Translations under genes and position numbers: made by a program | Shown here: positions 1 through 64,000 of the stretch, piece by piece | Layout of the letters: every line of letters starts with the position of its first letter | Position numbering within the stretch: the first letter of the stretch is position 1 | Notes under the pieces: generated by a model | Told to the model about the DNA's origin: nothing | Seen by the model: the letters and a program-made list of their open reading frames with translations, nothing else | The model's database searches: none | Origin: a virus | IMG/VR virus record: IMGVR_UViG_3300032236_000548 | Coordinates: 1 to 64,000 of that record | DNA: 64,000 nucleotides | Strand: one strand, 5' to 3'

Positions 1-59
1 GGTAGAGCAACTGATTTGTAATCAGTAGGTGGTCTGTTCGAGTCGGACAAGGGGCACCA
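1..59 (+). tRNA. tRNA-Thr(UGU), 5'-truncated by window edge
   Basis: Anticodon arm ACTGA-TTTGTAA-TCAGT, T-loop TTCGAGT, ends ACCA at 59. Confidence 0.9.
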
Positions 60-61
60 AA

Positions 62-263
62 ACCCCGTTTTACACTTTTACGTTAACTAAAGTGCGCGAT
101 TGCTGTAAGCGAGAACAGCACGGTGCATTGGATCTACCGCAAGGCTCCATTTAAGAGCGACTTGAGAAATCACAAAGGCGGGGACGCTATCCCGTCTAAA
201 TGGAAAAGAACGTGGACAGAGTAACAGCTCGGTCTAGGGCCCTTGTGGTGAGGGTAGCTAGAC
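62..263 (+). ncRNA. Putative structured non-coding RNA in tRNA cluster
   Basis: No plus-strand ORF; helices CACTTT/AAAGTG, TGCTGT/ACAGCA, CGGT/ACCG, TCCATTTA/TAAATGGA, GGCGGG/CCCGTC, GTCTAG/CTAGAC. Confidence 0.6.
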
Positions 264-338
264 ACTTTAATAAAGCTCTACCGCTTAATATGGTCATAGA
301 CCCAAAGTAGAATAAAATGCAGATTGCTTTATTAAAGT

Positions 339-412
339 GCGGGGTTCGTATAGTGGTAATACCTTAGCCTTCCAAGCTAAAGCGGAGAGTTCGATTCTCT
401 TACCCCGCTCCA
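339..412 (+). tRNA. tRNA-Gly(UCC)
   Basis: GCGGGGT/ACCCCGC acceptor, TTAGC-CTTCCAA-GCTAA anticodon arm, TTCGATT T-loop, encoded CCA. Confidence 0.95.
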
Positions 413-421
413 CAGCATTTT

Positions 422-498
422 CGGAGTGTAGCACAGCCTGGTAGTGCGCCTGGTTTGGGACCAGGAGGTCCAAGGTTCGAATCCTTGTACTCCGACCA
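422..498 (+). tRNA. tRNA-Pro(UGG)
   Basis: CGGAGTG/TACTCCG acceptor, CCTGG-TTTGGGA-CCAGG, TTCGAAT, CCA. Confidence 0.95.
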
Positions 499-518
499 AA
501 ATTTAAAAAGAGGAAACT

Positions 519-779
519 ATGAGAGCAAGTCACATTTTAGTAGATACATTAGAGCAGGCACAATCAATCCTAGCTGAAGCAAACACAATTAATTTTGGTT
601 CACTAGCACAAGTTCACAGCAAGTGCCCAAGTAAGGCACGTGGTGGAGACCTTGGTGATTTTGGTCCAGGTCAAATGGTTAAGCCGTTTGAAGATGCTAC
701 AGTAGCTACTCCAGTTGGACAAATTAGTCAGCCTGTACAAACACAATTTGGTTATCACCTAATCCATCGTACAGCCTAA
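519..779 (+). CDS. ppiC: Parvulin-type peptidyl-prolyl cis-trans isomerase
   Basis: RASHILV, SKCPS, GGDLG, GQMVKPFE, TQFGYHLI motifs; GAGG RBS. Confidence 0.93.
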   Translation: MRASHILVDTLEQAQSILAEANTINFGSLAQVHSKCPSKARGGDLGDFGPGQMVKPFEDATVATPVGQISQPVQTQFGYHLIHRTA

Positions 780-780
780 T

Positions 781-1329
781 ATGGACTCGCTAGTTAAGTC
801 TTACGATTATAGTAGTTTCATAACCGCTGATGATATAGAATCCGCGATACGCGATATAAATGAAATCATAGACAGCGGAAACTACTTTACTAATAGTCCC
901 CGATATCAAACTAAAGAGAACATCTTTAAACTACAAGGGGATCATTGGTTAAAATTGAGAATGTCATTCTTAACTAGTGTGTTTACCTATCTTGGACAAG
1001 AACGACAAGTCAGTAATATGATGGCTTGGTGTTTTAAGACTAATAAGAGTACTGAAGAAAACAGAGACATATATTGGCATCATCATAATAAACACAGTGG
1101 CAAGAGCATGAGCGGTATTATGTACTTGCACATTCCAGATGATGTTACAGATTTAACAACTTGTGGAACTGAGATTGCTCCGAATGGTCCTGAAGGCGAT
1201 GGCAAATTTTTTGCTGGGCCTAATGACAGAACATGGAACATCTATCCAAGCCAAACTTGGCACCGTCCTGGTCCTGTACAAAGTAATAAATGGAGATACG
1301 TGTTAGCAGTTGATGTTGACTACGTTTAA
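781..1329 (+). CDS. Putative 2OG-Fe(II) oxygenase-like (DSBH) protein
   Basis: WHHH..SGIMYL..GTE..IYPS..WHR..RYVLA pattern. Confidence 0.55.
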   Translation: MDSLVKSYDYSSFITADDIESAIRDINEIIDSGNYFTNSPRYQTKENIFKLQGDHWLKLRMSFLTSVFTYLGQERQVSNMMAWCFKTNKSTEENRDIYWHHHNKHSGKSMSGIMYLHIPDDVTDLTTCGTEIAPNGPEGDGKFFAGPNDRTWNIYPSQTWHRPGPVQSNKWRYVLAVDVDYV

Positions 1330-1910
1330 CTCATTGCCGCAGACATTGCTATTGCAAATGTCTTTGGAACATATCCTAAAGCACTATTGATTTGACTAGC
1401 AGTTAATCTAGCCGGAGTGAATGTAAAGACTCCATTGCTATAAGATAATGCTCCTGTGCCTGTAGCACTGGCAGTAGTTACGCTCAAGCCGCTTGCTGGA
1501 ATTGGTGTAAAACCTAATGCAGTAGTAACTTGATTGCTAGTCAATGTGATACTAGTGTCAGGAACCCAAGATAGAGTTCCGGTTCCATTGTTAGTTAAAA
1601 CACCCACAGAATCTGTAGGAAGAACACTAGCAGTAGTAACACCGCTGACAAACAACCAACTAATGTTAAAAGTACCAACATTTTGCGTTACAGCATAACC
1701 TGCTCTAACTAGCATACTGGAAAACGCTGTAGCATCAGTTAAATCGGTAATTGTGTAGGTTGTTGTATACAATCCTTGAGTTGATTTATATTCAATTTGA
1801 CTGAATACATCACCGTACTTTTCGAGCATGATTGCATCGGAGGCGCTGTTAGCGGTGCTAACGGCAGAGTTTGTAACGGTATATTGATCAGATGCTAGTA
1901 AAATTGACAT
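1326..1910 (-). CDS. Hypothetical Thr/Ser/Gly-rich protein, probably virion-associated
   Basis: 194-aa ORF, repeated VTTALGFTP/INSALGYVP, fibre-like C-terminus, minus-strand TAAATA upstream. Confidence 0.55.
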   Translation of the reverse strand: MSILLASDQYTVTNSAVSTANSASDAIMLEKYGDVFSQIEYKSTQGLYTTTYTITDLTDATAFSSMLVRAGYAVTQNVGTFNISWLFVSGVTTASVLPTDSVGVLTNNGTGTLSWVPDTSITLTSNQVTTALGFTPIPASGLSVTTASATGTGALSYSNGVFTFTPARLTASQINSALGYVPKTFAIAMSAAMS

Positions 1911-1929
1911 AGTAAATTATTTATCGTAC

Positions 1930-1958
1930 TTGACAAACAAGTAAATACGCAGTATAAT
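1930..1958 (+). promoter_or_regulatory. Sigma70-type promoter
   Basis: TTGACA-17 nt-TATAAT, perfect consensus. Confidence 0.85.
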
Positions 1959-1978
1959 TAAGTTTTTAAGGAAATCGT

Positions 1979-2254
1979 ATGCCACAACAAGTAAGCCGTG
2001 TAGCACAATTGGACAATGATAAAATCGTTGAAATGTCAGGTGGTAACAGATTCAATCTTGTTATTATGGCGGCAGCTCGCAGTCGTGAGATTCGCAGACA
2101 AAACAAGGACAGTCAAAAATTTGAACACTTGCACAGTAATGTAAGCGCATTACTTGATTTCCAAAATGGAACATTGGGTGCGGATTATATGAAAAAGGTT
2201 AAGTTTCACCAGCCACATGATCATCGTGTTGATCGTCAGGCAAAGTATAACTAA
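1979..2254 (+). CDS. rpoZ: RNA polymerase omega subunit homolog
   Basis: GNRFNLVIMAAARSREI matches omega NRFxLVxxAAxRAR signature; 91 aa; AAGGA RBS. Confidence 0.75.
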   Translation: MPQQVSRVAQLDNDKIVEMSGGNRFNLVIMAAARSREIRRQNKDSQKFEHLHSNVSALLDFQNGTLGADYMKKVKFHQPHDHRVDRQAKYN

Positions 2255-2261
2255 AGAATTT

Positions 2262-2337
2262 GGGTTCTTAGCTCAGTTGGTAGAGCGTCTGCCTTACACG
2301 CAGAATGTCGTCAGTTCGAACCTGGCAGAACCCACCA
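2262..2337 (+). tRNA. tRNA-Val(UAC)
   Basis: GGGTTCT/AGAACCC acceptor, TCTGC-CTTACAC-GCAGA, TTCGAAC, CCA. Confidence 0.95.
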
Positions 2338-2341
2338 TAAT

Positions 2342-2419
2342 GGAACGGTGGCAGAGAGGCCCAATGCACCGGATTGCAAATCCGTAAAACCGCCAGTTCA
2401 AATCTGGCCCGTTCCTCCA
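2342..2419 (+). tRNA. tRNA-Cys(GCA)
   Basis: GGAACGG/CCGTTCC acceptor, CGGA-TTGCAAA-TCCG, U73 discriminator, CCA. Confidence 0.9.
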
Positions 2420-2423
2420 TATT

Positions 2424-2996
2424 ATGAAAGCATATACACTTAACAATTTAGATAACTTTATTTTAGGTTGGTACATTGATCCAAGTGTATGTGACAAGCT
2501 GATAGACTATCATAAAAATGGTCTTAAGCGTGAAGGAAGAGTTAGCGGTGTAGTCAATCCTAATTTCAAAATTAGTACAGACTGTACCCTAGCAGTGAAT
2601 AGTGATCTATATCGAGAGTATACTTCACTATTGCGTAATGTTGTTGATCTGTATCAGGAGCACTATCCAATGTCGGGAGACATTGTTCCGGATTGGGGCT
2701 TAACAGAAACTGTACAGATACAGCATTACAAACCAGGCGAAGGTTTTATTGCCTGGCATACAGAACGAGCTGGAACACATCATCCAGTATGTAACAGACA
2801 TTTGGTTTGGATGACATATTTGAATGATGTAGCTGACGGTGGTGAAACAGAATTTTATCATCAGCAGTTAAAAGTTAAACCTGAAAAAGGACTAACTTTA
2901 GTTTGGCCAGCAGATTGGACATTTACACATAGAGGTGTAACTAGTCCAACAGAAGAGAAGTACGTGATTACAGGGTGGTTAACTTTTCAAAAATAA
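2424..2996 (+). CDS. 2OG-Fe(II) oxygenase (prolyl-4-hydroxylase-like)
   Basis: IQHY..WHTE, YLND..GGETEF, WPA.WTFTHRG, KYVITGW. Confidence 0.85.
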   Translation: MKAYTLNNLDNFILGWYIDPSVCDKLIDYHKNGLKREGRVSGVVNPNFKISTDCTLAVNSDLYREYTSLLRNVVDLYQEHYPMSGDIVPDWGLTETVQIQHYKPGEGFIAWHTERAGTHHPVCNRHLVWMTYLNDVADGGETEFYHQQLKVKPEKGLTLVWPADWTFTHRGVTSPTEEKYVITGWLTFQK

Positions 2997-3019
2997 TTTG
3001 TCAGGTTTACCAAAATGTA

Positions 3020-3048
3020 ATGACAGCATTGTAGATTTATACTACAAT
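3020..3048 (+). promoter_or_regulatory. Probable sigma70 promoter for the ncRNA array/DUF2828 gene, with overlapping inverted repeat
   Basis: ATGACA-17-TACAAT; palindrome ATTGTAG-N7-CTACAAT at 3028-3048. Confidence 0.5.
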
Positions 3049-3080
3049 AGATACATGTTAAGCAATTAACAACAGATTTT

Positions 3081-3246
3081 AGGATCGGCTCAGCAATTCA
3101 TAATATACTATGAACTGTTAGACACTGTGGTAGTTATTGGAGCAGAGTGCGTAAAAACACCGAGCGTTGAAGGTAACTATTGAAGCAAGACTAACGAGCA
3201 CAGAGTGATGGCCTGTGTAAAATAAAAGCAGTCAAAAACGATCCTG
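3081..3246 (+). ncRNA. Structured RNA unit 1 (AGG..CAGCAA..CCTG family)
   Basis: Terminal helix AGGATCG/CGATCCT, GCT-CAGCAA, internal helices TTCATA/TATGAA, GTTAG/CTAAC, GTAGTTAT/GTAACTAT, GCACAG/CTGTGT. Confidence 0.7.
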
Positions 3247-3257
3247 TTTGTATTCCT

Positions 3258-3467
3258 AGGATGGATACAGCAACTTTTACTATAACTGAACTGCCGTAAT
3301 AATCGTCGAAAGACGTTAAAGGGCTAGTGCTAGTAGAATACTAGATAGTGCCTATAGAATGTAGGATAGTAGCCCACATAGAATAAATGGGATATGCTTA
3401 CGGGACTTGAACCGATATACTGGGGATGGGGGTAAGCAGAAAATAAAATACTGTCCCGACCATCCTG
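3258..3467 (+). ncRNA. Structured RNA unit 2 (same family)
   Basis: AGGATGG/CCATCCT, ATA-CAGCAA, helices CCGTAA/TTACGG, CGTC-GAAA-GACG, GGGCTA/TAGCCC, CTAGTA/TACTAG, CCTATA/TGTAGG. Confidence 0.7.
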
Positions 3468-3479
3468 TTGAATTTATAT

Positions 3480-3541
3480 AGGTTAAGTTCAGCAACTATT
3501 TTTCGCTCATAATGAAACCGCCCCACAAGGGCATTAACCTG
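3480..3541 (+). ncRNA. Structured RNA unit 3 (same family; contains a CAU anticodon-like arm)
   Basis: AGGTTAA/TTAACCT, GTT-CAGCAA, TTTCG-CTCATAA-TGAAA, GCCC/GGGC. Confidence 0.7.
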
Positions 3542-3553
3542 AAAGGACACAAA

Positions 3554-4957
3554 ATGTCAACATTCGTAGAAGCAGTAGCAAATCAAGAAGGCCGTACCGC
3601 TAATGGTATGAAGGCACGTAAGTCAACTTCCAACAAGGTGGTTGATCTATTTTATAACATCGGTGCTAGCCGTGGCAAGGACATCGTTCCTGCATTCGTC
3701 GGTGCGTACACAGCCGACAAGAATCTAGCACTTCGTATTGCACTATGGGCACGTGATGCTCGTGGTGGAGCTGGTGAACGTGAATTGTTCCGTTCAATCC
3801 TTAAGTACTTGGAAAAGAACGATAAGGACGCCGCTTTGGCTTTGCTAAAGAAGGTGCCAGAATTGGGTCGTTGGGACGACATCTTTGTCTTCGCAGACAA
3901 GGATTTGAAGTCAGCCGCTTACACAATGCTAGGTGACGCTCTTCGTGAGAAGAATGGTCTAGCCGCTAAGTGGACTCCACGTAAGGGTGAAGTAGCACGT
4001 GAAATCCGTGAGTTCTTCGGTATGAGCCCAAAGTTCTACCGTAAGAGTCTAGTAGCACTTACAAAGGTCGTTGAAACACAAATGTGTGCCAAGGACTGGG
4101 ACAACATCAACTTTAGCCATGTTCCATCTGTAGCGGCTAGCCGTTACAAGAAGGCATTCAACCGTAACACTACAAAGTTCGCTGAGTATGTTGCGTCATT
4201 GGTTAAGGGTGACCCAACCGTAAAGGTAAATGCTTCGGCAGTTTTCCCTTACGATGTTTTGAAGGGCGTTGCGTATGCACGTTTCGACAAGACAGAAACT
4301 GATCATATCATCGCACAATGGGAGGCTTTGCCAAACTATGTGGGTGACGCTAACATCTTGCCATTGGTAGACGTTAGTGGCTCTATGAGCTGTCCAGCTG
4401 GCAAGAACACTTCGGTGACTTGCATGGATGTAGCAGTTTCACTAGGTTTGTATTTGGCTGAAAAGAATCAAGGTAAGTTTAAGGACACGTTCCTAACTTT
4501 CTCTGACAAGCCAGAACTAATGACCCTAAAGGGTAACGTAGTTCAAAAGATGGCCCAAATGGTTAAGTCCGACTGGGGCATGAGTACAAACCTACATGCG
4601 GCTTTCAGCAAGATCCTAGATGTTGCTGTTAAGAATGAAGTGCCACAAAGTGAAATGCCAGAAATGGTTTTGATCCTAAGTGACATGCAATTCAACCAAT
4701 GTGTCCGTCACGACGACAGCGCAATGGAAATGATTGAACGTAAGTTCAAGGCCGCAGGCTATGCTGTACCACAAGTTGTTTTCTGGAACTTGAACGCTAG
4801 CGATAACGTTCCTGTTAAGGCAGACAAGTCAGGTGCCGCACTAGTGTCTGGTTTTAGCCCAGCTATCACCAAGGCATTGCTAGCCGCAAACATGGATGAA
4901 TTCACACCAGAAGGCATCATGTTGAAGACTGTAATGAGCGATCGTTACAACTTCTAA
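3554..4957 (+). CDS. DUF2828-family TROVE/Ro60-like protein with C-terminal VWA domain
   Basis: ARDARGGAGER, GRWDD, AAKWTPR, MIDAS VDVSGSM, LSDMQF, VFWNL, VSGFS; start moved to ATG 3554 after AAAGGA RBS. Confidence 0.8.
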   Translation: MSTFVEAVANQEGRTANGMKARKSTSNKVVDLFYNIGASRGKDIVPAFVGAYTADKNLALRIALWARDARGGAGERELFRSILKYLEKNDKDAALALLKKVPELGRWDDIFVFADKDLKSAAYTMLGDALREKNGLAAKWTPRKGEVAREIREFFGMSPKFYRKSLVALTKVVETQMCAKDWDNINFSHVPSVAASRYKKAFNRNTTKFAEYVASLVKGDPTVKVNASAVFPYDVLKGVAYARFDKTETDHIIAQWEALPNYVGDANILPLVDVSGSMSCPAGKNTSVTCMDVAVSLGLYLAEKNQGKFKDTFLTFSDKPELMTLKGNVVQKMAQMVKSDWGMSTNLHAAFSKILDVAVKNEVPQSEMPEMVLILSDMQFNQCVRHDDSAMEMIERKFKAAGYAVPQVVFWNLNASDNVPVKADKSGAALVSGFSPAITKALLAANMDEFTPEGIMLKTVMSDRYNF

Positions 4958-4971
4958 AAACATAAGTTTTG

Positions 4972-4998
4972 AATAGGACCTTCGGGTCCTATTTTTTT
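4972..4998 (+). terminator. Intrinsic terminator
   Basis: AATAGGACC-TTCG-GGTCCTATT plus T run. Confidence 0.9.
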
Positions 4999-5006
4999 AT
5001 CCAAAA

Positions 5007-5066
5007 TAACCGTTGTAAAAATACAACACTTTAAGTATTGACTGGGTACCAATTTGGTGCTATAAT
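5007..5066 (+). promoter_or_regulatory. Sigma70 promoter with upstream palindromic box
   Basis: TTGACT(5038)-17-TATAAT(5061); TAACCGTTG-N6-TACAACACT box at 5007-5030. Confidence 0.75.
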
Positions 5067-5072
5067 AATACT

Positions 5073-5630
5073 ATGATGAAACAAAACATTGAACTGATTA
5101 AACAAGTATTTGCCCAATTAGGACACGATTGGGTAGAGCCTTACCAAACTACAGAGGGTGCAATTAATCGTCAGGAAGTGGGCAACCACAGAGGATTGTA
5201 TTACATCTATCCAGAAGTAAATTTCTATTTTGGTAAAGCGGCTACTAACACAGTAATCAATCGTCATCAAACACATCGTCCAAAATTGGATGTTAATTTG
5301 GCAGAGCTGTATAGCACGCCAGTAGAAAAAGTGGAACCCAAGTGGATGTTCCCAGAAGGTTGGAAAGAAGGTGTATGTAAGTACATCATCGAAGGAGTGG
5401 ATAGTATTCCTAGCCACTATGTTAAAATTGGGAAGAAGTTGGTAGCACCTGGTGTGCTAGACTTTCCAGTTAAACACAAAGTTGATGTTGATACGTTGAC
5501 TGTACTAGTTTGGAATTTGGACCATTTGACGTCAAAACAAATTAGCGAAATTGAAGAGGCTATAATTCCGGTGATTTGGCCTTATTGTAATAATGAGACA
5601 TATAGAAAAAGAAAGAAAGAAAATGTATAA
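5073..5630 (+). CDS. GIY-YIG-like nuclease
   Basis: GLYYI..YFGKA..R..H N-terminus; IEEAII..PYCN C-terminus. Confidence 0.55.
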   Translation: MMKQNIELIKQVFAQLGHDWVEPYQTTEGAINRQEVGNHRGLYYIYPEVNFYFGKAATNTVINRHQTHRPKLDVNLAELYSTPVEKVEPKWMFPEGWKEGVCKYIIEGVDSIPSHYVKIGKKLVAPGVLDFPVKHKVDVDTLTVLVWNLDHLTSKQISEIEEAIIPVIWPYCNNETYRKRKKENV

Positions 5631-5829
5631 GATAATGAAAGATAAAGTTGAGTTGGATCGTTTCCTAACTCTAGGCGAAGCAATGGATTATGCCAAGATG
5701 CTTGGCGAGCTAGTTACCATTGAAGGTAATGGAATGGAAATTGTCGGCATCTTTGGTGCTGATAGTATTAAGGACGGGCTATGCCCAGACGGTGTTGAAT
5801 ACACCTGGATGAAGCGGAGAACACAATGA
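5623..5829 (+). CDS. Hypothetical protein
   Basis: ORF overlapping both neighbours; likely start ATG 5623. Confidence 0.6.
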   Translation: MYKIMKDKVELDRFLTLGEAMDYAKMLGELVTIEGNGMEIVGIFGADSIKDGLCPDGVEYTWMKRRTQ

Positions 5830-6134
5830 AGATGTATATTTGTATTAAAGAAGGTACGCCCGTGGGTATGGCAATGAACGCCGCGGCCCATGCTGGACTT
5901 ATGTGTCATCTGGAATATCAAAATGATCCAGGCTACAAAGAGTGGCTTGAAACTAGTTTTAAGAAAGTAACTTGCATGGTAACTCCAGCAGAGTTTGCTA
6001 TGTGTAAAGAAGTTGTAGAGAATCTTGTTGTAACTGAAAGCCGTATGGACAATGCCGAACTGGCTGTTGTTATGTGCCCACGTCACGACAATGAATGGCC
6101 CGAATTTGTTAACTTACTGAAACTTTGGAAATGA
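5826..6134 (+). CDS. Peptidyl-tRNA hydrolase type 2 (Pth2-like)
   Basis: KMYICI..G.AMNAAAHA..WL..FKKV resembles the PTH2 signature. Confidence 0.7.
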   Translation: MKMYICIKEGTPVGMAMNAAAHAGLMCHLEYQNDPGYKEWLETSFKKVTCMVTPAEFAMCKEVVENLVVTESRMDNAELAVVMCPRHDNEWPEFVNLLKLWK

Positions 6135-6298
6135 AAATTAAATTTGATAAAGATACAATGCCCGATCACTTGTATAATACACTATTGCAACATTTTGTAA
6201 ATGAAGCAGTCGGATTAGGAGTAGAAGTAAACAAGTTTACCGAATTTAATAATTGGGTAATTGAATGTGAAGTGGACGTAAAGGAATCAGTCCACTAA
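6131..6298 (+). CDS. Hypothetical protein (55 aa, not in ORF track)
   Basis: MKIKFDKDTMPD..ESVH; ATGA overlap fills the gap. Confidence 0.6.
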   Translation: MKIKFDKDTMPDHLYNTLLQHFVNEAVGLGVEVNKFTEFNNWVIECEVDVKESVH

Positions 6299-6308
6299 GG
6301 AGAATTAA

Positions 6309-6776
6309 ATGCCGTGGATTGAAAATGTAGCCGCCGATGACATCCCAAAAAGATTTCATCACGATGCGGGTGAAAATAGTATGCTGATCAGTATCACTGA
6401 TCCAGCAAGTTGGCGTCCTACTCCTGCACACAAATTCAAAGAGATTCATAACTTTGAATTTTTGGATGTAGAAGAAAAGGACGAAGTTTTGGAAGAAGCT
6501 ATGAAGTGTAGTCAAGAAGATGCTAACAAACTTGTGGCTCTTTTACAACACGCTTTGGCTAATCGAATGAACGTTGTTGTTCATTGCTTTGCGGGTATTT
6601 GCCGTTCGGGTGCAGTATGCGAAGTGGGCGTAATGCTCGGCTTTGAAGATACAGGCAGGTTTAGAAGCCCTAATCTGCTCGTTAAGCACCGGATGATGAA
6701 GGCGTTGGGTTGGACCTACGATCCGGACGAAAAGCCCAACATCGACGATTGGCGCACGTTTAGAAGCATAGATTAA
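6309..6776 (+). CDS. Cys-dependent tyrosine/dual-specificity phosphatase
   Basis: VHCFAGICRS = HCX5R. Confidence 0.85.
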   Translation: MPWIENVAADDIPKRFHHDAGENSMLISITDPASWRPTPAHKFKEIHNFEFLDVEEKDEVLEEAMKCSQEDANKLVALLQHALANRMNVVVHCFAGICRSGAVCEVGVMLGFEDTGRFRSPNLLVKHRMMKALGWTYDPDEKPNIDDWRTFRSID

Positions 6777-6849
6777 CCGTTGCGTTATTACAACACTAGC
6801 CAGTAGCCAGTAATCTCTGGTTGACTGGCTAGCTGTTTGAGCTTATAAT
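6774..6849 (+). promoter_or_regulatory. Sigma70 promoter with palindromic box and hairpin
   Basis: Box TAACCGTTG-N6-TACAACACT 6774-6797; CTAGCCAGT/ACTGGCTAG inverted repeat; TTGACT(6821)-17-TATAAT(6844). Confidence 0.75.
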
Positions 6850-6879
6850 ATGTATATAAGTTAAACAAAGGAGCGACAA

Positions 6880-7161
6880 ATGAAACAAGACTATACAATG
6901 TATATCTACAAATTGGACAAGCGTACCAAAAGTGGTGAGCGTCTTGTTTCAACTACAGTTTGGACTAACCGCACTGAAGCAGGTATGAAGCGTGAATGTG
7001 CTGAACTGTTTGACTTGTATCCTGCTAAACAAGGATACCGTTTCGAGTACCATCCCAAAATGGTTACAGTTAAAAATTTGATGACTGGTAAAGACATCCA
7101 AATTGATCGTGACACTCCTTGGTGTTGCAATCCAGCTTCGGAGTCCTACTGGTCGATGTAA
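6880..7161 (+). CDS. Hypothetical phage protein
   Basis: AAGGAG RBS; C-terminal TPWCCNPASESYWSM motif. Confidence 0.7.
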   Translation: MKQDYTMYIYKLDKRTKSGERLVSTTVWTNRTEAGMKRECAELFDLYPAKQGYRFEYHPKMVTVKNLMTGKDIQIDRDTPWCCNPASESYWSM

Positions 7162-7170
7162 GGAGCCAGT

Positions 7171-7368
7171 ATGATGTTCGTAGCAAAATACAAAGACAAG
7201 ATTGTACAAATTGTTCGGGTTGCCGAGACTGTACAATTTTCTGAAGAAAAGGGCTGGATCTTTATCTGCTTTGACTTCGACAAGATCAACAGACGTCGTG
7301 AGCAATTCAAGTGGGTAAAGGCTAGCGAAACAAAATTCGAATGGATCCGCGAATTTGCGGAAGAGTAA
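7171..7368 (+). CDS. Hypothetical protein
   Basis: AAGGAG RBS, 65-aa ORF. Confidence 0.6.
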   Translation: MMFVAKYKDKIVQIVRVAETVQFSEEKGWIFICFDFDKINRRREQFKWVKASETKFEWIREFAEE

Positions 7369-7369
7369 T

Positions 7370-7927
7370 ATGGAAGAAATAAAGACATGGATTACAAGTG
7401 ACTTGCACTTTGGGCATAAGAACATTATGACGTTCTGCCCAGAGACAAGAGCACGTTTTAGAAACGATGTAAACTACATGACTGAGGCAATGATTGAAGA
7501 ATGGAATGCCCGGGTTGGCACAGCTGACACAGTTTACATTTTGGGTGACGTAGCATTTATGAGCGGCTTCAATGCCTCTTTGGTAATGATGCGTTTGAAT
7601 GGTATTAAGATTTTGGTTGAAGGTAACCACGACCGTAAGACATTGATGGATGTAAATTTCCGCAATGCCTTTAAGGAAGTACACAAGTATTTGGATATTA
7701 ACTATAACGGCCACAAGGTTGTTATGTTCCACTATCCAATTGCCGAGTGGGACCAAATGCACAGAGGTGCGTTGCATTTTCATGGTCACTTGCACGGAGG
7801 TGTGAGCGGATTGGAAAAGTATCGCGCATTGGACGTGGGCATGGACTCAACTGGTGAGATTGTTATTTCATTGGATCGTGCTATCCGTATGATCAAGGAC
7901 AAAGAAATTAAGGGTCATCATGTTTAA
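7370..7927 (+). CDS. Calcineurin-like metallophosphoesterase
   Basis: SDLHFGH, LGD, GNHD, HYP, HGHLH. Confidence 0.9.
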   Translation: MEEIKTWITSDLHFGHKNIMTFCPETRARFRNDVNYMTEAMIEEWNARVGTADTVYILGDVAFMSGFNASLVMMRLNGIKILVEGNHDRKTLMDVNFRNAFKEVHKYLDINYNGHKVVMFHYPIAEWDQMHRGALHFHGHLHGGVSGLEKYRALDVGMDSTGEIVISLDRAIRMIKDKEIKGHHV

Positions 7928-8828
7928 GGACAAGTTGAAGGCATACGTAGAATCGTCTAACCTAGTTAACATGCGAAAGTGTGGCGACGGTATCTACGTG
8001 CTAAAGTACAAGAAGAAAGTGTTCTACGATTCGTTGTGGAACGAGTACATTGCCGAATGTCGTGGGTCCATTGTGGACAAGGATTTTAACCTAGTTACAT
8101 ATCCATTCACAAAGATCTATAACTATGGTATCGAAAAGGAAGCACCAGTACTAGACAAGGGTACTAAGGTTACAGCATTCCGTAAAGTTAACGGCTTTAT
8201 GGTTGCTATGACTGTACACCGCGGAGAATTGTTAGTGTCTACTACTGGTAGCACAGACAGCCCATATGTCGATCTAGCAAAGGAAATGATGGCAACACAC
8301 ATGCCTTTGATAGACTGGCACATGGCATTAGGTAACGCAGAATGTGAAGGTGTTACTTATATGTTCGAATGTGTGCATCCAAACGACCCACACATCATTC
8401 CAGAAAAGCCAGGAATGTATTTGTTAGGTTGGCGTGAAAACGTATGGGGTTCAAAGATCCTGCACGACCCATTTATCCTAATGGACTTTGCTCGTAATAC
8501 ACTTAACTGCTTTTGGGCAGAAAGTGTAACTACTAACATGGCACGTTTGGAACAATTGGCTAAGGAATGTAAGCACGAAGGTTATGTATTCTATACAGAT
8601 GAAGGTGTGAGTGCCAAAATCAAATCGCCATACTATTTGACTTCAAAATGGGTTGCTCGCAATCCACGTACAGACAAATTGGTTGATTTGAACAAGGACA
8701 TTAAGCACAATTTGGACGAAGAGTACTATCCTTTGGTTGACGCTATACGTGAAAATATAGTACAATACACTAAGATGGACGAGCAAGCTCGTTTGGCTTG
8801 GGTACGTAACTATATGGAGGCGTTATGA
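7920..8828 (+). CDS. RNA ligase (T4 Rnl1-like)
   Basis: ECRG, PFTKIYNYG, motif I KVNG, FE, EGYV, KIKSPYY. Confidence 0.8.
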   Translation: MFKDKLKAYVESSNLVNMRKCGDGIYVLKYKKKVFYDSLWNEYIAECRGSIVDKDFNLVTYPFTKIYNYGIEKEAPVLDKGTKVTAFRKVNGFMVAMTVHRGELLVSTTGSTDSPYVDLAKEMMATHMPLIDWHMALGNAECEGVTYMFECVHPNDPHIIPEKPGMYLLGWRENVWGSKILHDPFILMDFARNTLNCFWAESVTTNMARLEQLAKECKHEGYVFYTDEGVSAKIKSPYYLTSKWVARNPRTDKLVDLNKDIKHNLDEEYYPLVDAIRENIVQYTKMDEQARLAWVRNYMEAL

Positions 8829-9058
8829 GATGCGAAGATGAAAGTCATTTGCCCGTAGCAGAACAGAGCCTTGTGTTCCGACTGTACAAACGAGCAGAGA
8901 TACGTAGGCAAATTCCAGGTAGGTTAGCAGTTACGGAGGGCAAGCCCGACAAGATTGCTAACCTTCTAGAAGAAGCCGCAATGGAAATTCAAATGCTACG
9001 GGCAACCATAGCAGAATTAGGCAAACATACAAAAGGAAGAGATGGGTTTCAACCATGA
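8825..9058 (+). CDS. Hypothetical protein
   Basis: GGAGG RBS, ATGA coupling. Confidence 0.6.
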   Translation: MRCEDESHLPVAEQSLVFRLYKRAEIRRQIPGRLAVTEGKPDKIANLLEEAAMEIQMLRATIAELGKHTKGRDGFQP

Positions 9059-9513
9059 AGTGTTATCAATTAATTGGAGTACCAGGCGCTGGCAAATCTA
9101 CTTGGATTAAAAACCAAGTATGGGCTAAAGACATGCCTGTTATTTCTACAGATAATTTTGTAGAAGCTTATGCCAAAGAGCAAGGCAAGACTTACTCTGA
9201 AGTGTTTAAAGACTACATGCCTATCGCTGTTCGTTTGATGGCTAACCAAGCGTTGATTTGTCAAGCAAACAAACTGGACGTAATTTGGGATCAAACTAGT
9301 ACTACCATTGCAAGTCGTAAGCGTAAGTTTAACACCTTGCCAGACTACGAACATATTGCTGTTGTATTCCGCACACCAGATCGTGATGAGTTGGATGTTC
9401 GATTGTCCGGTCGGCCAGGTAAGCATATTCCAAAGAAAGTTATCGACGACATGATTGCAAACTGGGATGAGCCAACTGAAGACGAAGGCTTTAAGGAGAT
9501 TTGGTATGTTTAA
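9055..9513 (+). CDS. P-loop polynucleotide kinase-like (AAA_33)
   Basis: GVPGAGKSTW, ISTD, WDQT..R as in the T4 Pnk kinase domain. Confidence 0.8.
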   Translation: MKCYQLIGVPGAGKSTWIKNQVWAKDMPVISTDNFVEAYAKEQGKTYSEVFKDYMPIAVRLMANQALICQANKLDVIWDQTSTTIASRKRKFNTLPDYEHIAVVFRTPDRDELDVRLSGRPGKHIPKKVIDDMIANWDEPTEDEGFKEIWYV

Positions 9514-10090
9514 CGTAAGGGCCTTGTTGCCCTTACTACTAGTATTATCTTTCAATGCGTTTGGATTTGAAATCTATGCGCTAGGTACTAGTAATACTAA
9601 CTGCAAGAATGCAGGGCAAACATACACTAAAACTCTTAACGAGCTTTTTAAACAAGAAGGTATAGATGCTACAGTCATCAACGGCGGTGTCGACGGCGAT
9701 AGGCCAGTATGGATGATGAATCGCTTAACATCAAATGTTAACAACAATACAAAAATTGTAATATTTGAACCCGGCCCTAATGATCGTAATAAAACATCTA
9801 ATGTAGAAGAGTCTGAGAAGATACTAAGCTATTTGAAACAACATAATATGCCAACTGTATTTGTTTCAAATAGTATTATTTGGTCTAAAGAAGAAGCAGA
9901 CCAAATGGCCGCAAAGTATAATGCATACTACTACGGACATTGGGCCAAAAATATTCCCAAAGATACAACACACCGACAATTTGATATTGGCTCCGAGGGC
10001 GGCCACGCTACTTCGGAAGGTTGTAAACTTTGGGCTACTTACATGTTCCCATTACTTAAACAAGTAATGAAGGAACAGAATATTCATTAA
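9506..10090 (+). CDS. Exported SGNH/GDSL-like hydrolase
   Basis: Signal peptide; LGTSNT, NGGVDGD, EPGPND, GGHAT blocks. Confidence 0.6.
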   Translation: MFNVRALLPLLLVLSFNAFGFEIYALGTSNTNCKNAGQTYTKTLNELFKQEGIDATVINGGVDGDRPVWMMNRLTSNVNNNTKIVIFEPGPNDRNKTSNVEESEKILSYLKQHNMPTVFVSNSIIWSKEEADQMAAKYNAYYYGHWAKNIPKDTTHRQFDIGSEGGHATSEGCKLWATYMFPLLKQVMKEQNIH

Positions 10091-10503
10091 TCTATTAGCA
10101 ATCCACCGGGTAAGACTTTACTACCGTATTCTACTGTCTTACCTGGAATTGTTTTAGATATTAAGTTTCTAGGTTCATCTGGATCTTCGTTCCATTCAAT
10201 AATCATTGTCTGCGCCGTAGTAACTAAAAACTTCCATCTCTTGGTGTAAATTTCGGGATCTCTTTCTTTAAGAGAGTTACGATAATTTAAAAATGCTTGA
10301 GCATCGCGGAATGTTACTGTAAGCATTCTAATTAAACCGTCTTCACTAACTACGCTAGTTGGCTCAACTTCTGGGTGAAATAGATCAACGCGGCTGTTGC
10401 TTCGTACATCACGATAAGTATCTACTTCTTCGCCACCCGAATCGTGCCACCATGGTGTTTGGGTATCAGGGCGTATAAAAGTTATATATTGATAAAATGC
10501 CAT
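10087..10503 (-). CDS. Hypothetical protein
   Basis: GGAG RBS and TAAATA upstream on the minus strand. Confidence 0.65.
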   Translation of the reverse strand: MAFYQYITFIRPDTQTPWWHDSGGEEVDTYRDVRSNSRVDLFHPEVEPTSVVSEDGLIRMLTVTFRDAQAFLNYRNSLKERDPEIYTKRWKFLVTTAQTMIIEWNEDPDEPRNLISKTIPGKTVEYGSKVLPGGLLID

Positions 10504-10553
10504 TGCAAATCTCCGTTTTTTATATTTAGCCTTAGCTAAGGTGTAAATATGCT

Positions 10554-11063
10554 ATGATTAGAAAACATGCGTATTTTTCAGAGTTTGCTAGTATAATAGA
10601 CGAGTGCAAAATATTACTTAATACTGTACCTTTTCAAAACAATATCAATCAGTTAGCCCTGCAAGTAAGCGATCCTGCTATAGAAGATTGGTATGAATCT
10701 TGTGGAAGAGTACATAAAGTAGGGATTACACTATCTGAAGAAAATTACAAATATATTAACCCGCCCTTAAAAGGCAGTGCTATAGAAGCATGGTTAAACT
10801 CTTTAGAAGTTCCAGTGTTCAGGGCACGACTGATGCTAATACCAGGCAGAACATGCTACAGCGTACATAAAGACGCACAGCCCAGAATACATCTCCCTGT
10901 AGTTACAAACGACCAGAACTATATGTGCTTTCCTGATTTAGGAATTATGGAGTATTTGCCAGCTACCGGAGACAGCTATTGGGTTGATACTATACAGCGC
11001 CATACCTTTGTTAATTGTTCGGCTCAGGATCGCATACATCTAGTAGCTTGTGTTGATAATTAA
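10554..11063 (+). CDS. Aspartyl/asparaginyl beta-hydroxylase-like 2OG/cupin protein
   Basis: RARLM..YSVHKD..RIHLP..HTFVNC..DRIHLV. Confidence 0.75.
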   Translation: MIRKHAYFSEFASIIDECKILLNTVPFQNNINQLALQVSDPAIEDWYESCGRVHKVGITLSEENYKYINPPLKGSAIEAWLNSLEVPVFRARLMLIPGRTCYSVHKDAQPRIHLPVVTNDQNYMCFPDLGIMEYLPATGDSYWVDTIQRHTFVNCSAQDRIHLVACVDN

Positions 11064-11078
11064 ATGTAAGGAGACTGT

Positions 11079-11336
11079 ATGTTTAACATAAAAACTAAAT
11101 TTGAAGAACGAATTCCACGTTCTGTTGCTAAGGTAATTACTTGGCGTATTCTAGTAACAATTACTAACTTTTTCGGCGGCTGGATTGCCAGCGGTAATCC
11201 GTGGGTTGGCTTAGGCGTTGTTAGTTTTGCTCTAGTAGTTAATAGCATAATTTACTTCTTCCACGAACGTGCTTGGAATTCAAGTGACTGGGGTAAAGAA
11301 ATAACCGAAATTGAAGGTTCCCAAACAGCTAAATAA
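11079..11336 (+). CDS. DUF2061-like small membrane protein
   Basis: RSVAKVITWR..YFFHERAW. Confidence 0.75.
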   Translation: MFNIKTKFEERIPRSVAKVITWRILVTITNFFGGWIASGNPWVGLGVVSFALVVNSIIYFFHERAWNSSDWGKEITEIEGSQTAK

Positions 11337-11389
11337 ATGGTAGGAGTCATGACCTACATAAATTTAACGTTAAAAATTGGAGATTCCAA

Positions 11390-12334
11390 ATGAATAAAAA
11401 ACATGTAAAATGGGTACTAGCACACGAACCAATCGAATTGTTTATTCGTGCCGCTAAAGTATTTGCTGACGAAGTAAATGCTCGCGCACCAGAACAGTTA
11501 GAAATCGAAGTTATGACTATGAGCGAATACGCTGAAAAGTATAACAACGGTGTTGTAGTTGATAAGCATAGTTTAGTAGATTTACTAGATTCAGGCGCAA
11601 TTCAAATGAGCCAAACTTATACAATTACATTAGGTAAGATCAATAAAGACTTCTATGCTTTAGATTTACCATTCTTGTTCAAAGACCATGATCACGCAAG
11701 CCGTGTATTTGAAGGCGAAGTTGGCGCTAGTTTGTTAGACAGCTTACAAGAGTCAAAGAAAGTAAAAGGATTGGCATTCACATATAGTGGTGGATTCCGT
11801 ATTATCCCTGGTAACGAAACAGTTGCTAAGATTGAAGACTTACGCGGTATGAAGATGCGTACAAGTTTCAGCCCAGTAGCTATTGAAACATTCAAGACAC
11901 TAGGTGCTGATGTAGTTCCAATGGAACTAGAAGAATTATCAGACAATCTAGGTTCAGCTAATGTTGCAGTTGGCGAAAGCACATATCCACGTGTTTATGC
12001 TTTAGGACATGATAAAGTTTCTAAAGTTATCAATCACACAGAGCATAGCTTGTTCCTAACAAGTATCTTAATTGGTACTGACTTCTGGAATACACTAAGC
12101 CCAGAACTACAAACTGTAGTTGCTGAGAGTGCCAAGACAGCCGCACGTCATGAGCGTACACTAAGCATCGAAGACATTGCTCTAGTACAAGCTCGTGCAG
12201 AAGCAGATGGTATCGAAGTTGTTAAGATGAGTGCTGAAGAGCAAGCTCGTTTTGCAGAAGCTACTAAAGTTGTTTACTCTAAATTTGAAGATTACTTTAC
12301 TCCAGGTTTAGTAGAACAAATCAAATCAAAATAA
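11390..12334 (+). CDS. dctP: TRAP transporter substrate-binding protein (DctP-like), no signal peptide
   Basis: LDLPFLFKD, GGFR, DLRGMKMR, FKTLGA..PM, FWNTLSPELQ. Confidence 0.85.
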   Translation: MNKKHVKWVLAHEPIELFIRAAKVFADEVNARAPEQLEIEVMTMSEYAEKYNNGVVVDKHSLVDLLDSGAIQMSQTYTITLGKINKDFYALDLPFLFKDHDHASRVFEGEVGASLLDSLQESKKVKGLAFTYSGGFRIIPGNETVAKIEDLRGMKMRTSFSPVAIETFKTLGADVVPMELEELSDNLGSANVAVGESTYPRVYALGHDKVSKVINHTEHSLFLTSILIGTDFWNTLSPELQTVVAESAKTAARHERTLSIEDIALVQARAEADGIEVVKMSAEEQARFAEATKVVYSKFEDYFTPGLVEQIKSK

Positions 12335-12347
12335 TTTTTGATTAATT

Positions 12348-12376
12348 AAAAAAGGACCTTTGGGTCCTTTTTTTTT
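12348..12376 (+). terminator. Intrinsic terminator (possibly bidirectional)
   Basis: AAAAAAGGACC-TTTG-GGTCC-T9. Confidence 0.85.
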
Positions 12377-12422
12377 GGTGGTACACAGCATAGTGTAAAT
12401 ACACTTACATTTAAGGACCAGC

Positions 12423-13688
12423 ATGAACATCGGTGTACTATCCTCTGTATCTAGTTATCATCATTTGGCACAACTGTTTACAAACACTCCCGGAGTAGAC
12501 AACGTATTTCATTTTGGCGCAAATAAGGCTTTGTCCGAGACAGACATTTATCACCCACGCCCGATTGAAGTTCCAATGGAAGAACTTACGGACCATATGT
12601 CTAATAAAATTTCCTCATTACTTAAGACTGAAAAAATAGACTTCTTGCTAGCATCAGGAGTGCCTGTCGCATACAGTAGCGTTATACACAACAGTTTGAA
12701 AGAATCTAACATACCGTACTTCTTTCCATCAAAGGAACTAGTAAGATTGGAAGTAAACAAAAACGTCACAAAGGCTATGTTAAACAAAATTGGTATACCA
12801 AATAGTCCAGGAGAAATCTACGACGGAAGACAGTTATTTGCAAAATTTAAAAGTCTCCCAAGACCGTTTGTAGTAAAACTCAACTATGTATACCAGTACG
12901 GAAGACAAACATATATTGTCAACGATGAAAACTACGAAGAAGTATTTTTAGATTTATTCAGTGATAGGGCTGGGCTTGTACCACGGATAACAAATATTAA
13001 TAACGATACAAACATTACAGTTGAGAAATTTGTTAACCTTAAAAGAGAATACTCATATCATCTAGTAGCAAATGCTACTGGTTGGCAATACTTAGGGTCT
13101 GCCAGAGATTATAAAAAACTTGATGATGGAGATGTTGGATTCAATAGTGTAAGCATGGGTGCGTATAACGTAGACGACATAGATCCTCGAGTACACGAAT
13201 ACGCAGATAAAATTATCAATTATTTAAAAAACTACGGATATCCTTACAAAGGATTTATGTTTATAGGAATTGGCATAGACGAAGATGATGTGCCGATAGT
13301 TTTAGAAATAAACACAAGAAGTGGAGATCCCGAACTACAAGTAATTTTAGGATCTATAGAAAACAATCTTGCTGATTTATTTCTAGCGTGTAGCACTGAT
13401 GCTCGCATTCCAGATATTGTGCATAACAATAAAAAATCAGTAACTGTAAGATTAGTAAACACACATTATGATTGGAAGTGGCCTGCGTCCTTTTTACCTA
13501 AATTAAATCCGTGCCCTGATAATATCATCTGCGGATTAGAAGGAACAGAACGTTTTTATATTAAACATTCTGTAGTTACTACAAGCGATACTACACACGA
13601 GCAAGCAAGCAAGACCCTATACGACTACTTAGATAAGCAACAAGTAGGTCAGTATAGATATAGAAGAGATATAGGATTATTAAAATGA
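12423..13688 (+). CDS. ATP-grasp ligase, divergent PurD (GAR synthetase)-like
   Basis: LE.NK..K..IP, PFVVK, RDYKKL.DGD.G.N..MGAY, LEINTRSGDPE, YRRDIG. Confidence 0.75.
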   Translation: MNIGVLSSVSSYHHLAQLFTNTPGVDNVFHFGANKALSETDIYHPRPIEVPMEELTDHMSNKISSLLKTEKIDFLLASGVPVAYSSVIHNSLKESNIPYFFPSKELVRLEVNKNVTKAMLNKIGIPNSPGEIYDGRQLFAKFKSLPRPFVVKLNYVYQYGRQTYIVNDENYEEVFLDLFSDRAGLVPRITNINNDTNITVEKFVNLKREYSYHLVANATGWQYLGSARDYKKLDDGDVGFNSVSMGAYNVDDIDPRVHEYADKIINYLKNYGYPYKGFMFIGIGIDEDDVPIVLEINTRSGDPELQVILGSIENNLADLFLACSTDARIPDIVHNNKKSVTVRLVNTHYDWKWPASFLPKLNPCPDNIICGLEGTERFYIKHSVVTTSDTTHEQASKTLYDYLDKQQVGQYRYRRDIGLLK

Positions 13689-14941
13689 TTGACGATTTAG
13701 GATACTATACAGTAGGCACAGAAAAGTTCTACGAAAAAATTCCTGCAATGTTTAAGGCACAGCAATTAAAACAAGAGATGCACTGGAATTTTAATGATAA
13801 AGAATTTTCGGCAATGGATTGGACTAAAGAACCTACTCAAAGTTTAGATGAGTTTTATGCTATTCGAGCAAGACAAATTCGAGAAGAATACGATTATGTA
13901 TTGTTGTTTTGTAGTGGCGGTGCAGATAGTACTAATATGTTCTATGCATTTGTAAACAACGGTCTGCATGTCGACGAAGTAGTAGGTAGTGCTCCATTAG
14001 AAGGTCTTAGAGATTGGAAATCAGATGCAACTAATCAAGACGTAACAAACACCATCGACGAAACATTCCATACACAAATTCCTTGGCTTGAAAAAATTAG
14101 AGTAGAGTATCCACAAATTAAAGTAACCCTCCATGATTACTTTGAAGACATGCTAGACTATAAAGCCGATGACTGGTTAATAAAAGGTAACGATTGGATG
14201 CATCCTACTATGGCAGGTAGATACAACCTAGACAAGTATTTGCATTTAAAACGTATTGCCGAATCGGGAAAAAGAATTGCTATTGTACAAGGTATTGATA
14301 AACCAAAAATTGCTAGATACAAAAATCAATTTGTTATCTTATTTGCCGACAACGTGTATAATAACAAATACGACTCTGTGAAGCATCCTAATACAAACCC
14401 AGTATTCTTTTATCATAGCCCACAGCTTCCAGAGATGATTGTAAAACAAGCGCACGTCACTGCTAGGTTTTTAATGCGCCCAGAAAATATAGAAATATAC
14501 AATGCCATGGTGCAAAACGATGAACGTTTTTTAAAACAACCTTTATCTGAATTGATGAACCCTCCAAACTATAGTGTATACGAACGTGGCATTGTTCCAG
14601 TAATATACCCAGCATTGAAAAAGTATTCGTTTCAGGCAGGTAAGCCAGATCGTATGTTTTTAGGAAAACATGATGCGTGGTTTTATAACCACCACTCAGG
14701 AACTAAGATATGGGAAATGATGCAAAGTGATTTATACAACCTTATAAAATCACTAGATCCAAAGTTTTTAAACTTTCATAAATTTAGAGGGCTATTAGGT
14801 TTTAGAACTTGGCGTAAGTATTACATACTTGGCCCAGTATCAAACTTTATACCTCAGGGTGAAGTTATTTTATCAGATGCTAAAGTATTAGACGATACAG
14901 CAAAAGCAGATTTAATCAAACAGATGGATGCAGAAGGTTAA
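13685..14941 (+). CDS. PP-loop adenine-nucleotide alpha-hydrolase (asparagine-synthetase-like), long type
   Basis: SGGADS; DWT.EP..YA.RA.Q.R..YDY block shared with the next gene. Confidence 0.65.
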   Translation: MIDDLGYYTVGTEKFYEKIPAMFKAQQLKQEMHWNFNDKEFSAMDWTKEPTQSLDEFYAIRARQIREEYDYVLLFCSGGADSTNMFYAFVNNGLHVDEVVGSAPLEGLRDWKSDATNQDVTNTIDETFHTQIPWLEKIRVEYPQIKVTLHDYFEDMLDYKADDWLIKGNDWMHPTMAGRYNLDKYLHLKRIAESGKRIAIVQGIDKPKIARYKNQFVILFADNVYNNKYDSVKHPNTNPVFFYHSPQLPEMIVKQAHVTARFLMRPENIEIYNAMVQNDERFLKQPLSELMNPPNYSVYERGIVPVIYPALKKYSFQAGKPDRMFLGKHDAWFYNHHSGTKIWEMMQSDLYNLIKSLDPKFLNFHKFRGLLGFRTWRKYYILGPVSNFIPQGEVILSDAKVLDDTAKADLIKQMDAEG

Positions 14942-14943
14942 CA

Positions 14944-16161
14944 ATGTTTTTTGACGACGATTTAGAATTTACTAAACACGGATACTATCAGGTTGACGGA
15001 ATAAAAACTCTAAGCAAATTTGAAGCATTTAAATTTGCTGGTAATGATATGAGTAAAATTCAGTTTATATACAACGAAGATGTAATGTCACAGCAAGACT
15101 GGACTACAGAACCTTCGGAAGACATTTACGAACTATATGCTGAACGTGCTAGACAACTACGTCATAAGTACGACTACCTAGTATTGTTATACAGTGGAGG
15201 TATCGATAGTCATACAGTACTAAAATCTTTCCTGGACAACGATGTTCATTTAGATGAAATTTGTACCTTTACAAATGCAAAAATAGAAGCTAAGACTGGA
15301 AAGTTTAATCAAGAAGTTTTTAATGCCGCAGTACCATTTGTCAATACATTAGATCTTAATAAACTAAGAACTAAATTTAGATTGTTTGATATTAGCGATT
15401 TAATTATTAATCAATTCCAGGACGAGTTTCACTTTGAACATCATCATTTGTACAATCAAGGACCTGGTAACAATTGGAGTAGTGCAGTACGCTCGCATGT
15501 ATTAAAATCTAAAATACAAGATCATTTAACACTAACAGAGCAAGGAAAGAGTGTTTGCTATATCTGGGGTTTTGACAAACCATTCCTAATGTTTGAAAAG
15601 AACAAGTACTCTATACACTTTGTAGATAATGCTATCGATTTAAACATGCGTCAGTTTATCAATAGAAAAACACTTGTAAGTAAGTTTGCAAACTTCTACG
15701 ATGAGCCGTTTTATACTTGTAGAGAATTTCCTAAGATAGTAATTAAACAAGGACACCTATTGTTTAACTTGATTAAGACTATGGATAAAACTGACTTGAG
15801 ATTAAAATCACAAGATGAGATACCAACTACTGGTCCGTTCGTTATACATCATAGAGAAAAATACTATAGATTCTTGCCTAAGAAAATGGTAGACGGTACA
15901 ATCTATCCAAGAGCAAACTTGCTACAATTTGGAGATGACAAGACCAAAGGCAGTATTATTTTATCTGGAAAGGATAATTGGTTCAATCATTCTAATCACG
16001 ATAACCAGCGCCGATGGTATCAAAACTTAGATAATCTAATAAAACAAAATCAAGGGTTGTATCATTTTAAAAACAATAAAGTAATTGCTATTAACGGCAT
16101 ACGAAGTAAGCCTTACTTAATAGGCGAATACAATATGGTTAATTATGATAACCAAGAATAA
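14944..16161 (+). CDS. PP-loop protein, long type (paralog)
   Basis: YSGGIDS; G.DKP and KQ.H shared with 13685. Confidence 0.65.
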   Translation: MFFDDDLEFTKHGYYQVDGIKTLSKFEAFKFAGNDMSKIQFIYNEDVMSQQDWTTEPSEDIYELYAERARQLRHKYDYLVLLYSGGIDSHTVLKSFLDNDVHLDEICTFTNAKIEAKTGKFNQEVFNAAVPFVNTLDLNKLRTKFRLFDISDLIINQFQDEFHFEHHHLYNQGPGNNWSSAVRSHVLKSKIQDHLTLTEQGKSVCYIWGFDKPFLMFEKNKYSIHFVDNAIDLNMRQFINRKTLVSKFANFYDEPFYTCREFPKIVIKQGHLLFNLIKTMDKTDLRLKSQDEIPTTGPFVIHHREKYYRFLPKKMVDGTIYPRANLLQFGDDKTKGSIILSGKDNWFNHSNHDNQRRWYQNLDNLIKQNQGLYHFKNNKVIAINGIRSKPYLIGEYNMVNYDNQE

Positions 16162-16972
16162 CTGGATACAGTCTACTACATTAAATCTGCGTGACAGCAA
16201 TCCTATTGCTGATTTTATATTGACTATAAATTTATATCCATTTAAAAAAATAGACTTCGATTCTGCTGTTGAAATAACTGTTAAAGAAATAGGTCATAAT
16301 TATTCAAATTTATATTTGGCGCTTAGTGGAGGGTATGACTCCGAATTCTTATTGCGATCATTTCATAAATTTAATGTAGATGTAACACCTATTATTGTTT
16401 GCTACAACAATGATGCAGAAACAAAATATGCATTTGAAGTTTGCGATGAGTTGAATATAACGCCTGTAAAGATTGTGCTAACTGACGATCAGTTTTTAAC
16501 ATATTTGAATGAAAAAATATCTAAGAAATTTAACGGCTCAGGATATAATTTTACCCATGTGCTGTTTGCGGCAGATTATTCTAGACAGCATAACGGCACA
16601 CTGTTGACTGGGAATCATCTAATCGGTGATAGCACTGATATAATAACCGATGACAATTTTGCCAGCTTAAACGAATGGGATTTTTACTTAGATCATACCC
16701 ACCCAGATTTGAATCATATTGATGTATTCTTATACACACTAGAATTAGCTTGTTCTATGCTTCCTGCTGATAACGGATTGACCTGGCAAGAATATAAACA
16801 CAAATTATTTAATGTGAAACAGAGAGATAAAGCAAGGCCCACATATTCTACTGAGGTAATTTCGCAAATCAAATCAATACTTGGTGCGAAAGAAGATTAC
16901 AAACACGTACAAGTGCATGAATGGACCCGTGCAGAATTTAATAAAACCTTTAAAGAGTTTCTTACAACATGA
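16145..16972 (+). CDS. PP-loop protein, short type
   Basis: LYLALSGGYDSE. Confidence 0.6.
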   Translation: MITKNNWIQSTTLNLRDSNPIADFILTINLYPFKKIDFDSAVEITVKEIGHNYSNLYLALSGGYDSEFLLRSFHKFNVDVTPIIVCYNNDAETKYAFEVCDELNITPVKIVLTDDQFLTYLNEKISKKFNGSGYNFTHVLFAADYSRQHNGTLLTGNHLIGDSTDIITDDNFASLNEWDFYLDHTHPDLNHIDVFLYTLELACSMLPADNGLTWQEYKHKLFNVKQRDKARPTYSTEVISQIKSILGAKEDYKHVQVHEWTRAEFNKTFKEFLTT

Positions 16973-17871
16973 TACCAAGACTTAAAAATAGTTTTATACG
17001 GCCAGTTGGTACTGGGGAATCTTGGCGACTAGAGATCGATCCTCTTCCTACACGGTTTGAAAATTATTTTAAAGAGTCGTGTAATGCGGCAGTGGAGATA
17101 AATGATCTCAAAGAAGGACCTCTCCATCTAATGTATAGCGGAGGTATCGATAGTGAGTATGCGTTAAATATATTTTTACACATGGGCATAGATATTACTC
17201 CGGTGATTGTTAGACTACTTCCTGATTACAATAACCACGATATCGATTATGCTTTTAAATTTTGTCAACAGCACAATTTAGAACCTATAGTTATAGATAT
17301 AAACTTTGATGAATTTGTTACATCTGGAAAAATGACAGATATTAATCAACTTGTAAAATCTAGCGTCATAGGTAGAGCAACGACATGTTATGCTATGGAT
17401 TTCGTCGACGGCAGTATTATATGCTGTGAAGGTGACCCACATACGATTAAATACCCCGGAACAGAAGATTGGTATTTTATGGCGGCACAAGATGACTACA
17501 CTTTTGAAAATTACATGAATGCAAAAGGTATAGACGGCACTTCCTTCTTTAACGGTTATACTCCCGAAATGGTTTCTGCGTTTCTAGTAGATCCTATAAT
17601 GCGAGATTTAGCTGATAATAAGATTCCAGGAAAACTTGGAAATAAGTCTAGCAAAAATATAATTTATACAAGAGATAGTAATTTTGAAATGGAAACTAGA
17701 CCCAAGTATAACGGATACGAAAAAATACTAAACAGTGAAATTATTAAGCACCCTGCTTTTGCTAAGGTATACTTTCACCACAAAGATTATAAACAATTCG
17801 AAAAAGAACGTCTTGACATCCACGGCCAATTTTTTGTAAAATACTACGATCTCATAAAGGATTTAATATGA
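16969..17871 (+). CDS. PP-loop protein, short type
   Basis: LMYSGGIDSEY..NNHDI.YA..PGKLG..SSK..R.KY.GYE. Confidence 0.65.
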   Translation: MIPRLKNSFIRPVGTGESWRLEIDPLPTRFENYFKESCNAAVEINDLKEGPLHLMYSGGIDSEYALNIFLHMGIDITPVIVRLLPDYNNHDIDYAFKFCQQHNLEPIVIDINFDEFVTSGKMTDINQLVKSSVIGRATTCYAMDFVDGSIICCEGDPHTIKYPGTEDWYFMAAQDDYTFENYMNAKGIDGTSFFNGYTPEMVSAFLVDPIMRDLADNKIPGKLGNKSSKNIIYTRDSNFEMETRPKYNGYEKILNSEIIKHPAFAKVYFHHKDYKQFEKERLDIHGQFFVKYYDLIKDLI

Positions 17872-18242
17872 AAGAAAAATATTGGGGATACCATTTGATG
17901 TTGGATTGCGGCGGATGTAACATCAACGCAATGACCAATAAAGATGTTGTTAAAGAATTTGTAAAAGTACTAGTAGAAGCTATCGATATGGTAGCTGTAG
18001 GCGAACCTTGGATCGAACGTACTGCTATAGGTATGCCCGATAAAGAAGGATTTAGCTTGTATCAACTGATAGTTACAAGTAATATCTCTGCACATTTTGT
18101 AGATGAACCCAAACAAATTTATCTCGATGTATTCAGTTGCAAAGAGTTTGATGAAGCTGTGGTAAAAGATGTAGTTAACACTTATTTCAAACCAACAAAA
18201 ATTAACACTAGATTTATAACTAGAGACGCATCCGATGTTTAA
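17868..18242 (+). CDS. speD: S-adenosylmethionine decarboxylase proenzyme-like
   Basis: GYHLMLD, LIVTSNISAH (pyruvoyl Ser), YLDVFSCK. Confidence 0.75.
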   Translation: MKEKYWGYHLMLDCGGCNINAMTNKDVVKEFVKVLVEAIDMVAVGEPWIERTAIGMPDKEGFSLYQLIVTSNISAHFVDEPKQIYLDVFSCKEFDEAVVKDVVNTYFKPTKINTRFITRDASDV

Positions 18243-19122
18243 TAATCCGCCAAATATCTACGCACACGTTTCTGCTTTAAAGAACGGTCACTTCGTAACT
18301 GAAGATCAACTCATCCTTAACAACAATGGAGAATACTCTATAAAAAGTAGAGAGTGTCCGCATCGTGGTTATCTTATTCAGGAACCCGGTGACGTGGTAA
18401 AAACTGTAGTCTGCAAACTACATGGGTTTGCATGGGATAGTGAAGGTAAACCTTTAGATAATGCCGCTGAGCCTTGCCGTAATCATTTTTACAAACTACA
18501 TCACCACGGTCCTTTAGAACTAGGCAAAACAGGTTTGCTATTTCAAAATTTTAAAGAACTACCCGACTCCGAATGGGTACAAGAACTAAGCAAGATAACC
18601 GATCTCGAATTTGATAGAACAGTTGTCGGTGAAAGCAAGGGAAGCTGGCTATGGATGATGGAGCAACTAACTGATGTAATTCATCTTAGACAAAACGGAA
18701 TACACCCTAGACAAAGTTTAGAAACACCGTTAGATGGGGATCACATAGAGCAATTCCTAGAAGAAGGATGCTCTGTACAAAAGAATACGAACATCAACGG
18801 AACTAAAGGATTCTGGGTGTTTATATATCCCGGATACGGAGTTGAGTTTGAGCCAGGTAAGTTGCTCATTACCCGATTAGTGCCAAACGATATCAATGAA
18901 GAATTTGGATTCCGTTGGGAATTACAAACTTACTATTCTCCATGGGTAGATAAAAATGAAAGAGAAGAATGGGAAAAGAGTATTGAAGTATACTACGAAG
19001 ATATCCATGCTATTGAAAAAATCAAACGACCGTATTTTCCATTAAAGCGAATGGTTAACCAGTATGAAGAACAAATGCATCACTGGGGGCAGTGGTACAA
19101 GGATAATCTTAAAAAAGATTAA
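18235..19122 (+). CDS. Rieske non-heme iron oxygenase alpha-subunit-like
   Basis: CPHRG..CKLHG [2Fe-2S] ligands; E..D..H..H and ED mononuclear-Fe residues. Confidence 0.75.
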   Translation: MFNNPPNIYAHVSALKNGHFVTEDQLILNNNGEYSIKSRECPHRGYLIQEPGDVVKTVVCKLHGFAWDSEGKPLDNAAEPCRNHFYKLHHHGPLELGKTGLLFQNFKELPDSEWVQELSKITDLEFDRTVVGESKGSWLWMMEQLTDVIHLRQNGIHPRQSLETPLDGDHIEQFLEEGCSVQKNTNINGTKGFWVFIYPGYGVEFEPGKLLITRLVPNDINEEFGFRWELQTYYSPWVDKNEREEWEKSIEVYYEDIHAIEKIKRPYFPLKRMVNQYEEQMHHWGQWYKDNLKKD

Positions 19123-19125
19123 TTA

Positions 19126-19995
19126 ATGATTCCTTTATCAAAAAATAACTATATACGGACACGCGGGTTTGGGGATAATTTTAAAGTTGAAATAGATCCT
19201 GTGATATCTGCCGACAACTATTATAATGAAAGTGTACTAGCGGCAGAAGAAATATACAGTCTTAAAGAAGGCCAAATGTATGTTATGTACAGTGGCGGAA
19301 TCGATAGTGAATACGCCCTTAGTGTATTCTTAGAATTAGGCATGGCAATAACTCCTGTTATTATAAGACTAGGCAATTACAACGAGCACGATATAAAGTA
19401 TGCTATGGATTTTTGCCATGCAAAAAACATAACTCCTAAGATTATCAACTTTGACTTTGACGAGTTTGTTAAGAGTGAAAAAATATTAGATGTGGCTTTA
19501 GAATCTCGCTCAATGCTATACCATCGTCCAGCTACCGCCTATGTTGCAAGTCAACTTGATGGAACTATCTTGTTAGGTGACGGCGAGCCGTATATTCGGT
19601 TAAACAAAAATACAAACACTTGGAACTTAGAAATAGACGAACACGATTTTGCAGTGTGCAACTATCTTGTTGCTAAAGGTATTCCATGTGTTCCTCACTT
19701 TAATAGATACCGCCCAGGCATGATGTCGTCTTATATGTTAGATCCTAGAATGCAAGAACTTGCAGAGCATAAGCATCCAGGCAAATTAGGATCCAACTCT
19801 AGCAAAGCATACATGTATAATCGTACTAGTCCTTTTAAATTAGAATCACGACAAAAGTACACAGGATACGAAATTATAGAAGAAAGCGAAATCTTTAAAC
19901 ATCCAGTGTTTGCTCAAATGGAAGACCAATGCAAGAAGTACAATGGATTAGTAGCTATTGACTACCACACATTTATAAAAGATTATATACAATGA
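19126..19995 (+). CDS. PP-loop protein, short type (close paralog of 16969)
   Basis: MYSGGIDSEYAL; PGKLGSNSSK; RQKYTGYE. Confidence 0.65.
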   Translation: MIPLSKNNYIRTRGFGDNFKVEIDPVISADNYYNESVLAAEEIYSLKEGQMYVMYSGGIDSEYALSVFLELGMAITPVIIRLGNYNEHDIKYAMDFCHAKNITPKIINFDFDEFVKSEKILDVALESRSMLYHRPATAYVASQLDGTILLGDGEPYIRLNKNTNTWNLEIDEHDFAVCNYLVAKGIPCVPHFNRYRPGMMSSYMLDPRMQELAEHKHPGKLGSNSSKAYMYNRTSPFKLESRQKYTGYEIIEESEIFKHPVFAQMEDQCKKYNGLVAIDYHTFIKDYIQ

Positions 19996-20531
19996 GAGTT
20001 ATAACTTGGCGTCCAGGAACTGAGCCTGCATATGATAAAATCTTTGAAGAGCTAAGGGCCGAGCATTATGCTGATCATAGTCACAGATTGTGGAAGAACT
20101 ATTCTAAAGAAGCGTTCAAGGAAGTAGCTGTACTATCGATTTACTTTGATGAAGATAATGTTCCAGAAGTATGCTCGAGTGCGGTTCAACGTAGTTGTTG
20201 GCCGCAGGGTGCTTACCGTATACACAACCGTGTATGGAAATGCAACAACAAGAAACAGTTCTTACGCAAAGTTAGTCCTAGCATGGGTTATACTGCTCGT
20301 AGCCAAATTGAATGGCTCAAAGCAAATACAGACTTCAAACTGTATTTTATCAGTCGACAAACAGACAATTGGAATGACTGGATGATAGAACACTTCAAAG
20401 AATATGGTATAGAGTTCAAAACAGATAACTACATGTATCTAACATGTCCCAACGAATGCGATGATACTTGCTGGCAACGTATCATATACTCGGGCGATGA
20501 ATCGTTGTTAGAACAATGGAAGCGTAGATGA
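19992..20531 (+). CDS. Hypothetical protein (possibly GNAT-like)
   Basis: Coupled ORF; YRIHNRVW, YFISRQ; the fold is a guess. Confidence 0.5.
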   Translation: MRVITWRPGTEPAYDKIFEELRAEHYADHSHRLWKNYSKEAFKEVAVLSIYFDEDNVPEVCSSAVQRSCWPQGAYRIHNRVWKCNNKKQFLRKVSPSMGYTARSQIEWLKANTDFKLYFISRQTDNWNDWMIEHFKEYGIEFKTDNYMYLTCPNECDDTCWQRIIYSGDESLLEQWKRR

Positions 20532-21310
20532 AAAATATTTTCAATGTTAATAGATTAAAGAACCTGCAGATCCTAACAATATCTGCATACTTGATTACGG
20601 CGGTATCTTTACCTATTATACAATTTAGTTGGAGCATGTTTGCCTTAACTATTTTAATGTACTTTCTTATATTTGGATTTGGAGTAAGTCTTACATTCCA
20701 TAGAAGCATTACTCATAGAGCAGTAGATATGCATCCTGTACTAGAACTACTGGGTAAGTTCTTTGCCAGTGTTGGCGGAACAGGAAGTCCTATTAGCTGG
20801 GTTTTAGTACACAAGGCTCACCACAAGCATTCGGACACCGATCGAGATCCGCATAGTGCTAGAGATGTATTAAAATATGTAATTGGCAAATACCCAAAAG
20901 TTAGTACACAAGGCATGCGCCGATTAGCTCAAAGTAAATTTAACAAGTTCATACATAAGCATTACTATCTAGTAATCTTTACGTACGGTGCAATTTGGGC
21001 AATGTTAGGAATTGATTACTTTTGCTACGGGTTTATCTACCCAATGGTTTTGAACATGGTTGCTGGCCATCTTGTAAACTGGTACACACATTCTGAGTAT
21101 TTTTCAAATTATCGATTGCACGATACTAAAGACACTAGCCAAAATAATTTATTAATTGGATTAGTTACTTGGGGAGAAGGATTTCATAACACCCATCACA
21201 AGTATCCAGGTAGAGCTAATTTTGGTGTAAAGTTTTGGGAAGTCGATGCTACTTATGCACTTACCAAAATACTGGCAAAGCTCAAACTAGTTAAGATACG
21301 GTTGACTTAA
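20528..21310 (+). CDS. Membrane fatty-acid (delta-9-type) desaturase
   Basis: His boxes HRSITH, HKAHH, HNTHH; DPHS; GEGFHN; TM helices. Confidence 0.9.
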   Translation: MKNIFNVNRLKNLQILTISAYLITAVSLPIIQFSWSMFALTILMYFLIFGFGVSLTFHRSITHRAVDMHPVLELLGKFFASVGGTGSPISWVLVHKAHHKHSDTDRDPHSARDVLKYVIGKYPKVSTQGMRRLAQSKFNKFIHKHYYLVIFTYGAIWAMLGIDYFCYGFIYPMVLNMVAGHLVNWYTHSEYFSNYRLHDTKDTSQNNLLIGLVTWGEGFHNTHHKYPGRANFGVKFWEVDATYALTKILAKLKLVKIRLT

Positions 21311-21330
21311 AACCTAAAAGACTATATAAT
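21302..21330 (+). promoter_or_regulatory. Sigma70 promoter
   Basis: TTGACT-17-TATAAT, 6 nt before the tRNA-like RNA. Confidence 0.8.
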
Positions 21331-21336
21331 TAAAAT

Positions 21337-21436
21337 GTGGACGTGAGTGGAACTTGGTATACCTCCTCCCTTCGGGGAGGGTACGGGGCTTGGTCTTAGA
21401 CTGCCTTTGTAGGTTCGAATCCTACCGTCCGCACCA
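21337..21436 (+). ncRNA. tRNA-like RNA (Leu-like body) with UUCG tetraloop in place of the anticodon loop
   Basis: GTGGACG/CGTCCGC-A-CCA, D-loop GGAACTTGGTATAC, CTCCC-TTCG-GGGAG, long extra arm, GTAGG-TTCGAAT-CCTAC. Confidence 0.8.
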
Positions 21437-21461
21437 TTTTAGGCACATTGAAAGGCATTGT

Positions 21462-21785
21462 ATGAAAAAGGCATTTGCAGTACTGTTATCAGTTTTATCA
21501 TTTAACACGATGGCGTATTACGAAGACCCACATCAGCAATTCGATATGACTCGCAACGCTACAAACAAAGTCGAGATCACATTTCGAACTACAAACAATA
21601 TCAACCAGACTTGCCAAGCAGAAAGTCGTGCTCGCGGCTTAGGCGGATTTGGTTATAGTGTGGAAGCATGTAGCTTTTGGAATTACGACAAAACTCAATG
21701 TACCATTATCACTAGCCCTACAGCAAACTTCCATACAGTTGGACACGAAGTCCGTCATTGCTTACAAGGTAATTTCCATAAATGA
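21462..21785 (+). CDS. Exported protein with HEXXH motif
   Basis: Signal peptide MKKAFAVLL..; GHEVRHC; start corrected to 21462. Confidence 0.65.
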   Translation: MKKAFAVLLSVLSFNTMAYYEDPHQQFDMTRNATNKVEITFRTTNNINQTCQAESRARGLGGFGYSVEACSFWNYDKTQCTIITSPTANFHTVGHEVRHCLQGNFHK

Positions 21786-22180
21786 CCAAACTTGATTTAG
21801 TTGAGGATATCCGTAACTCTCCAGAAATAATGGCAAAGCTACGACAAGAGAGTCGCTACTATGCCCAAAACTTATATTGTGCTTGGTGCAATATGCAGTG
21901 GTGTAAAAGAGACACTTGGCCTATTCTTGCAGAGCAATACTGGAGTGCTAGTTGGCGCAGTGCCGGCGGTATTGTAGCAGACTTACGCAACCAAGGCGAA
22001 GACTACATGGACTACTACTGCTCGGGAATTAAAGGTGGTACGAGTTACGACCCAAACGATGACGATGAGCTTTTTGAAGAACTAAAGTATGTTTCGGAAG
22101 GCGAAGTTACAGAAGAGATTCTCAATGACCTTGACAAACTAGGATGGTTTCCAGTACCATACAAAGACGACTTTGTATAA
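21782..22180 (+). CDS. Hypothetical phage protein
   Basis: SWRSAGGIVADLR..DYYCSG. Confidence 0.7.
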   Translation: MTKLDLVEDIRNSPEIMAKLRQESRYYAQNLYCAWCNMQWCKRDTWPILAEQYWSASWRSAGGIVADLRNQGEDYMDYYCSGIKGGTSYDPNDDDELFEELKYVSEGEVTEEILNDLDKLGWFPVPYKDDFV

Positions 22181-22188
22181 GTAATTAT

Positions 22189-22359
22189 ATGACACATTGG
22201 ACTATGACAGTACAAGAAGCAGAAGACGGTAGTGGAGATTTGATTCTTCCACTACCACAAGACTTGCTGGATTTGCAAGGATGGAAAGAAGGGGACACAC
22301 TCGAGTGGACGGATATGGGCGATGGCTCATGGAGTTTATCGAAAGCAGACAATGGCTAA
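22189..22359 (+). CDS. AbrB/MazE/SpoVT-like small DNA-binding protein
   Basis: GDLILPLPQDLL..GWKEGDTLEW. Confidence 0.6.
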   Translation: MTHWTMTVQEAEDGSGDLILPLPQDLLDLQGWKEGDTLEWTDMGDGSWSLSKADNG

Positions 22360-22570
22360 AGACGACATTATTGAATTAACAGGCTCAGTTGAAGAAGTAC
22401 TACCTGGAAACATGTTCCGGGTTAAAGTAGAAAACATGCCAAACCCGTTACTTTGTTATATGGGTGGCAAATTGAAACAAAACAAGATACGCATTATCTT
22501 AGGCGATAATGTAAGGCTAGAGGTTAGTCCGTATGACCTCAGCAAGGGTAGAGTAACTTATAGGTTGTAA
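22352..22570 (+). CDS. infA: Translation initiation factor IF-1
   Basis: MAKDDIIE..VEEVLP..F.V..GK..IRI..GD.V..SPYDLSKGR.TYR. Confidence 0.95.
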   Translation: MAKDDIIELTGSVEEVLPGNMFRVKVENMPNPLLCYMGGKLKQNKIRIILGDNVRLEVSPYDLSKGRVTYRL

Positions 22571-22571
22571 C

Positions 22572-23234
22572 ATGAATATCATTCTCGAACGTGTAAACAA
22601 TGTTTGTAAAAGTGTTCGGGAAGATTGTCAGGACCTTATAACCTTTAAAAAGTTAATATCCAAAACTAGATCAGCTTTTAAAAAACACGAGTTTGATTTA
22701 TCATTAAAGACTAAAAAAGAAAAAGACTGGGATACTGACAAGTTTTATGTGGTAGCATATTACGACTCAGAAAACGATGCCCAAGGTGAAACTCCAATTG
22801 AAGTCATTGTGCATCATAACTTAGATGGAACTGAAGAGTTTGGATTGCATCAAGTGACTAGTTTTCTTATAGAAATTTACGATGCTGTAGTACATGAATT
22901 TAGACATCAGTACCAAAGTATGCGTAGAGATTTTATAGCATACGAAACTAAACCTGTGTCCCCTTATAACGAGTATCTGGCAGACCAAGATGAGATAGAT
23001 GCCTACTCTGTAAGTATCGCAATTGAGCTATTGCGTACAATGGATTCTGACAGGGCCAAGCGCAGACTTTCTAAAATTAGTGTTTTGAGTAAAATGCGTA
23101 CGGGTGCAAATTTATCTAGCCCAATGCTAAGAGCATACATTGGCCATTTTGGTTTAAACGAGATAACACGAATAGTAGCCAAAAAAGTATATAGACACTT
23201 AGATCGACTTGACAAGCAACATATTTTCATGTAA
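22572..23234 (+). CDS. Hypothetical HEXXH (zincin-like) protein
   Basis: VVHEFRH.YQ..Y..D.DEIDAY. Confidence 0.55.
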   Translation: MNIILERVNNVCKSVREDCQDLITFKKLISKTRSAFKKHEFDLSLKTKKEKDWDTDKFYVVAYYDSENDAQGETPIEVIVHHNLDGTEEFGLHQVTSFLIEIYDAVVHEFRHQYQSMRRDFIAYETKPVSPYNEYLADQDEIDAYSVSIAIELLRTMDSDRAKRRLSKISVLSKMRTGANLSSPMLRAYIGHFGLNEITRIVAKKVYRHLDRLDKQHIFM

Positions 23235-23237
23235 AAT
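23209..23237 (+). promoter_or_regulatory. Sigma70 promoter
   Basis: TTGACA-17-TAAAAT. Confidence 0.7.
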
Positions 23238-23267
23238 TATCGTATATTAATTCATTCCGGAGCGGGT

Positions 23268-23999
23268 ATGTTAGATGATCTTGTCGGCACAGTTAGAGTG
23301 TATAACGGCCCAGTATGGCCTACTCGCCAAGTCCTTGAATTAGCCTGTGCCGCACAACGCGAGAATCAAAAATATATTAAAACAGACGAGTATGTACTCG
23401 ACTCCGAAGATGTGACCAAAGTGTTGTATGTCAGGCATCCAAACAAAACTCTTATGTTGGTTACAATCAATCCGCAGTACTATCCTACCGGACAAGAGCA
23501 TCAACCCATGCCTCTTAAGATAACTGACGCTGATGTTAGTCAAGCAGATGCAATCGTAAAACACTATAAGAAACTGATGTTTGCCGCTATATCTGGCGAA
23601 AATGAATTTCAAACTACTGTCAATAGTTTACTCAACGGTGAAACTATTGGAGAAAACATGTTTGGGTATATAGCATGTTTGCCTAGTTTGCATTTTAAAG
23701 ATGCCATGTTTACCAATGTTAAGCGTAAGTCTAAAGTAGTCGAAGAAGGTTATTTGGCAGATGTAGGCAGTTGGGTACTAGATTTGGATTGCGAAATACT
23801 TGAAGTTTTAAAGTCAAAAAACTTTGAAGGCTACAATGTTTGTGCTACAATAGGCAATAAGATGGTGAGCTGGATTAGTAAAAATAATCTAGCCACAGGG
23901 CCCTGTGTTATTGTCAAAGCCAAGGTTAAGGATCATTCTAAACATTGGAAGCATGGAAATGATGTAACACGTTTAAATTATGTAAAGGCGGCACAATGA
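23268..23999 (+). CDS. Hypothetical protein (possible C-terminal OB fold)
   Basis: 243-aa ORF, GGAG RBS; KAKVKDH..TRLNYVK end. Confidence 0.6.
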   Translation: MLDDLVGTVRVYNGPVWPTRQVLELACAAQRENQKYIKTDEYVLDSEDVTKVLYVRHPNKTLMLVTINPQYYPTGQEHQPMPLKITDADVSQADAIVKHYKKLMFAAISGENEFQTTVNSLLNGETIGENMFGYIACLPSLHFKDAMFTNVKRKSKVVEEGYLADVGSWVLDLDCEILEVLKSKNFEGYNVCATIGNKMVSWISKNNLATGPCVIVKAKVKDHSKHWKHGNDVTRLNYVKAAQ

Positions 24000-24430
24000 A
24001 AATATCAGAAGAAGAAATGCAGGATTACTTTCCAAAAGTATATCCAAAAATTTTTAGCGGCAAGTACGGTGGTATTGCTGTAGGTAAAGGTTGGTTCGAT
24101 TTGCTTAACCAAGCATGTCGTTTAATCCAAAGTCACTTGGATTGGAAAAAGGATGTCCCGCAAGTTGTTGCTGAACAAGTCAAAGAGAAATTTGGCGGCT
24201 TGCGTTTCTATGTTCAAGGCGGTGATGACTATACACAAGGTATCATTGCTATGGCAGAACAAATGAGTATGATGATGTGCGAAGAATGTGGAGCACCGGG
24301 CGACCGTGGCGGAGATGGATGGATCACTACGTTATGTGAAACTCATCGTGCTGAACGTGATGAAGCCCGTAAGAAAGCAATGGAAGAATACGAACACCGT
24401 AAACTACTTAAAGAAGGATTTGAAGAATGA
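23996..24430 (+). CDS. Conserved hypothetical phage protein with Zn ribbon
   Basis: QVKEKFGGLRFY, CEECG..LCETH. Confidence 0.7.
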   Translation: MKISEEEMQDYFPKVYPKIFSGKYGGIAVGKGWFDLLNQACRLIQSHLDWKKDVPQVVAEQVKEKFGGLRFYVQGGDDYTQGIIAMAEQMSMMMCEECGAPGDRGGDGWITTLCETHRAERDEARKKAMEEYEHRKLLKEGFEE

Positions 24431-25035
24431 TTACAATGCAAGAATTTATGGAACTGGTTAACTTTCGAATTACCGAAGGTAGTGACTACGGTTGGGAATG
24501 TTATGGCCCAGATGCATATATGCTAGACAGTTGGGACGGTGATCACGACGGTGCTAGTTTTACTATCATCTTTGATACTAAGACGCAGGAAGTTTACGAA
24601 GTTCAAGCACATGACTATCGTAACCAACGTGCATATCGAATGCTCAATCCTGACTTCATGAAGAAGATGAAGAAGGAAGCTAAGAAGCGCCATGTTAGTA
24701 AAAAAGAAGCATGGGACGATGTCGACTACGTTGATTTAGACGTGGATGCAGATTGGCTTGGAAAAGCAGAAGCTATCATTGCAGGTGAAGATTACGACAC
24801 TCGTGTACAAGTAGAGGTTGACTTTTCGGACGAAGATTTGCTACAATACATGAAACTAGCGCACAAGCGTGATATTACTTTTAACCAGCTGGTTGAAGAA
24901 GCATTGCGTTTTGCTATTGAAGAAGTCGAGGCAGGGCGTCTTACTAAAGAAGATGCACAAAATTTTGTGCTCGAAAGCAATGGTAAGGCTTGGCCTTTTA
25001 AAACAACATCAGACGAAGAATACAACGAGATATAA
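24427..25035 (+). CDS. Hypothetical acidic protein
   Basis: Coupled 202-aa ORF. Confidence 0.65.
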   Translation: MITMQEFMELVNFRITEGSDYGWECYGPDAYMLDSWDGDHDGASFTIIFDTKTQEVYEVQAHDYRNQRAYRMLNPDFMKKMKKEAKKRHVSKKEAWDDVDYVDLDVDADWLGKAEAIIAGEDYDTRVQVEVDFSDEDLLQYMKLAHKRDITFNQLVEEALRFAIEEVEAGRLTKEDAQNFVLESNGKAWPFKTTSDEEYNEI

Positions 25036-25036
25036 A

Positions 25037-25891
25037 ATGCGTATCAAATTAGTCAGTGATCTTCATTTAGAGTTCAGTGACATTAACATTCAAAATGATC
25101 AGAACTACGATGTTCTAATCCTGAGTGGCGACATCATGGTTGCCCAAGATCTGTACGACCACCAGCCGCCTATGTCCGGTGCTTGGAGTTTGGATGAGAT
25201 CCCAGGTTTAGGTCGTCGGCAGGCTAGTGCTCAACGGTTCCGTGACTTTTTGAAGCGTTGCAGTTTCCAATTCCCACATACAGTTTATGTGGCCGGCAAT
25301 CACGAATTCTATCACGGTAAGTGGCACAAGACTTTGGATATTCTTGCTACAGAATGCGAGAAGTACCCCAACGTCTATTTCATGGAACGTGGTAGTAAAA
25401 AGATCGATGATGTTACTTTTATCGGTAGCACGTTGTGGACTGACATGAACAAAGGCGATCCTTTGACCATGCATGCCGTTCGTGATATGATGATGGACTA
25501 TAAATGTGTCAAAAAAGAGTTTGAAGGTTACACTAACCTAAAGCCACACGACACAGTTATGCGTCACAAGCAATCACTCGACTACATCAAAAGTGTAGTG
25601 GCAGAAAAGCCAGATGAAAAATTTGTTGTAGTAGGACACCATAGCCCAAGTTTTCAGAGTGTAAGTGAACAATATAAAACTGAGCACTTGATGAACGGTG
25701 CTTACCACAGTGATTTGAGTGAGTTCATTTTGGATCGTCCTCAGATCAAACTGTGGACACATGGACACACGCATCATCCGTTTGATTACATGATTGGCGA
25801 CACCCGAGTTGTATGCAACCCACGTGGTTACGAATCGGATGGTTACAGCGAAGACAGTGGTTGGAACCCTAGTATCTTGTTGGAGGTTTAA
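25037..25891 (+). CDS. Metallophosphoesterase
   Basis: SDLHLE, GD, GNHE, GHHSP, HGHTH, NPRGY; start corrected to 25037. Confidence 0.9.
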   Translation: MRIKLVSDLHLEFSDINIQNDQNYDVLILSGDIMVAQDLYDHQPPMSGAWSLDEIPGLGRRQASAQRFRDFLKRCSFQFPHTVYVAGNHEFYHGKWHKTLDILATECEKYPNVYFMERGSKKIDDVTFIGSTLWTDMNKGDPLTMHAVRDMMMDYKCVKKEFEGYTNLKPHDTVMRHKQSLDYIKSVVAEKPDEKFVVVGHHSPSFQSVSEQYKTEHLMNGAYHSDLSEFILDRPQIKLWTHGHTHHPFDYMIGDTRVVCNPRGYESDGYSEDSGWNPSILLEV

Positions 25892-26401
25892 ATGAGTACA
25901 GTTGCGAAAAATCATGTGAGTCAGTTTAAAGACTTTAAACGAGTTTGCCGTATTAACGACTGTTACGGAGAATGGCTCTACGATAAAATCGATGCCGCTA
26001 TCATGTATGCCGATCATACTAGTTGGGTATACTTTATTACTGTAAACGGAATCATTTATAAGATAGGAGCATCCGGTGTACCGTTAGGTATCCGGATGTC
26101 AGACGGTCAGCCTAAAAAAGGAACCAAGTGTAGATTTGGAAGATACCGCGCTCACAAAGGTACATACTCATACGATACTGACGAGTATTGTAGGAATGAG
26201 CTTAGAGGTATTATTGCTGATAAAAAGAACCTTGTTGAGTTCTGGGCTTACCAATGTCCAGAAGTTAAACAAACTTTAAATATGGCAGGAGATTCTATTG
26301 TAGTGAAGTCTTCAATACACTGGGATTTAGAAAAGGCTTTATTGAATCAGTTTGAAAAAATTACCGGCGTATTGCCAAAGTTAAACAAAGGAAAAGCATA
26401 A
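25892..26401 (+). CDS. GIY-YIG-like nuclease
   Basis: WVYFI..IYKIG..R..LEKALL..PKLN. Confidence 0.5.
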   Translation: MSTVAKNHVSQFKDFKRVCRINDCYGEWLYDKIDAAIMYADHTSWVYFITVNGIIYKIGASGVPLGIRMSDGQPKKGTKCRFGRYRAHKGTYSYDTDEYCRNELRGIIADKKNLVEFWAYQCPEVKQTLNMAGDSIVVKSSIHWDLEKALLNQFEKITGVLPKLNKGKA

Positions 26402-26586
26402 TGACAGAAAATTTACAACCACCATCAGTTAGCGAAATGATCCGTATTACATCAGAAAATACTTCTGAATTTATGGAGCAAGTTGCTAAACATATTGACA
26501 AACTAGAAGATGCAATAGTAGGATTGCAAAAACGTGTTGCAGAACTTGAAGGTCAAAATGGCGACAATAACACGACACAGCAATAA
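26401..26586 (+). CDS. Hypothetical coiled-coil protein
   Basis: 61-aa ORF with heptad pattern. Confidence 0.6.
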   Translation: MTENLQPPSVSEMIRITSENTSEFMEQVAKHIDKLEDAIVGLQKRVAELEGQNGDNNTTQQ

Positions 26587-26791
26587 GTGTATAATTCGAC
26601 AAACGTCTAGTGGACGTGAAGTAGAAGGCGAGGTTATGGCTTTTAACGAAGGTCGTAATCTTACCGTAGTAATGAACAAGTCAGTTAAAATTATGATGAC
26701 TTGGAATGGCAGAATGTACGAGGGCCGGAGTGCTGGTATGGATTTCACTAGTAACGGCCCAACAGTAAGCAAAACACAGACTGGAAGATAA
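26558..26791 (+). CDS. Hypothetical protein
   Basis: ORF, likely start ATG 26558. Confidence 0.6.
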   Translation: MATITRHSNKCIIRQTSSGREVEGEVMAFNEGRNLTVVMNKSVKIMMTWNGRMYEGRSAGMDFTSNGPTVSKTQTGR

Positions 26792-26792
26792 A

Positions 26793-27212
26793 ATGAAAAT
26801 CGGACTTAGTTATAGCCGTTGCGTTCGAGATATTGTAGACGGTGTGGTAGATATCGACGATGTGCTCATATTGATTACCCGTACAGATTTTGATCCAAAT
26901 AAAGACGATGAATGGGCTAGTATTTGGCAAGGGTACCATAAGTTCTCTGCTTGGAGCAATCCTGAATGGAGCTCTTACGCAGATGAAGATGAAGACCGTT
27001 TCCGTTCAGTAAGCATCGAACTTTGGGAAACTGGTAAGCTACACCAACCACGTAAGTTTGGCGCACACCCAGTCCGCCGCCCAGAAATTTGGCTAGAAAC
27101 TGTATTGCCAAACAGTGAATTGGAAAAGAATCCTACTGCCAAAATGGCTTGGGACAAGTTCCAAACTGTTGCCGGATTGACCAATGTTGAATTGGACGAA
27201 AAGTATCGTTAA
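26793..27212 (+). CDS. Hypothetical phage protein
   Basis: MKIGLSYSRCVRDI..GKLHQPR. Confidence 0.7.
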   Translation: MKIGLSYSRCVRDIVDGVVDIDDVLILITRTDFDPNKDDEWASIWQGYHKFSAWSNPEWSSYADEDEDRFRSVSIELWETGKLHQPRKFGAHPVRRPEIWLETVLPNSELEKNPTAKMAWDKFQTVAGLTNVELDEKYR

Positions 27213-27216
27213 TTGA

Positions 27217-27245
27217 TTGACACTGTAACCGAATTATTATACAAT
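27217..27245 (+). promoter_or_regulatory. Sigma70 promoter
   Basis: TTGACA-17-TACAAT. Confidence 0.75.
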
Positions 27246-27277
27246 ACTAATATCGTAACTTGATAGAAAGTTGTAAA

Positions 27278-27685
27278 ATGATTCGGTTAATGATCCTTAT
27301 CGGATTTATAATTTGGGCGATGAAGGCATGCGGCCCGCTCGATACTACATCTGCACAAGCCCCTGTACAAGAACAAGTCGAATACGACCAAGAAGGTTGT
27401 AACATCAAAACATCGAGTCGTTTGGCAAATGAGCACAAAGTTAGTGCTATTCGCAATTTGGAAAAACAAGAATTCAATTTTGGCACTAAAAATGAGTGTA
27501 CTGTAGACTACGATATTACAGTAGACGGCACAGAATATCATTTAACCGAAACTGAAACCGGGCTGGAACAAATGGCTAGTGTCTGCTACTATGCTACAGA
27601 CAGAGCTCGTAAAAACTTACTTTTGAGTTTGGGTGGAAACTTCAAAACAGAAGCCAATATCAATTGCCGTAGGCACGATCAATAA
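27278..27685 (+). CDS. Membrane-anchored/exported hypothetical protein
   Basis: N-terminal hydrophobic helix ending KAC; several Cys. Confidence 0.6.
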   Translation: MIRLMILIGFIIWAMKACGPLDTTSAQAPVQEQVEYDQEGCNIKTSSRLANEHKVSAIRNLEKQEFNFGTKNECTVDYDITVDGTEYHLTETETGLEQMASVCYYATDRARKNLLLSLGGNFKTEANINCRRHDQ

Positions 27686-27701
27686 TTTGGTAAACTTGTA
27701 T

Positions 27702-27730
27702 TTGACACTAGACTCAATCCGCAGTATAAT
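27702..27730 (+). promoter_or_regulatory. Sigma70 promoter
   Basis: TTGACA-17-TATAAT. Confidence 0.85.
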
Positions 27731-27762
27731 AGTAACATCAACACACACAGAAAGGCACTATT

Positions 27763-27891
27763 ATGAAGGCATTTGTATTAGGCACAATTTTTGGAATTGT
27801 TTTAGCTACAGTTGGGTTTTCCGGCATTGCTAAGATTATGGACAAAGGTTTAGACACAGTTAAAACTCAGAGTACGGAGTTGGCAAAATGA
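27763..27891 (+). CDS. Small membrane protein (42 aa, not in ORF track)
   Basis: MKAFVLGTIFGIVLATVGFSG..; AAAGG RBS. Confidence 0.65.
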   Translation: MKAFVLGTIFGIVLATVGFSGIAKIMDKGLDTVKTQSTELAK

Positions 27892-28010
27892 AATTGGTAG
27901 TATCATTAATTTTGGTTTCGGCCCTTGCCGCTTGCTCAACAGTAGCAGGTGTAGGTAAGGATATTCAATCGTCCGCAGAATGGACTAAAGAAAAGATGAG
28001 TGGAAAATGA
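27888..28010 (+). CDS. Entericidin A/B-family lipoprotein (40 aa, not in ORF track)
   Basis: MKLVVSLILVSALAAC-STVAGVGKDIQS: lipobox plus EcnAB-like C.T..G.GKDI. Confidence 0.75.
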   Translation: MKLVVSLILVSALAACSTVAGVGKDIQSSAEWTKEKMSGK

Positions 28011-28564
28011 AAAAGATTTTATTGCTAGTTCCTGTAATTGCAATTTTAACAGCTTGTGGTTCAACCCGTGATCCGTACGAACGCCGTGCAGATGCTGAAC
28101 GTGAACGTCAAGAACGTTATGTAGAAAAGGCTATCGATCAAGCACCTAAGTGGATGTTCAATCCTCCATTGAGTAATAGTGCTGTCTATGAAGCTGGTAC
28201 AGCCGTCAGCGGTGACTTTAGTATGTCAGATATTAAAGCCAAAGCAGATGCATATGGTAAGATTTGTATGGCGGCCGGCGGCACAGCAAGTCAGCGTACA
28301 AAGATCTATCGTATGGATAGTGACCGTGCAAGTACAGAAGTTTCAGAAATGGCACTTCGCACTTCATGTAAAGAAGTTGACCTTACAGGTGTAGAGGTTA
28401 AGGAAATTAAGCGAGTGGCAGAAGGTACACGTTTCCGTACCTATGTATTAGTTGCCCTCCCAACAGGTGATGCTAACATTTTGCGTCGAGCAAAAGAGGA
28501 AGCAAAACAACGTCAGTTTGCCGAAGGTCGTGCAGACAAAGCATTTAAAGAAATGGACAATTAA
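28007..28564 (+). CDS. Lipoprotein (LPP20-like)
   Basis: LTAC lipobox; APKW..A..KA..A. Confidence 0.7.
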   Translation: MKKILLLVPVIAILTACGSTRDPYERRADAERERQERYVEKAIDQAPKWMFNPPLSNSAVYEAGTAVSGDFSMSDIKAKADAYGKICMAAGGTASQRTKIYRMDSDRASTEVSEMALRTSCKEVDLTGVEVKEIKRVAEGTRFRTYVLVALPTGDANILRRAKEEAKQRQFAEGRADKAFKEMDN

Positions 28565-28565
28565 T

Positions 28566-28883
28566 ATGTTTAAAGAAATTTCAGCAATCGTAGTCGGCTG
28601 GGTCGCAGTTATCGTGTTTCTTACATTTGGTAGTTTTTACACTTACCAATATTTTGCACCCAAGTATCGTCAAGTAGATAACGAAGTATTCAAACAAAGC
28701 GAGCAGTACAATGACGGCATGATCCGTGATTTGGAAAACTTGCAGATTGAATATATCAGTGCTGATGCGGAGAAGAAACAAGCTCTCCGTGCTATTGTGT
28801 TACACCGTTTTAGTGTATACCCAGAGGATAAAATGCCTCCCAACCTTCGTAATTTTTATAACAGTTTGAAAGCAGGTAAGTAA
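28566..28883 (+). CDS. Membrane-anchored hypothetical protein
   Basis: N-terminal TM helix; start corrected to 28566. Confidence 0.65.
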   Translation: MFKEISAIVVGWVAVIVFLTFGSFYTYQYFAPKYRQVDNEVFKQSEQYNDGMIRDLENLQIEYISADAEKKQALRAIVLHRFSVYPEDKMPPNLRNFYNSLKAGK

Positions 28884-28884
28884 A

Positions 28885-29364
28885 ATGAAAAGTATTCTAG
28901 CCCTTGTAGCTGTCGCAACTCTTTTGACAGCGTGTGATGTTAAAGAAACATCCACTCAAATCGAGCGCCGTAAGCAAGAAGAACTCAGTTTGCAAGGCGT
29001 ACAGTCAGTTGGTATGCCTAGTATTGTAAACTTTGCTGAAAAGCGTATGATGAAAGACATTATCGAGTTGCGTGATCAAAACGTAGCCACTTATGTTTAC
29101 ATCACTGACATGAACGGTAAATTACATAAGGTTTGTAATGCAGTTGGCTATGGCTTGCCTTATGCTACTCAGTATACTAACCCAATGCGTATTAGTGGAG
29201 ATGGGCATGGCTATGTAACGTTGCCACAAGCTGATCCGAATGGATTGTATAGTCCTGCAAGTGCCGACGGTACTTGGGTATTGTGCGTAGACACTAAGTC
29301 TGGCAAGCCTAAGCCAGTTTATATTGAACCACGTGTTATTGTAAGCCCGATTGCTTTAGACTAA
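28885..29364 (+). CDS. Lipoprotein
   Basis: LTAC lipobox; GYGLPY.TQYTNP, QADPNGLY. Confidence 0.7.
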   Translation: MKSILALVAVATLLTACDVKETSTQIERRKQEELSLQGVQSVGMPSIVNFAEKRMMKDIIELRDQNVATYVYITDMNGKLHKVCNAVGYGLPYATQYTNPMRISGDGHGYVTLPQADPNGLYSPASADGTWVLCVDTKSGKPKPVYIEPRVIVSPIALD

Positions 29365-29365
29365 T

Positions 29366-29905
29366 ATGAATTGGCCAGTAATTAGAAAAATTATTTGGCA
29401 ACCTAGCGGCGGGTATTGGCTATTCTACTGGAGTGCCATTTACCTTGCCGTTGGAATGTATTCCACTTTTGTTGATAAATTTGCTCGATTTGAATTGATT
29501 GAGTGTGCGTGGTTGTGTATAATTGCTTTACCGTTAATATGTAATCCGCTGGCTCGCCGGCTCAATATGAAAGAGAATCATATGTTTGATTTATTTAAAA
29601 AGAAAAGTAATGTAGTTGCGTTTCCAGAAGTTCCAAAGACAGAAGTTAAGAATCCATATATTCCTCCAGAACCGGAGAAGCCTGCTACCACTTACTACCG
29701 GTTAGGTATTACTAGTAATGGTCGTGTTAGTTTCCAAATGGGTTACAGTGAAATTACTATGAACGCTGGTGGTATCAATAACATGATTGAGCAGTTGGAA
29801 GTATTCCGTGATCAAATCCTTCAATATGAAGATCATGGTCCAGAAGATGATCCAGATGGTGGAGAGCCAGTACCAGTGCCAGCAAAAGAACAGAAGGCCG
29901 CATAA
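29366..29905 (+). CDS. Hypothetical membrane protein
   Basis: Two hydrophobic segments followed by a soluble domain. Confidence 0.55.
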   Translation: MNWPVIRKIIWQPSGGYWLFYWSAIYLAVGMYSTFVDKFARFELIECAWLCIIALPLICNPLARRLNMKENHMFDLFKKKSNVVAFPEVPKTEVKNPYIPPEPEKPATTYYRLGITSNGRVSFQMGYSEITMNAGGINNMIEQLEVFRDQILQYEDHGPEDDPDGGEPVPVPAKEQKAA

Positions 29906-30084
29906 TGAGCAGTAGAGGTATCATAGCACAGCAACCTGACGAAGTTTGTGAGATGTGCGGTAAGGTTGACGAGTGCAGACCTTATGGCCCAAACGATGAA
30001 AACATCTGTTTTGAGTGCGCCATGAAGGATGAAGATACAACCCGTCGTAAGATGGAACAATATATTTTTGGAGAAAGCGAATGA
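29905..30084 (+). CDS. Small Zn-finger protein (59 aa, not in ORF track)
   Basis: CEMC..CRPYG..ICFEC; overlaps both neighbours. Confidence 0.65.
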   Translation: MSSRGIIAQQPDEVCEMCGKVDECRPYGPNDENICFECAMKDEDTTRRKMEQYIFGESE

Positions 30085-30452
30085 ATCCATTTCGGGATCA
30101 AGAGAAGTTTATGAAAGCATGTGATCAAACGACAGATAACTGGAACGTTGAACAGTTCAATTTGTATGTTAATTTGATTGAAGAAGAATTCAGCGACGAG
30201 CTGAAGACTGCTATTAAAAATTGTGACAATGTTGAGATTGTCGATGCATTAATCGATATCCTTGTTGTTACAATCGGAGCATTACATAGCATGGGTGCAG
30301 ATGCTGAAGGTGCTTGGAAAGAAGTTATGAAAACTAACTTTGCAAAAATCGGCGAAGACGGCAAAGTTCGTAAACGCGAAGACGGCAAAGTATTAAAGCC
30401 AGTAGGTTGGGTTCCGCCAAACTTGGAACCTTTTGTAAAGAAGAATGTATAA
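30081..30452 (+). CDS. MazG-like/PRA-PH nucleotide pyrophosphohydrolase
   Basis: LIEEE..E..DALID..G; N..K..REDGKVLKP.GW. Confidence 0.8.
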   Translation: MNPFRDQEKFMKACDQTTDNWNVEQFNLYVNLIEEEFSDELKTAIKNCDNVEIVDALIDILVVTIGALHSMGADAEGAWKEVMKTNFAKIGEDGKVRKREDGKVLKPVGWVPPNLEPFVKKNV

Positions 30453-30579
30453 AGTAAAATATTGGTTACTTGGATCTTTGAAATCGAAAAAGTTTACATC
30501 ATTGCACGATGCTGTTATATTTTCGGTTTACAAAGCCCCATTTCAAAGTATTCACGAAATTTATAAAATAGAGGATTAA
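30445..30579 (+). CDS. Small hypothetical protein (44 aa)
   Basis: Open frame filling the gap before clpP. Confidence 0.4.
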
Positions 30580-30580
30580 G

Positions 30581-31171
30581 ATGCCAAATTTAGTACCAAT
30601 GGTAATTGAGCAAGAAGCTCGCGGAGAACGTAGTTATGACATTTACAGTCGCTTGCTCAAGGATCGGATTGTCATGTTGGACACAGATGTAAACGAGCAC
30701 TCTGCTAGTTTGCTAGTAGCACAGCTACTATTTTTAGAAAGTCAAGGTAATGAAGACATTACTTTTTTCATCAACAGTCCTGGGGGTGTGGTTACTGCCG
30801 GCATGGCTATCTACGACACAATGCAATTTATCAAACCTGACGTGTCGACAGTGGTTATGGGTCAGGCTTGTAGCATGGGTTCCTTGCTCGCTACTGCTGG
30901 GGCTCCTGGCAAACGCAAAATGCTTCCAAACGCTCGTCACATGATTCACCAGCCCTCGGGCGGTGCTGGTGGACAAGCTACAGACATGGAAATCCAAGTT
31001 GAAGAAATCCTTAAAATGAAACGAAATTTAACCCAGATTTATGTAAACCATAATTCTAAGGGTAAAACTTTTGAGGACTTTAAAAACGATATGGAACGTG
31101 ATAAGTTCATGAGTGCCCAAGAAGCCCTGGATTATGGGTTGATTGACGAGATCATTACAAAACGTCCATAA
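30581..31171 (+). CDS. clpP: Clp protease proteolytic subunit
   Basis: [22 protein letters not shown] (Ser), MIHQP (His), ERDKFM. Confidence 0.95.
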
Positions 31172-31190
31172 AGTGCGTATATAATTGATA

Positions 31191-31235
31191 GCCGTAGTAT
31201 ACTATAAATAGATATGTCTAGGAGTATACTATGGC
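31191..31235 (+). promoter_or_regulatory. T4-type late promoter within an RBS/AUG-occluding hairpin
   Basis: TATAAATA 31203-31210; GCCGTAGTATACT pairs with AGTATACTATGGC. Confidence 0.65.
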
Positions 31236-31956
31236 CCAATTACCATTCAACTGGTCCGAACTTGATAGAAGTACCCTGTATTCTATGTTCTACTCGCTGA
31301 ACAGCGAAATAGTAGGCAAAGAGTTATCTCCTGGCCAAATTCAAAAACGTATCAACAAGCACGTTAAAGCGCATTTACCCGTTAAACTTAAAAAGTGTAT
31401 CCACGCTCCTACTACTAAAGGATTCGTGTTTATGGGCGGAGTATATTATAGCAATTTGGATCGAAAAGGACTTCCGGCTATAGAAGTTAATTTTAACTAT
31501 AATCCAACAGACAGCAAGTTAAAACTTACACAGTATCGTTTCAAACGTATGGCTGTTCGCTTTGCAGATGTAATGCTACACGAAATGGTCCACATGCGTC
31601 AATTCCGTGCTAGAAACTTTAAAGACATTCCAGGCTATCAAAGTACAGCAGAATTAACTAAAGAACGAAAAAAGCAAGAGTACTACGGTGACAGGGACGA
31701 AATGGGTGCCCACGCATTCAATACAGCTTGCGAACTAATTGATCGGTTTGGTTACGATCCAACTACTATTGGACACTACTTAGATACTTTTGAGTGTCGA
31801 AAGCATAAAAACTCTACATGGTGTGATTATTTGAAAACATTCGATTGGAATCACAACCATCCAATTATACGCAGAATGAGAAATTTAATTATGCGACAAT
31901 TGGAGAATGCCGCCAACGGCAAACCATTTAAGACATCTACCCACTTGACATACTGA
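31231..31956 (+). CDS. Hypothetical HEXXH (zincin-like) protein
   Basis: MLHEMVH.RQ..YYGD.DEMGAHA. Confidence 0.6.
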   Translation: MAQLPFNWSELDRSTLYSMFYSLNSEIVGKELSPGQIQKRINKHVKAHLPVKLKKCIHAPTTKGFVFMGGVYYSNLDRKGLPAIEVNFNYNPTDSKLKLTQYRFKRMAVRFADVMLHEMVHMRQFRARNFKDIPGYQSTAELTKERKKQEYYGDRDEMGAHAFNTACELIDRFGYDPTTIGHYLDTFECRKHKNSTWCDYLKTFDWNHNHPIIRRMRNLIMRQLENAANGKPFKTSTHLTY

Positions 31957-31973
31957 TAATTAGACTGTATACT
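31945..31973 (+). promoter_or_regulatory. Sigma70 promoter
   Basis: TTGACA-17-TATACT. Confidence 0.7.
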
Positions 31974-32007
31974 AGCTATTATTAACTAGTTATTAAAAGG
32001 TCTATTC

Positions 32008-33330
32008 ATGAGCGATCCATGCTACCGCGTTATTTCTTCTTTGGAAGATCATCCTAGCCGTTTGAACAAAGAAGCTATTATTTTGATACAAGCTCAAGAT
32101 GGCAACAAAGAATTCTTTGAAGGTTGTCGCCTAGCACTAGATCCAATGATTACCTTTGGACTTAAACAAATATCGGAGAAAACAGATGAAGACGGCCCTG
32201 GCTTACCTTGGGACAGTTTTACTCTCGCTCTTACTGGTTTCATTACTCGCAATGTCACCGGTAATACAGCACGGACTATGATTGAAACTATGATGAAATC
32301 AGCTACCAAAAAAGAGTGGAATGGCTGGTATCGTCGGATCCTTATCAAAGACTTGCGTTGCGGAGTAAGCGAAAAAACAATTAACAAAGTAGTGGAGAAG
32401 AAATATGCTGACTATAGCATTCCTGTTTTCGGTTGTCAACTTGCTCACGATAGTGCAAATCATGAGTCTAAAGTGTCAGGAAAGAAACTTATCGAAGTTA
32501 AACTTGATGGGGTTAGGGTTATCACTATTGTTCGCTGTGACGGCCGTGTCGATATGTTTAGTCGGAATGGTAAAGAGCTGGTAAACTTTCCGCAAATTGC
32601 TGAACAGATTAGTAACGTAGTTAAATCAGACCCTCCACCATATGATCTAGTATTAGACGGTGAAGTAATGTCTAGCAGTTTCCAAGACTTAATGAAACAA
32701 GTACATCGTAAGAGTGATGTTCAAAGTGAAGACGCTATTCTTAATTTGTTTGACGTTATTCCATTAGAAGACTTTGAAAAAGGTGTTTGGGATAGAAAAC
32801 AATCGGATCGTAGTGACATGGTTTACTACTGGCATAAAAAGCATAAAGATGCATTACCTAATGTTGCAGTTGTTGGGCACGAGCTTGTTGATTTAAATAC
32901 AGACGAAGGGCAAAAGCGTTTTAAAGAAATTAACGCTCAGGCAATTGTTGGTGGCTACGAAGGTATTATGATTAAAGATCCAGAAGCTGGATACGAATGT
33001 AAGCGTAGTGTAGCATGGTTGAAACTAAAGCCCTTTATCGAAGTATCGTTGGAGGTAACTGGTGTTGAAGAAGGAACTGGTAAGAATGTTGGCAAACTTG
33101 GTGCGCTTATTTGCGAAGGTACCGACGATGGTAAAGCAATCCGTGTCAACGTGGGATCCGGTTTTACTGATGCTAATCGCGATGAATATTGGAGCGATCG
33201 TACAGGCCTACTTGGAAACATTGTCGAAGTGAGAGCCGATGCTATTACACAAAATCAAGACGGTACTTATAGTTTGCGATTTCCACGCTTTAAAGGTTTT
33301 AGAGGATTTCAAGCAGGTGAAAAAATTTAA
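32008..33330 (+). CDS. ATP-dependent DNA ligase
   Basis: EVKLDGVR, LDGE, FD, EGIMIK, WLKLK, LRFPRF. Confidence 0.95.
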   Translation: MSDPCYRVISSLEDHPSRLNKEAIILIQAQDGNKEFFEGCRLALDPMITFGLKQISEKTDEDGPGLPWDSFTLALTGFITRNVTGNTARTMIETMMKSATKKEWNGWYRRILIKDLRCGVSEKTINKVVEKKYADYSIPVFGCQLAHDSANHESKVSGKKLIEVKLDGVRVITIVRCDGRVDMFSRNGKELVNFPQIAEQISNVVKSDPPPYDLVLDGEVMSSSFQDLMKQVHRKSDVQSEDAILNLFDVIPLEDFEKGVWDRKQSDRSDMVYYWHKKHKDALPNVAVVGHELVDLNTDEGQKRFKEINAQAIVGGYEGIMIKDPEAGYECKRSVAWLKLKPFIEVSLEVTGVEEGTGKNVGKLGALICEGTDDGKAIRVNVGSGFTDANRDEYWSDRTGLLGNIVEVRADAITQNQDGTYSLRFPRFKGFRGFQAGEKI

Positions 33331-33331
33331 C

Positions 33332-33577
33332 ATGGAAAGATTGCGTGTAATTGGTATGATTGTCCTTGTAGGATCCATACTAATTCTAGCATGGCCAGTT
33401 CAACTGATAGACGATGATATACACACTCATCGTTTCTGTGCATACGGGCAAGTATACGTAGAATTCCAACACGGCTCTAGCAGATGGGGCACAACATTTT
33501 TAGATGAATACGGACATCCTATTTCATGCAATGAAGACGATGTCAAAACACAAACAGCACACAAGGAAGTAATATGA
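33332..33577 (+). CDS. Hypothetical membrane-anchored protein
   Basis: TM N-terminus; start ATG 33332. Confidence 0.55.
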   Translation: MERLRVIGMIVLVGSILILAWPVQLIDDDIHTHRFCAYGQVYVEFQHGSSRWGTTFLDEYGHPISCNEDDVKTQTAHKEVI

Positions 33578-34410
33578 GTAGAACTCATTATTGGACAATT
33601 GGAAAGTTTGCAGATTGGGTGCGAGGAACTCCTAAACTCAAAATGGGTACCAGTGAGCAATGGGGCGAGTGGGAACGCAAAGCTCAAGGCTATAGTAAAC
33701 TACGGTACTGGCTAGCAGAAGAAGGATTAGACTATGCTCAAAAAATTGTTTTCTTTATCCCAGATACAATCCATGCGATTAAGTATTATATTAATAACCG
33801 CTATATCACTCGCAGTCACGCTCTTACTGCCCATCCTCGCGATATTAAACCTGGGGCTTGGCGTGATGTGGGAGACCGTTTTTTGCCTTGCCTATTTAAT
33901 GAGCTACAGGATTTTGTGGAAGTGGAACTCGCCTGGTGGCACCTTGCCTGGAGCCCAGAAGAAAGACCAAAATACAATATGCCATGGTGGGCAGTCGGTT
34001 GGTGGCGTATACGTACATGGCGTTGCCCACAAGCTGGATTGGACAACCTCGAGTGGCAACGACAGCTTCGTTGGAAAGAAGACGAAGTTGGGCCCAACTC
34101 AGACAGCTTGGGCAAACTTACACCACAAGCAGTTAAAGCACAAGAGATTCTTGACCTGTACACATGGTGGACACAAGTATATCGTAATCGTCCAGAACCA
34201 ATGGAAGCCAGTGGTTGGAGTGCTTACTGTGAAGCCGCAAGACTTGCAAACGGTGGCAAATTAAGTTTCGGCGGTGACAAGACTCCTGAGCTTGCTAAGA
34301 TGAGCAAAGTTGCTATGAAGAAGCTACACAAGATGGAAGCTGATTACGAAAAAGAAGACGAACAAATGATGATTCGACTAATAAAAGTTCGACACGGCCT
34401 CTGGACTTAA
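33574..34410 (+). CDS. Hypothetical Trp-rich phage protein
   Basis: 278-aa ORF, AAGGA RBS. Confidence 0.7.
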   Translation: MSRTHYWTIGKFADWVRGTPKLKMGTSEQWGEWERKAQGYSKLRYWLAEEGLDYAQKIVFFIPDTIHAIKYYINNRYITRSHALTAHPRDIKPGAWRDVGDRFLPCLFNELQDFVEVELAWWHLAWSPEERPKYNMPWWAVGWWRIRTWRCPQAGLDNLEWQRQLRWKEDEVGPNSDSLGKLTPQAVKAQEILDLYTWWTQVYRNRPEPMEASGWSAYCEAARLANGGKLSFGGDKTPELAKMSKVAMKKLHKMEADYEKEDEQMMIRLIKVRHGLWT

Positions 34411-34417
34411 TAAGTAC

Positions 34418-35677
34418 ATGATGGATAAAAAAGATACTATATGTGCAATACCGTGGATGCACTTAAATTTCGAACCCAACGGTAAGGTAGTTCCTTGTTG
34501 TTTAACCAGTCACCACAATTATTTTGCAGGTGACTTAAACACACAAACTATTGATGAGATTTGGAATAGCGACAACATGAAATCGTTGCGTAAGCAAATG
34601 ATTAATGGCGAGCGTCCAAAGATTTGTGATACTTGTTGGAACAAAGAAGATGTCACAGGAGTAAGTGGACGGTTTTATCAAAACAGAGACTTTCCAGATG
34701 TTCTTAAAAAGATCCCTGACATTACATTAGAAGACGGTACTTGTACTGAGATGGAGCTCAAGTATTGGGACTTCCGTTTTAGTAACTTGTGTAATTATAA
34801 ATGTCGCAGTTGCGGTCCACGCTATAGTTCTGCATGGGTGCCTGATGCTAAAAAGCTCGGCTACACCGACCAAGAAAAAGTATGGAATATCGAAGCAGTT
34901 GAGAACAAAGCAAACGTCGACTTCCTAGAGGATCAGATAGACACTGTTCGTAGAATTTATTTTGCCGGTGGCGAACCCTTACTCATGGACGAGCACTGGC
35001 AGATACTTGACAAACTAGTAGAACGTAAACGTTTTGATGTTAAGTTAAGTTACAATACTAATGTTAGCACACTAACCTATGGTAAGAAGAATGTAGTTGA
35101 CTATTGGAAACAATGGCAATTAGGTAAACTAGAAGTATGGCCTAGTATTGACGAAATTGGTGAACGTGCTGAATTGATACGCAGTGGTACAGTCTGGAGT
35201 AAAGTAGAAGAAAACTTGAAAGAACTTGCCAAGTACGATAATATCATCTTGCGTCCTGGTATGACTATCGGTGCATGGAACGTTCGTAGACTTCCTACCA
35301 TTATCACATACTTGACCGACTTAGGAGTAGTTCGCCGCCATCCTGAAATTTATCAGTATGTTAACTATAATAATTTCTTTATAAACTTACTAGATCATCC
35401 TAGACATTACCATGTGGGTATTTTACCAGATGGCTACAAAAATGAAACTATCAAAGAGCTAGAAGCATTTGCCGAAGAATACAATAAAAAGTATAATACA
35501 GATATAAGTTCAGTCTTCACACAAATAATACACGAGCTTAAACAGCCTCATGATCCAGAAGCGGCTAAACGATTCTTACATACTACAAAACGTGTAGACG
35601 ATATCAGAGATGAGAAATTCTTTGATGTTGTTCCTGAACTTGCTATCATAAGAGATATGTACCCAGGAGTGTACTAA
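34418..35677 (+). CDS. Radical SAM protein with N-terminal SPASM/twitch domain
   Basis: C..PW..G.V.PCC..C..C, CNYKCRSC, FAGGEP. Confidence 0.9.
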   Translation: MMDKKDTICAIPWMHLNFEPNGKVVPCCLTSHHNYFAGDLNTQTIDEIWNSDNMKSLRKQMINGERPKICDTCWNKEDVTGVSGRFYQNRDFPDVLKKIPDITLEDGTCTEMELKYWDFRFSNLCNYKCRSCGPRYSSAWVPDAKKLGYTDQEKVWNIEAVENKANVDFLEDQIDTVRRIYFAGGEPLLMDEHWQILDKLVERKRFDVKLSYNTNVSTLTYGKKNVVDYWKQWQLGKLEVWPSIDEIGERAELIRSGTVWSKVEENLKELAKYDNIILRPGMTIGAWNVRRLPTIITYLTDLGVVRRHPEIYQYVNYNNFFINLLDHPRHYHVGILPDGYKNETIKELEAFAEEYNKKYNTDISSVFTQIIHELKQPHDPEAAKRFLHTTKRVDDIRDEKFFDVVPELAIIRDMYPGVY

Positions 35678-35678
35678 T

Positions 35679-36611
35679 ATGAGTACCATTGCTGTATTTG
35701 AAATGATGGATAAGAATCGAACTCCATATGCATTAACGTTCAACTTATACAACTCATCACTGGCCAAACGCTGGCAAGCAATGGTAGAACAAAATGTACA
35801 AGCTCAGCACGAGATTTACGCAAGTTTTATTAACCTTACTTACGACAGGCTTCCTGAAGTATTAGAAGAGCTTAATGAAATGGTTGCTATAATTAATCGC
35901 AACTATGATAAAAAGTTACCCGAGTTTATTAGCACAGAAATTTTAGATCAGCAAATCTTAAATGACTTGCATGAAGAGTACGAAGTGTACGGCGGTAGAA
36001 TCGATCAATTCGAATCTAAAAAATTACACGCAAGTTTTTTAAGATTAAACGAATTGATTCATGCTTGTGAAGAAATGACTGCAACCAAGGATAAGAAGTT
36101 TATCCCCATGAGTGCGCTAATCGACTATTACCCACAGGGCATACACGAGCCTTTGAAGGATCAGGATAAAGTATACCTAACTACAGACTTCAATTGGGGC
36201 AAGTTGTATCTAGGGTATAACACCTTAGGAAAAGATTGGTTAGAAGTGCAACGTCATAACGACTTAGATGTTATACTGAGAAATCAAGTTCGTAAGCAAG
36301 AAAGATTTGCCGCCGAATGTTGGTTAAACTTTACACAAGACGATACGTGTAAGTGGAATGCAACTCAGTTTGAAAAGTGGTATGATAAGTTATCTCCCGA
36401 GATACAAGCACAAGTTCCCGTAGACGACATGTCTGCGCTGGCATTAGGCAGATATGAAATTGGAACACTAGAGATTACAGAAAATTTCTTAGAATACCAC
36501 AATAACAAATCTGATTGGTTAGTTCCAGAACATCCGATAAAAGCAAAGTGGAACAAAGAAGTGTTTTCCACATTTAAAATAGTCAAGAGCATTAAGTTCA
36601 TAAATGTCTAA
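35679..36611 (+). CDS. Hypothetical protein in radical SAM cluster
   Basis: LNDLHEEY..LNELIH..LYLGYNTLGK. Confidence 0.65.
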   Translation: MSTIAVFEMMDKNRTPYALTFNLYNSSLAKRWQAMVEQNVQAQHEIYASFINLTYDRLPEVLEELNEMVAIINRNYDKKLPEFISTEILDQQILNDLHEEYEVYGGRIDQFESKKLHASFLRLNELIHACEEMTATKDKKFIPMSALIDYYPQGIHEPLKDQDKVYLTTDFNWGKLYLGYNTLGKDWLEVQRHNDLDVILRNQVRKQERFAAECWLNFTQDDTCKWNATQFEKWYDKLSPEIQAQVPVDDMSALALGRYEIGTLEITENFLEYHNNKSDWLVPEHPIKAKWNKEVFSTFKIVKSIKFINV

Positions 36612-37533
36612 AATTATAGAAATAAAACAGCACACTCCTGACTTATATTTGACTTGGGTCATTAATAATATATGCACCAACAAATGTAGTTACTGCCCAC
36701 CTAACCTACACAACGGTACTAACCATAACTACGAATGGGAACAGGCTGAAGCATTTATACAAGAGTTACTTAAACGCTATCCTAAAATACAACTAGCTAT
36801 CAGCGGTGGCGAACCAACACTAAGTCCATTTCTTAAAGACATGGTTAAAATGTTTAGTGATGCTGGGCATCCAGTAGGCATGACTACAAACGGTGCTAGA
36901 ACTGTAAGATACTTTGAAGAAATTTCTCAGTATATGAGCTACATTGTTATGAGCTACCATCCAAGTTTTGAAGACCCTGAGTTGTTAGAAAAGGCATTAG
37001 CCTGCGCCCAACATACAAAAACAACTGTAGCTGTTATGATGGATAGTAGACATTTTGATCAAAGTCTAGCAATGTATTATAAATTACGTACATATGATGT
37101 GTTACAAGTAGAGCCTTGGAGAATTACTCCTTGGATTAAAAATAATACAGTAGGATGCGACTACACTGAAGATCAGCTACGGATACTTAGTTCATTATCA
37201 ACCAAAGAAATGAATAACCCAGTTGTGCCAAAAAATGAAGGAACAATGGGTGCAACCTTTTATTTCGAAGATGGATCTGAGCAAAACAGTAACGCACAAG
37301 ATTTAATTAATGAAAAGCTCACTAACTTTTATGGTTGGGAGTGTGACATCGGACTTAATAGTTTATATGTAAGGTTAGACGGCGGAGTACGGTTGGGTAA
37401 CTGTATTAGCTCTAGCTACATAGGAAATATACAAAATTATAAAGATATACAATGGCCGACAAAATCGTTTATATGTCCGCAGACATTCTGCCATTGCACA
37501 ACTGACGTATACGTATCAAAGAGACCAGTATGA
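36604..37533 (+). CDS. Radical SAM protein with C-terminal Cys cluster
   Basis: CTNKCSYC, SGGEPT, TTNG, C-terminal C..C..CPQTFCHC. Confidence 0.9.
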   Translation: MSKIIEIKQHTPDLYLTWVINNICTNKCSYCPPNLHNGTNHNYEWEQAEAFIQELLKRYPKIQLAISGGEPTLSPFLKDMVKMFSDAGHPVGMTTNGARTVRYFEEISQYMSYIVMSYHPSFEDPELLEKALACAQHTKTTVAVMMDSRHFDQSLAMYYKLRTYDVLQVEPWRITPWIKNNTVGCDYTEDQLRILSSLSTKEMNNPVVPKNEGTMGATFYFEDGSEQNSNAQDLINEKLTNFYGWECDIGLNSLYVRLDGGVRLGNCISSSYIGNIQNYKDIQWPTKSFICPQTFCHCTTDVYVSKRPV

Positions 37534-38336
37534 CAACTTTAAGAATATATGGAGACAGCTACGGCGCACCATTTGAAGGAAGCGGTTGGCCTAATATGTT
37601 GTCCAAGAAACTTGGCGCACCTGTAATTAATACTGCTATTCCCGGAGCCAGTACAGAATATGCCGCATTGAAACTTGCACGAGATATACAGCGTAATCTT
37701 ATTAAAGATGGGGATATTGTAATTTTTGTTCCTAGTACACCAGGAAGGTTACATCTCGATTATCAAATCAGGCAAGATGCTAGTACTGCGGCAACATACT
37801 TGCACGGCGATAAACAAATTAAAAAAGAAGACCATCCTTGGTTCTTTGAAAATCGCAAACACATAGAATGGTTATTAGTTAATCAAAGCCATGATATTAA
37901 CTTATTAAATCATGAAAGCTATTTGAATTTAATACGTCAAGTTGCACTAGGTAGACCCGAGTGTTTATTCATAGTATTAAAAAATAGCGATTGGCGATTT
38001 CATATTCCAGTTGGCAAACCTTCTGAAAACTTTTTAATGCCAAATATACTTCTAAACGAAATATCCCAAACGGAAGTCGAAGGGTACGTTTCATATTTTG
38101 ATTTTGTAGAACATACTCAAGTTGATGTTAGAGCGAACCATTTAACAGTTCCCAATTTAACAATATTGGCTGACTTATTATTTGAAAGTATTAATACCCG
38201 TTCTGTAGATAACTTTACATATGATAAATTCAAATCAAATGTTATTAAGAAAATTCACTCAAAAGAAGAATATCACGAGTGTGTAAACAAAGGTTTACTA
38301 ACTTTCCAGCATTGGATTTTGGATAGAATAGGTTGA
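37530..38336 (+). CDS. SGNH-hydrolase-like protein
   Basis: IYGDSY, NTAIPGAS, R.NHL. Confidence 0.6.
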   Translation: MTTLRIYGDSYGAPFEGSGWPNMLSKKLGAPVINTAIPGASTEYAALKLARDIQRNLIKDGDIVIFVPSTPGRLHLDYQIRQDASTAATYLHGDKQIKKEDHPWFFENRKHIEWLLVNQSHDINLLNHESYLNLIRQVALGRPECLFIVLKNSDWRFHIPVGKPSENFLMPNILLNEISQTEVEGYVSYFDFVEHTQVDVRANHLTVPNLTILADLLFESINTRSVDNFTYDKFKSNVIKKIHSKEEYHECVNKGLLTFQHWILDRIG

Positions 38337-38361
38337 CACCTTGGCATTTTGATACTATAAT
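38333..38361 (+). promoter_or_regulatory. Sigma70 promoter
   Basis: TTGACA-17-TATAAT. Confidence 0.85.
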
Positions 38362-38393
38362 ATAAGTATTGTTAAACAAAGCAGGAGCTAAAA

Positions 38394-39581
38394 TTGGCCA
38401 AAACAGCTACAAAAACTCGCGTTACCAAAAAGCAAGTTATTGCACACCGTACTAAAGCAACCAAAGATCACAGCCCAACTTGGGAAAATGTAGAACAAAT
38501 GGATGCTGACCAATTTTTGCGTCACTGGCACAATGCAATGTCTTACTACCGTCTAGAGTTTAGCGGTAAAGATTTGAAACCCGCAGTTATCAAATGGATG
38601 ACTAACGAAGGTTGTACAAAAGAAGACATCGCCGCTTTTAAGAAAACTAAAGACAACCGTTGTAACAGCACAATGGGCGCTATTGCAAGTTGTTTGCTCC
38701 GCGGTATGCCCGCAGTTCGAGCAGACTTTAATGACGGGCGTGATACTGCCGCATGGTTGCGTGGACAGATTGTTGACGTTATTGAGCAAGGTAAGAATGA
38801 CGTGGAAGATGAAGTTGTTGAAACCAAGCCCACAGTTGTACAGCCTAGTATTCAAGAACGTGTTAAAGATGCCGCTTATCGCATGACTGAAGAATTGGAA
38901 GATGCTATCGAAGGCTTCCAAGTAGATGCTGAAAACTTTGATCCAAAAGCATTTAAAGTTCTTAACTTGCTCAAAGGTAAAGAAGTCAAAGCCGCTCATG
39001 CTCGTATCATCAAAGGCTTTTACGAAAAAGATTTGGCTGAATTGGAGGAACTTGCTAGCGGCAAGGGCGACGAGCAGTTGAAAGAAGGTTACGCACATCG
39101 TAGCAAAAAGCAAATTCGTAGTTTGATTACATTCTATCAAGAAATTATGAGTGCTTGCGATATGCTTGCCCAAGAAGCTAAAGTTAACCGTAAGCCACGC
39201 AAGACTAAGGTTGTTCCTAAAGACAAGATTGTTGCTAAACTCAAGTACATGAAGTCTAACGAGCCACTTAAACTTGTGTCAATTAACCCTACTGATATTA
39301 TTGGTTCTAAAGAATTGTGGATCTTTAACACTAAGACACGCAAATTGGGCAAGTATATTGCTAGCGAGTTTGCAGACTTGGGTGTAAAAGGCACTACAAT
39401 TACAGGCTTCGACGAGTTTAAGAGTGTTCAAAAGACTATTCGTAAGCCCGAAGAAAAGCTCAAAGAGTTCAAAGCGGCCGGCAAGGTACAGTTGCGTAAG
39501 TTCCTAGAGGATATTAACGCTACAGATACTAAAATGAACGGTCGTATTAACGAAGATACAGTATTGCTTAAAGTAGCATAA
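38394..39581 (+). CDS. Conserved hypothetical Lys-rich phage protein
   Basis: TTG start with AGGAG RBS, strong codon bias. Confidence 0.7.
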   Translation: MAKTATKTRVTKKQVIAHRTKATKDHSPTWENVEQMDADQFLRHWHNAMSYYRLEFSGKDLKPAVIKWMTNEGCTKEDIAAFKKTKDNRCNSTMGAIASCLLRGMPAVRADFNDGRDTAAWLRGQIVDVIEQGKNDVEDEVVETKPTVVQPSIQERVKDAAYRMTEELEDAIEGFQVDAENFDPKAFKVLNLLKGKEVKAAHARIIKGFYEKDLAELEELASGKGDEQLKEGYAHRSKKQIRSLITFYQEIMSACDMLAQEAKVNRKPRKTKVVPKDKIVAKLKYMKSNEPLKLVSINPTDIIGSKELWIFNTKTRKLGKYIASEFADLGVKGTTITGFDEFKSVQKTIRKPEEKLKEFKAAGKVQLRKFLEDINATDTKMNGRINEDTVLLKVA

Positions 39582-39626
39582 GGGTACAGCAAAACATGGA
39601 TAAATACTCCAAAGAGAGTATTTTCC

Positions 39627-41057
39627 ATGGCCCAAACAATCAACGATAGCATTATTCAAATAGTACAAGCCGAGCTTGCCGATTCAAACGGCACGTTTAC
39701 GCATACTGGCGACTATACAATAAATGGTACATTAACAGTTTCTAGTCTAGTTACTAGAACCGGTGACGGTGCCGCACCCGGAAATTTTACTGCAAATTCT
39801 GAACAAGAATTAAATGGACAAGGTATACACTGGAAATCAGATGTTACTGATAATATTCTAGCATATCGTTTAGGAAGCAGACTATGGACCAACGCAAACT
39901 TTGATTTGTCAGCTGGCTCTGCTTATAAAATTGATAACAACGATGTACTAACTGCCACAGCGTTAGGCGGAGTTATTCGACACAGTAGCCTTACCAGCGT
40001 AGGTACTTTGGAAAGTTTAGCAGTATCAGGCGATACTAGCCTCGCAGATTTTGCATTTTTCAGTAGCACATTTAATCGCTTGGGTTTAGGTGTTGAAGAA
40101 CCCGAAGCTGCCATTAACATTTTAGAAAACAATGTTAGCATTGTATTGGGTAGTCCAGCTATAGGCACAGGGCAAGTGGGTACATTTAGCAATCACGATT
40201 TTGCGATTGTTACCGATAACCTATCACGTATTACAGTTAAAAATAACGGTGATGTTACTGTAGCAGGTAATGTAACTATTAATGGACAACTAACAGTATC
40301 TAATATCGTTTCGGACAGCAGAATCGATCGTACACATCCATTAGAATTTAATGCTACACGAGATACAAGTATCTATGGATTAGGATTAATTTGGAGCGGC
40401 ACCGGCTATGCTCGTCAATTAATCATGATGAGTTCTCCTGATAGATTGTACACCACTGAAAGTTTTGACATTGGTGAAAATCAAACTTACCATGTCAATG
40501 GTAAACCCGTATTAAGCGAAACTGCATTGGGTGCGGGCGTAGTACGTTCAAACTTATCTACAGTAGGTACACTAGATTCACTAACTGTATCAGGATTAGC
40601 AACACTACACGGCGGTGTGGATGCTAGCACAAGCGATGTTACTGCTAAAACTTTAACATTTAACGACGGTGATTCTATTGTTTCTTACAGCACTGCCGGT
40701 GCTAATGCTAGTTCAAGTTTTGCACTAAGCGTACAGAACAAAGAAATTATCTACGGTGATGGTAATCAGATTAGTATCGGTGATAAGAGTTTACAAGCTA
40801 AACCTGTAAAAGTATTTGGCAAACTAAGTGTAGGTATTAATAACCCAGATCCAACAGTTAATTTTAGCGTAAATGGAGATGTTAGTATCGGCGGTAAACG
40901 CTTTACTAGTGCTACAGAAGCACCTACATCTGGTAGCTATCAACTTGGTGACATTTGTTGGAATAGTGCTCCGCATACTAACAGCTATGTTGGCTGGGTG
41001 TGTGTAGTTGCCGGCACACCAGGTCAATGGTGTGGCTTTGGACAAATTGCTAGTTAA
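39627..41057 (+). CDS. Virion structural/tail-fibre-like protein
   Basis: Repeated SSLTSVGTL.SL.VSG; C-terminal PTSG..GDICWN..GWVC..GTPG.W; late promoter upstream. Confidence 0.7.
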   Translation: MAQTINDSIIQIVQAELADSNGTFTHTGDYTINGTLTVSSLVTRTGDGAAPGNFTANSEQELNGQGIHWKSDVTDNILAYRLGSRLWTNANFDLSAGSAYKIDNNDVLTATALGGVIRHSSLTSVGTLESLAVSGDTSLADFAFFSSTFNRLGLGVEEPEAAINILENNVSIVLGSPAIGTGQVGTFSNHDFAIVTDNLSRITVKNNGDVTVAGNVTINGQLTVSNIVSDSRIDRTHPLEFNATRDTSIYGLGLIWSGTGYARQLIMMSSPDRLYTTESFDIGENQTYHVNGKPVLSETALGAGVVRSNLSTVGTLDSLTVSGLATLHGGVDASTSDVTAKTLTFNDGDSIVSYSTAGANASSSFALSVQNKEIIYGDGNQISIGDKSLQAKPVKVFGKLSVGINNPDPTVNFSVNGDVSIGGKRFTSATEAPTSGSYQLGDICWNSAPHTNSYVGWVCVVAGTPGQWCGFGQIAS

Positions 41058-41117
41058 ACTAGTCGTATTTAAATCAACGAAGTCTCAATAAATATTTGCT
41101 TAAGAGCGAATATTATT

Positions 41118-41453
41118 ATGGGACCTATTACCCGAGAACTATACAAACAAATTAAAGGCTGGAGGATCTACTCTGTTATCGCTCCGGCACTATTTTGTGC
41201 GAGTGCGGCTTTATTGTATCTAAAATACGGAACTCCCTTCCAATCAATTTTTTTCACAGGCTTGATTGTTTTGAGTGTAACTTGTATTAGTTGGTGGCAT
41301 TGGAGCCTTTCGACTATGGTTACCATGCTTGCCATTATGAAAGATACCGACGACCACTTTAAAGAAGTTGCTGAAAAATTGGAGCAACTACGTATCCAAA
41401 ATGGTGGCAGACCTGAATTAAAATTAGTCAAACCCGTTGACAACGATAAGTAA
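41118..41453 (+). CDS. Two-TM membrane protein
   Basis: Two hydrophobic helices; TAAATA upstream. Confidence 0.6.
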   Translation: MGPITRELYKQIKGWRIYSVIAPALFCASAALLYLKYGTPFQSIFFTGLIVLSVTCISWWHWSLSTMVTMLAIMKDTDDHFKEVAEKLEQLRIQNGGRPELKLVKPVDNDK

Positions 41454-41515
41454 GAGTATATAATAGTTATATTGCGGCCTTAGACGCTCATCCCGCATTA
41501 TAAATTCTGCGTGTC
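41437..41515 (+). promoter_or_regulatory. Sigma70 promoter plus preQ1-I-like pseudoknot leader
   Basis: TTGACA-16-TATAAT; P1 TGCGG/CCGCA, TTATAAA tail, loop ACGC pairs with GCGT; precedes queD. Confidence 0.55.
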
Positions 41516-41539
41516 ATTGCTAAATCTTAGGAGATAACA

Positions 41540-42046
41540 ATGGCAAATTTACAACCGGTTGCTTACAAATATCAAAGCACAAAAGAATATGTAGACGCAT
41601 TTCCATGCGCCTATAGACAGTGGAGGGCAGATAGCCACTGTAATTTGATCCATGGATATGCTTTTAGCATGAAGTTCTATTTTGGGACTAACGACTTAGA
41701 CGTTCGTAATTGGGCGGCTGATTACGGTGGATTAAAAGAACTCAAAAGTATGCTAGAAGATCAATTTGATCACACTTTATTGGTAAGTGAAGATGATCCA
41801 GAATTGGCTACTTACAAACTGCTACAAGAAAAGAAATTGGCTAAACTAACTATCCTACCTCGTTTAGGATGCGAAGGTTTAGCAGACATGCTGTACAAGT
41901 ATGTAAACGGTGTTTACATTCCAGACATGTGGGGACAAGGCGAAGCCGATCGCTTATGGTGCTACCGTGTGGAAGTTAGAGAAACTCAAAGTAATATGGC
42001 ATTTAGAGAAGGGCACCGCGAGTGGAATGAGGATCTTCTTTCGTAA
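41540..42046 (+). CDS. queD: 6-carboxytetrahydropterin synthase (QueD/PTPS family)
   Basis: HCNLIHGY, DYGGLK, FDH, E.LA, VRET.SN. Confidence 0.85.
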   Translation: MANLQPVAYKYQSTKEYVDAFPCAYRQWRADSHCNLIHGYAFSMKFYFGTNDLDVRNWAADYGGLKELKSMLEDQFDHTLLVSEDDPELATYKLLQEKKLAKLTILPRLGCEGLADMLYKYVNGVYIPDMWGQGEADRLWCYRVEVRETQSNMAFREGHREWNEDLLS

Positions 42047-42197
42047 ATTTTGGCGCATTTGGGCCAAAGCGTTAGGTGAAAAAGCAGGCAAAACGGACGA
42101 GGAATCGGACCGAATTGCTTGCATTCGAACCCTAATTGTGTTATCATATGTACTTACAAACACTTTTATAATCGCAGGCGTCATAAGGCATTGGTAA
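42027..42197 (+). CDS. Small membrane hypothetical protein
   Basis: WRIWAKALGEK..DRIA.IRT..IIAGVIRHW. Confidence 0.6.
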   Translation: MRIFFRKFWRIWAKALGEKAGKTDEESDRIACIRTLIVLSYVLTNTFIIAGVIRHW

Positions 42198-43222
42198 TGA
42201 AACGTATAGGCTTCGCATGTAAATGGATCGATCATCCACATCAAACAGACGGTATTGGCAAAGACGATGATGCCAAACAATACAACACAGGCACAACTAC
42301 TATTTCTTGGTTAAATAGACAATCGAGAGATATCGCGGAGCAGAAATTATGGGACCTAATGGTAGGCAATATCGAAGCAACAAGGAAGTTGGTTGAACGT
42401 GTCAGCACACTTGACAGTTCTCTTCGGATGGTTAGGATTAGTAGTGACATTCTGCCTGCTTATACTCACGCTGACTTTGCTGATTATTGGCGTAAACCTG
42501 ACGTTGTATCATACGCCGAAACCCACTTTAAGAGAGTGGGTGACATTGCTCGCAATAGCAATGTTCGCTTGTCTATGCATCCTGGCCAATTTACTGTGCT
42601 GGCAAGTGATAACCCAGGGATTGTCGAACGCTCGATCGCAGAGTTTGAATACCATGCTGATATGGCCCGCTGGATGGGATATGGAAAAACATTCCAAGAT
42701 TTTAAAATCAACGTCCATATCTCCGGCAAACAAGGCCCTGAAGGCATTAGACGTGCCTACGGAAAACTAACACCCGAAGCCCGTAACTGTATTACTATCG
42801 AAAACGAGGAAAACTCTCATGGACTTACTGACTGTCTCACTATTAGTGATATTGTCCCCATTGTTCTTGACATACATCATCATTGGATACGAGAAGGGGA
42901 ATATATTCAACCTAACGATGACCGCGTTAAAATGGTTGTTGATAGCTGGCGCGGCCTCCGTCCCACTTGTCATTATAGTATCAGCCGTGAAGATGTACTT
43001 GTGGGGCACTCCGGTAACGTTGCACCGAATCATGCCCAACTTCTTTTAGAAGGTTACAAAAAGCAAAAGCTCAGGGCACATTCAGACTTTTACTGGAATA
43101 CAGCAACGAATGAATGGGCTCTGAGCTTTTTAGATACTCACGATATTATGTGCGAATCTAAAGGCAAAAACTTAGCTAGTTTTGCCCTTTACGAACAAGC
43201 TAAAAAACTTACTCTGCTTTAG
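42197..43222 (+). CDS. uvsE: UV-damage endonuclease
   Basis: RIGFAC, RISS, RLSMHPGQF, INVH, IENEE, LDIHHH, RAHSD, M.ESK.K; start 42197. Confidence 0.9.
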   Translation: MKRIGFACKWIDHPHQTDGIGKDDDAKQYNTGTTTISWLNRQSRDIAEQKLWDLMVGNIEATRKLVERVSTLDSSLRMVRISSDILPAYTHADFADYWRKPDVVSYAETHFKRVGDIARNSNVRLSMHPGQFTVLASDNPGIVERSIAEFEYHADMARWMGYGKTFQDFKINVHISGKQGPEGIRRAYGKLTPEARNCITIENEENSHGLTDCLTISDIVPIVLDIHHHWIREGEYIQPNDDRVKMVVDSWRGLRPTCHYSISREDVLVGHSGNVAPNHAQLLLEGYKKQKLRAHSDFYWNTATNEWALSFLDTHDIMCESKGKNLASFALYEQAKKLTLL

Positions 43223-43460
43223 GCTTTTTAGGAGCACGTGGCTTTTTAACAGCTGGTGCTTTCTTAGCCGATGGCTTTTTCTTAGCAGGTTTTGCAGGTG
43301 CAATATCAACTTGACCAGCACCTTCTACTACTACAGAAGCTGGTGGCTCGCCAACTACGACAGGCACGTCACTGATTGTAGAAACACTAGGTGTTTCAAC
43401 TTTGTATGGTGCTACTGGCTCGTCTGCTTTTTTAAAGAAACTTTTGAAAAATTTTAACAT
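43209..43460 (-). CDS. Small protein with histone-H1-like K/A/P tail
   Basis: PAKPAKKKPSAKKAPAVKKPRAPKK; GGAGG RBS. Confidence 0.65.
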   Translation of the reverse strand: MLKFFKSFFKKADEPVAPYKVETPSVSTISDVPVVVGEPPASVVVEGAGQVDIAPAKPAKKKPSAKKAPAVKKPRAPKKPKAE

Positions 43461-43501
43461 GGTATTTTATCCTCCAAGATATTTACCTCGATAAATACAC
43501 T

Positions 43502-44062
43502 ATGTATAATTTTATCAAGCATATTACTTTAAATGAGGGCAAAACACCCAAGACTTTAACCCAAACAAAATTGCCGTATAGCCGCGATGATTTGGAGCCA
43601 AGTATCAGCGAAGATACTATAAACTATCACTATGGTAAACTATACAAAGCATACGTAGAACGTTTTAATAACGGCGAAGGCGATGCTGATTTTAATGAAG
43701 CAGGTGCTTTTTTACACGATTTATTGTTTACACAATACCAGGCACCAAGCAGTAGTAACACTCCAGACGGTTCTGCGGGCGAACTAATCACTAAACATTT
43801 TAAAACTTTTGATAACTTTAAAGAAAAGTTTCAAAAAGAAGCTATGGCAGTGCAAGGTAGCGGCTGGGTTTACTTGTCACACAGGGGCGAAATTAAAACA
43901 ATCAAAAACCATGAAATTAAGATGGATATTGTATTGTTAATCGACTGGTGGGAGCATGCCTGGGCATTGGACTACCAAGCAGATAAAAAGAAGTACCTAG
44001 CTAATCAGTGGAAAATTATCAACTGGAACGTTATTAGTTCTAGAATTGGTCTAGTGTCTTAA
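43502..44062 (+). CDS. Fe/Mn superoxide dismutase-like protein
   Basis: LPY..LEP.IS..HYGK, H, GSGW, DWWEHA. Confidence 0.85.
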   Translation: MYNFIKHITLNEGKTPKTLTQTKLPYSRDDLEPSISEDTINYHYGKLYKAYVERFNNGEGDADFNEAGAFLHDLLFTQYQAPSSSNTPDGSAGELITKHFKTFDNFKEKFQKEAMAVQGSGWVYLSHRGEIKTIKNHEIKMDIVLLIDWWEHAWALDYQADKKKYLANQWKIINWNVISSRIGLVS

Positions 44063-44327
44063 GACTACTAACTGGCATATCCCAAACTTTACGCGACTCA
44101 ACACCCTTTTCCTGTGCAAACTTCTTAGCGTCACAATCTCCGCAAACGTGATAGTAGTTATTGTTTAACCTATTAGGATCCATTGATCCTTTATCGCGTT
44201 TAAAAATTCCCTGGCAACAATCGCAACGAAATATTACCACACGTTTCTTACGAAAATATGTGTGGTTGTTCCCACGCTTACTTGTTCGCATGTATTGTGT
44301 TTGCTGGTATTCTGTTCCTAAGTACAT
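44040..44327 (-). CDS. Hypothetical Zn-binding protein
   Basis: CDCC..CGDC; TAAATA upstream. Confidence 0.6.
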   Translation of the reverse strand: MYLGTEYQQTQYMRTSKRGNNHTYFRKKRVVIFRCDCCQGIFKRDKGSMDPNRLNNNYYHVCGDCDAKKFAQEKGVESRKVWDMPVSSLKTLDQF

Positions 44328-44397
44328 GATTGTATTTACTAGTTTACATTAAGATTATAAAACGCCTTTGATAAATATTATATCGAGGGCTAAAATT

Positions 44398-44721
44398 GTG
44401 ATCACAATTACTGAATCAGCAAAAACAAAAATTAAAGACATCCTTTATCAAGAAGGAAACCCAAGTTTAGCACTACGTACTTTTGTCCAAGGAGGTGGCT
44501 GTAGCGGTTTTAGTTACGGTTTTACACTAGACGAAGTAGCGAACGAAGACGATTTTGAAATCCCTGTTGATGAGTTTCGAGTGCTTGTAGACAGCATGAG
44601 TATGCAATACATGACAGGTGCAGAAATAGATTATAAAGAAGAGCTAATGGGCAGTAGTTTCACTATAAAGAATCCTAATGCGACAACACAATGCGGCTGC
44701 GGTAGCAGTTTCGGAGTTTAA
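44398..44721 (+). CDS. erpA: A-type Fe-S carrier (ErpA/IscA/HesB)
   Basis: [32 protein letters not shown]; GTG start. Confidence 0.9.
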
Positions 44722-44724
44722 TAA

Positions 44725-47700
44725 ATGACACAACAAATAATTGATATTGGTATACAAGGTAATGACGGAACTGGTGATAGTATCCGTACATCGTTTAACA
44801 AAGTTAACCAAAACTTTACCGAAATTTATGCAATTTTTGGTGCTGGCGGCAGTATTAAATTTGGAAACTTAGCAGATGCTCCAGGTAGTAGTACTTTTAC
44901 TATCGTTAGTGCTAGCGGCAATGGTACCCAAGCTACATTAAACTTTGCCAATCCTAACCCAGGTTTAGGACTTCCGTTTAGTATTGGTCAAAATATTGTT
45001 ATCACTGGCACACTTCCTAGCGGATATAATGGTGCTTATACTGTCACTAACGCAACGCCAACTAGTGTTACTTTTGCAAATACTACAACAGCCGCTATTA
45101 CCCAAACAGGTAAAATTGCAGGAACTGCATATAGCTCTAACCAAGTTATTATGGCTAGCACTACTGGCAATAGCTTAACTGCTAGAGATATTGTAGGTAT
45201 TAATGGTATTACCATTGATGCTTCAGATAACAATCAATTGATTATTGGTTCCAATTCTGGAGGATTGATCACTGATCCACAGCCAACACTTGGTACACAC
45301 ATGAATGCCGATCAGTTTATTATCGGTAATTTAGCAGATCCTGATCCAAGTCTTGTAACACAATTTAATGCTGTATTTGCTAGTAAAGGATATACAACAA
45401 CTATTGGCCAAATGGCTGTTACTGTTAACTACGCTAACAATCATTACTTGCAAGTTACTAACGGACAGGTAGTAGGTCCATTGCGTGTTCGCGCACAACC
45501 AACCGTTGCACAAACAAATGATCCTGATTATGATCCAACATTAAGTGGAAACTATGTATCAACAGAAGCCATTCAACGTAAAGATGCTATTTTACGTAGC
45601 GGCGACAAGATGGCTGGAACTTTAACCCTAAGTGATCACCCAGGTAGTATGGCCGGTGCAGGAACACCAAATGGTGCAGATGATTTGCAAGCGGCTACAA
45701 AGTTCTATGTTGACAACAACACTCATTATAGTAATGTAAACTTGTATGTTAGTACAGGCGGCGATGATACACAAAGAAAAACTCCATTAGGACGCGAAGG
45801 TCGTGCTCCTCAGTACGCTTATAAAACTGTCGGTGCGGCTGCTCTACAAGCACAAAACTTAATTAACTTGTCGTTCACAGAGCCTGGCCCTTACAGACAA
45901 ACTGTTGCTTACACTATTGGACCATCTCAGTACACAAGTAGTGTTACTAGTGTAAGTTTCAGTGGAGGAAATAGTGGTATACAGGGTTATTTAGATGCGG
46001 CTAGTTTGTTAGAATCAAACAAAACATTTATTCAAAACGAAACATTAGCTTATCTAAACCAAAAATATGTAAACACATTTACATTTGATAAAACTCGTTA
46101 TAGCAATATCATATCTGACATTGTCGACGGCGTAGCATATGACTTAGTTTTAGGTACAAACTTTAACTCTACTACACAAGCAAGCATCTTATTCAATGCA
46201 TATAATAGTGATGTTGTTGGAAACTTATCAACCATCATTGCGGCTATTCAAAATGCTGAGAGCCAAATTTTAAATTATTCATATAATACCGATAACACAC
46301 GAACATATATCGGTAAAGTAATTAACGCTCTATGCTATGACTTAGAGTTTGGATCTAACTTCCAAAGTATTCAAGTAGGTTTAGGATTTAAGTATGCAAA
46401 TACTGGATTGGAAACAACTCCTACCGTTATTAATACTGTTGCTACTGCAACTAGCGGTACTGCGATCGGTACAGACAGTTCTATTTCTGGAACTACGTTA
46501 GTTGTAGGTGGATCAGTTACTGGTACATTTGCCGTAGGAATGACCTTAAGTGGCATTGGCATTACTCCCGGAACAACTATCACAGCACTGGGTACTGGTA
46601 CAGGCGGAGCAGGTTCTTACACAATTAGTACAAGTTACTCTGGTGGTCTTTCGCATGTAAGAGTTACAGGTGTTAATAATCGAATTACAGTTAGTAGCAC
46701 ACAAAGTATGGTTGTTGGTTCTGCTATTGTGTTTACTGGAACTAGTTTTGGTAACTTAATTGCAGGTAATACATATTACATTAACAGTATTCCCGATAGT
46801 GCAAATATTACTATTAGTTCATCGTTTGGTGGATCTGACTACTCTCTAGCAACTGCTACAGGTAGCATGGTGGCTAATACAACGGCTCCTTCAGAAATTG
46901 CAAGTGCGTTGACAAACTTGGCTAATCAAATTACATTGTTGCCTGCCGTTTCATCAACTCCTTCAATTGTTAATTCTATTAATGCAATTCTTAAAAATAT
47001 TAGTGATATTATTGTCACTGGAACATTGCCTGCGCCAACTTATCCGCCAGTTACTACTGGCACTGGTTTTAGTTATAACTCAGCTAAGTGTGCTCGCGAC
47101 GTTGGACTTATTGTTAATGCAGTATTAGACGATATTATTTTTAATACAAACTATCGCTCGTTGACTGCGGCGTTTGCATATTTACGAAGCTATAGTAATG
47201 TAGTAACAACTAGTCAAAAAGCACAAACAATTGCCGGTATTAATAATGCTAGAGATCAAATCATTGCATTAGTAAGTTCTAATAACGCGGCTGTAACTGC
47301 TATTACTGGCAAGTTTGGCATCATCACAACAATTATTAATAATGTCAGTGCTTCTGGTGCACCGAGTGTATCGTTTACCAATCCAGGAAATACAGCAGTT
47401 GGTATCGTTAACGGTGCCGCTGAATTACAATCAAATCGTCAATTCTTAATCGATGAAACTATTGCATACGTTAAAGCTAATCTTAGCCCAAATAGTATTC
47501 CTTTATACGATGAAACAAGTTGCCGTCGTGACACCGGATACATTGTTGATGCATTAACATTTGACTTATTATACGGTGGCAATAGTGCGACAGTTGTTGC
47601 CGCGGATGCTTACTTTAACGGTGTAACTAGTACCATTAGTCAAGAAACTACTGCGGTTGCAAGTGCGTTCACACACTTACAAGCTATCATTGGTAACATT

Positions 47701-50700
47701 ATTCAAGCAAATACTTCTTGGACCAAGACTACCGGCAACGTTACAAATCAAAGCACAGTAGTAGGAGTTGGTTCTCCAGCTGCCGCATCGACTGTTAGTA
47801 CATTATTAGGTTATGTTATTGCTATCGTTAACGGAGGAACTTCGGCAGGACCTGCTGTTATTGCTCCAACATACGCAAACGGTGTAAATTACAGTTCTTA
47901 TTCTTCTGTACAAACTACTATATTATCTAGTTTAACAAGCATCGAGTCGAACGTTATAACATTCCTAAATGAAACTTATGTTTCATCAACAGGTCAAGTA
48001 AGTGCTGTTAACTTATTGTTAAACAATATTAATTTTATTCAAGCTGAGATTGTTGCGTACCTACTAGCAAACTATCCAACAGTAACTTATAACAAGGCCA
48101 CTTGCCAGCGAGATGTAAAATATATTATCTGGGCATTATGTTATGACATCACTTACGGTGGTAACAGCCAAAGTATATACGCCGGTTTACAATACTGGAT
48201 CAACAATGCATATCAGATTGCTGGATACGAACAAGCGGCTACAGTAAGTGCAATCGGTTATCTTGGAACTATTGCACAGAATATTGTACAAAATCAAACT
48301 CCAGTTAAACTATATCAAACTGGTGTAATTCAATATGCAAATACTACATTAAGTGGCGGTAGTGTAGCTACTTCTAGCATTAATACTAACATTGGTACAA
48401 TTCAAAGTATCGTGGCTAGTAGCTCACAACCTAGTGTGTCGGTCACTTACCCAACCACAAGTGCCGTTGCATCAACATTGACTACCGCTGTTGCGGCAAT
48501 TACTGCCGATACAACAACTTTAGAATCGAATGCTATCACTTATATTGATACAAACTTCCCAGTATTGAATAATAGTATTCAAAAGACTACTATTACAAAT
48601 CTATTCAATACTGTAACTAATATTCTAAATGGTGGCATCGGTAGTAGAACACGACCTACATACGCAACTACAGGATTTAGTTCAAGTATCGTACAAGCAC
48701 AGTCTGCAATTTTAGCTAACATTGATTTTATTACAGCTGAAACAAATGCATGGATTAATTCTCAATACCCAGGTGTAACATATGATCCTGTTGCATCTGC
48801 TAGAGATTTGTCATTTGTTTTAGAAGCGATTGTTTACGACATTACCTACGGTGGTAGTGCGGCTACGACTCAAGCGGCTAACCAATATTATGCAAACGGT
48901 GTTGCACAACTAGTGACTGGATTACCTTCAGTTTGTTCGGCTGCACTTAACCATGCATTAAACGTAACTCAAAACGTTGTATCAAACAGTTTAGTGACTC
49001 CAAGTGCTGGTAATTATATTACTACAACTGGTGCTAGTGGTGACGGTGTCAACGTTACTATCACATTTGCACCACAAGCAACTCCTCCTTATAGCATTGG
49101 CCAAGTAATTGCTATTCAAGGTGTTACTCCAACGGGGTACAATACTAATAATGGTGCAGGTGTAACTGTTACCAACTGTACTACTACCAGTGTAACTTTT
49201 GCAAGTACTGCCAGTGGCGCACAAACTATTGCAGGAAAAATTACAAAACAAGTTTTAAATTCATCATGGACACAAAGCTATGCTCAAAGTGCCGTTGTTA
49301 ATACTTTGTTTGGAATTGTAACTGGTGTAATCGGAAGTAACAGTGTAGCTACTCCTGTATATCCAGTAATCACTAGTTACGATAATGCATTGCAAGCAAC
49401 ATTTGGTATTATTACAAACAATACATACACTATTTCAAATAATGTAGTAACATACTTGACTAATACATTTAGTGGTGGATTTAGTTATAACGAAGCAACT
49501 TGCTACAGAGACCTTGGTTACATTATCGACGGACAAGTGATTGACTTGTTAACAGACGGAACTTATCAAAGTATTACCGCAGGTAAGAGTTATTACAAAA
49601 ACGTAAGTGCAAAGGCAATTGCGATTGGCTCACAGTACTCTGAAACAGTTGATGGTATTCAGTTTGCACAACAACTTGCAATTCAAGTTTTAAATCAAAC
49701 AGTACAAACACGTTATCAAACATTAATATCTCAAGTTACTGATAATACTAAAAATGCTACTGTAGGTACAAACGTTGCTACAGGTACATTTGTAAGCAAC
49801 ACAACAACTACATTGACATTAACTAGTATTACAGGAGTTATTGTTCCAGGTATGGTGATAACTGGTACTGGATTTACAAATAGCACTCCAGTAACTATTA
49901 CAAGTATTTTAAATTCAAGCACTGTATCAATTAGCGCGGCACCTGCTGGAACTCCTAGCGGTACTATTACATTAACTGCTACACCAGTTACAACATTAAA
50001 TGCCAACATGAATACTATTATTAGTATTATCAATGGCGGTGTTGGTGCGGCTCCTACACCAAGTTTTGGTAGCGGATACTATACTGTTACATTCAGTAAC
50101 GGTGGTAATGGTTATGTTGATCAAGGTCAGGCTGGTTCAAATCACATTATTCCAGGAAAGATTTTAGTAGGAGATACATCTAGCTCATACGGTCAAATTG
50201 TTAGTTATGTACCTGGAGTAAGTTCTAACAACGACACAGTTACATTGAACATGACTCGCCCAGGGTTCTTTGCATACATTCCAACAACTGCAACTGCAAC
50301 TGCTGGTAGTACTACACTTACTGTAACTGCAACAAGTTATACAACTGCATTTAATAGCACTTCAAACATTGTTGTTGGGTTAGGTGTAACTGGCGTTAAT
50401 ATTCCGTTAGGTGCAACGGTTACTGCTATTATAGGAAATACTGTAACCATTAGCACTCCTACACTAGGAATTCTAACTAGCAGTAACGTTGTATTCGGTG
50501 AATTACTAGATTTCGGTGAAACTGTTTCAGAACAAAACATTACCATTTATGTTGAAAGCGGTATCTATTATGAAGATTACCCAATTAAGTTATCAGCCAA
50601 CGTAACAATTCGCGGTGACGACTTCCGTAGAACAATTATTCGTCCGTTGAATCGTATTAGTCAATCACCATGGCGCAATGTATTCTTCTACCGCGATACT

Positions 50701-53700
50701 ATTATCGACGGTATGCAACTTGGATTGATTAATTTCTCAGGTACAGACTACGCGGCTGCTACCGGTTCAGGTGCAACTTTAAGTGGAACTACTGGTAACA
50801 TTACCATTACATTGACTACTGGACAAGCAAGCCCAACATGGATTGGTAAAGTTATTGTGGACCAGACTAGCGAAACAGGTATTGCTGGTAAGGCTGTGAT
50901 TAATACCGTTAGCGGTAACGTAATGAACTGTACTGTAGTGTATCCGTTTGCGGCGGTAATAACATACCCAAGCGGTTCATGGCACATGTACGACACTATC
51001 AACTATGGACGTCACTACTTGACTAACCCATCGTTGCCAGAAAGTCCAAGCAATCCGGCATTAAACAACAAGTTAATGGACGTATTCTTAACTAACGATG
51101 CTAACCGTGTTAAGTTAATTACATGTCAAGGCCACGGCGGATTTATGATGGTACTCGACCCAGAAGGTCAGATCAAAACTAAATCTCCATATGCTCAAGA
51201 ATCTGCTAGCTTCTCTGGAAGTATAAACAGAAAACGTTTTGCTGGTGGTCAATTCATTGACGGCTTTGCTGGACGTTTATTTGGTACTATCACTGGTGTA
51301 AGTAATAGCGGGTATACAATTACTGTAACTGGATCTACTAATAGTGGGTTGGATGTACGTGCTCCACAAACTCCTTGTGCATTCTATGTACAAGGTAATC
51401 GTTATCAAATTAACAATGTGTTGAGCTACAATAATACAACTGCTACTGTTGTATTAGGTTTAGATACAAGTACACCATTCTACCCAAGTGCTACCTATAG
51501 CAACTCATTATTGTATTCAAACATTGCAAGTGTTGTCGATGGCATTAGCTATGACATGGCATTTGGTAGTAACTATCAAAGTATTAAGACTGGTATTACA
51601 TTCTTGCAACCTGCAAATTCTGTTGTAGGTCTAAGCGAGTCAATTATTACACAAAGTTTTAGTTATGTTGCCACACAAATTAATGCGTTACCTGGGGTAG
51701 ATAGTCCTGGTAAGACTGCAATTAATAACAACGTAACTATTATTAATAACATTATTAATAACGGTATTTTTGGAAATAGTACTGCCGGTATTCCAACAGT
51801 TGTGTTCCCTAACCCAGCTAACGTAACTGCAAACGTTTCTAATGCAAAATTATTGCTACAAGCTAATAAAGCATTTATACAAGCTGAAGTTGTTGCTCGT
51901 GTTTCTGCCAACTATAACGTAGGCGGCTTTGCTGGTTATAGTGCATTAACATTATCTAATAACATTGGTTTTGCAATTGATGCTATCACTTATGACTTAT
52001 TATACGGCGGAACAAGTAGCGTATATGACGTTGCACAATGGATGTACTTCCCAGCATTAGCTACTTTATATACTGCGGCTATGGGTTACTTGGGTACAGT
52101 TGCTGGACAAATTGTTCAGAAAACTAATGTAACACGAACAAACGGTAATACACTATTCCAAGTAACTACAGGATATACTGCGGCTACAAGTACTCAAGCA
52201 ACTACAATTACTTCGTTATGTGCTGTTCTAGCTGACTATACAACTGATGGCACATTTGGCAGTTCAACAAGAACATTGCCAACTGTTTCAAGTACAACAA
52301 CTACAAGTTCATTAGCTACTGATTTTAATAATATTCAAACAGCAAAATCAACATTACAATCTACTACAATTACCTATGCTAACAACGGTTCTGGTATTGT
52401 TATTAATATTGAAATGGGCGGTAATAAGTCCATGTTGGCCAACGACTTTACACAGATTAACGACTTAGGTTATGGTATTCTATGTACTAACGCTGGTTTA
52501 ACTGAACAAGTTTCAACATTTACCTACTACTGTTATACAGCTTACTGGGCGTTGAATGGTGGACAGATTCGTTCTGTTGCTGGTTCAAACTCAAACGGTG
52601 TGTTTGGTTTACGTGGCACTGGTTCAGACGTAACTGAACTACCTAACGCAGTTAACCTTGCTTACAACATGGTACAAAGTGCTCGTGTTTACAAACAAGG
52701 CGCATACTCTACTGCAATGCAACCGACTTCTACTCAGCAAGCATTAACAGTTTACATCACTAACTGGGAATACTTGCCAGCTGGTACAAGTGAATTAGAA
52801 ATTGACCACACACTTGCTGGTGGTGGAATTGCACGTTATGAAATCAGTACTGTTGCACATACTCCAGTTAACGTTAACGGACAAAACGTTCTTAGCTTGA
52901 CATTGAGTACAAGCGGTAATAACCAAACTAGTGCTAGCGGTTTACAATATGCATTATACGATGGACAAATTGTTACAATTCGTGTTCTAAGTAATATTAA
53001 GTTTTACAACATTAGTAACGTAAAACCAGTTCGTCCAAGTACAGCGTTACAATATAGTAACAACTTGGCCAGCATCTATCGTATTATTGCGTATAACTTA
53101 ACAGAAGCAACTGGTGAGGCACTACCTGCTCACCAATCATTGCTACAGATGGATACTTCGTTTGCTTACTATAAGTTTGTTGTCGATACAACAAATATGT
53201 ACAACGCTGATCCATCAGTATACATAACATTAGGTACTGTTGCATTAAGCCCTGCTAGTACAATTGGTACAACATTATATGTTGTAACAAGTAGTCTTAC
53301 AAATGGTGCACCAGTTGTTGGACAATATGTTGGCGGTTACGGATATCAAAACTGTGTTGTAACAAACGTTACAACTAGTGGTGCTAACACAGTTATTACT
53401 ACAAGCACTCCACCAAGTGTAGCGCCAGTAGGAAATGTTTGGTTCTCCACAACCACAATGGGTGCTCAAGTTGGCGACAACAAGATTGCTGTATTGCAGA
53501 TTAGTGATACCGCAACTATTAGCCAATTAAATTCAGGTACTTACGTATTTGGTTGGGCAGGTCGTACACATCGTGTTATCAGTTATGTTGTTCCACAAAC
53601 TATTGCATCTGGATCATTTGGTACTGGTAGTACCAGCAGTTATACTCTAGTTGTTAACAACGTTGCTGGAACTATTACTCCTGGACAGATTGTTACAGGA

Positions 53701-56700
53701 AATGGTTTTAACGGTACACAAACTGTTAGCAGTGTATCAACTAGTATCATAACCGGTACATCTAATATTCAAGCTACTATTACATTAAGTGCATATCCAT
53801 CAAGTACTCCTAGCGGAACTATTACATTTGGTGGTGCAAACACTAACGGTTACTTACAGATTGATCCAAACCCTGTAATCAATATTAGTGCTGTAGGTAC
53901 CGGTGTAAGTGCCATGACTTATCAGAGCAATACATTAGAGACTGGTAGTACTACAAGTAAAATTGTTACATTTAACTTGCCATACAATTCATTGTATACA
54001 TATCCTCCAGTCGACAGCTTCTTAACTGTTACAGGAAATGCCAATGCAAAGTATAACGGTTCATATCAAGTAACTAGCTTTACAAATGCTAGCCAGTTAA
54101 CTGTTGCATCGACAACTAGCTTGCAAGTTGGTATGGTTGTAAGTACCAGCACAAGCGGTGCGTTTATTGAAAGTTCAGTAACAAATCCAAGTGGTACTAC
54201 AATTATTCAAAGTATTGATAGTCCGACACAGTTTACAGTTGCTCCAGCTATTTGGGCTCCTGTAGGAACTACTATCAACGCTATCTTAGTAGCCACTGTT
54301 GCAAGTATTACAATTTCCAATGCAGGTAGCGGATATACTAGTGCTCCAACAATTATATTCAGCGGTGGTGGTGCGGCTAGCCAAGCACTTGCAACATGTA
54401 GTATTGTTAACGGCAGTATTAGCCAAGTTGTTTTAGTAAGTCCAGGTTATGGTTATACTAGCGTTCCAACAATTACCTTAAGTGGTAATAGTGGTAGTGT
54501 ATTCAACACTACAATTGGAACTAACTTGATAACTTTAAACTCAAGTGCTAACTTACAAGTTAACCAAGTTATTATATTTGGCGGTAGTGTGTTTGGCGGT
54601 ATTGTATCTGGTACACAATATTATATTGCTAGTATCAATGGTAACCAAATTACTATTAGTGCAAGTACTGGCGGTGTTGGTATTATTACATTAACAACTG
54701 CAAGTGGTGCAGGTATGACATGGAGCACTCCAGGTAATGCTGTACTAACTCCAGTATTAACAAGTAGTCCAACTGCTGTTGTAACCACACTAGCAGGTTC
54801 AGATGTTCTACAATTAAGTTTACTATATCCAACTGATCCAGGTACTAGCGGCAATGCTACTGCTACTTCTAACGCAGTTGCTACTTTAAGCACTAGTTCA
54901 ATTAACAGTAGCGGTGTATTAACAGTTGGAACTGTAAGCGGAACTGTTGCGGCTGGTATGGTGTTAACTGGTGGTCCTAACACAGGTTCAGGTATTGCTC
55001 AAATCAATTCATATGCTACTACTGCCACAAGCGGTAACGGTACTACTGTAACTATTTCGTTCTCTGCACAGACATTTGTTCCATATGCAGTTGGCCAGAC
55101 AATCTTTGTTTCAGGCGTAACTCCAGCTGGATACAACGGAACATATATCGTAACTGCGGCAACGACTAGCTCGGTTAGCTATACTAATGCAACTACTGGC
55201 GCACAAACTATTGCTGGTACTGTTGCAAGTAATGTCTACACTTATATTACTGCTAATATTAGCGGTAGTGGTGCAGGTTCTACATGGCAAACTGCTACAA
55301 GTCAAGGTACTAACTTTACTGTTGCATCATCGACTATTACTGGCACTAACAACTTAGTAACACTAAGCTCTAACACTAACGTTAGTGTTGGTAACACGAT
55401 TACATTTGCAGGAACAGCATTTGGTAATCTTAGCGTAGCTACTGTTAGTGCTGGCTCATTTGTAGTTGGTCAAACTTATACTATTACTAGTGTAGGTTCT
55501 AATACAACTACAACAACTACAACAAACTTTACACTAATTGGTGCTCCTAACAATAACGTTGGAACAGTCTTTACTGCGACTGGCGCAGGTAGTGGAAGCG
55601 GCCAGGGATTGATAACATACTATATCACTGAAGTTATTGGTTCAAGTGTTGGTATCAGTGCTGTCAAAGGCGGTACTAACGTAACCTTAACTGGTGCAAC
55701 TGGTGCAAGTTTAACATACTACACTCCAGGATATACATTCGGTACAAGCTATACTGCAACAACATTTGGCAGTGTTTCAGGAACAGGTCCATACTTAGTT
55801 ACTTTAAACATTCCAACAACAACTGCTCCTACTACAAGCGTATATTATTATGTTAGTGGTAACAGCAATGCATTGTATAACGGTTACTGGCAAGCAACAA
55901 GTAGTACTACAACAAGTATTACATTGAGCTATCCATATAACCCAGGTACTTATGGTATTAGTAGTATTACTACAGTTACTAGAGAAGCGACATCTGCTAC
56001 TAGTTCAAGTTTAGGTCTTGCAAGACCATTCAATCCTAACTCAAGTACTACATTACGTCTAGGCTACCCAGCAACAGGTGGCGCACAGATTACTGTTCGT
56101 ATTAGTACTTGCCGTGCTACAGGACATGACTTCTTAGATATTGGTACTGGTGGTTTCATTACTACTAACTATCCAAACCAGATTTATGGTAACGCGGCTC
56201 TTAGTGCTAATGAAAGTAATGACGTTGTTGAAGAAACAACAGGTCGCGTATTCCACGTATCAACAGACCAAAACGGTATCTTCCGTGTAGGACGCTTCTT
56301 CAAAGTTGACCAAGGTACTGGTACAGTTACATTCAGTGCTAGTATTGCGTTGAGTAACTTGGACGGTTTAGGATTTAAGCGTGGTGTTGTTGTAAGTGAA
56401 TTCTCAACAGATCCTTACATGACAGAAAACGCCGCCGACGTTGTACCAGTACAGTCAGCAGTTCGTAGCTTTATGGACTACAGATTAGGTTTAGACTACG
56501 GTGGTAGTCCAGTTCCAACATCTGGTTTAATTGGCCCAGGATTCTTACCACTGAACGGTGTGTTAAGTATGAAGGGTAACTTAAACATGGCAAGTTACAC
56601 AATTGGTAACTTAACAATGCCAGTTAGTAACGTTACACAGTACGATGCGGCTAACAGAGGTTATGTAGATGCTAACGCAACTGCATTGAATAACTTATAC

Positions 56701-58692
56701 AAATTAAACGATGTAGCTACTGGTGCTATTGCAACTTATGTAAGTTTCAGTAGCGTAGGAAATACTGTAACATTGCAAGGTGTTTATGGTACTATTGTTC
56801 CAGGCATGGTTATTAGTGGAACTGGATTTAGTGGTGGACAAGTTGTTTTAAGTGTAAACATAACACCGGGTGCAACTTCAGCAATTGGTGGTAGCGGTAC
56901 TGTTACTCTAAACGGTCCATATAACACTACTCCTAACGGTGTATTAACATTTAATAATCTTGCAAATGGTAACTTCATTGTTTACGATTCAACATTTAAT
57001 CAATGGACTAACATTGTTCCGCCAACTGGTACAAGTAATAATAACCAAGTTGCTATTACATACACCCATGGAACTCCAGGATATTTGACTGCAACTATTC
57101 AACCAGGTGTTATTGTTAACTCAATGGTTAGTACTAGTGCGGCAATTGCACAAAGCAAGTTAGCATTGCAACCTGCAACTGCACAACCTGCAGGACAAAG
57201 TTCTTATGTACAAAGTACATTAGGCCTAAGTAGCTTCAACAATCAAGTGTTTACTTCAACTAATGGTTGGATTAATTTAGCTCAAGCTAATAGTGTCACT
57301 GCTACTTACGTGTCAGGCGGTACTTCAGGTACTACAATGACTGTGTCTAGTACAACTAACATTGTACCAGGAATGATTGTAACTGGACTTGGTTTTACAA
57401 GTTATACACAAACTGTTGTTAGCGTTCCTAATGGAACTACACTTATTCTAAGTGCTGTTGCTGACGGAGTTCCAAGTGGTACATTACAATTCTCAAATAG
57501 CGGTATTGGTTTAAGTTACTTACAACAAATTGGTACTGGGTACGTGTTAGGTAACAGAAGCGGTATTTCTGCAAGCCCACAATTAATTACTCCAGGTAAC
57601 ATTGTTGCTGACGGTGATGGTTTGAAGAATGCATTGTTCAGCATACCAAATACTGTTAGTTCAAACGTTAACGCAGTAGCAATGCTAGCATTGTATGACG
57701 GTGCAACTACTACAAATAACCAATACGGTGTTATCGGTATTACTACTACTGGTGTTGCTAGTAAGTTAGTTAAGACTGGTTCTGATGGTTCAATTAGTGC
57801 GGCATTGATTAACGTAGGTGGCTACAAAGCAATTACATCTAGCGGTAGTACAATTAGTTTCTACACACCTGGACAGTTCTCATTCATGAGTAGTCAGGAC
57901 GTTAGTGGTAGTAGTACAACTACTATCAACGGTGTGTTGAATGCGGCTGGTACATTAATTACAACTACACTTGAAACTGGTGCTAGTGTTGCTACTACAG
58001 GTACAATTACTGGTCAATGGAGTTTAGGTGCGTTAAGCTCAATTAACGCAAGTGCTGGTACATTACAGTCTAACAACCTAACATCTGGTAGTGCAAGTAC
58101 AGCTGGTACATTTACTGGTTTGTGGACATTTGCTCAAGCTACTACAATGTCAAGTAATTTAACTGTTAATGGCACTATTGTAACTCCAACAATCAGCAGT
58201 CCAACAATTAGTGGCGCTATTACAACTACTAATATCACAACAGGCGATGCGTATACTGCTGGTACTATTACTGGTGCATGGAGCTTAAGTGCTAACAGTA
58301 CATTACAAGCTACTTACGCTGACTTAGCTGAGTATTACGAAGGCGATGCACAGTATGAGCCGGGAACTGTTTTAGTGTTTGGCGGTGACAAAGAAGTCAC
58401 AACAACTGACATGATTAATGATACACGTTCAGCTGGTGTAGTAACAACAAACCCAGCGTATGTAATGAACTCAGAACAAACTGGTATTAAAGTTTGTCTA
58501 GCACTTGCAGGACGTATTCCATGTAAAGTTGTAGGCCGTGTTAAGAAAGGAGACATGTTAACTACAAGTGCTACTCCTGGATATGCTGTTAAAGCATTGA
58601 CTCCAACACTAGGTGCTATTATTGGTAAGGCATTAGAGGATAAAGACTACGGCGAGGCCGGAGTAATTCAAATTGCTGTAGGGAGAGCATAA
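44725..58692 (+). CDS. Giant virion (baseplate/tail-fibre) protein, 4655 aa
   Basis: T4 gp9/gp10-like N-terminus (IG..NDGTGD.IR.F.K.N.NF); internal repeats; C-terminal ADLAEYY..GTV..GVV..PA..AGR.P.KV chaperone/autocleavage-like domain. Confidence 0.8.
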   Translation: MTQQIIDIGIQGNDGTGDSIRTSFNKVNQNFTEIYAIFGAGGSIKFGNLADAPGSSTFTIVSASGNGTQATLNFANPNPGLGLPFSIGQNIVITGTLPSGYNGAYTVTNATPTSVTFANTTTAAITQTGKIAGTAYSSNQVIMASTTGNSLTARDIVGINGITIDASDNNQLIIGSNSGGLITDPQPTLGTHMNADQFIIGNLADPDPSLVTQFNAVFASKGYTTTIGQMAVTVNYANNHYLQVTNGQVVGPLRVRAQPTVAQTNDPDYDPTLSGNYVSTEAIQRKDAILRSGDKMAGTLTLSDHPGSMAGAGTPNGADDLQAATKFYVDNNTHYSNVNLYVSTGGDDTQRKTPLGREGRAPQYAYKTVGAAALQAQNLINLSFTEPGPYRQTVAYTIGPSQYTSSVTSVSFSGGNSGIQGYLDAASLLESNKTFIQNETLAYLNQKYVNTFTFDKTRYSNIISDIVDGVAYDLVLGTNFNSTTQASILFNAYNSDVVGNLSTIIAAIQNAESQILNYSYNTDNTRTYIGKVINALCYDLEFGSNFQSIQVGLGFKYANTGLETTPTVINTVATATSGTAIGTDSSISGTTLVVGGSVTGTFAVGMTLSGIGITPGTTITALGTGTGGAGSYTISTSYSGGLSHVRVTGVNNRITVSSTQSMVVGSAIVFTGTSFGNLIAGNTYYINSIPDSANITISSSFGGSDYSLATATGSMVANTTAPSEIASALTNLANQITLLPAVSSTPSIVNSINAILKNISDIIVTGTLPAPTYPPVTTGTGFSYNSAKCARDVGLIVNAVLDDIIFNTNYRSLTAAFAYLRSYSNVVTTSQKAQTIAGINNARDQIIALVSSNNAAVTAITGKFGIITTIINNVSASGAPSVSFTNPGNTAVGIVNGAAELQSNRQFLIDETIAYVKANLSPNSIPLYDETSCRRDTGYIVDALTFDLLYGGNSATVVAADAYFNGVTSTISQETTAVASAFTHLQAIIGNIIQANTSWTKTTGNVTNQSTVVGVGSPAAASTVSTLLGYVIAIVNGGTSAGPAVIAPTYANGVNYSSYSSVQTTILSSLTSIESNVITFLNETYVSSTGQVSAVNLLLNNINFIQAEIVAYLLANYPTVTYNKATCQRDVKYIIWALCYDITYGGNSQSIYAGLQYWINNAYQIAGYEQAATVSAIGYLGTIAQNIVQNQTPVKLYQTGVIQYANTTLSGGSVATSSINTNIGTIQSIVASSSQPSVSVTYPTTSAVASTLTTAVAAITADTTTLESNAITYIDTNFPVLNNSIQKTTITNLFNTVTNILNGGIGSRTRPTYATTGFSSSIVQAQSAILANIDFITAETNAWINSQYPGVTYDPVASARDLSFVLEAIVYDITYGGSAATTQAANQYYANGVAQLVTGLPSVCSAALNHALNVTQNVVSNSLVTPSAGNYITTTGASGDGVNVTITFAPQATPPYSIGQVIAIQGVTPTGYNTNNGAGVTVTNCTTTSVTFASTASGAQTIAGKITKQVLNSSWTQSYAQSAVVNTLFGIVTGVIGSNSVATPVYPVITSYDNALQATFGIITNNTYTISNNVVTYLTNTFSGGFSYNEATCYRDLGYIIDGQVIDLLTDGTYQSITAGKSYYKNVSAKAIAIGSQYSETVDGIQFAQQLAIQVLNQTVQTRYQTLISQVTDNTKNATVGTNVATGTFVSNTTTTLTLTSITGVIVPGMVITGTGFTNSTPVTITSILNSSTVSISAAPAGTPSGTITLTATPVTTLNANMNTIISIINGGVGAAPTPSFGSGYYTVTFSNGGNGYVDQGQAGSNHIIPGKILVGDTSSSYGQIVSYVPGVSSNNDTVTLNMTRPGFFAYIPTTATATAGSTTLTVTATSYTTAFNSTSNIVVGLGVTGVNIPLGATVTAIIGNTVTISTPTLGILTSSNVVFGELLDFGETVSEQNITIYVESGIYYEDYPIKLSANVTIRGDDFRRTIIRPLNRISQSPWRNVFFYRDTIIDGMQLGLINFSGTDYAAATGSGATLSGTTGNITITLTTGQASPTWIGKVIVDQTSETGIAGKAVINTVSGNVMNCTVVYPFAAVITYPSGSWHMYDTINYGRHYLTNPSLPESPSNPALNNKLMDVFLTNDANRVKLITCQGHGGFMMVLDPEGQIKTKSPYAQESASFSGSINRKRFAGGQFIDGFAGRLFGTITGVSNSGYTITVTGSTNSGLDVRAPQTPCAFYVQGNRYQINNVLSYNNTTATVVLGLDTSTPFYPSATYSNSLLYSNIASVVDGISYDMAFGSNYQSIKTGITFLQPANSVVGLSESIITQSFSYVATQINALPGVDSPGKTAINNNVTIINNIINNGIFGNSTAGIPTVVFPNPANVTANVSNAKLLLQANKAFIQAEVVARVSANYNVGGFAGYSALTLSNNIGFAIDAITYDLLYGGTSSVYDVAQWMYFPALATLYTAAMGYLGTVAGQIVQKTNVTRTNGNTLFQVTTGYTAATSTQATTITSLCAVLADYTTDGTFGSSTRTLPTVSSTTTTSSLATDFNNIQTAKSTLQSTTITYANNGSGIVINIEMGGNKSMLANDFTQINDLGYGILCTNAGLTEQVSTFTYYCYTAYWALNGGQIRSVAGSNSNGVFGLRGTGSDVTELPNAVNLAYNMVQSARVYKQGAYSTAMQPTSTQQALTVYITNWEYLPAGTSELEIDHTLAGGGIARYEISTVAHTPVNVNGQNVLSLTLSTSGNNQTSASGLQYALYDGQIVTIRVLSNIKFYNISNVKPVRPSTALQYSNNLASIYRIIAYNLTEATGEALPAHQSLLQMDTSFAYYKFVVDTTNMYNADPSVYITLGTVALSPASTIGTTLYVVTSSLTNGAPVVGQYVGGYGYQNCVVTNVTTSGANTVITTSTPPSVAPVGNVWFSTTTMGAQVGDNKIAVLQISDTATISQLNSGTYVFGWAGRTHRVISYVVPQTIASGSFGTGSTSSYTLVVNNVAGTITPGQIVTGNGFNGTQTVSSVSTSIITGTSNIQATITLSAYPSSTPSGTITFGGANTNGYLQIDPNPVINISAVGTGVSAMTYQSNTLETGSTTSKIVTFNLPYNSLYTYPPVDSFLTVTGNANAKYNGSYQVTSFTNASQLTVASTTSLQVGMVVSTSTSGAFIESSVTNPSGTTIIQSIDSPTQFTVAPAIWAPVGTTINAILVATVASITISNAGSGYTSAPTIIFSGGGAASQALATCSIVNGSISQVVLVSPGYGYTSVPTITLSGNSGSVFNTTIGTNLITLNSSANLQVNQVIIFGGSVFGGIVSGTQYYIASINGNQITISASTGGVGIITLTTASGAGMTWSTPGNAVLTPVLTSSPTAVVTTLAGSDVLQLSLLYPTDPGTSGNATATSNAVATLSTSSINSSGVLTVGTVSGTVAAGMVLTGGPNTGSGIAQINSYATTATSGNGTTVTISFSAQTFVPYAVGQTIFVSGVTPAGYNGTYIVTAATTSSVSYTNATTGAQTIAGTVASNVYTYITANISGSGAGSTWQTATSQGTNFTVASSTITGTNNLVTLSSNTNVSVGNTITFAGTAFGNLSVATVSAGSFVVGQTYTITSVGSNTTTTTTTNFTLIGAPNNNVGTVFTATGAGSGSGQGLITYYITEVIGSSVGISAVKGGTNVTLTGATGASLTYYTPGYTFGTSYTATTFGSVSGTGPYLVTLNIPTTTAPTTSVYYYVSGNSNALYNGYWQATSSTTTSITLSYPYNPGTYGISSITTVTREATSATSSSLGLARPFNPNSSTTLRLGYPATGGAQITVRISTCRATGHDFLDIGTGGFITTNYPNQIYGNAALSANESNDVVEETTGRVFHVSTDQNGIFRVGRFFKVDQGTGTVTFSASIALSNLDGLGFKRGVVVSEFSTDPYMTENAADVVPVQSAVRSFMDYRLGLDYGGSPVPTSGLIGPGFLPLNGVLSMKGNLNMASYTIGNLTMPVSNVTQYDAANRGYVDANATALNNLYKLNDVATGAIATYVSFSSVGNTVTLQGVYGTIVPGMVISGTGFSGGQVVLSVNITPGATSAIGGSGTVTLNGPYNTTPNGVLTFNNLANGNFIVYDSTFNQWTNIVPPTGTSNNNQVAITYTHGTPGYLTATIQPGVIVNSMVSTSAAIAQSKLALQPATAQPAGQSSYVQSTLGLSSFNNQVFTSTNGWINLAQANSVTATYVSGGTSGTTMTVSSTTNIVPGMIVTGLGFTSYTQTVVSVPNGTTLILSAVADGVPSGTLQFSNSGIGLSYLQQIGTGYVLGNRSGISASPQLITPGNIVADGDGLKNALFSIPNTVSSNVNAVAMLALYDGATTTNNQYGVIGITTTGVASKLVKTGSDGSISAALINVGGYKAITSSGSTISFYTPGQFSFMSSQDVSGSSTTTINGVLNAAGTLITTTLETGASVATTGTITGQWSLGALSSINASAGTLQSNNLTSGSASTAGTFTGLWTFAQATTMSSNLTVNGTIVTPTISSPTISGAITTTNITTGDAYTAGTITGAWSLSANSTLQATYADLAEYYEGDAQYEPGTVLVFGGDKEVTTTDMINDTRSAGVVTTNPAYVMNSEQTGIKVCLALAGRIPCKVVGRVKKGDMLTTSATPGYAVKALTPTLGAIIGKALEDKDYGEAGVIQIAVGRA

Positions 58693-59180
58693 TGAGTCGA
58701 CAATCTATAAACATTGGACAGTCTGCAAACGATCGCAACGGAGATCCGTTGCGTACAGCATTTAATAAAATAAATGCCAACTTTATTGAGTTATATGGAA
58801 ACTTAACCACATACTTGCCAAGCCCGACTGGAAATGGTGGGAAGTTTTTAACAACAGATGGTAGTTCATTAATTTGGCAAACATTACCGACCCCTGCTCC
58901 TAGTTCGGCACCAATTACTGCCAGTGCAACTGCTCCAAATAGTCATCCAGATGGTACTCTTTGGTACGACGAAGTCAGTGGCAGATTGTATGTATATTAT
59001 GATGGCGGATGGGTCGATGCTAGTCCGCGTGGTGTTGGTGTTGCCGCCAGTGTTGGGTTAGGTACAAAAGCCGCTAACGATACAGGAACTGCTGGGCAGA
59101 TAAGTTACGATGCAAATTACATATATATTTGTACAGCAACGAACACATGGAAAAGATCACCATTGACTGGTGGATATTAA
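58692..59180 (+). CDS. Virion fibre/baseplate-associated protein
   Basis: gp9/gp10-like N-terminus; AP..G.LWYD..GRLYVY; G..GQI.YD.NYIY.C.A.NTWKR. Confidence 0.7.
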   Translation: MSRQSINIGQSANDRNGDPLRTAFNKINANFIELYGNLTTYLPSPTGNGGKFLTTDGSSLIWQTLPTPAPSSAPITASATAPNSHPDGTLWYDEVSGRLYVYYDGGWVDASPRGVGVAASVGLGTKAANDTGTAGQISYDANYIYICTATNTWKRSPLTGGY

Positions 59181-59195
59181 TTAAGGACACAATCG

Positions 59196-62100
59196 ATGGC
59201 AATTTTAAATTTCCCAGATCATCCGCAGACTGGTGATCAATATACAGGTGATAACGGTACTACTTATATATTTGATGGTGTTAAATGGTTAGGGACCGCA
59301 GGTGCAGGAACTAGTGGCACTAATAGTATTGTTAACAATGGTAATACTGTTCAAATAGACAGTACTGGTAAGTTAGTATTACCCGCATACTCATTACCTA
59401 ACACTACAGGTACAGCAGGGCAAGTATTGGTATGGCCAGGAAGTGGCACAACATTAACATGGGCTACACAAAGTGGCAGTGGCGGAGGTAGCGGATCTAG
59501 TTTAACTAACGGCGGTTACTCGGTATCATTAGGTGTTGACGGTTACTTAAATTTACCTAACGGACTAGATACTGCTGGTGCATTGTTACAGAGCGCAAGT
59601 CCTATAAGAGTTAACAGCAACGGTCATTTCTGGACATTTGGAGCAGACGGCAAACTATCGTTTCCTCCCACAGTAGCTTCTCCAGTAGGTACAACAACTC
59701 AAGCGTTTGGTATGGGCAATTTGTTTGCTTGGGAAGACGGCGACAATTGGACTATTGCTACTGGTAATCCTAGTACTGGTGCATTTGGAGAAACTGGCAT
59801 CAGCATCAGTCCAGGTATTGAAAGTAATGCTTATCTAAATCTTCCTTCTGACACAGATATCGGCAATGGGGCAACAACAACGCTGGCCAACTTTAGCGGC
59901 AATGTTGTGATACAGTCCGCCGATGGTAACTGGGTATTTGGTAAAGATAATTCAACAATATTCCCTAACAGCACCCTAACCACTGACAAATTATCTATAC
60001 AAGGTGCTCCATATACTATACAAATCACAGACAGCGGCGGTGTATGGCCTCCTGCTGTTAATACATACACAAGACTACCTGGGCTTGGAGATCCAAAATG
60101 GGTTCCAGCTAATTACAATGCCAGCAGTGACTCTTATATAACATTTTCTAATGGCCTTTGGGCACTTAGTAGTCCAAGTTTCCCTCATCCTGTTTATGTA
60201 AACACAGGAACACTATACGCTCCTTCAGCAACTTGGAATCCTGATACACAATTTGGTCTTGGATCTGGTAACCCCACAGGTGCTTATACCTACAACACTT
60301 GGTTATTTGATTCTAATGGAGATTTAACAGCACCAGGCGATATTGTTGTTGGTGGCGGCCTCAACGCCGGCGGACAAGAACAACACTTTATCATTGACAG
60401 TTCTAACTACTGGACCAGCATCCAGTGGAAAAACTTTGCCAATCCTCAAGATCCTGGTACTACGCCGTTTGAATGTCAAGCACAGTTGCTAAGAGTATTT
60501 GCCAACAATAATACAGTCACTAGTGAGTGTAATGTTCAAAATCCTCGTGAAGAACTAGTAGCAGTAACAGTTGTTCGACCTGATAATACAAACTACAATG
60601 GTTTGATGATCAGTACCAGCGAAAGAAAAATTCCAGATGCTCCGTACAATGACGGAACTGGTGCAAGACACGATTTCTTATTTGGTGGTGATGGTTATCT
60701 AACTATGGAAAGCCTACACCTACAAGGTCACTTAAAAGGTGTAGATGGTAGCACCGGTTCAACAGGACAAGTATTAACACGTCAAAGCAATGGAGGCGCG
60801 GCTTGGGCAAATGCCACAGGAGGAAGTGGTAGTGTAGTATTCCGCACTGTTAGCTATCCAGCAGGTGCAGATGGTGATACACAGGGCACAATCGCTGTTG
60901 ACAACACTGGTAAAATTTATCTGTGTCTCACAACTTGGGCGGCGTCAAGTACAGTAACTTATAGCGCAACTAACAACACAGACTATGCTATCAGTCAAAG
61001 CGCCGGGCATCTTCTTATGTATCAAATAACTCCGTCAACCTTGCCAGACATACAGGCATTGTTTGGTACGTTTAACAACTATCAATATAACTATCCAACT
61101 CCCGGTGACTTTACACTAGAAGTTCCAGGCATCACTGGTCCTAGAACTGTTACCGCTTGTGGATATCTTTCAGGTAGCGGCGATATATGGTTTGATATTG
61201 CCTATGTGTCAGGAGATCCTACAACAGTTTCAATCGGTGATGCAGTAACAATTCACTATACTCCACAACAGCCTGCTATTTGGGAAAAAGTTGGAGCCAC
61301 CGGTAATATTAAATTTGACGGACAAAATATTAGCACTGACGTTGGCTCAAGCATCTACATAAAGTCAACCAGCGACTCAACAGATGATACCGAAGTTGAC
61401 ATTGGTACACATTATGTTGACATTTACACCTATAATGACACTTCAGGTAGTTCAGCAGAACTATACATAAACAATGCTGATCATGCTAATCCCTACGCTT
61501 ATATCTATACACAAGCACACAACAGTGCCTCTAAACAATGGACATTTAACAAGGATGGTAACATTGTATTTCCAGATAACACAGTACAGACCACTGCCTA
61601 TGTACCTGGATCTACTGATCCATTGATATGGGCAGTACAAGCCGTATCGAATACCAAAGCAACTTTCATGCAAGCAGTGACTCACGACAGCGTAGGCAAC
61701 GCTATCGCGCTGATGTGGCAAGGTAACTGGAATGGTCCCGGCGAAGGCAAAGCCACTATAGTCAAACTAGACGACCACGGTAACCCAGTATGGGCTATAG
61801 ACCTAGCCGATGGCAACAGCGTTAACCCTTGGAGTTTATGCTGTGACGCTAACAATGATGTATATGTAATTACACAGCGAGTCAATGGCAGTGGCTATTA
61901 CAACAACGCCGTGGTAAAATTAAGCACTAGTAATGGTGGCATCTTGTGGCAAACTGATATACAGGATTCACAGAACTCTAATAATATGCAGGCTGTGCCA
62001 ATGGTGTATAGTTCAGGCGAACTTAGTTTCAATGGCATTGTAATTGCTGGTACTGCCTATAACGGAACAGACAATGATTTCTTTGTAACATTTATTAACA

Positions 62101-63569
62101 ACGACGGCTCAGTACCTGCTCCATCGGTTTTACTTGGCGATCAATATGAGCAGGCGGCATATAGTGTAGCAGTTAATAATACTACAGGTGATATTTTATT
62201 TGTGGGTAGAAAACAGAGTAATACTGACGCACACTATTATCTGGAGATGGTTAAACTCAACATTGCAAGCCCAAGTCCTGGTTGGCAAAAACAAGTTTCA
62301 GTAACTGGTGACAATTATAATGTTCAAGGTACCGACTGCTGTTTACTAGCAGATGGTAACTGGGCTATACTGGCCACACACGGTCACAGCAGTGGCGCTG
62401 GCATTATAACTATGAAGGTCAGTAATACCGATGGTAGTGTTATGTGGAGTAGAGAAGTTAGTCAAGGCTGTCAGGCAGTTAGCTCTAGTTTAACCACAGG
62501 CAGTGATGGAAATATTTACATTTCGGGAATAACTTTCAATGGACAAACTATTCCCCCATATGGCTTACCGTTAACCAGCAGAGTAGTAGCAGCCTATAAC
62601 ACCAGCGGCACTAGCCTGTGGCAAAAATGGTTTGGAGCACCGGGTAGCAATTCACTTGTTGATGGTAACTCCTTTAACAGCATAGGTTTCGCGGGTAAAC
62701 TTTTATCAATATCTAACGATCACCTACTTCTAGGATCATCTCTTCTTACATTCCCCGACGGTTCATATCCTTCAACATCAATAGGTGTTGTTGTACAAAT
62801 TCCAACAGGCAGTGACAATCAAGTAATTGGACCATTTGAACTTACCAACAGTAATTTATCGGGTACTAGTGTTGCAATGACTGTGGCAGATACTGAATTT
62901 ACCTTTAGTCAAGGTAGTCAAACGTTTGGTTCAGGATCAACAATATCTGGTACTAACAGTTCAGTATCTTGGACAAAATTTAACTCGGGCGTTAGACCAA
63001 ATCAGCTAGCCGCTAGCACCAAGACTCTAACACTACAGACAAATGGTTTGCTAGTTGATGAAAATATCAGAAGCATCACAGGTGAGTTTAACGGCCTTAC
63101 TGAAAACACTGGTAACTATAGCAACAGCCAAATTTCAATTAGAAATGCTTCGGGTTACAAACGTATCAACAACTTGGACAGCGCACCGCAGACTTGGTTT
63201 AATGTCAGCGATGTGGCCACTCAGTTAGGAGTCAATCAATACTGGATTACCAGTGTAAGTATGGAATTCCAAGTGACCAGCAGTGGACTTGGTAACAGCG
63301 GTGACGTCTGTACAATGGTAGGAACTATTTTAATGGCTCACGACTATAGTTGGGGCAGAAACAGTGTCACACACACTGAAACAGCTATCTATGGCAACGA
63401 CGATAACGCAGACGCTTATGTATTTGCTAACTTGGAACTATGGAATGCACCAAATGGTAATATGCAATTGAAAACCTACAGAACTGACGGCAACAGTGGA
63501 CAACAGCTAGACATTATGTGGACAGCTCGAGTCTTTATTAACCCAATGCTGGTAGAAAGATACTGCTAA
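59196..63569 (+). CDS. Large virion/receptor-binding protein with probable beta-propeller
   Basis: NFP..P..G..Y..NG.TY.FDG.KW N-terminus, W.F..DG repeats, KL...G...W propeller blades. Confidence 0.7.
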   Translation: MAILNFPDHPQTGDQYTGDNGTTYIFDGVKWLGTAGAGTSGTNSIVNNGNTVQIDSTGKLVLPAYSLPNTTGTAGQVLVWPGSGTTLTWATQSGSGGGSGSSLTNGGYSVSLGVDGYLNLPNGLDTAGALLQSASPIRVNSNGHFWTFGADGKLSFPPTVASPVGTTTQAFGMGNLFAWEDGDNWTIATGNPSTGAFGETGISISPGIESNAYLNLPSDTDIGNGATTTLANFSGNVVIQSADGNWVFGKDNSTIFPNSTLTTDKLSIQGAPYTIQITDSGGVWPPAVNTYTRLPGLGDPKWVPANYNASSDSYITFSNGLWALSSPSFPHPVYVNTGTLYAPSATWNPDTQFGLGSGNPTGAYTYNTWLFDSNGDLTAPGDIVVGGGLNAGGQEQHFIIDSSNYWTSIQWKNFANPQDPGTTPFECQAQLLRVFANNNTVTSECNVQNPREELVAVTVVRPDNTNYNGLMISTSERKIPDAPYNDGTGARHDFLFGGDGYLTMESLHLQGHLKGVDGSTGSTGQVLTRQSNGGAAWANATGGSGSVVFRTVSYPAGADGDTQGTIAVDNTGKIYLCLTTWAASSTVTYSATNNTDYAISQSAGHLLMYQITPSTLPDIQALFGTFNNYQYNYPTPGDFTLEVPGITGPRTVTACGYLSGSGDIWFDIAYVSGDPTTVSIGDAVTIHYTPQQPAIWEKVGATGNIKFDGQNISTDVGSSIYIKSTSDSTDDTEVDIGTHYVDIYTYNDTSGSSAELYINNADHANPYAYIYTQAHNSASKQWTFNKDGNIVFPDNTVQTTAYVPGSTDPLIWAVQAVSNTKATFMQAVTHDSVGNAIALMWQGNWNGPGEGKATIVKLDDHGNPVWAIDLADGNSVNPWSLCCDANNDVYVITQRVNGSGYYNNAVVKLSTSNGGILWQTDIQDSQNSNNMQAVPMVYSSGELSFNGIVIAGTAYNGTDNDFFVTFINNDGSVPAPSVLLGDQYEQAAYSVAVNNTTGDILFVGRKQSNTDAHYYLEMVKLNIASPSPGWQKQVSVTGDNYNVQGTDCCLLADGNWAILATHGHSSGAGIITMKVSNTDGSVMWSREVSQGCQAVSSSLTTGSDGNIYISGITFNGQTIPPYGLPLTSRVVAAYNTSGTSLWQKWFGAPGSNSLVDGNSFNSIGFAGKLLSISNDHLLLGSSLLTFPDGSYPSTSIGVVVQIPTGSDNQVIGPFELTNSNLSGTSVAMTVADTEFTFSQGSQTFGSGSTISGTNSSVSWTKFNSGVRPNQLAASTKTLTLQTNGLLVDENIRSITGEFNGLTENTGNYSNSQISIRNASGYKRINNLDSAPQTWFNVSDVATQLGVNQYWITSVSMEFQVTSSGLGNSGDVCTMVGTILMAHDYSWGRNSVTHTETAIYGNDDNADAYVFANLELWNAPNGNMQLKTYRTDGNSGQQLDIMWTARVFINPMLVERYC

Positions 63570-63586
63570 TTAACTGGAAATAAAAA

Positions 63587-64000
63587 ATGACAAGAGCATA
63601 CTATAGAAGAATAACTGGATCTACAATGCAAGGTGACGGCGGCCAAGTTGCTGAAAAAGCTGGCACCTTGGTAGTCAATGCAGACGGTACACTACACCTA
63701 CACGATGGGAGTACATCCGGTGGATTGCCTCTAGTGGTAGACAGTGATTGGGTAAATCCCAACGATCATACTTGGAAGATACGTACCTACAACGATGGGG
63801 CCGCTGTGAGTTTTGATGGCACTACACCTGTGGTATGGTTTGATGTGGCTAATAGCCCATCGGGCCTAGATCAGTTCCGCGGTGCTATTATTGAGTATCA
63901 CGCTTTTACCAGTCAAGGAACAATAGTTGGAACTATTCACATAGCCGACGATTATCAACCAGGGGATGCTTTTACGCACACTGAACATATGAGTGGCAGT
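63587..64000 (+). CDS. Virion fibre protein, 3'-truncated
   Basis: Open from ATG 63587; GTLVVN.DGTL.LHDG.T.GG.PL (Mtd-N-like) motif. Confidence 0.6.
   Translation, partial: MTRAYYRRITGSTMQGDGGQVAEKAGTLVVNADGTLHLHDGSTSGGLPLVVDSDWVNPNDHTWKIRTYNDGAAVSFDGTTPVVWFDVANSPSGLDQFRGAIIEYHAFTSQGTIVGTIHIADDYQPGDAFTHTEHMSGS

What the first reader, a model, noticed from the sequence alone, without database searches (positions are those of the whole stretch)
3497..3541. Met-anticodon-arm mimic inside RNA unit 3
Seen: TTTCG-CTCATAA-TGAAA is a 5-bp stem with a 7-nt loop identical to the tRNA-Met/fMet loop (CU-CAU-AA), inside a 7-bp acceptor-length helix but with no T-arm or CCA. Inference: a decoy or sensor for host anticodon nucleases (e.g. 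VapC-type toxins that cut tRNA-fMet). Because it abuts the DUF2828 RBS, cleavage or binding could also switch translation.
Basis: partly seen in the sequence, partly recalled or inferred. Interest (0 to 1): 0.72.

Follow-up and report, generated by a model that had tools for sequence, protein, structure and literature searches.

The report
Anticodon-arm mimic on phage Y-like RNA
A small hairpin just before a phage gene for a Ro60-like RNA-binding protein is built like the anticodon arm of methionine tRNA. Related phages carry the same kind of hairpin with many other "anticodons", so it appears to belong to an undescribed family of protein-partner RNAs that display tRNA parts.

Summary
The hairpin is real: TTTCG (3501-05) / CTCATAA (3506-12) / TGAAA (3513-17). 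It lies inside a covarying 7-bp closing helix (3480-86 / 3534-40). That helix closes the third of three AGG...-NNN-CAGCAA RNA units that precede a gene whose product folds like Ro60.

Alone the hairpin is weak (+0.8 kcal/mol, closing G.U), and an anticodon-like loop is common by chance. The family is what lifts it above chance. I collected 178 distinct small units from related phages; many lie in gaps of tRNA gene arrays. Of these, 52 carry a 5-bp/7-nt hairpin with a C-U-NNN-A-A loop (0.2 expected), with 17 different middle triplets on shared scaffolds.

For unit 3 itself it is only partly met:
- 6 of 47 orthologs keep the canonical loop.
- 30 keep CAUA, mostly in a 9-nt loop.
- 4 have no room for the hairpin.

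I read the hairpin as the display module of a Y-RNA-like partner of the Ro60-like protein. The decoy/sensor role and the translation switch are untested inferences, and the initiator-specific G-C pairs are absent. Neither Rfam nor the papers I searched describe this. The scan has noted the same system on other phage DNA before.

The parts
3020..3048 (+). Sigma-70-like promoter candidate ATGACA-17-TACAAT ahead of the three RNA units
   Evidence: 10 of 12 matches. The motif CCAAAATGTA-TGACA...TATAAT recurs at the same place in relatives (3' flanks printed).
3081..3245 (+). RNA unit 1: closing helix AGGATCG/CGATCCT, then GCT, then CAGCAA; large interior
3258..3466 (+). RNA unit 2: closing helix AGGATGG/CCATCCT, then ATA, then CAGCAA; large interior
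3480..3540 (+). RNA unit 3 (61 nt), the smallest unit, which holds the hairpin of the finding
   Evidence: Covariance model R1 hit at 45.6 bits, E 3.5e-6. It is the only hit in the 104.6-kb genome.
3480..3486 (+). P1 5' strand AGGTTAA
   Evidence: Pairs with 3534-3540. Covaries among relatives (AGAATGT/ACATTCT, AGGTTAT/ATAACCT, GGGTTCA/TGAACCC).
3490..3495 (+). Invariant CAGCAA, 3 nt after P1: the shared 'handle' and presumed protein-docking motif
   Evidence: Invariant in 47 aligned orthologs. AGG-N7-CAGCAA occurs 3 times in the window, all here, against 0.47 expected.
3501..3505 (+). P2 5' strand TTTCG (the place of anticodon-stem positions 27-31)
3506..3512 (+). 7-nt loop CUCAUAA (C32 U33 C34 A35 U36 A37 A38 in tRNA numbering)
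   Evidence: Identical to tRNA-Met loops of related phages.
3513..3517 (+). P2 3' strand TGAAA
3520..3532 (+). P3 hairpin GCCC-CACAA-GGGC. Present only in the window's sub-clade, where it replaces the A-rich 3' connector of other orthologs
   Evidence: Pair probability 0.98-0.99. One search lists it as a minus-strand terminator look-alike. Sub-clade distribution.
3534..3540 (+). P1 3' strand TTAACCT
3542..3547 (+). Shine-Dalgarno AAAGGA of the Ro60-like gene, starting 2 nt after P1
   Evidence: G(T)AAAGG follows P1 in nearly all orthologs.
3554..4957 (+). DUF2828/DUF7788 gene (467 aa) with a Ro60 (TROVE ring + vWA) fold. The real start is ATG 3554; the in-frame ATG at 3512 is not conserved
   Evidence: Pfam. 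phrog_850 'RNA-binding protein'. AlphaFold2 pLDDT 88. The top 13 Foldseek PDB hits are all Ro60/TROVE, E 6e-9 to 4e-6. The MIDAS residues D273, S275 and S277 are invariant.
4971..4994 (+). Intrinsic terminator after the Ro60-like gene
   Evidence: 10-bp stem followed by a T run.
7355..7927 (+). Phosphoesterase (context: RNA end-healing)
   Evidence: phrog_547, E 1.4e-52.
7920..8828 (+). T4 Rnl1-like RNA ligase (context)
   Evidence: phrog_562, E 4e-50.
9055..9513 (+). P-loop kinase of the polynucleotide-kinase type (context)
   Evidence: Pfam AAA_33, E 2.7e-19. phrog_505 'polynucleotide kinase', E 3e-9.

Best explanation
The hairpin is the variable 'display' module of the third of three Y-RNA-like small RNAs. 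These are transcribed from one promoter together with, and just ahead of, a gene for a Ro60-fold protein.

Each unit has the same handle: a 7-bp helix that joins its two ends, then 3 nt, then CAGCAA. By analogy with Ro60 and its Y RNAs, this handle most likely docks on the Ro60-like protein.

In the small members of the family the interior is a hairpin built to the plan of a tRNA anticodon arm: a 5-bp stem and a 7-nt loop C-U-NNN-A-A. Different units carry different middle triplets; unit 3 is the CAU (methionine-type) member.

Inferred mechanism: the protein-RNA particle offers the anticodon-arm look-alike to a factor that recognises anticodon loops, such as a host anticodon nuclease, a tRNA-modifying enzyme or a synthetase. 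It would act as a competitor or a tether in the phage-host contest over tRNAs.

Unit 3 ends 2 nt before the Shine-Dalgarno sequence. Occupation of its handle, or cutting of the unit, could therefore also set translation or stability of the Ro60-like mRNA.

Shown here: the anatomy, the covariation, the family-wide anticodon-loop signature and the Ro60 fold. Inferred: protein binding, the identity of the loop-reading factor, and any regulatory effect.
For: Anatomy: read directly. Three handles, all on the + strand within 460 nt.

Covariation: both helices of unit 3 covary. Model R1 finds 116 hits in the window and 83 loci, all but two weak ones on the strand of the Ro60-like gene.

Placement: extra small units lie in the 8-10 nt gaps between tRNA genes of related phages.

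Family signature:
- 52 of 178 distinct small units have a strict 5-bp/7-nt hairpin with CU-NNN-AA, against 0.23 +/- 0.5 in 300 shuffles.
- There are 39 distinct such hairpins, against 0-1 for permuted flank patterns.
- The stem is exactly 5 bp in 26 of 40.
- 17 triplets occur. The same scaffold and stem carry different triplets, e.g. TTTCA..TGAAA with GUU, GUA and CAU (and GCA on TTTCA..TGAAG).
- Loops are identical 7 of 7 to those of phage tRNAs with the same anticodon, while the stems differ.
- Some units display a T arm instead (L089:971-1050).

Protein: Ro60 fold.

Precedents: a phage Ro60 binds two upstream Y-like RNAs that have a 5'-3' stem and a CGAA motif (PMC12135203). Bacterial and phage Y RNAs mimic tRNA (PMC4201824).

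Context: Rnl1-, Pnk- and phosphoesterase-like genes downstream.
Against: - The hairpin is thermodynamically marginal (+0.8 kcal/mol alone, pair probability below 0.3).
- Only 6 of 47 distinct unit-3 orthologs keep CU-NNN-AA. The majority have TTTTC-A|AGCAUAU|C-GAAAA, which means an A.C closing pair and G where U33 should be. Four have no room for the hairpin. The closest relative has UAU. The exact anticodon-loop shape is therefore not strictly required in unit 3.
- The units are related by descent, so counts of hairpins are not counts of independent events.
- A control conditioned on stems alone gives only a modest contrast: positions 33, 37 and 38 differ in 31-42% of pairs, positions 34-36 in 44-58%.
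- There are no expression, processing or binding data.
- The handle CAGCAA is not the known Ro60-binding motif GNCGAA/CGAA.
Confidence: 0.6

Rival explanations
1. Translational operator or 5'-end stabiliser of the Ro60-like mRNA. Unit 3 matters because its handle sits 2 nt from the Shine-Dalgarno sequence. The Ro60-like protein bound there would block the ribosome (autoregulation), or the closed helix would protect the mRNA 5' end after units 1 and 2 are cut off. The anticodon-like loop would be incidental. This is not exclusive of the best explanation.
For: The distance from the P1 end to the ATG is 11-17 nt in all 47 distinct orthologs, and G(T)AAAGG follows P1 directly. Orthologs with no P2 at all (L012, L070, L045, L073) still keep P1, CAGCAA and this position. 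One promoter and one terminator bracket the units and the gene.
Against: The same handle-plus-hairpin units occur between tRNA genes, far from any start codon, so the hairpin plan is not explained by translation control. CAUA is kept in 30 of 47 orthologs, which a pure spacer would not need. The unit shows no complementarity to the ribosome-binding region beyond shuffles (5.67 against 5.69).
Confidence: 0.3
2. Generic structural hairpin. P2 is a short spacer hairpin whose loop flanks are kept for folding (a U-turn) or for contact with the Ro60-like protein itself. Nothing in the cell reads it as an anticodon arm, and CAU in this window is a lineage accident.
For: The stem is weak and AU-rich. 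The loop geometry is non-canonical in most unit-3 orthologs, and the hairpin is lost in four. CU-NNN-AA loops occur 18 times by chance in this genome. All units descend from common ancestors.
Against: The full anticodon-arm plan (exactly 5 bp, 7 nt, C32 U33 A37 A38) is kept across 16 different stems and 15-17 triplets. Other units of the same family display T arms or an anticodon arm plus a T arm. The units are embedded in tRNA arrays. Loops match real tRNA loops 7 of 7.
Confidence: 0.2
3. DNA-level signal: the loop CATAAT is the -10 box of an internal promoter for the Ro60-like gene, and its conservation reflects that.
For: Some orthologs read TTAACA-18-TATAAT or CATAAT across the unit (L047, L064, L022).
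Against: The consensus scan finds no promoter here in the window. The commonest ortholog loops (AAGCATATC, ACGCATATC) lack the T at position 6 of a -10 box. A promoter does not explain the compensatory changes in P2 and P1.
Confidence: 0.05
4. Decayed remnant of a tRNA-Met gene with no present function.
For: The loop is identical to tRNA-Met loops. tRNA genes lie 1-3 kb upstream.
Against: There is no trace of D or T arms: the tRNA model finds no hit at E up to 10, nor does ARAGORN. The stem sequence is unrelated to tRNA-Met stems. The unit is conserved with compensatory changes across relatives whose Ro60-like proteins are 76-94% identical.
Confidence: 0.03

Closest known systems
Ro60 (Rsr) with Y RNAs, especially the tRNA-mimicking YrlA of bacteria and mycobacteriophages (Chen et al. 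2014, PMC4201824)
   Same: Small RNAs are encoded next to a Ro60-fold gene. Their 5' and 3' ends are joined by a stem next to a short conserved motif. A variable module imitates part of a tRNA, and there are several different RNAs per genome.
   Different: The protein is the DUF2828/DUF7788 type: it gives no sequence match to any PDB chain, only a fold match. The motif is CAGCAA, not GNCGAA. The tRNA part imitated here is the anticodon arm, which is exactly the part YrlA lacks. Rfam Y RNA and YrlA models give no hit at E up to 10.
Thermus phage phiLo Ro60 with Yrl1 and Yrl2 (PMC12135203; PDB 9KOP, 9L5Y)
   Same: A phage-encoded Ro60 with Y-like RNAs directly upstream of its gene. Binding is shown experimentally there. 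It is the best structural match of the model here.
   Different: The phiLo RNAs carry the CGAA motif and no reported anticodon-arm module. They are not part of tRNA arrays.
tRNA anticodon arm, tRNA-Met in particular
   Same: A 5-bp stem and the 7-nt loop CUCAUAA, identical to phage tRNA-Met loops.
   Different: The stem is AU-rich with a closing G.U (+0.8 against -4.5 kcal/mol for a phage tRNA-Met arm). None of the initiator's three G-C pairs is present. There are no D or T arms and no CCA. tRNA finders do not recognise it.
E. coli thrS translational operator (anticodon-arm mimic bound by ThrRS next to the ribosome-binding site; from my own knowledge, not checked here)
   Same: An anticodon-arm look-alike placed immediately upstream of a Shine-Dalgarno sequence.
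   Different: The gene controlled there encodes the synthetase that reads the mimic. Here the gene encodes a Ro60-like protein, and the same hairpin type also occurs far from any gene start.
T4 Pnkp + Rnl1 repair of tRNA-Lys cut by the anticodon nuclease PrrC (established knowledge)
   Same: Rnl1-like, kinase and phosphoesterase genes lie 3.8-6 kb downstream. UUU (Lys) is the commonest triplet among the family's hairpins.
   Different: No decoy RNA is known in the T4 system, and no link between these enzymes and the units is shown here.
Dictyostelium Class I RNAs (PMC7919456)
   Same: RNAs of 42-65 nt with a short stem joining the ends, a conserved 11-nt motif next to the 5' strand, and a variable remainder. 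I recall that the motif ends in ACAGCAA, but the paper's text as held does not print it.
   Different: They are eukaryotic, their reported binder is an RRM protein (Rnp1A), and no anticodon-arm module is reported.

Membership tests
tRNA anticodon stem-loop (shape) | 5-bp stem closed by a 7-nt loop | tested here: met
   3501-3517. The outer neighbouring pair T.C cannot form. The stem is exactly 5 bp in 26 of 40 family hairpins.
tRNA anticodon stem-loop (shape) | Pyrimidine 32, U33, purine 37 (usually C32, A37, A38) | tested here: met
   C U CAU A A, the same as tRNA-Met loops of related phages. Among 770 phage tRNA arms, position 33 is U in 752 and position 37 is A in 698.
tRNA anticodon stem-loop (shape) | Stable stem; for initiator tRNA, three consecutive G-C pairs next to the loop | tested here: not met
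   The stem is UUUCG/UGAAA with a closing G.U and +0.8 kcal/mol. It holds one C-G pair only.
tRNA (Rfam RF00005) | Cloverleaf with D and T arms, recognised by tRNA models | tested here: not met
   No ARAGORN call. No RF00005 hit at E up to 10 in 2900-3700. Small units in tRNA arrays are likewise missed.
Y RNA / YrlA (Ro60 partner RNAs) | Encoded beside a Ro60-family gene | tested here: met
   The unit ends 13 nt before the start of a gene whose model matches Ro60 structures over its full length.
Y RNA / YrlA (Ro60 partner RNAs) | Stem formed by the 5' and 3' ends | tested here: met
   P1 is 99% paired, with 4 of 6 pairs showing compensatory changes.
Y RNA / YrlA (Ro60 partner RNAs) | Ro60-binding motif GNCGAA / CGAA (GGUCCGA in animals) by the stem | tested here: not met
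   The invariant motif here is CAGCAA. The motif definitions come from PMC4201824 and PMC12135203.
Y RNA / YrlA (Ro60 partner RNAs) | Match to the Rfam covariance models | tested here: not met
   No hit to any of 4227 families except chance matches at E above 2.
Y RNA / YrlA (Ro60 partner RNAs) | Physical binding to the Ro60-family protein | not testable with these tools
   This needs pull-down or gel shift. The complex predictor takes proteins only.
CAGCAA-handle small RNAs of phages (provisional family of this scan) | 7-bp closing helix, 3 nt, CAGCAA; same strand as, and near, a DUF2828 gene or inside a tRNA array | tested here: met
   The family occurs in 80 loci fetched through the protein and in at least 118 stretches found through the handle alone.
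Anticodon-arm translational operator (thrS type) | The mimic is bound by the product of the regulated gene or by a cognate synthetase | not testable with these tools
   Only the geometry is shown: the unit ends 2 nt before the Shine-Dalgarno sequence.
Sigma-70 promoter | -35 and -10 hexamers with 16-18 nt spacing | tested here: not met
   No site at 3480-3540 in the scan. The commonest ortholog loops lack a usable -10.

The most novel reading that the evidence does not exclude
These phages carry a library of renewable anticodon-arm decoys. Each CAGCAA-handle RNA, held on the Ro60-like ring, offers one tRNA species' anticodon loop (CAU here; UUU, GUA, GUU, UCU, GCA, UGA and others elsewhere) to host anticodon nucleases. 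That would spare real tRNAs. Cut decoys would be resealed by the neighbouring kinase, phosphoesterase and Rnl1 enzymes. Cutting of unit 3, which is fused to the Ro60-like mRNA, would in addition report the attack by changing expression of the protein.
Probability: 0.15. Interest if true: 0.9.

Novelty: new variant of a known kind. Interest (0 to 1): 0.7.

Why it matters
Ro60 and its Y RNAs are known from animals to bacteria, and some Y RNAs imitate the body of a tRNA. What that mimicry is for is still open.

Here a divergent Ro60-like protein of large tRNA-rich phages travels with small RNAs that share a different handle. These RNAs display the one tRNA part that known Y RNAs leave out, the anticodon arm, in many "anticodon" versions, and they sit among real tRNA genes next to tRNA-repair enzymes.

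If the hairpins are read by anticodon-recognising enzymes, this would be a new kind of RNA-based move in the phage-host conflict over tRNAs. It would also give a direct handle on what tRNA mimicry by Y RNAs is for, because the triplet can be swapped and the partner fished out.

For annotation, the work shows that a 560-nt "empty" gap and many gaps in phage tRNA arrays are RNA genes.

Tried and rejected
- Loop to start-codon pairing (CAU with AUG). The longest complementarity between the unit-3 interior and the ribosome-binding region is 5.67 nt on average, against 5.69 for shuffled interiors. Rejected.
- Alternative start codon. The ATG at 3512 lies in the loop and is in frame with the gene, but it has no Shine-Dalgarno sequence and is replaced by ATC in most orthologs. 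Rejected.
- Internal promoter. See the rival explanations.
- Known RNA family. Rfam 15 gives nothing at gathering score or at E up to 10. Only tRNAs are found around the array units.
- Origin from, or coupling to, the neighbouring tRNA. A tRNA with the same anticodon lies next to a unit in 5 of 53 contexts, against 2.3 expected (p about 0.06). Stems are unrelated to tRNA stems. Not supported.
- Control conditioned on identical stems only. Slipped hairpins in T and A runs contaminate it. It shows only a modest excess of change at positions 34-36 over positions 33, 37 and 38, so I do not lean on it.
- Sequence search of the protein against PDB chains gave no hit. The fold search was needed.
- Near relatives among deposited phage genomes. 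The intergenic DNA has no match there. The relatives used come from IMG/VR.
- Printed sequence of the Dictyostelium Class I motif. It was not found in the text as held.

Full report
**What is there**

The window is part of a 104.6-kb phage contig rich in tRNA genes. Between a 2OG-Fe(II) oxygenase gene that ends at 2996 and a DUF2828/DUF7788 gene that starts at ATG 3554 lies 557 nt without a credible ORF.

Read directly, the gap holds three units built on one frame:
- t-AGGATCG-GCT-CAGCAA...CGATCCT-g (3081-3245)
- t-AGGATGG-ATA-CAGCAA...CCATCCT-g (3258-3466)
- t-AGGTTAA-GTT-CAGCAA...TTAACCT-g (3480-3540)

The pattern AGG-N7-CAGCAA occurs three times in the 64-kb window, all here and all on the + strand, against 0.47 expected. 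A sigma-70-like promoter (3020-3048) precedes unit 1, and an intrinsic terminator (4971-4994) follows the gene.

The finding concerns the inside of unit 3: stem TTTCG 3501-3505, loop CTCATAA 3506-3512, stem TGAAA 3513-3517. A GC-rich hairpin follows at 3520-3532, and the closing strand ends 2 nt before the Shine-Dalgarno sequence AAAGGA.

**Is the observation right, and is it more than chance?**

Taken alone the hairpin would not impress:
- It is absent from the minimum-free-energy fold.
- It costs +0.8 kcal/mol in isolation and has pair probabilities of 0.19-0.28.
- The genome holds 1908 hairpins of 5 bp and 7 nt. Of these, 180 have an anticodon-like YU-NNN-R-N loop and 18 have a CU-NNN-AA loop.

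The comparative data change the picture. Eighty IMG/VR loci encode the same protein at 76-94% identity, and nearly all carry two to four units of the same frame in front of it. Unit 3 is always last and ends 11-17 nt before the ATG. In a covariance-model alignment the closing helix is 99% paired, with compensatory changes at 4 of 6 pairs. The inner hairpin is 95% paired, with compensatory changes at 4 of 4 pairs (that alignment is fitted to the model, which favours the structure). The hairpin is therefore a conserved RNA structure and not a chance inverted repeat.

The answer has two halves.

(a) Orthologs of unit 3, 47 distinct sequences:
- 30 keep CAUA, but only 12 have a strict 5-bp/7-nt hairpin.
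- 6 have CU-NNN-AA and 4 have CUCAUAA.
- The commonest form is TTTTC-A|AGCAUAU|C-GAAAA. That is a 9-nt loop or, counting an A.C closing pair, a 7-nt loop with G in the place of U33.
- Four are too short to hold any hairpin.
- The closest relative has UAU.

(b) Paralogous small units. The model also hit units of about 50-60 nt elsewhere in the loci. These lie between tRNA genes, 8-10 nt from each neighbour. A scan of IMG/VR for the handle alone brought many more.

Among 178 distinct small units:
- 52 have a strict 5-bp/7-nt hairpin with a C-U-NNN-A-A loop, against 0.23 +/- 0.5 (maximum 3) in 300 composition-preserving shuffles.
- Counting distinct hairpins with at least 4 bp, there are 39 with CU...AA, against 0-1 for permuted flank patterns such as UC...AA or AA...CU. 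The stem is exactly 5 bp in 26 of 40.
- Seventeen different middle triplets occur: UUU, UGA, UGU, GCA, UCU, GUA, CAU, GUU, CUU, UUC, GCU, GGA, GAU, UAU, CGA, AUU and GAA.
- One and the same scaffold and stem carries different triplets. TTTCA..TGAAA carries GUU, GUA and CAU, with GCA on the near-identical TTTCA..TGAAG, and CTTTT..AAAAG carries UGA, CGA and GUA.
- The loops equal those of the phages' real tRNAs with the same anticodon, whereas the stems are AU-rich and unrelated.
- Other members display a canonical T arm, or an anticodon arm plus a T arm.

The resemblance to an anticodon arm is therefore a property of the family and not an accident of this window. Unit 3 of this window is one of its well-formed members.

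Two caveats apply. The units share ancestry, so these are not independent events. A control conditioned only on identical stems gives a modest contrast.

**The protein**

DUF2828 has no sequence match in the PDB. An AlphaFold2 model built on 40 diverse homologues has pLDDT 88 and pTM 0.87. Its best 13 matches are all Ro60/TROVE structures over nearly the full length: Thermus phage phiLo Ro60, Xenopus, human and Deinococcus, with E from 6e-9 to 4e-6 and TM about 0.6. The vWA MIDAS residues are invariant.

The phiLo protein binds two Y-like RNAs encoded just upstream of its gene; these have a 5'-3' stem and a CGAA motif (PMC12135203). Bacterial and mycobacteriophage Y RNAs carry a tRNA-like domain (PMC4201824). 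The units here match that design in position, terminal stem, adjacent conserved motif and variable module. They differ in having another motif (CAGCAA) and in matching no Rfam model.

**How it most likely works**

Shown:
- Three co-oriented structured units with a common handle, directly ahead of a Ro60-fold gene.
- An inner hairpin with the anticodon-arm plan.
- The same plan, with many triplets, in relatives.
- Rnl1-like ligase, phosphoesterase and polynucleotide-kinase-like genes 3.8-6 kb downstream.

Inferred:
- The handle docks on the Ro60-like protein.
- The hairpin is offered to something that reads anticodon loops.
- Given the tRNA-repair neighbours and the T4 PrrC-Pnkp-Rnl1 precedent, that something is most plausibly a host anticodon nuclease, which would make the hairpin a decoy or sensor. 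A tRNA-modifying enzyme or a synthetase, with the RNA as a tether, is also possible.

I put about 0.6 on 'selected anticodon-arm display module of a Ro60-partner RNA' and about 0.15-0.25 on the nuclease-decoy version.

A specific tie to tRNA-fMet or VapC is not supported, because the stem lacks the initiator's three G-C pairs and the loop is shared with elongator tRNA-Met.

The proposed translation switch rests only on geometry. That geometry is conserved, but there is no pairing with the ribosome-binding region. A steric or 5'-end effect is possible and compatible with the main reading.

**Rejected readings**

An internal promoter, an upstream start codon at 3512, loop to start-codon pairing, a dead tRNA gene, and derivation from the neighbouring tRNA were each tested and are unsupported.

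**Novelty**

No Rfam family and no paper in the searches describes CAGCAA-handle RNAs or anticodon-arm-displaying Y RNAs. The scan's own notebook shows that other agents have met the same system on at least 24 other phage genomes. I reached the reading from my own data before reading those notes, and they agree with it.

I class it as a new variant of a known kind (a Ro60/Y-RNA particle with tRNA mimicry). It is not a member of the YrlA family, whose defining motif and model it fails.

Noticed in passing
window 3276-3290: The first hairpin of unit 2, right after its CAGCAA, is also anticodon-arm-like: UUUA / CUAUAAC / UGAA, a 4-bp stem including one G.U with loop C-U-AUA-A-C. The first hairpin of unit 1 (3097-3114) has a 6-nt loop instead.
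   Followed up: no
L089:971-1050; also AGAATAG-type units: Some CAGCAA-handle units display a canonical T arm (TAAGG-TTCGATT-CCTTA; AATGG-TTCGATT-CCATT) instead of an anticodon arm. One AGGATAG unit carries a GAA anticodon arm plus a GGTTCGAATCC T arm.
   Followed up: partly
L082:3396-3638 and L082:3654-3669 (Cronobacter phage S13, NC_028773.1): Two annotated oversized 'tRNAs' (121 and 113 nt) lie downstream of the S13 DUF2828 gene. They have normal acceptor, D and T arms, but a long insert containing TTCAGCA(C/T) where the anticodon arm should be. An AGGATGC-CTA-CAGCAA unit follows them.
   Followed up: no
L083:1474-1480 (Vibrio phage KVP40): ACAGCAA lies about 20 nt upstream of the start of the KVP40 DUF2828 gene, with only a degenerate flanking helix. 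It may be a minimal handle or a chance match.
   Followed up: no
L081:1130-1480 (Synechococcus phage BUCT-ZZ01, ON615601.1): This phage's DUF2828 protein is only 48% identical, yet it also has three handle units upstream. The middle one carries TTTCAA-CUUUUAC-TTGAAA, and the last ends in CAGCAT rather than CAGCAA.
   Followed up: partly
window 3008-3048 and 3' flanks: The promoter-like motif CCAAAATGTA(A/G)TGACA-N17-TA(T/C)AAT is conserved ahead of the unit arrays in several relatives, often directly after a small unit that closes a tRNA array.
   Followed up: no
window 21337-21436: ARAGORN calls a 100-nt tRNA-Arg(tcg) that the Rfam tRNA model does not report at gathering score.
   Followed up: no
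loci (e.g. L111, L136, L160, L165): Relatives carry arrays of 30 or more tRNA genes with 2-5 handle units interspersed. A UUU unit directly precedes the tRNA-Lys(CUU)/tRNA-Lys(UUU) pair in many genomes.
   Followed up: partly
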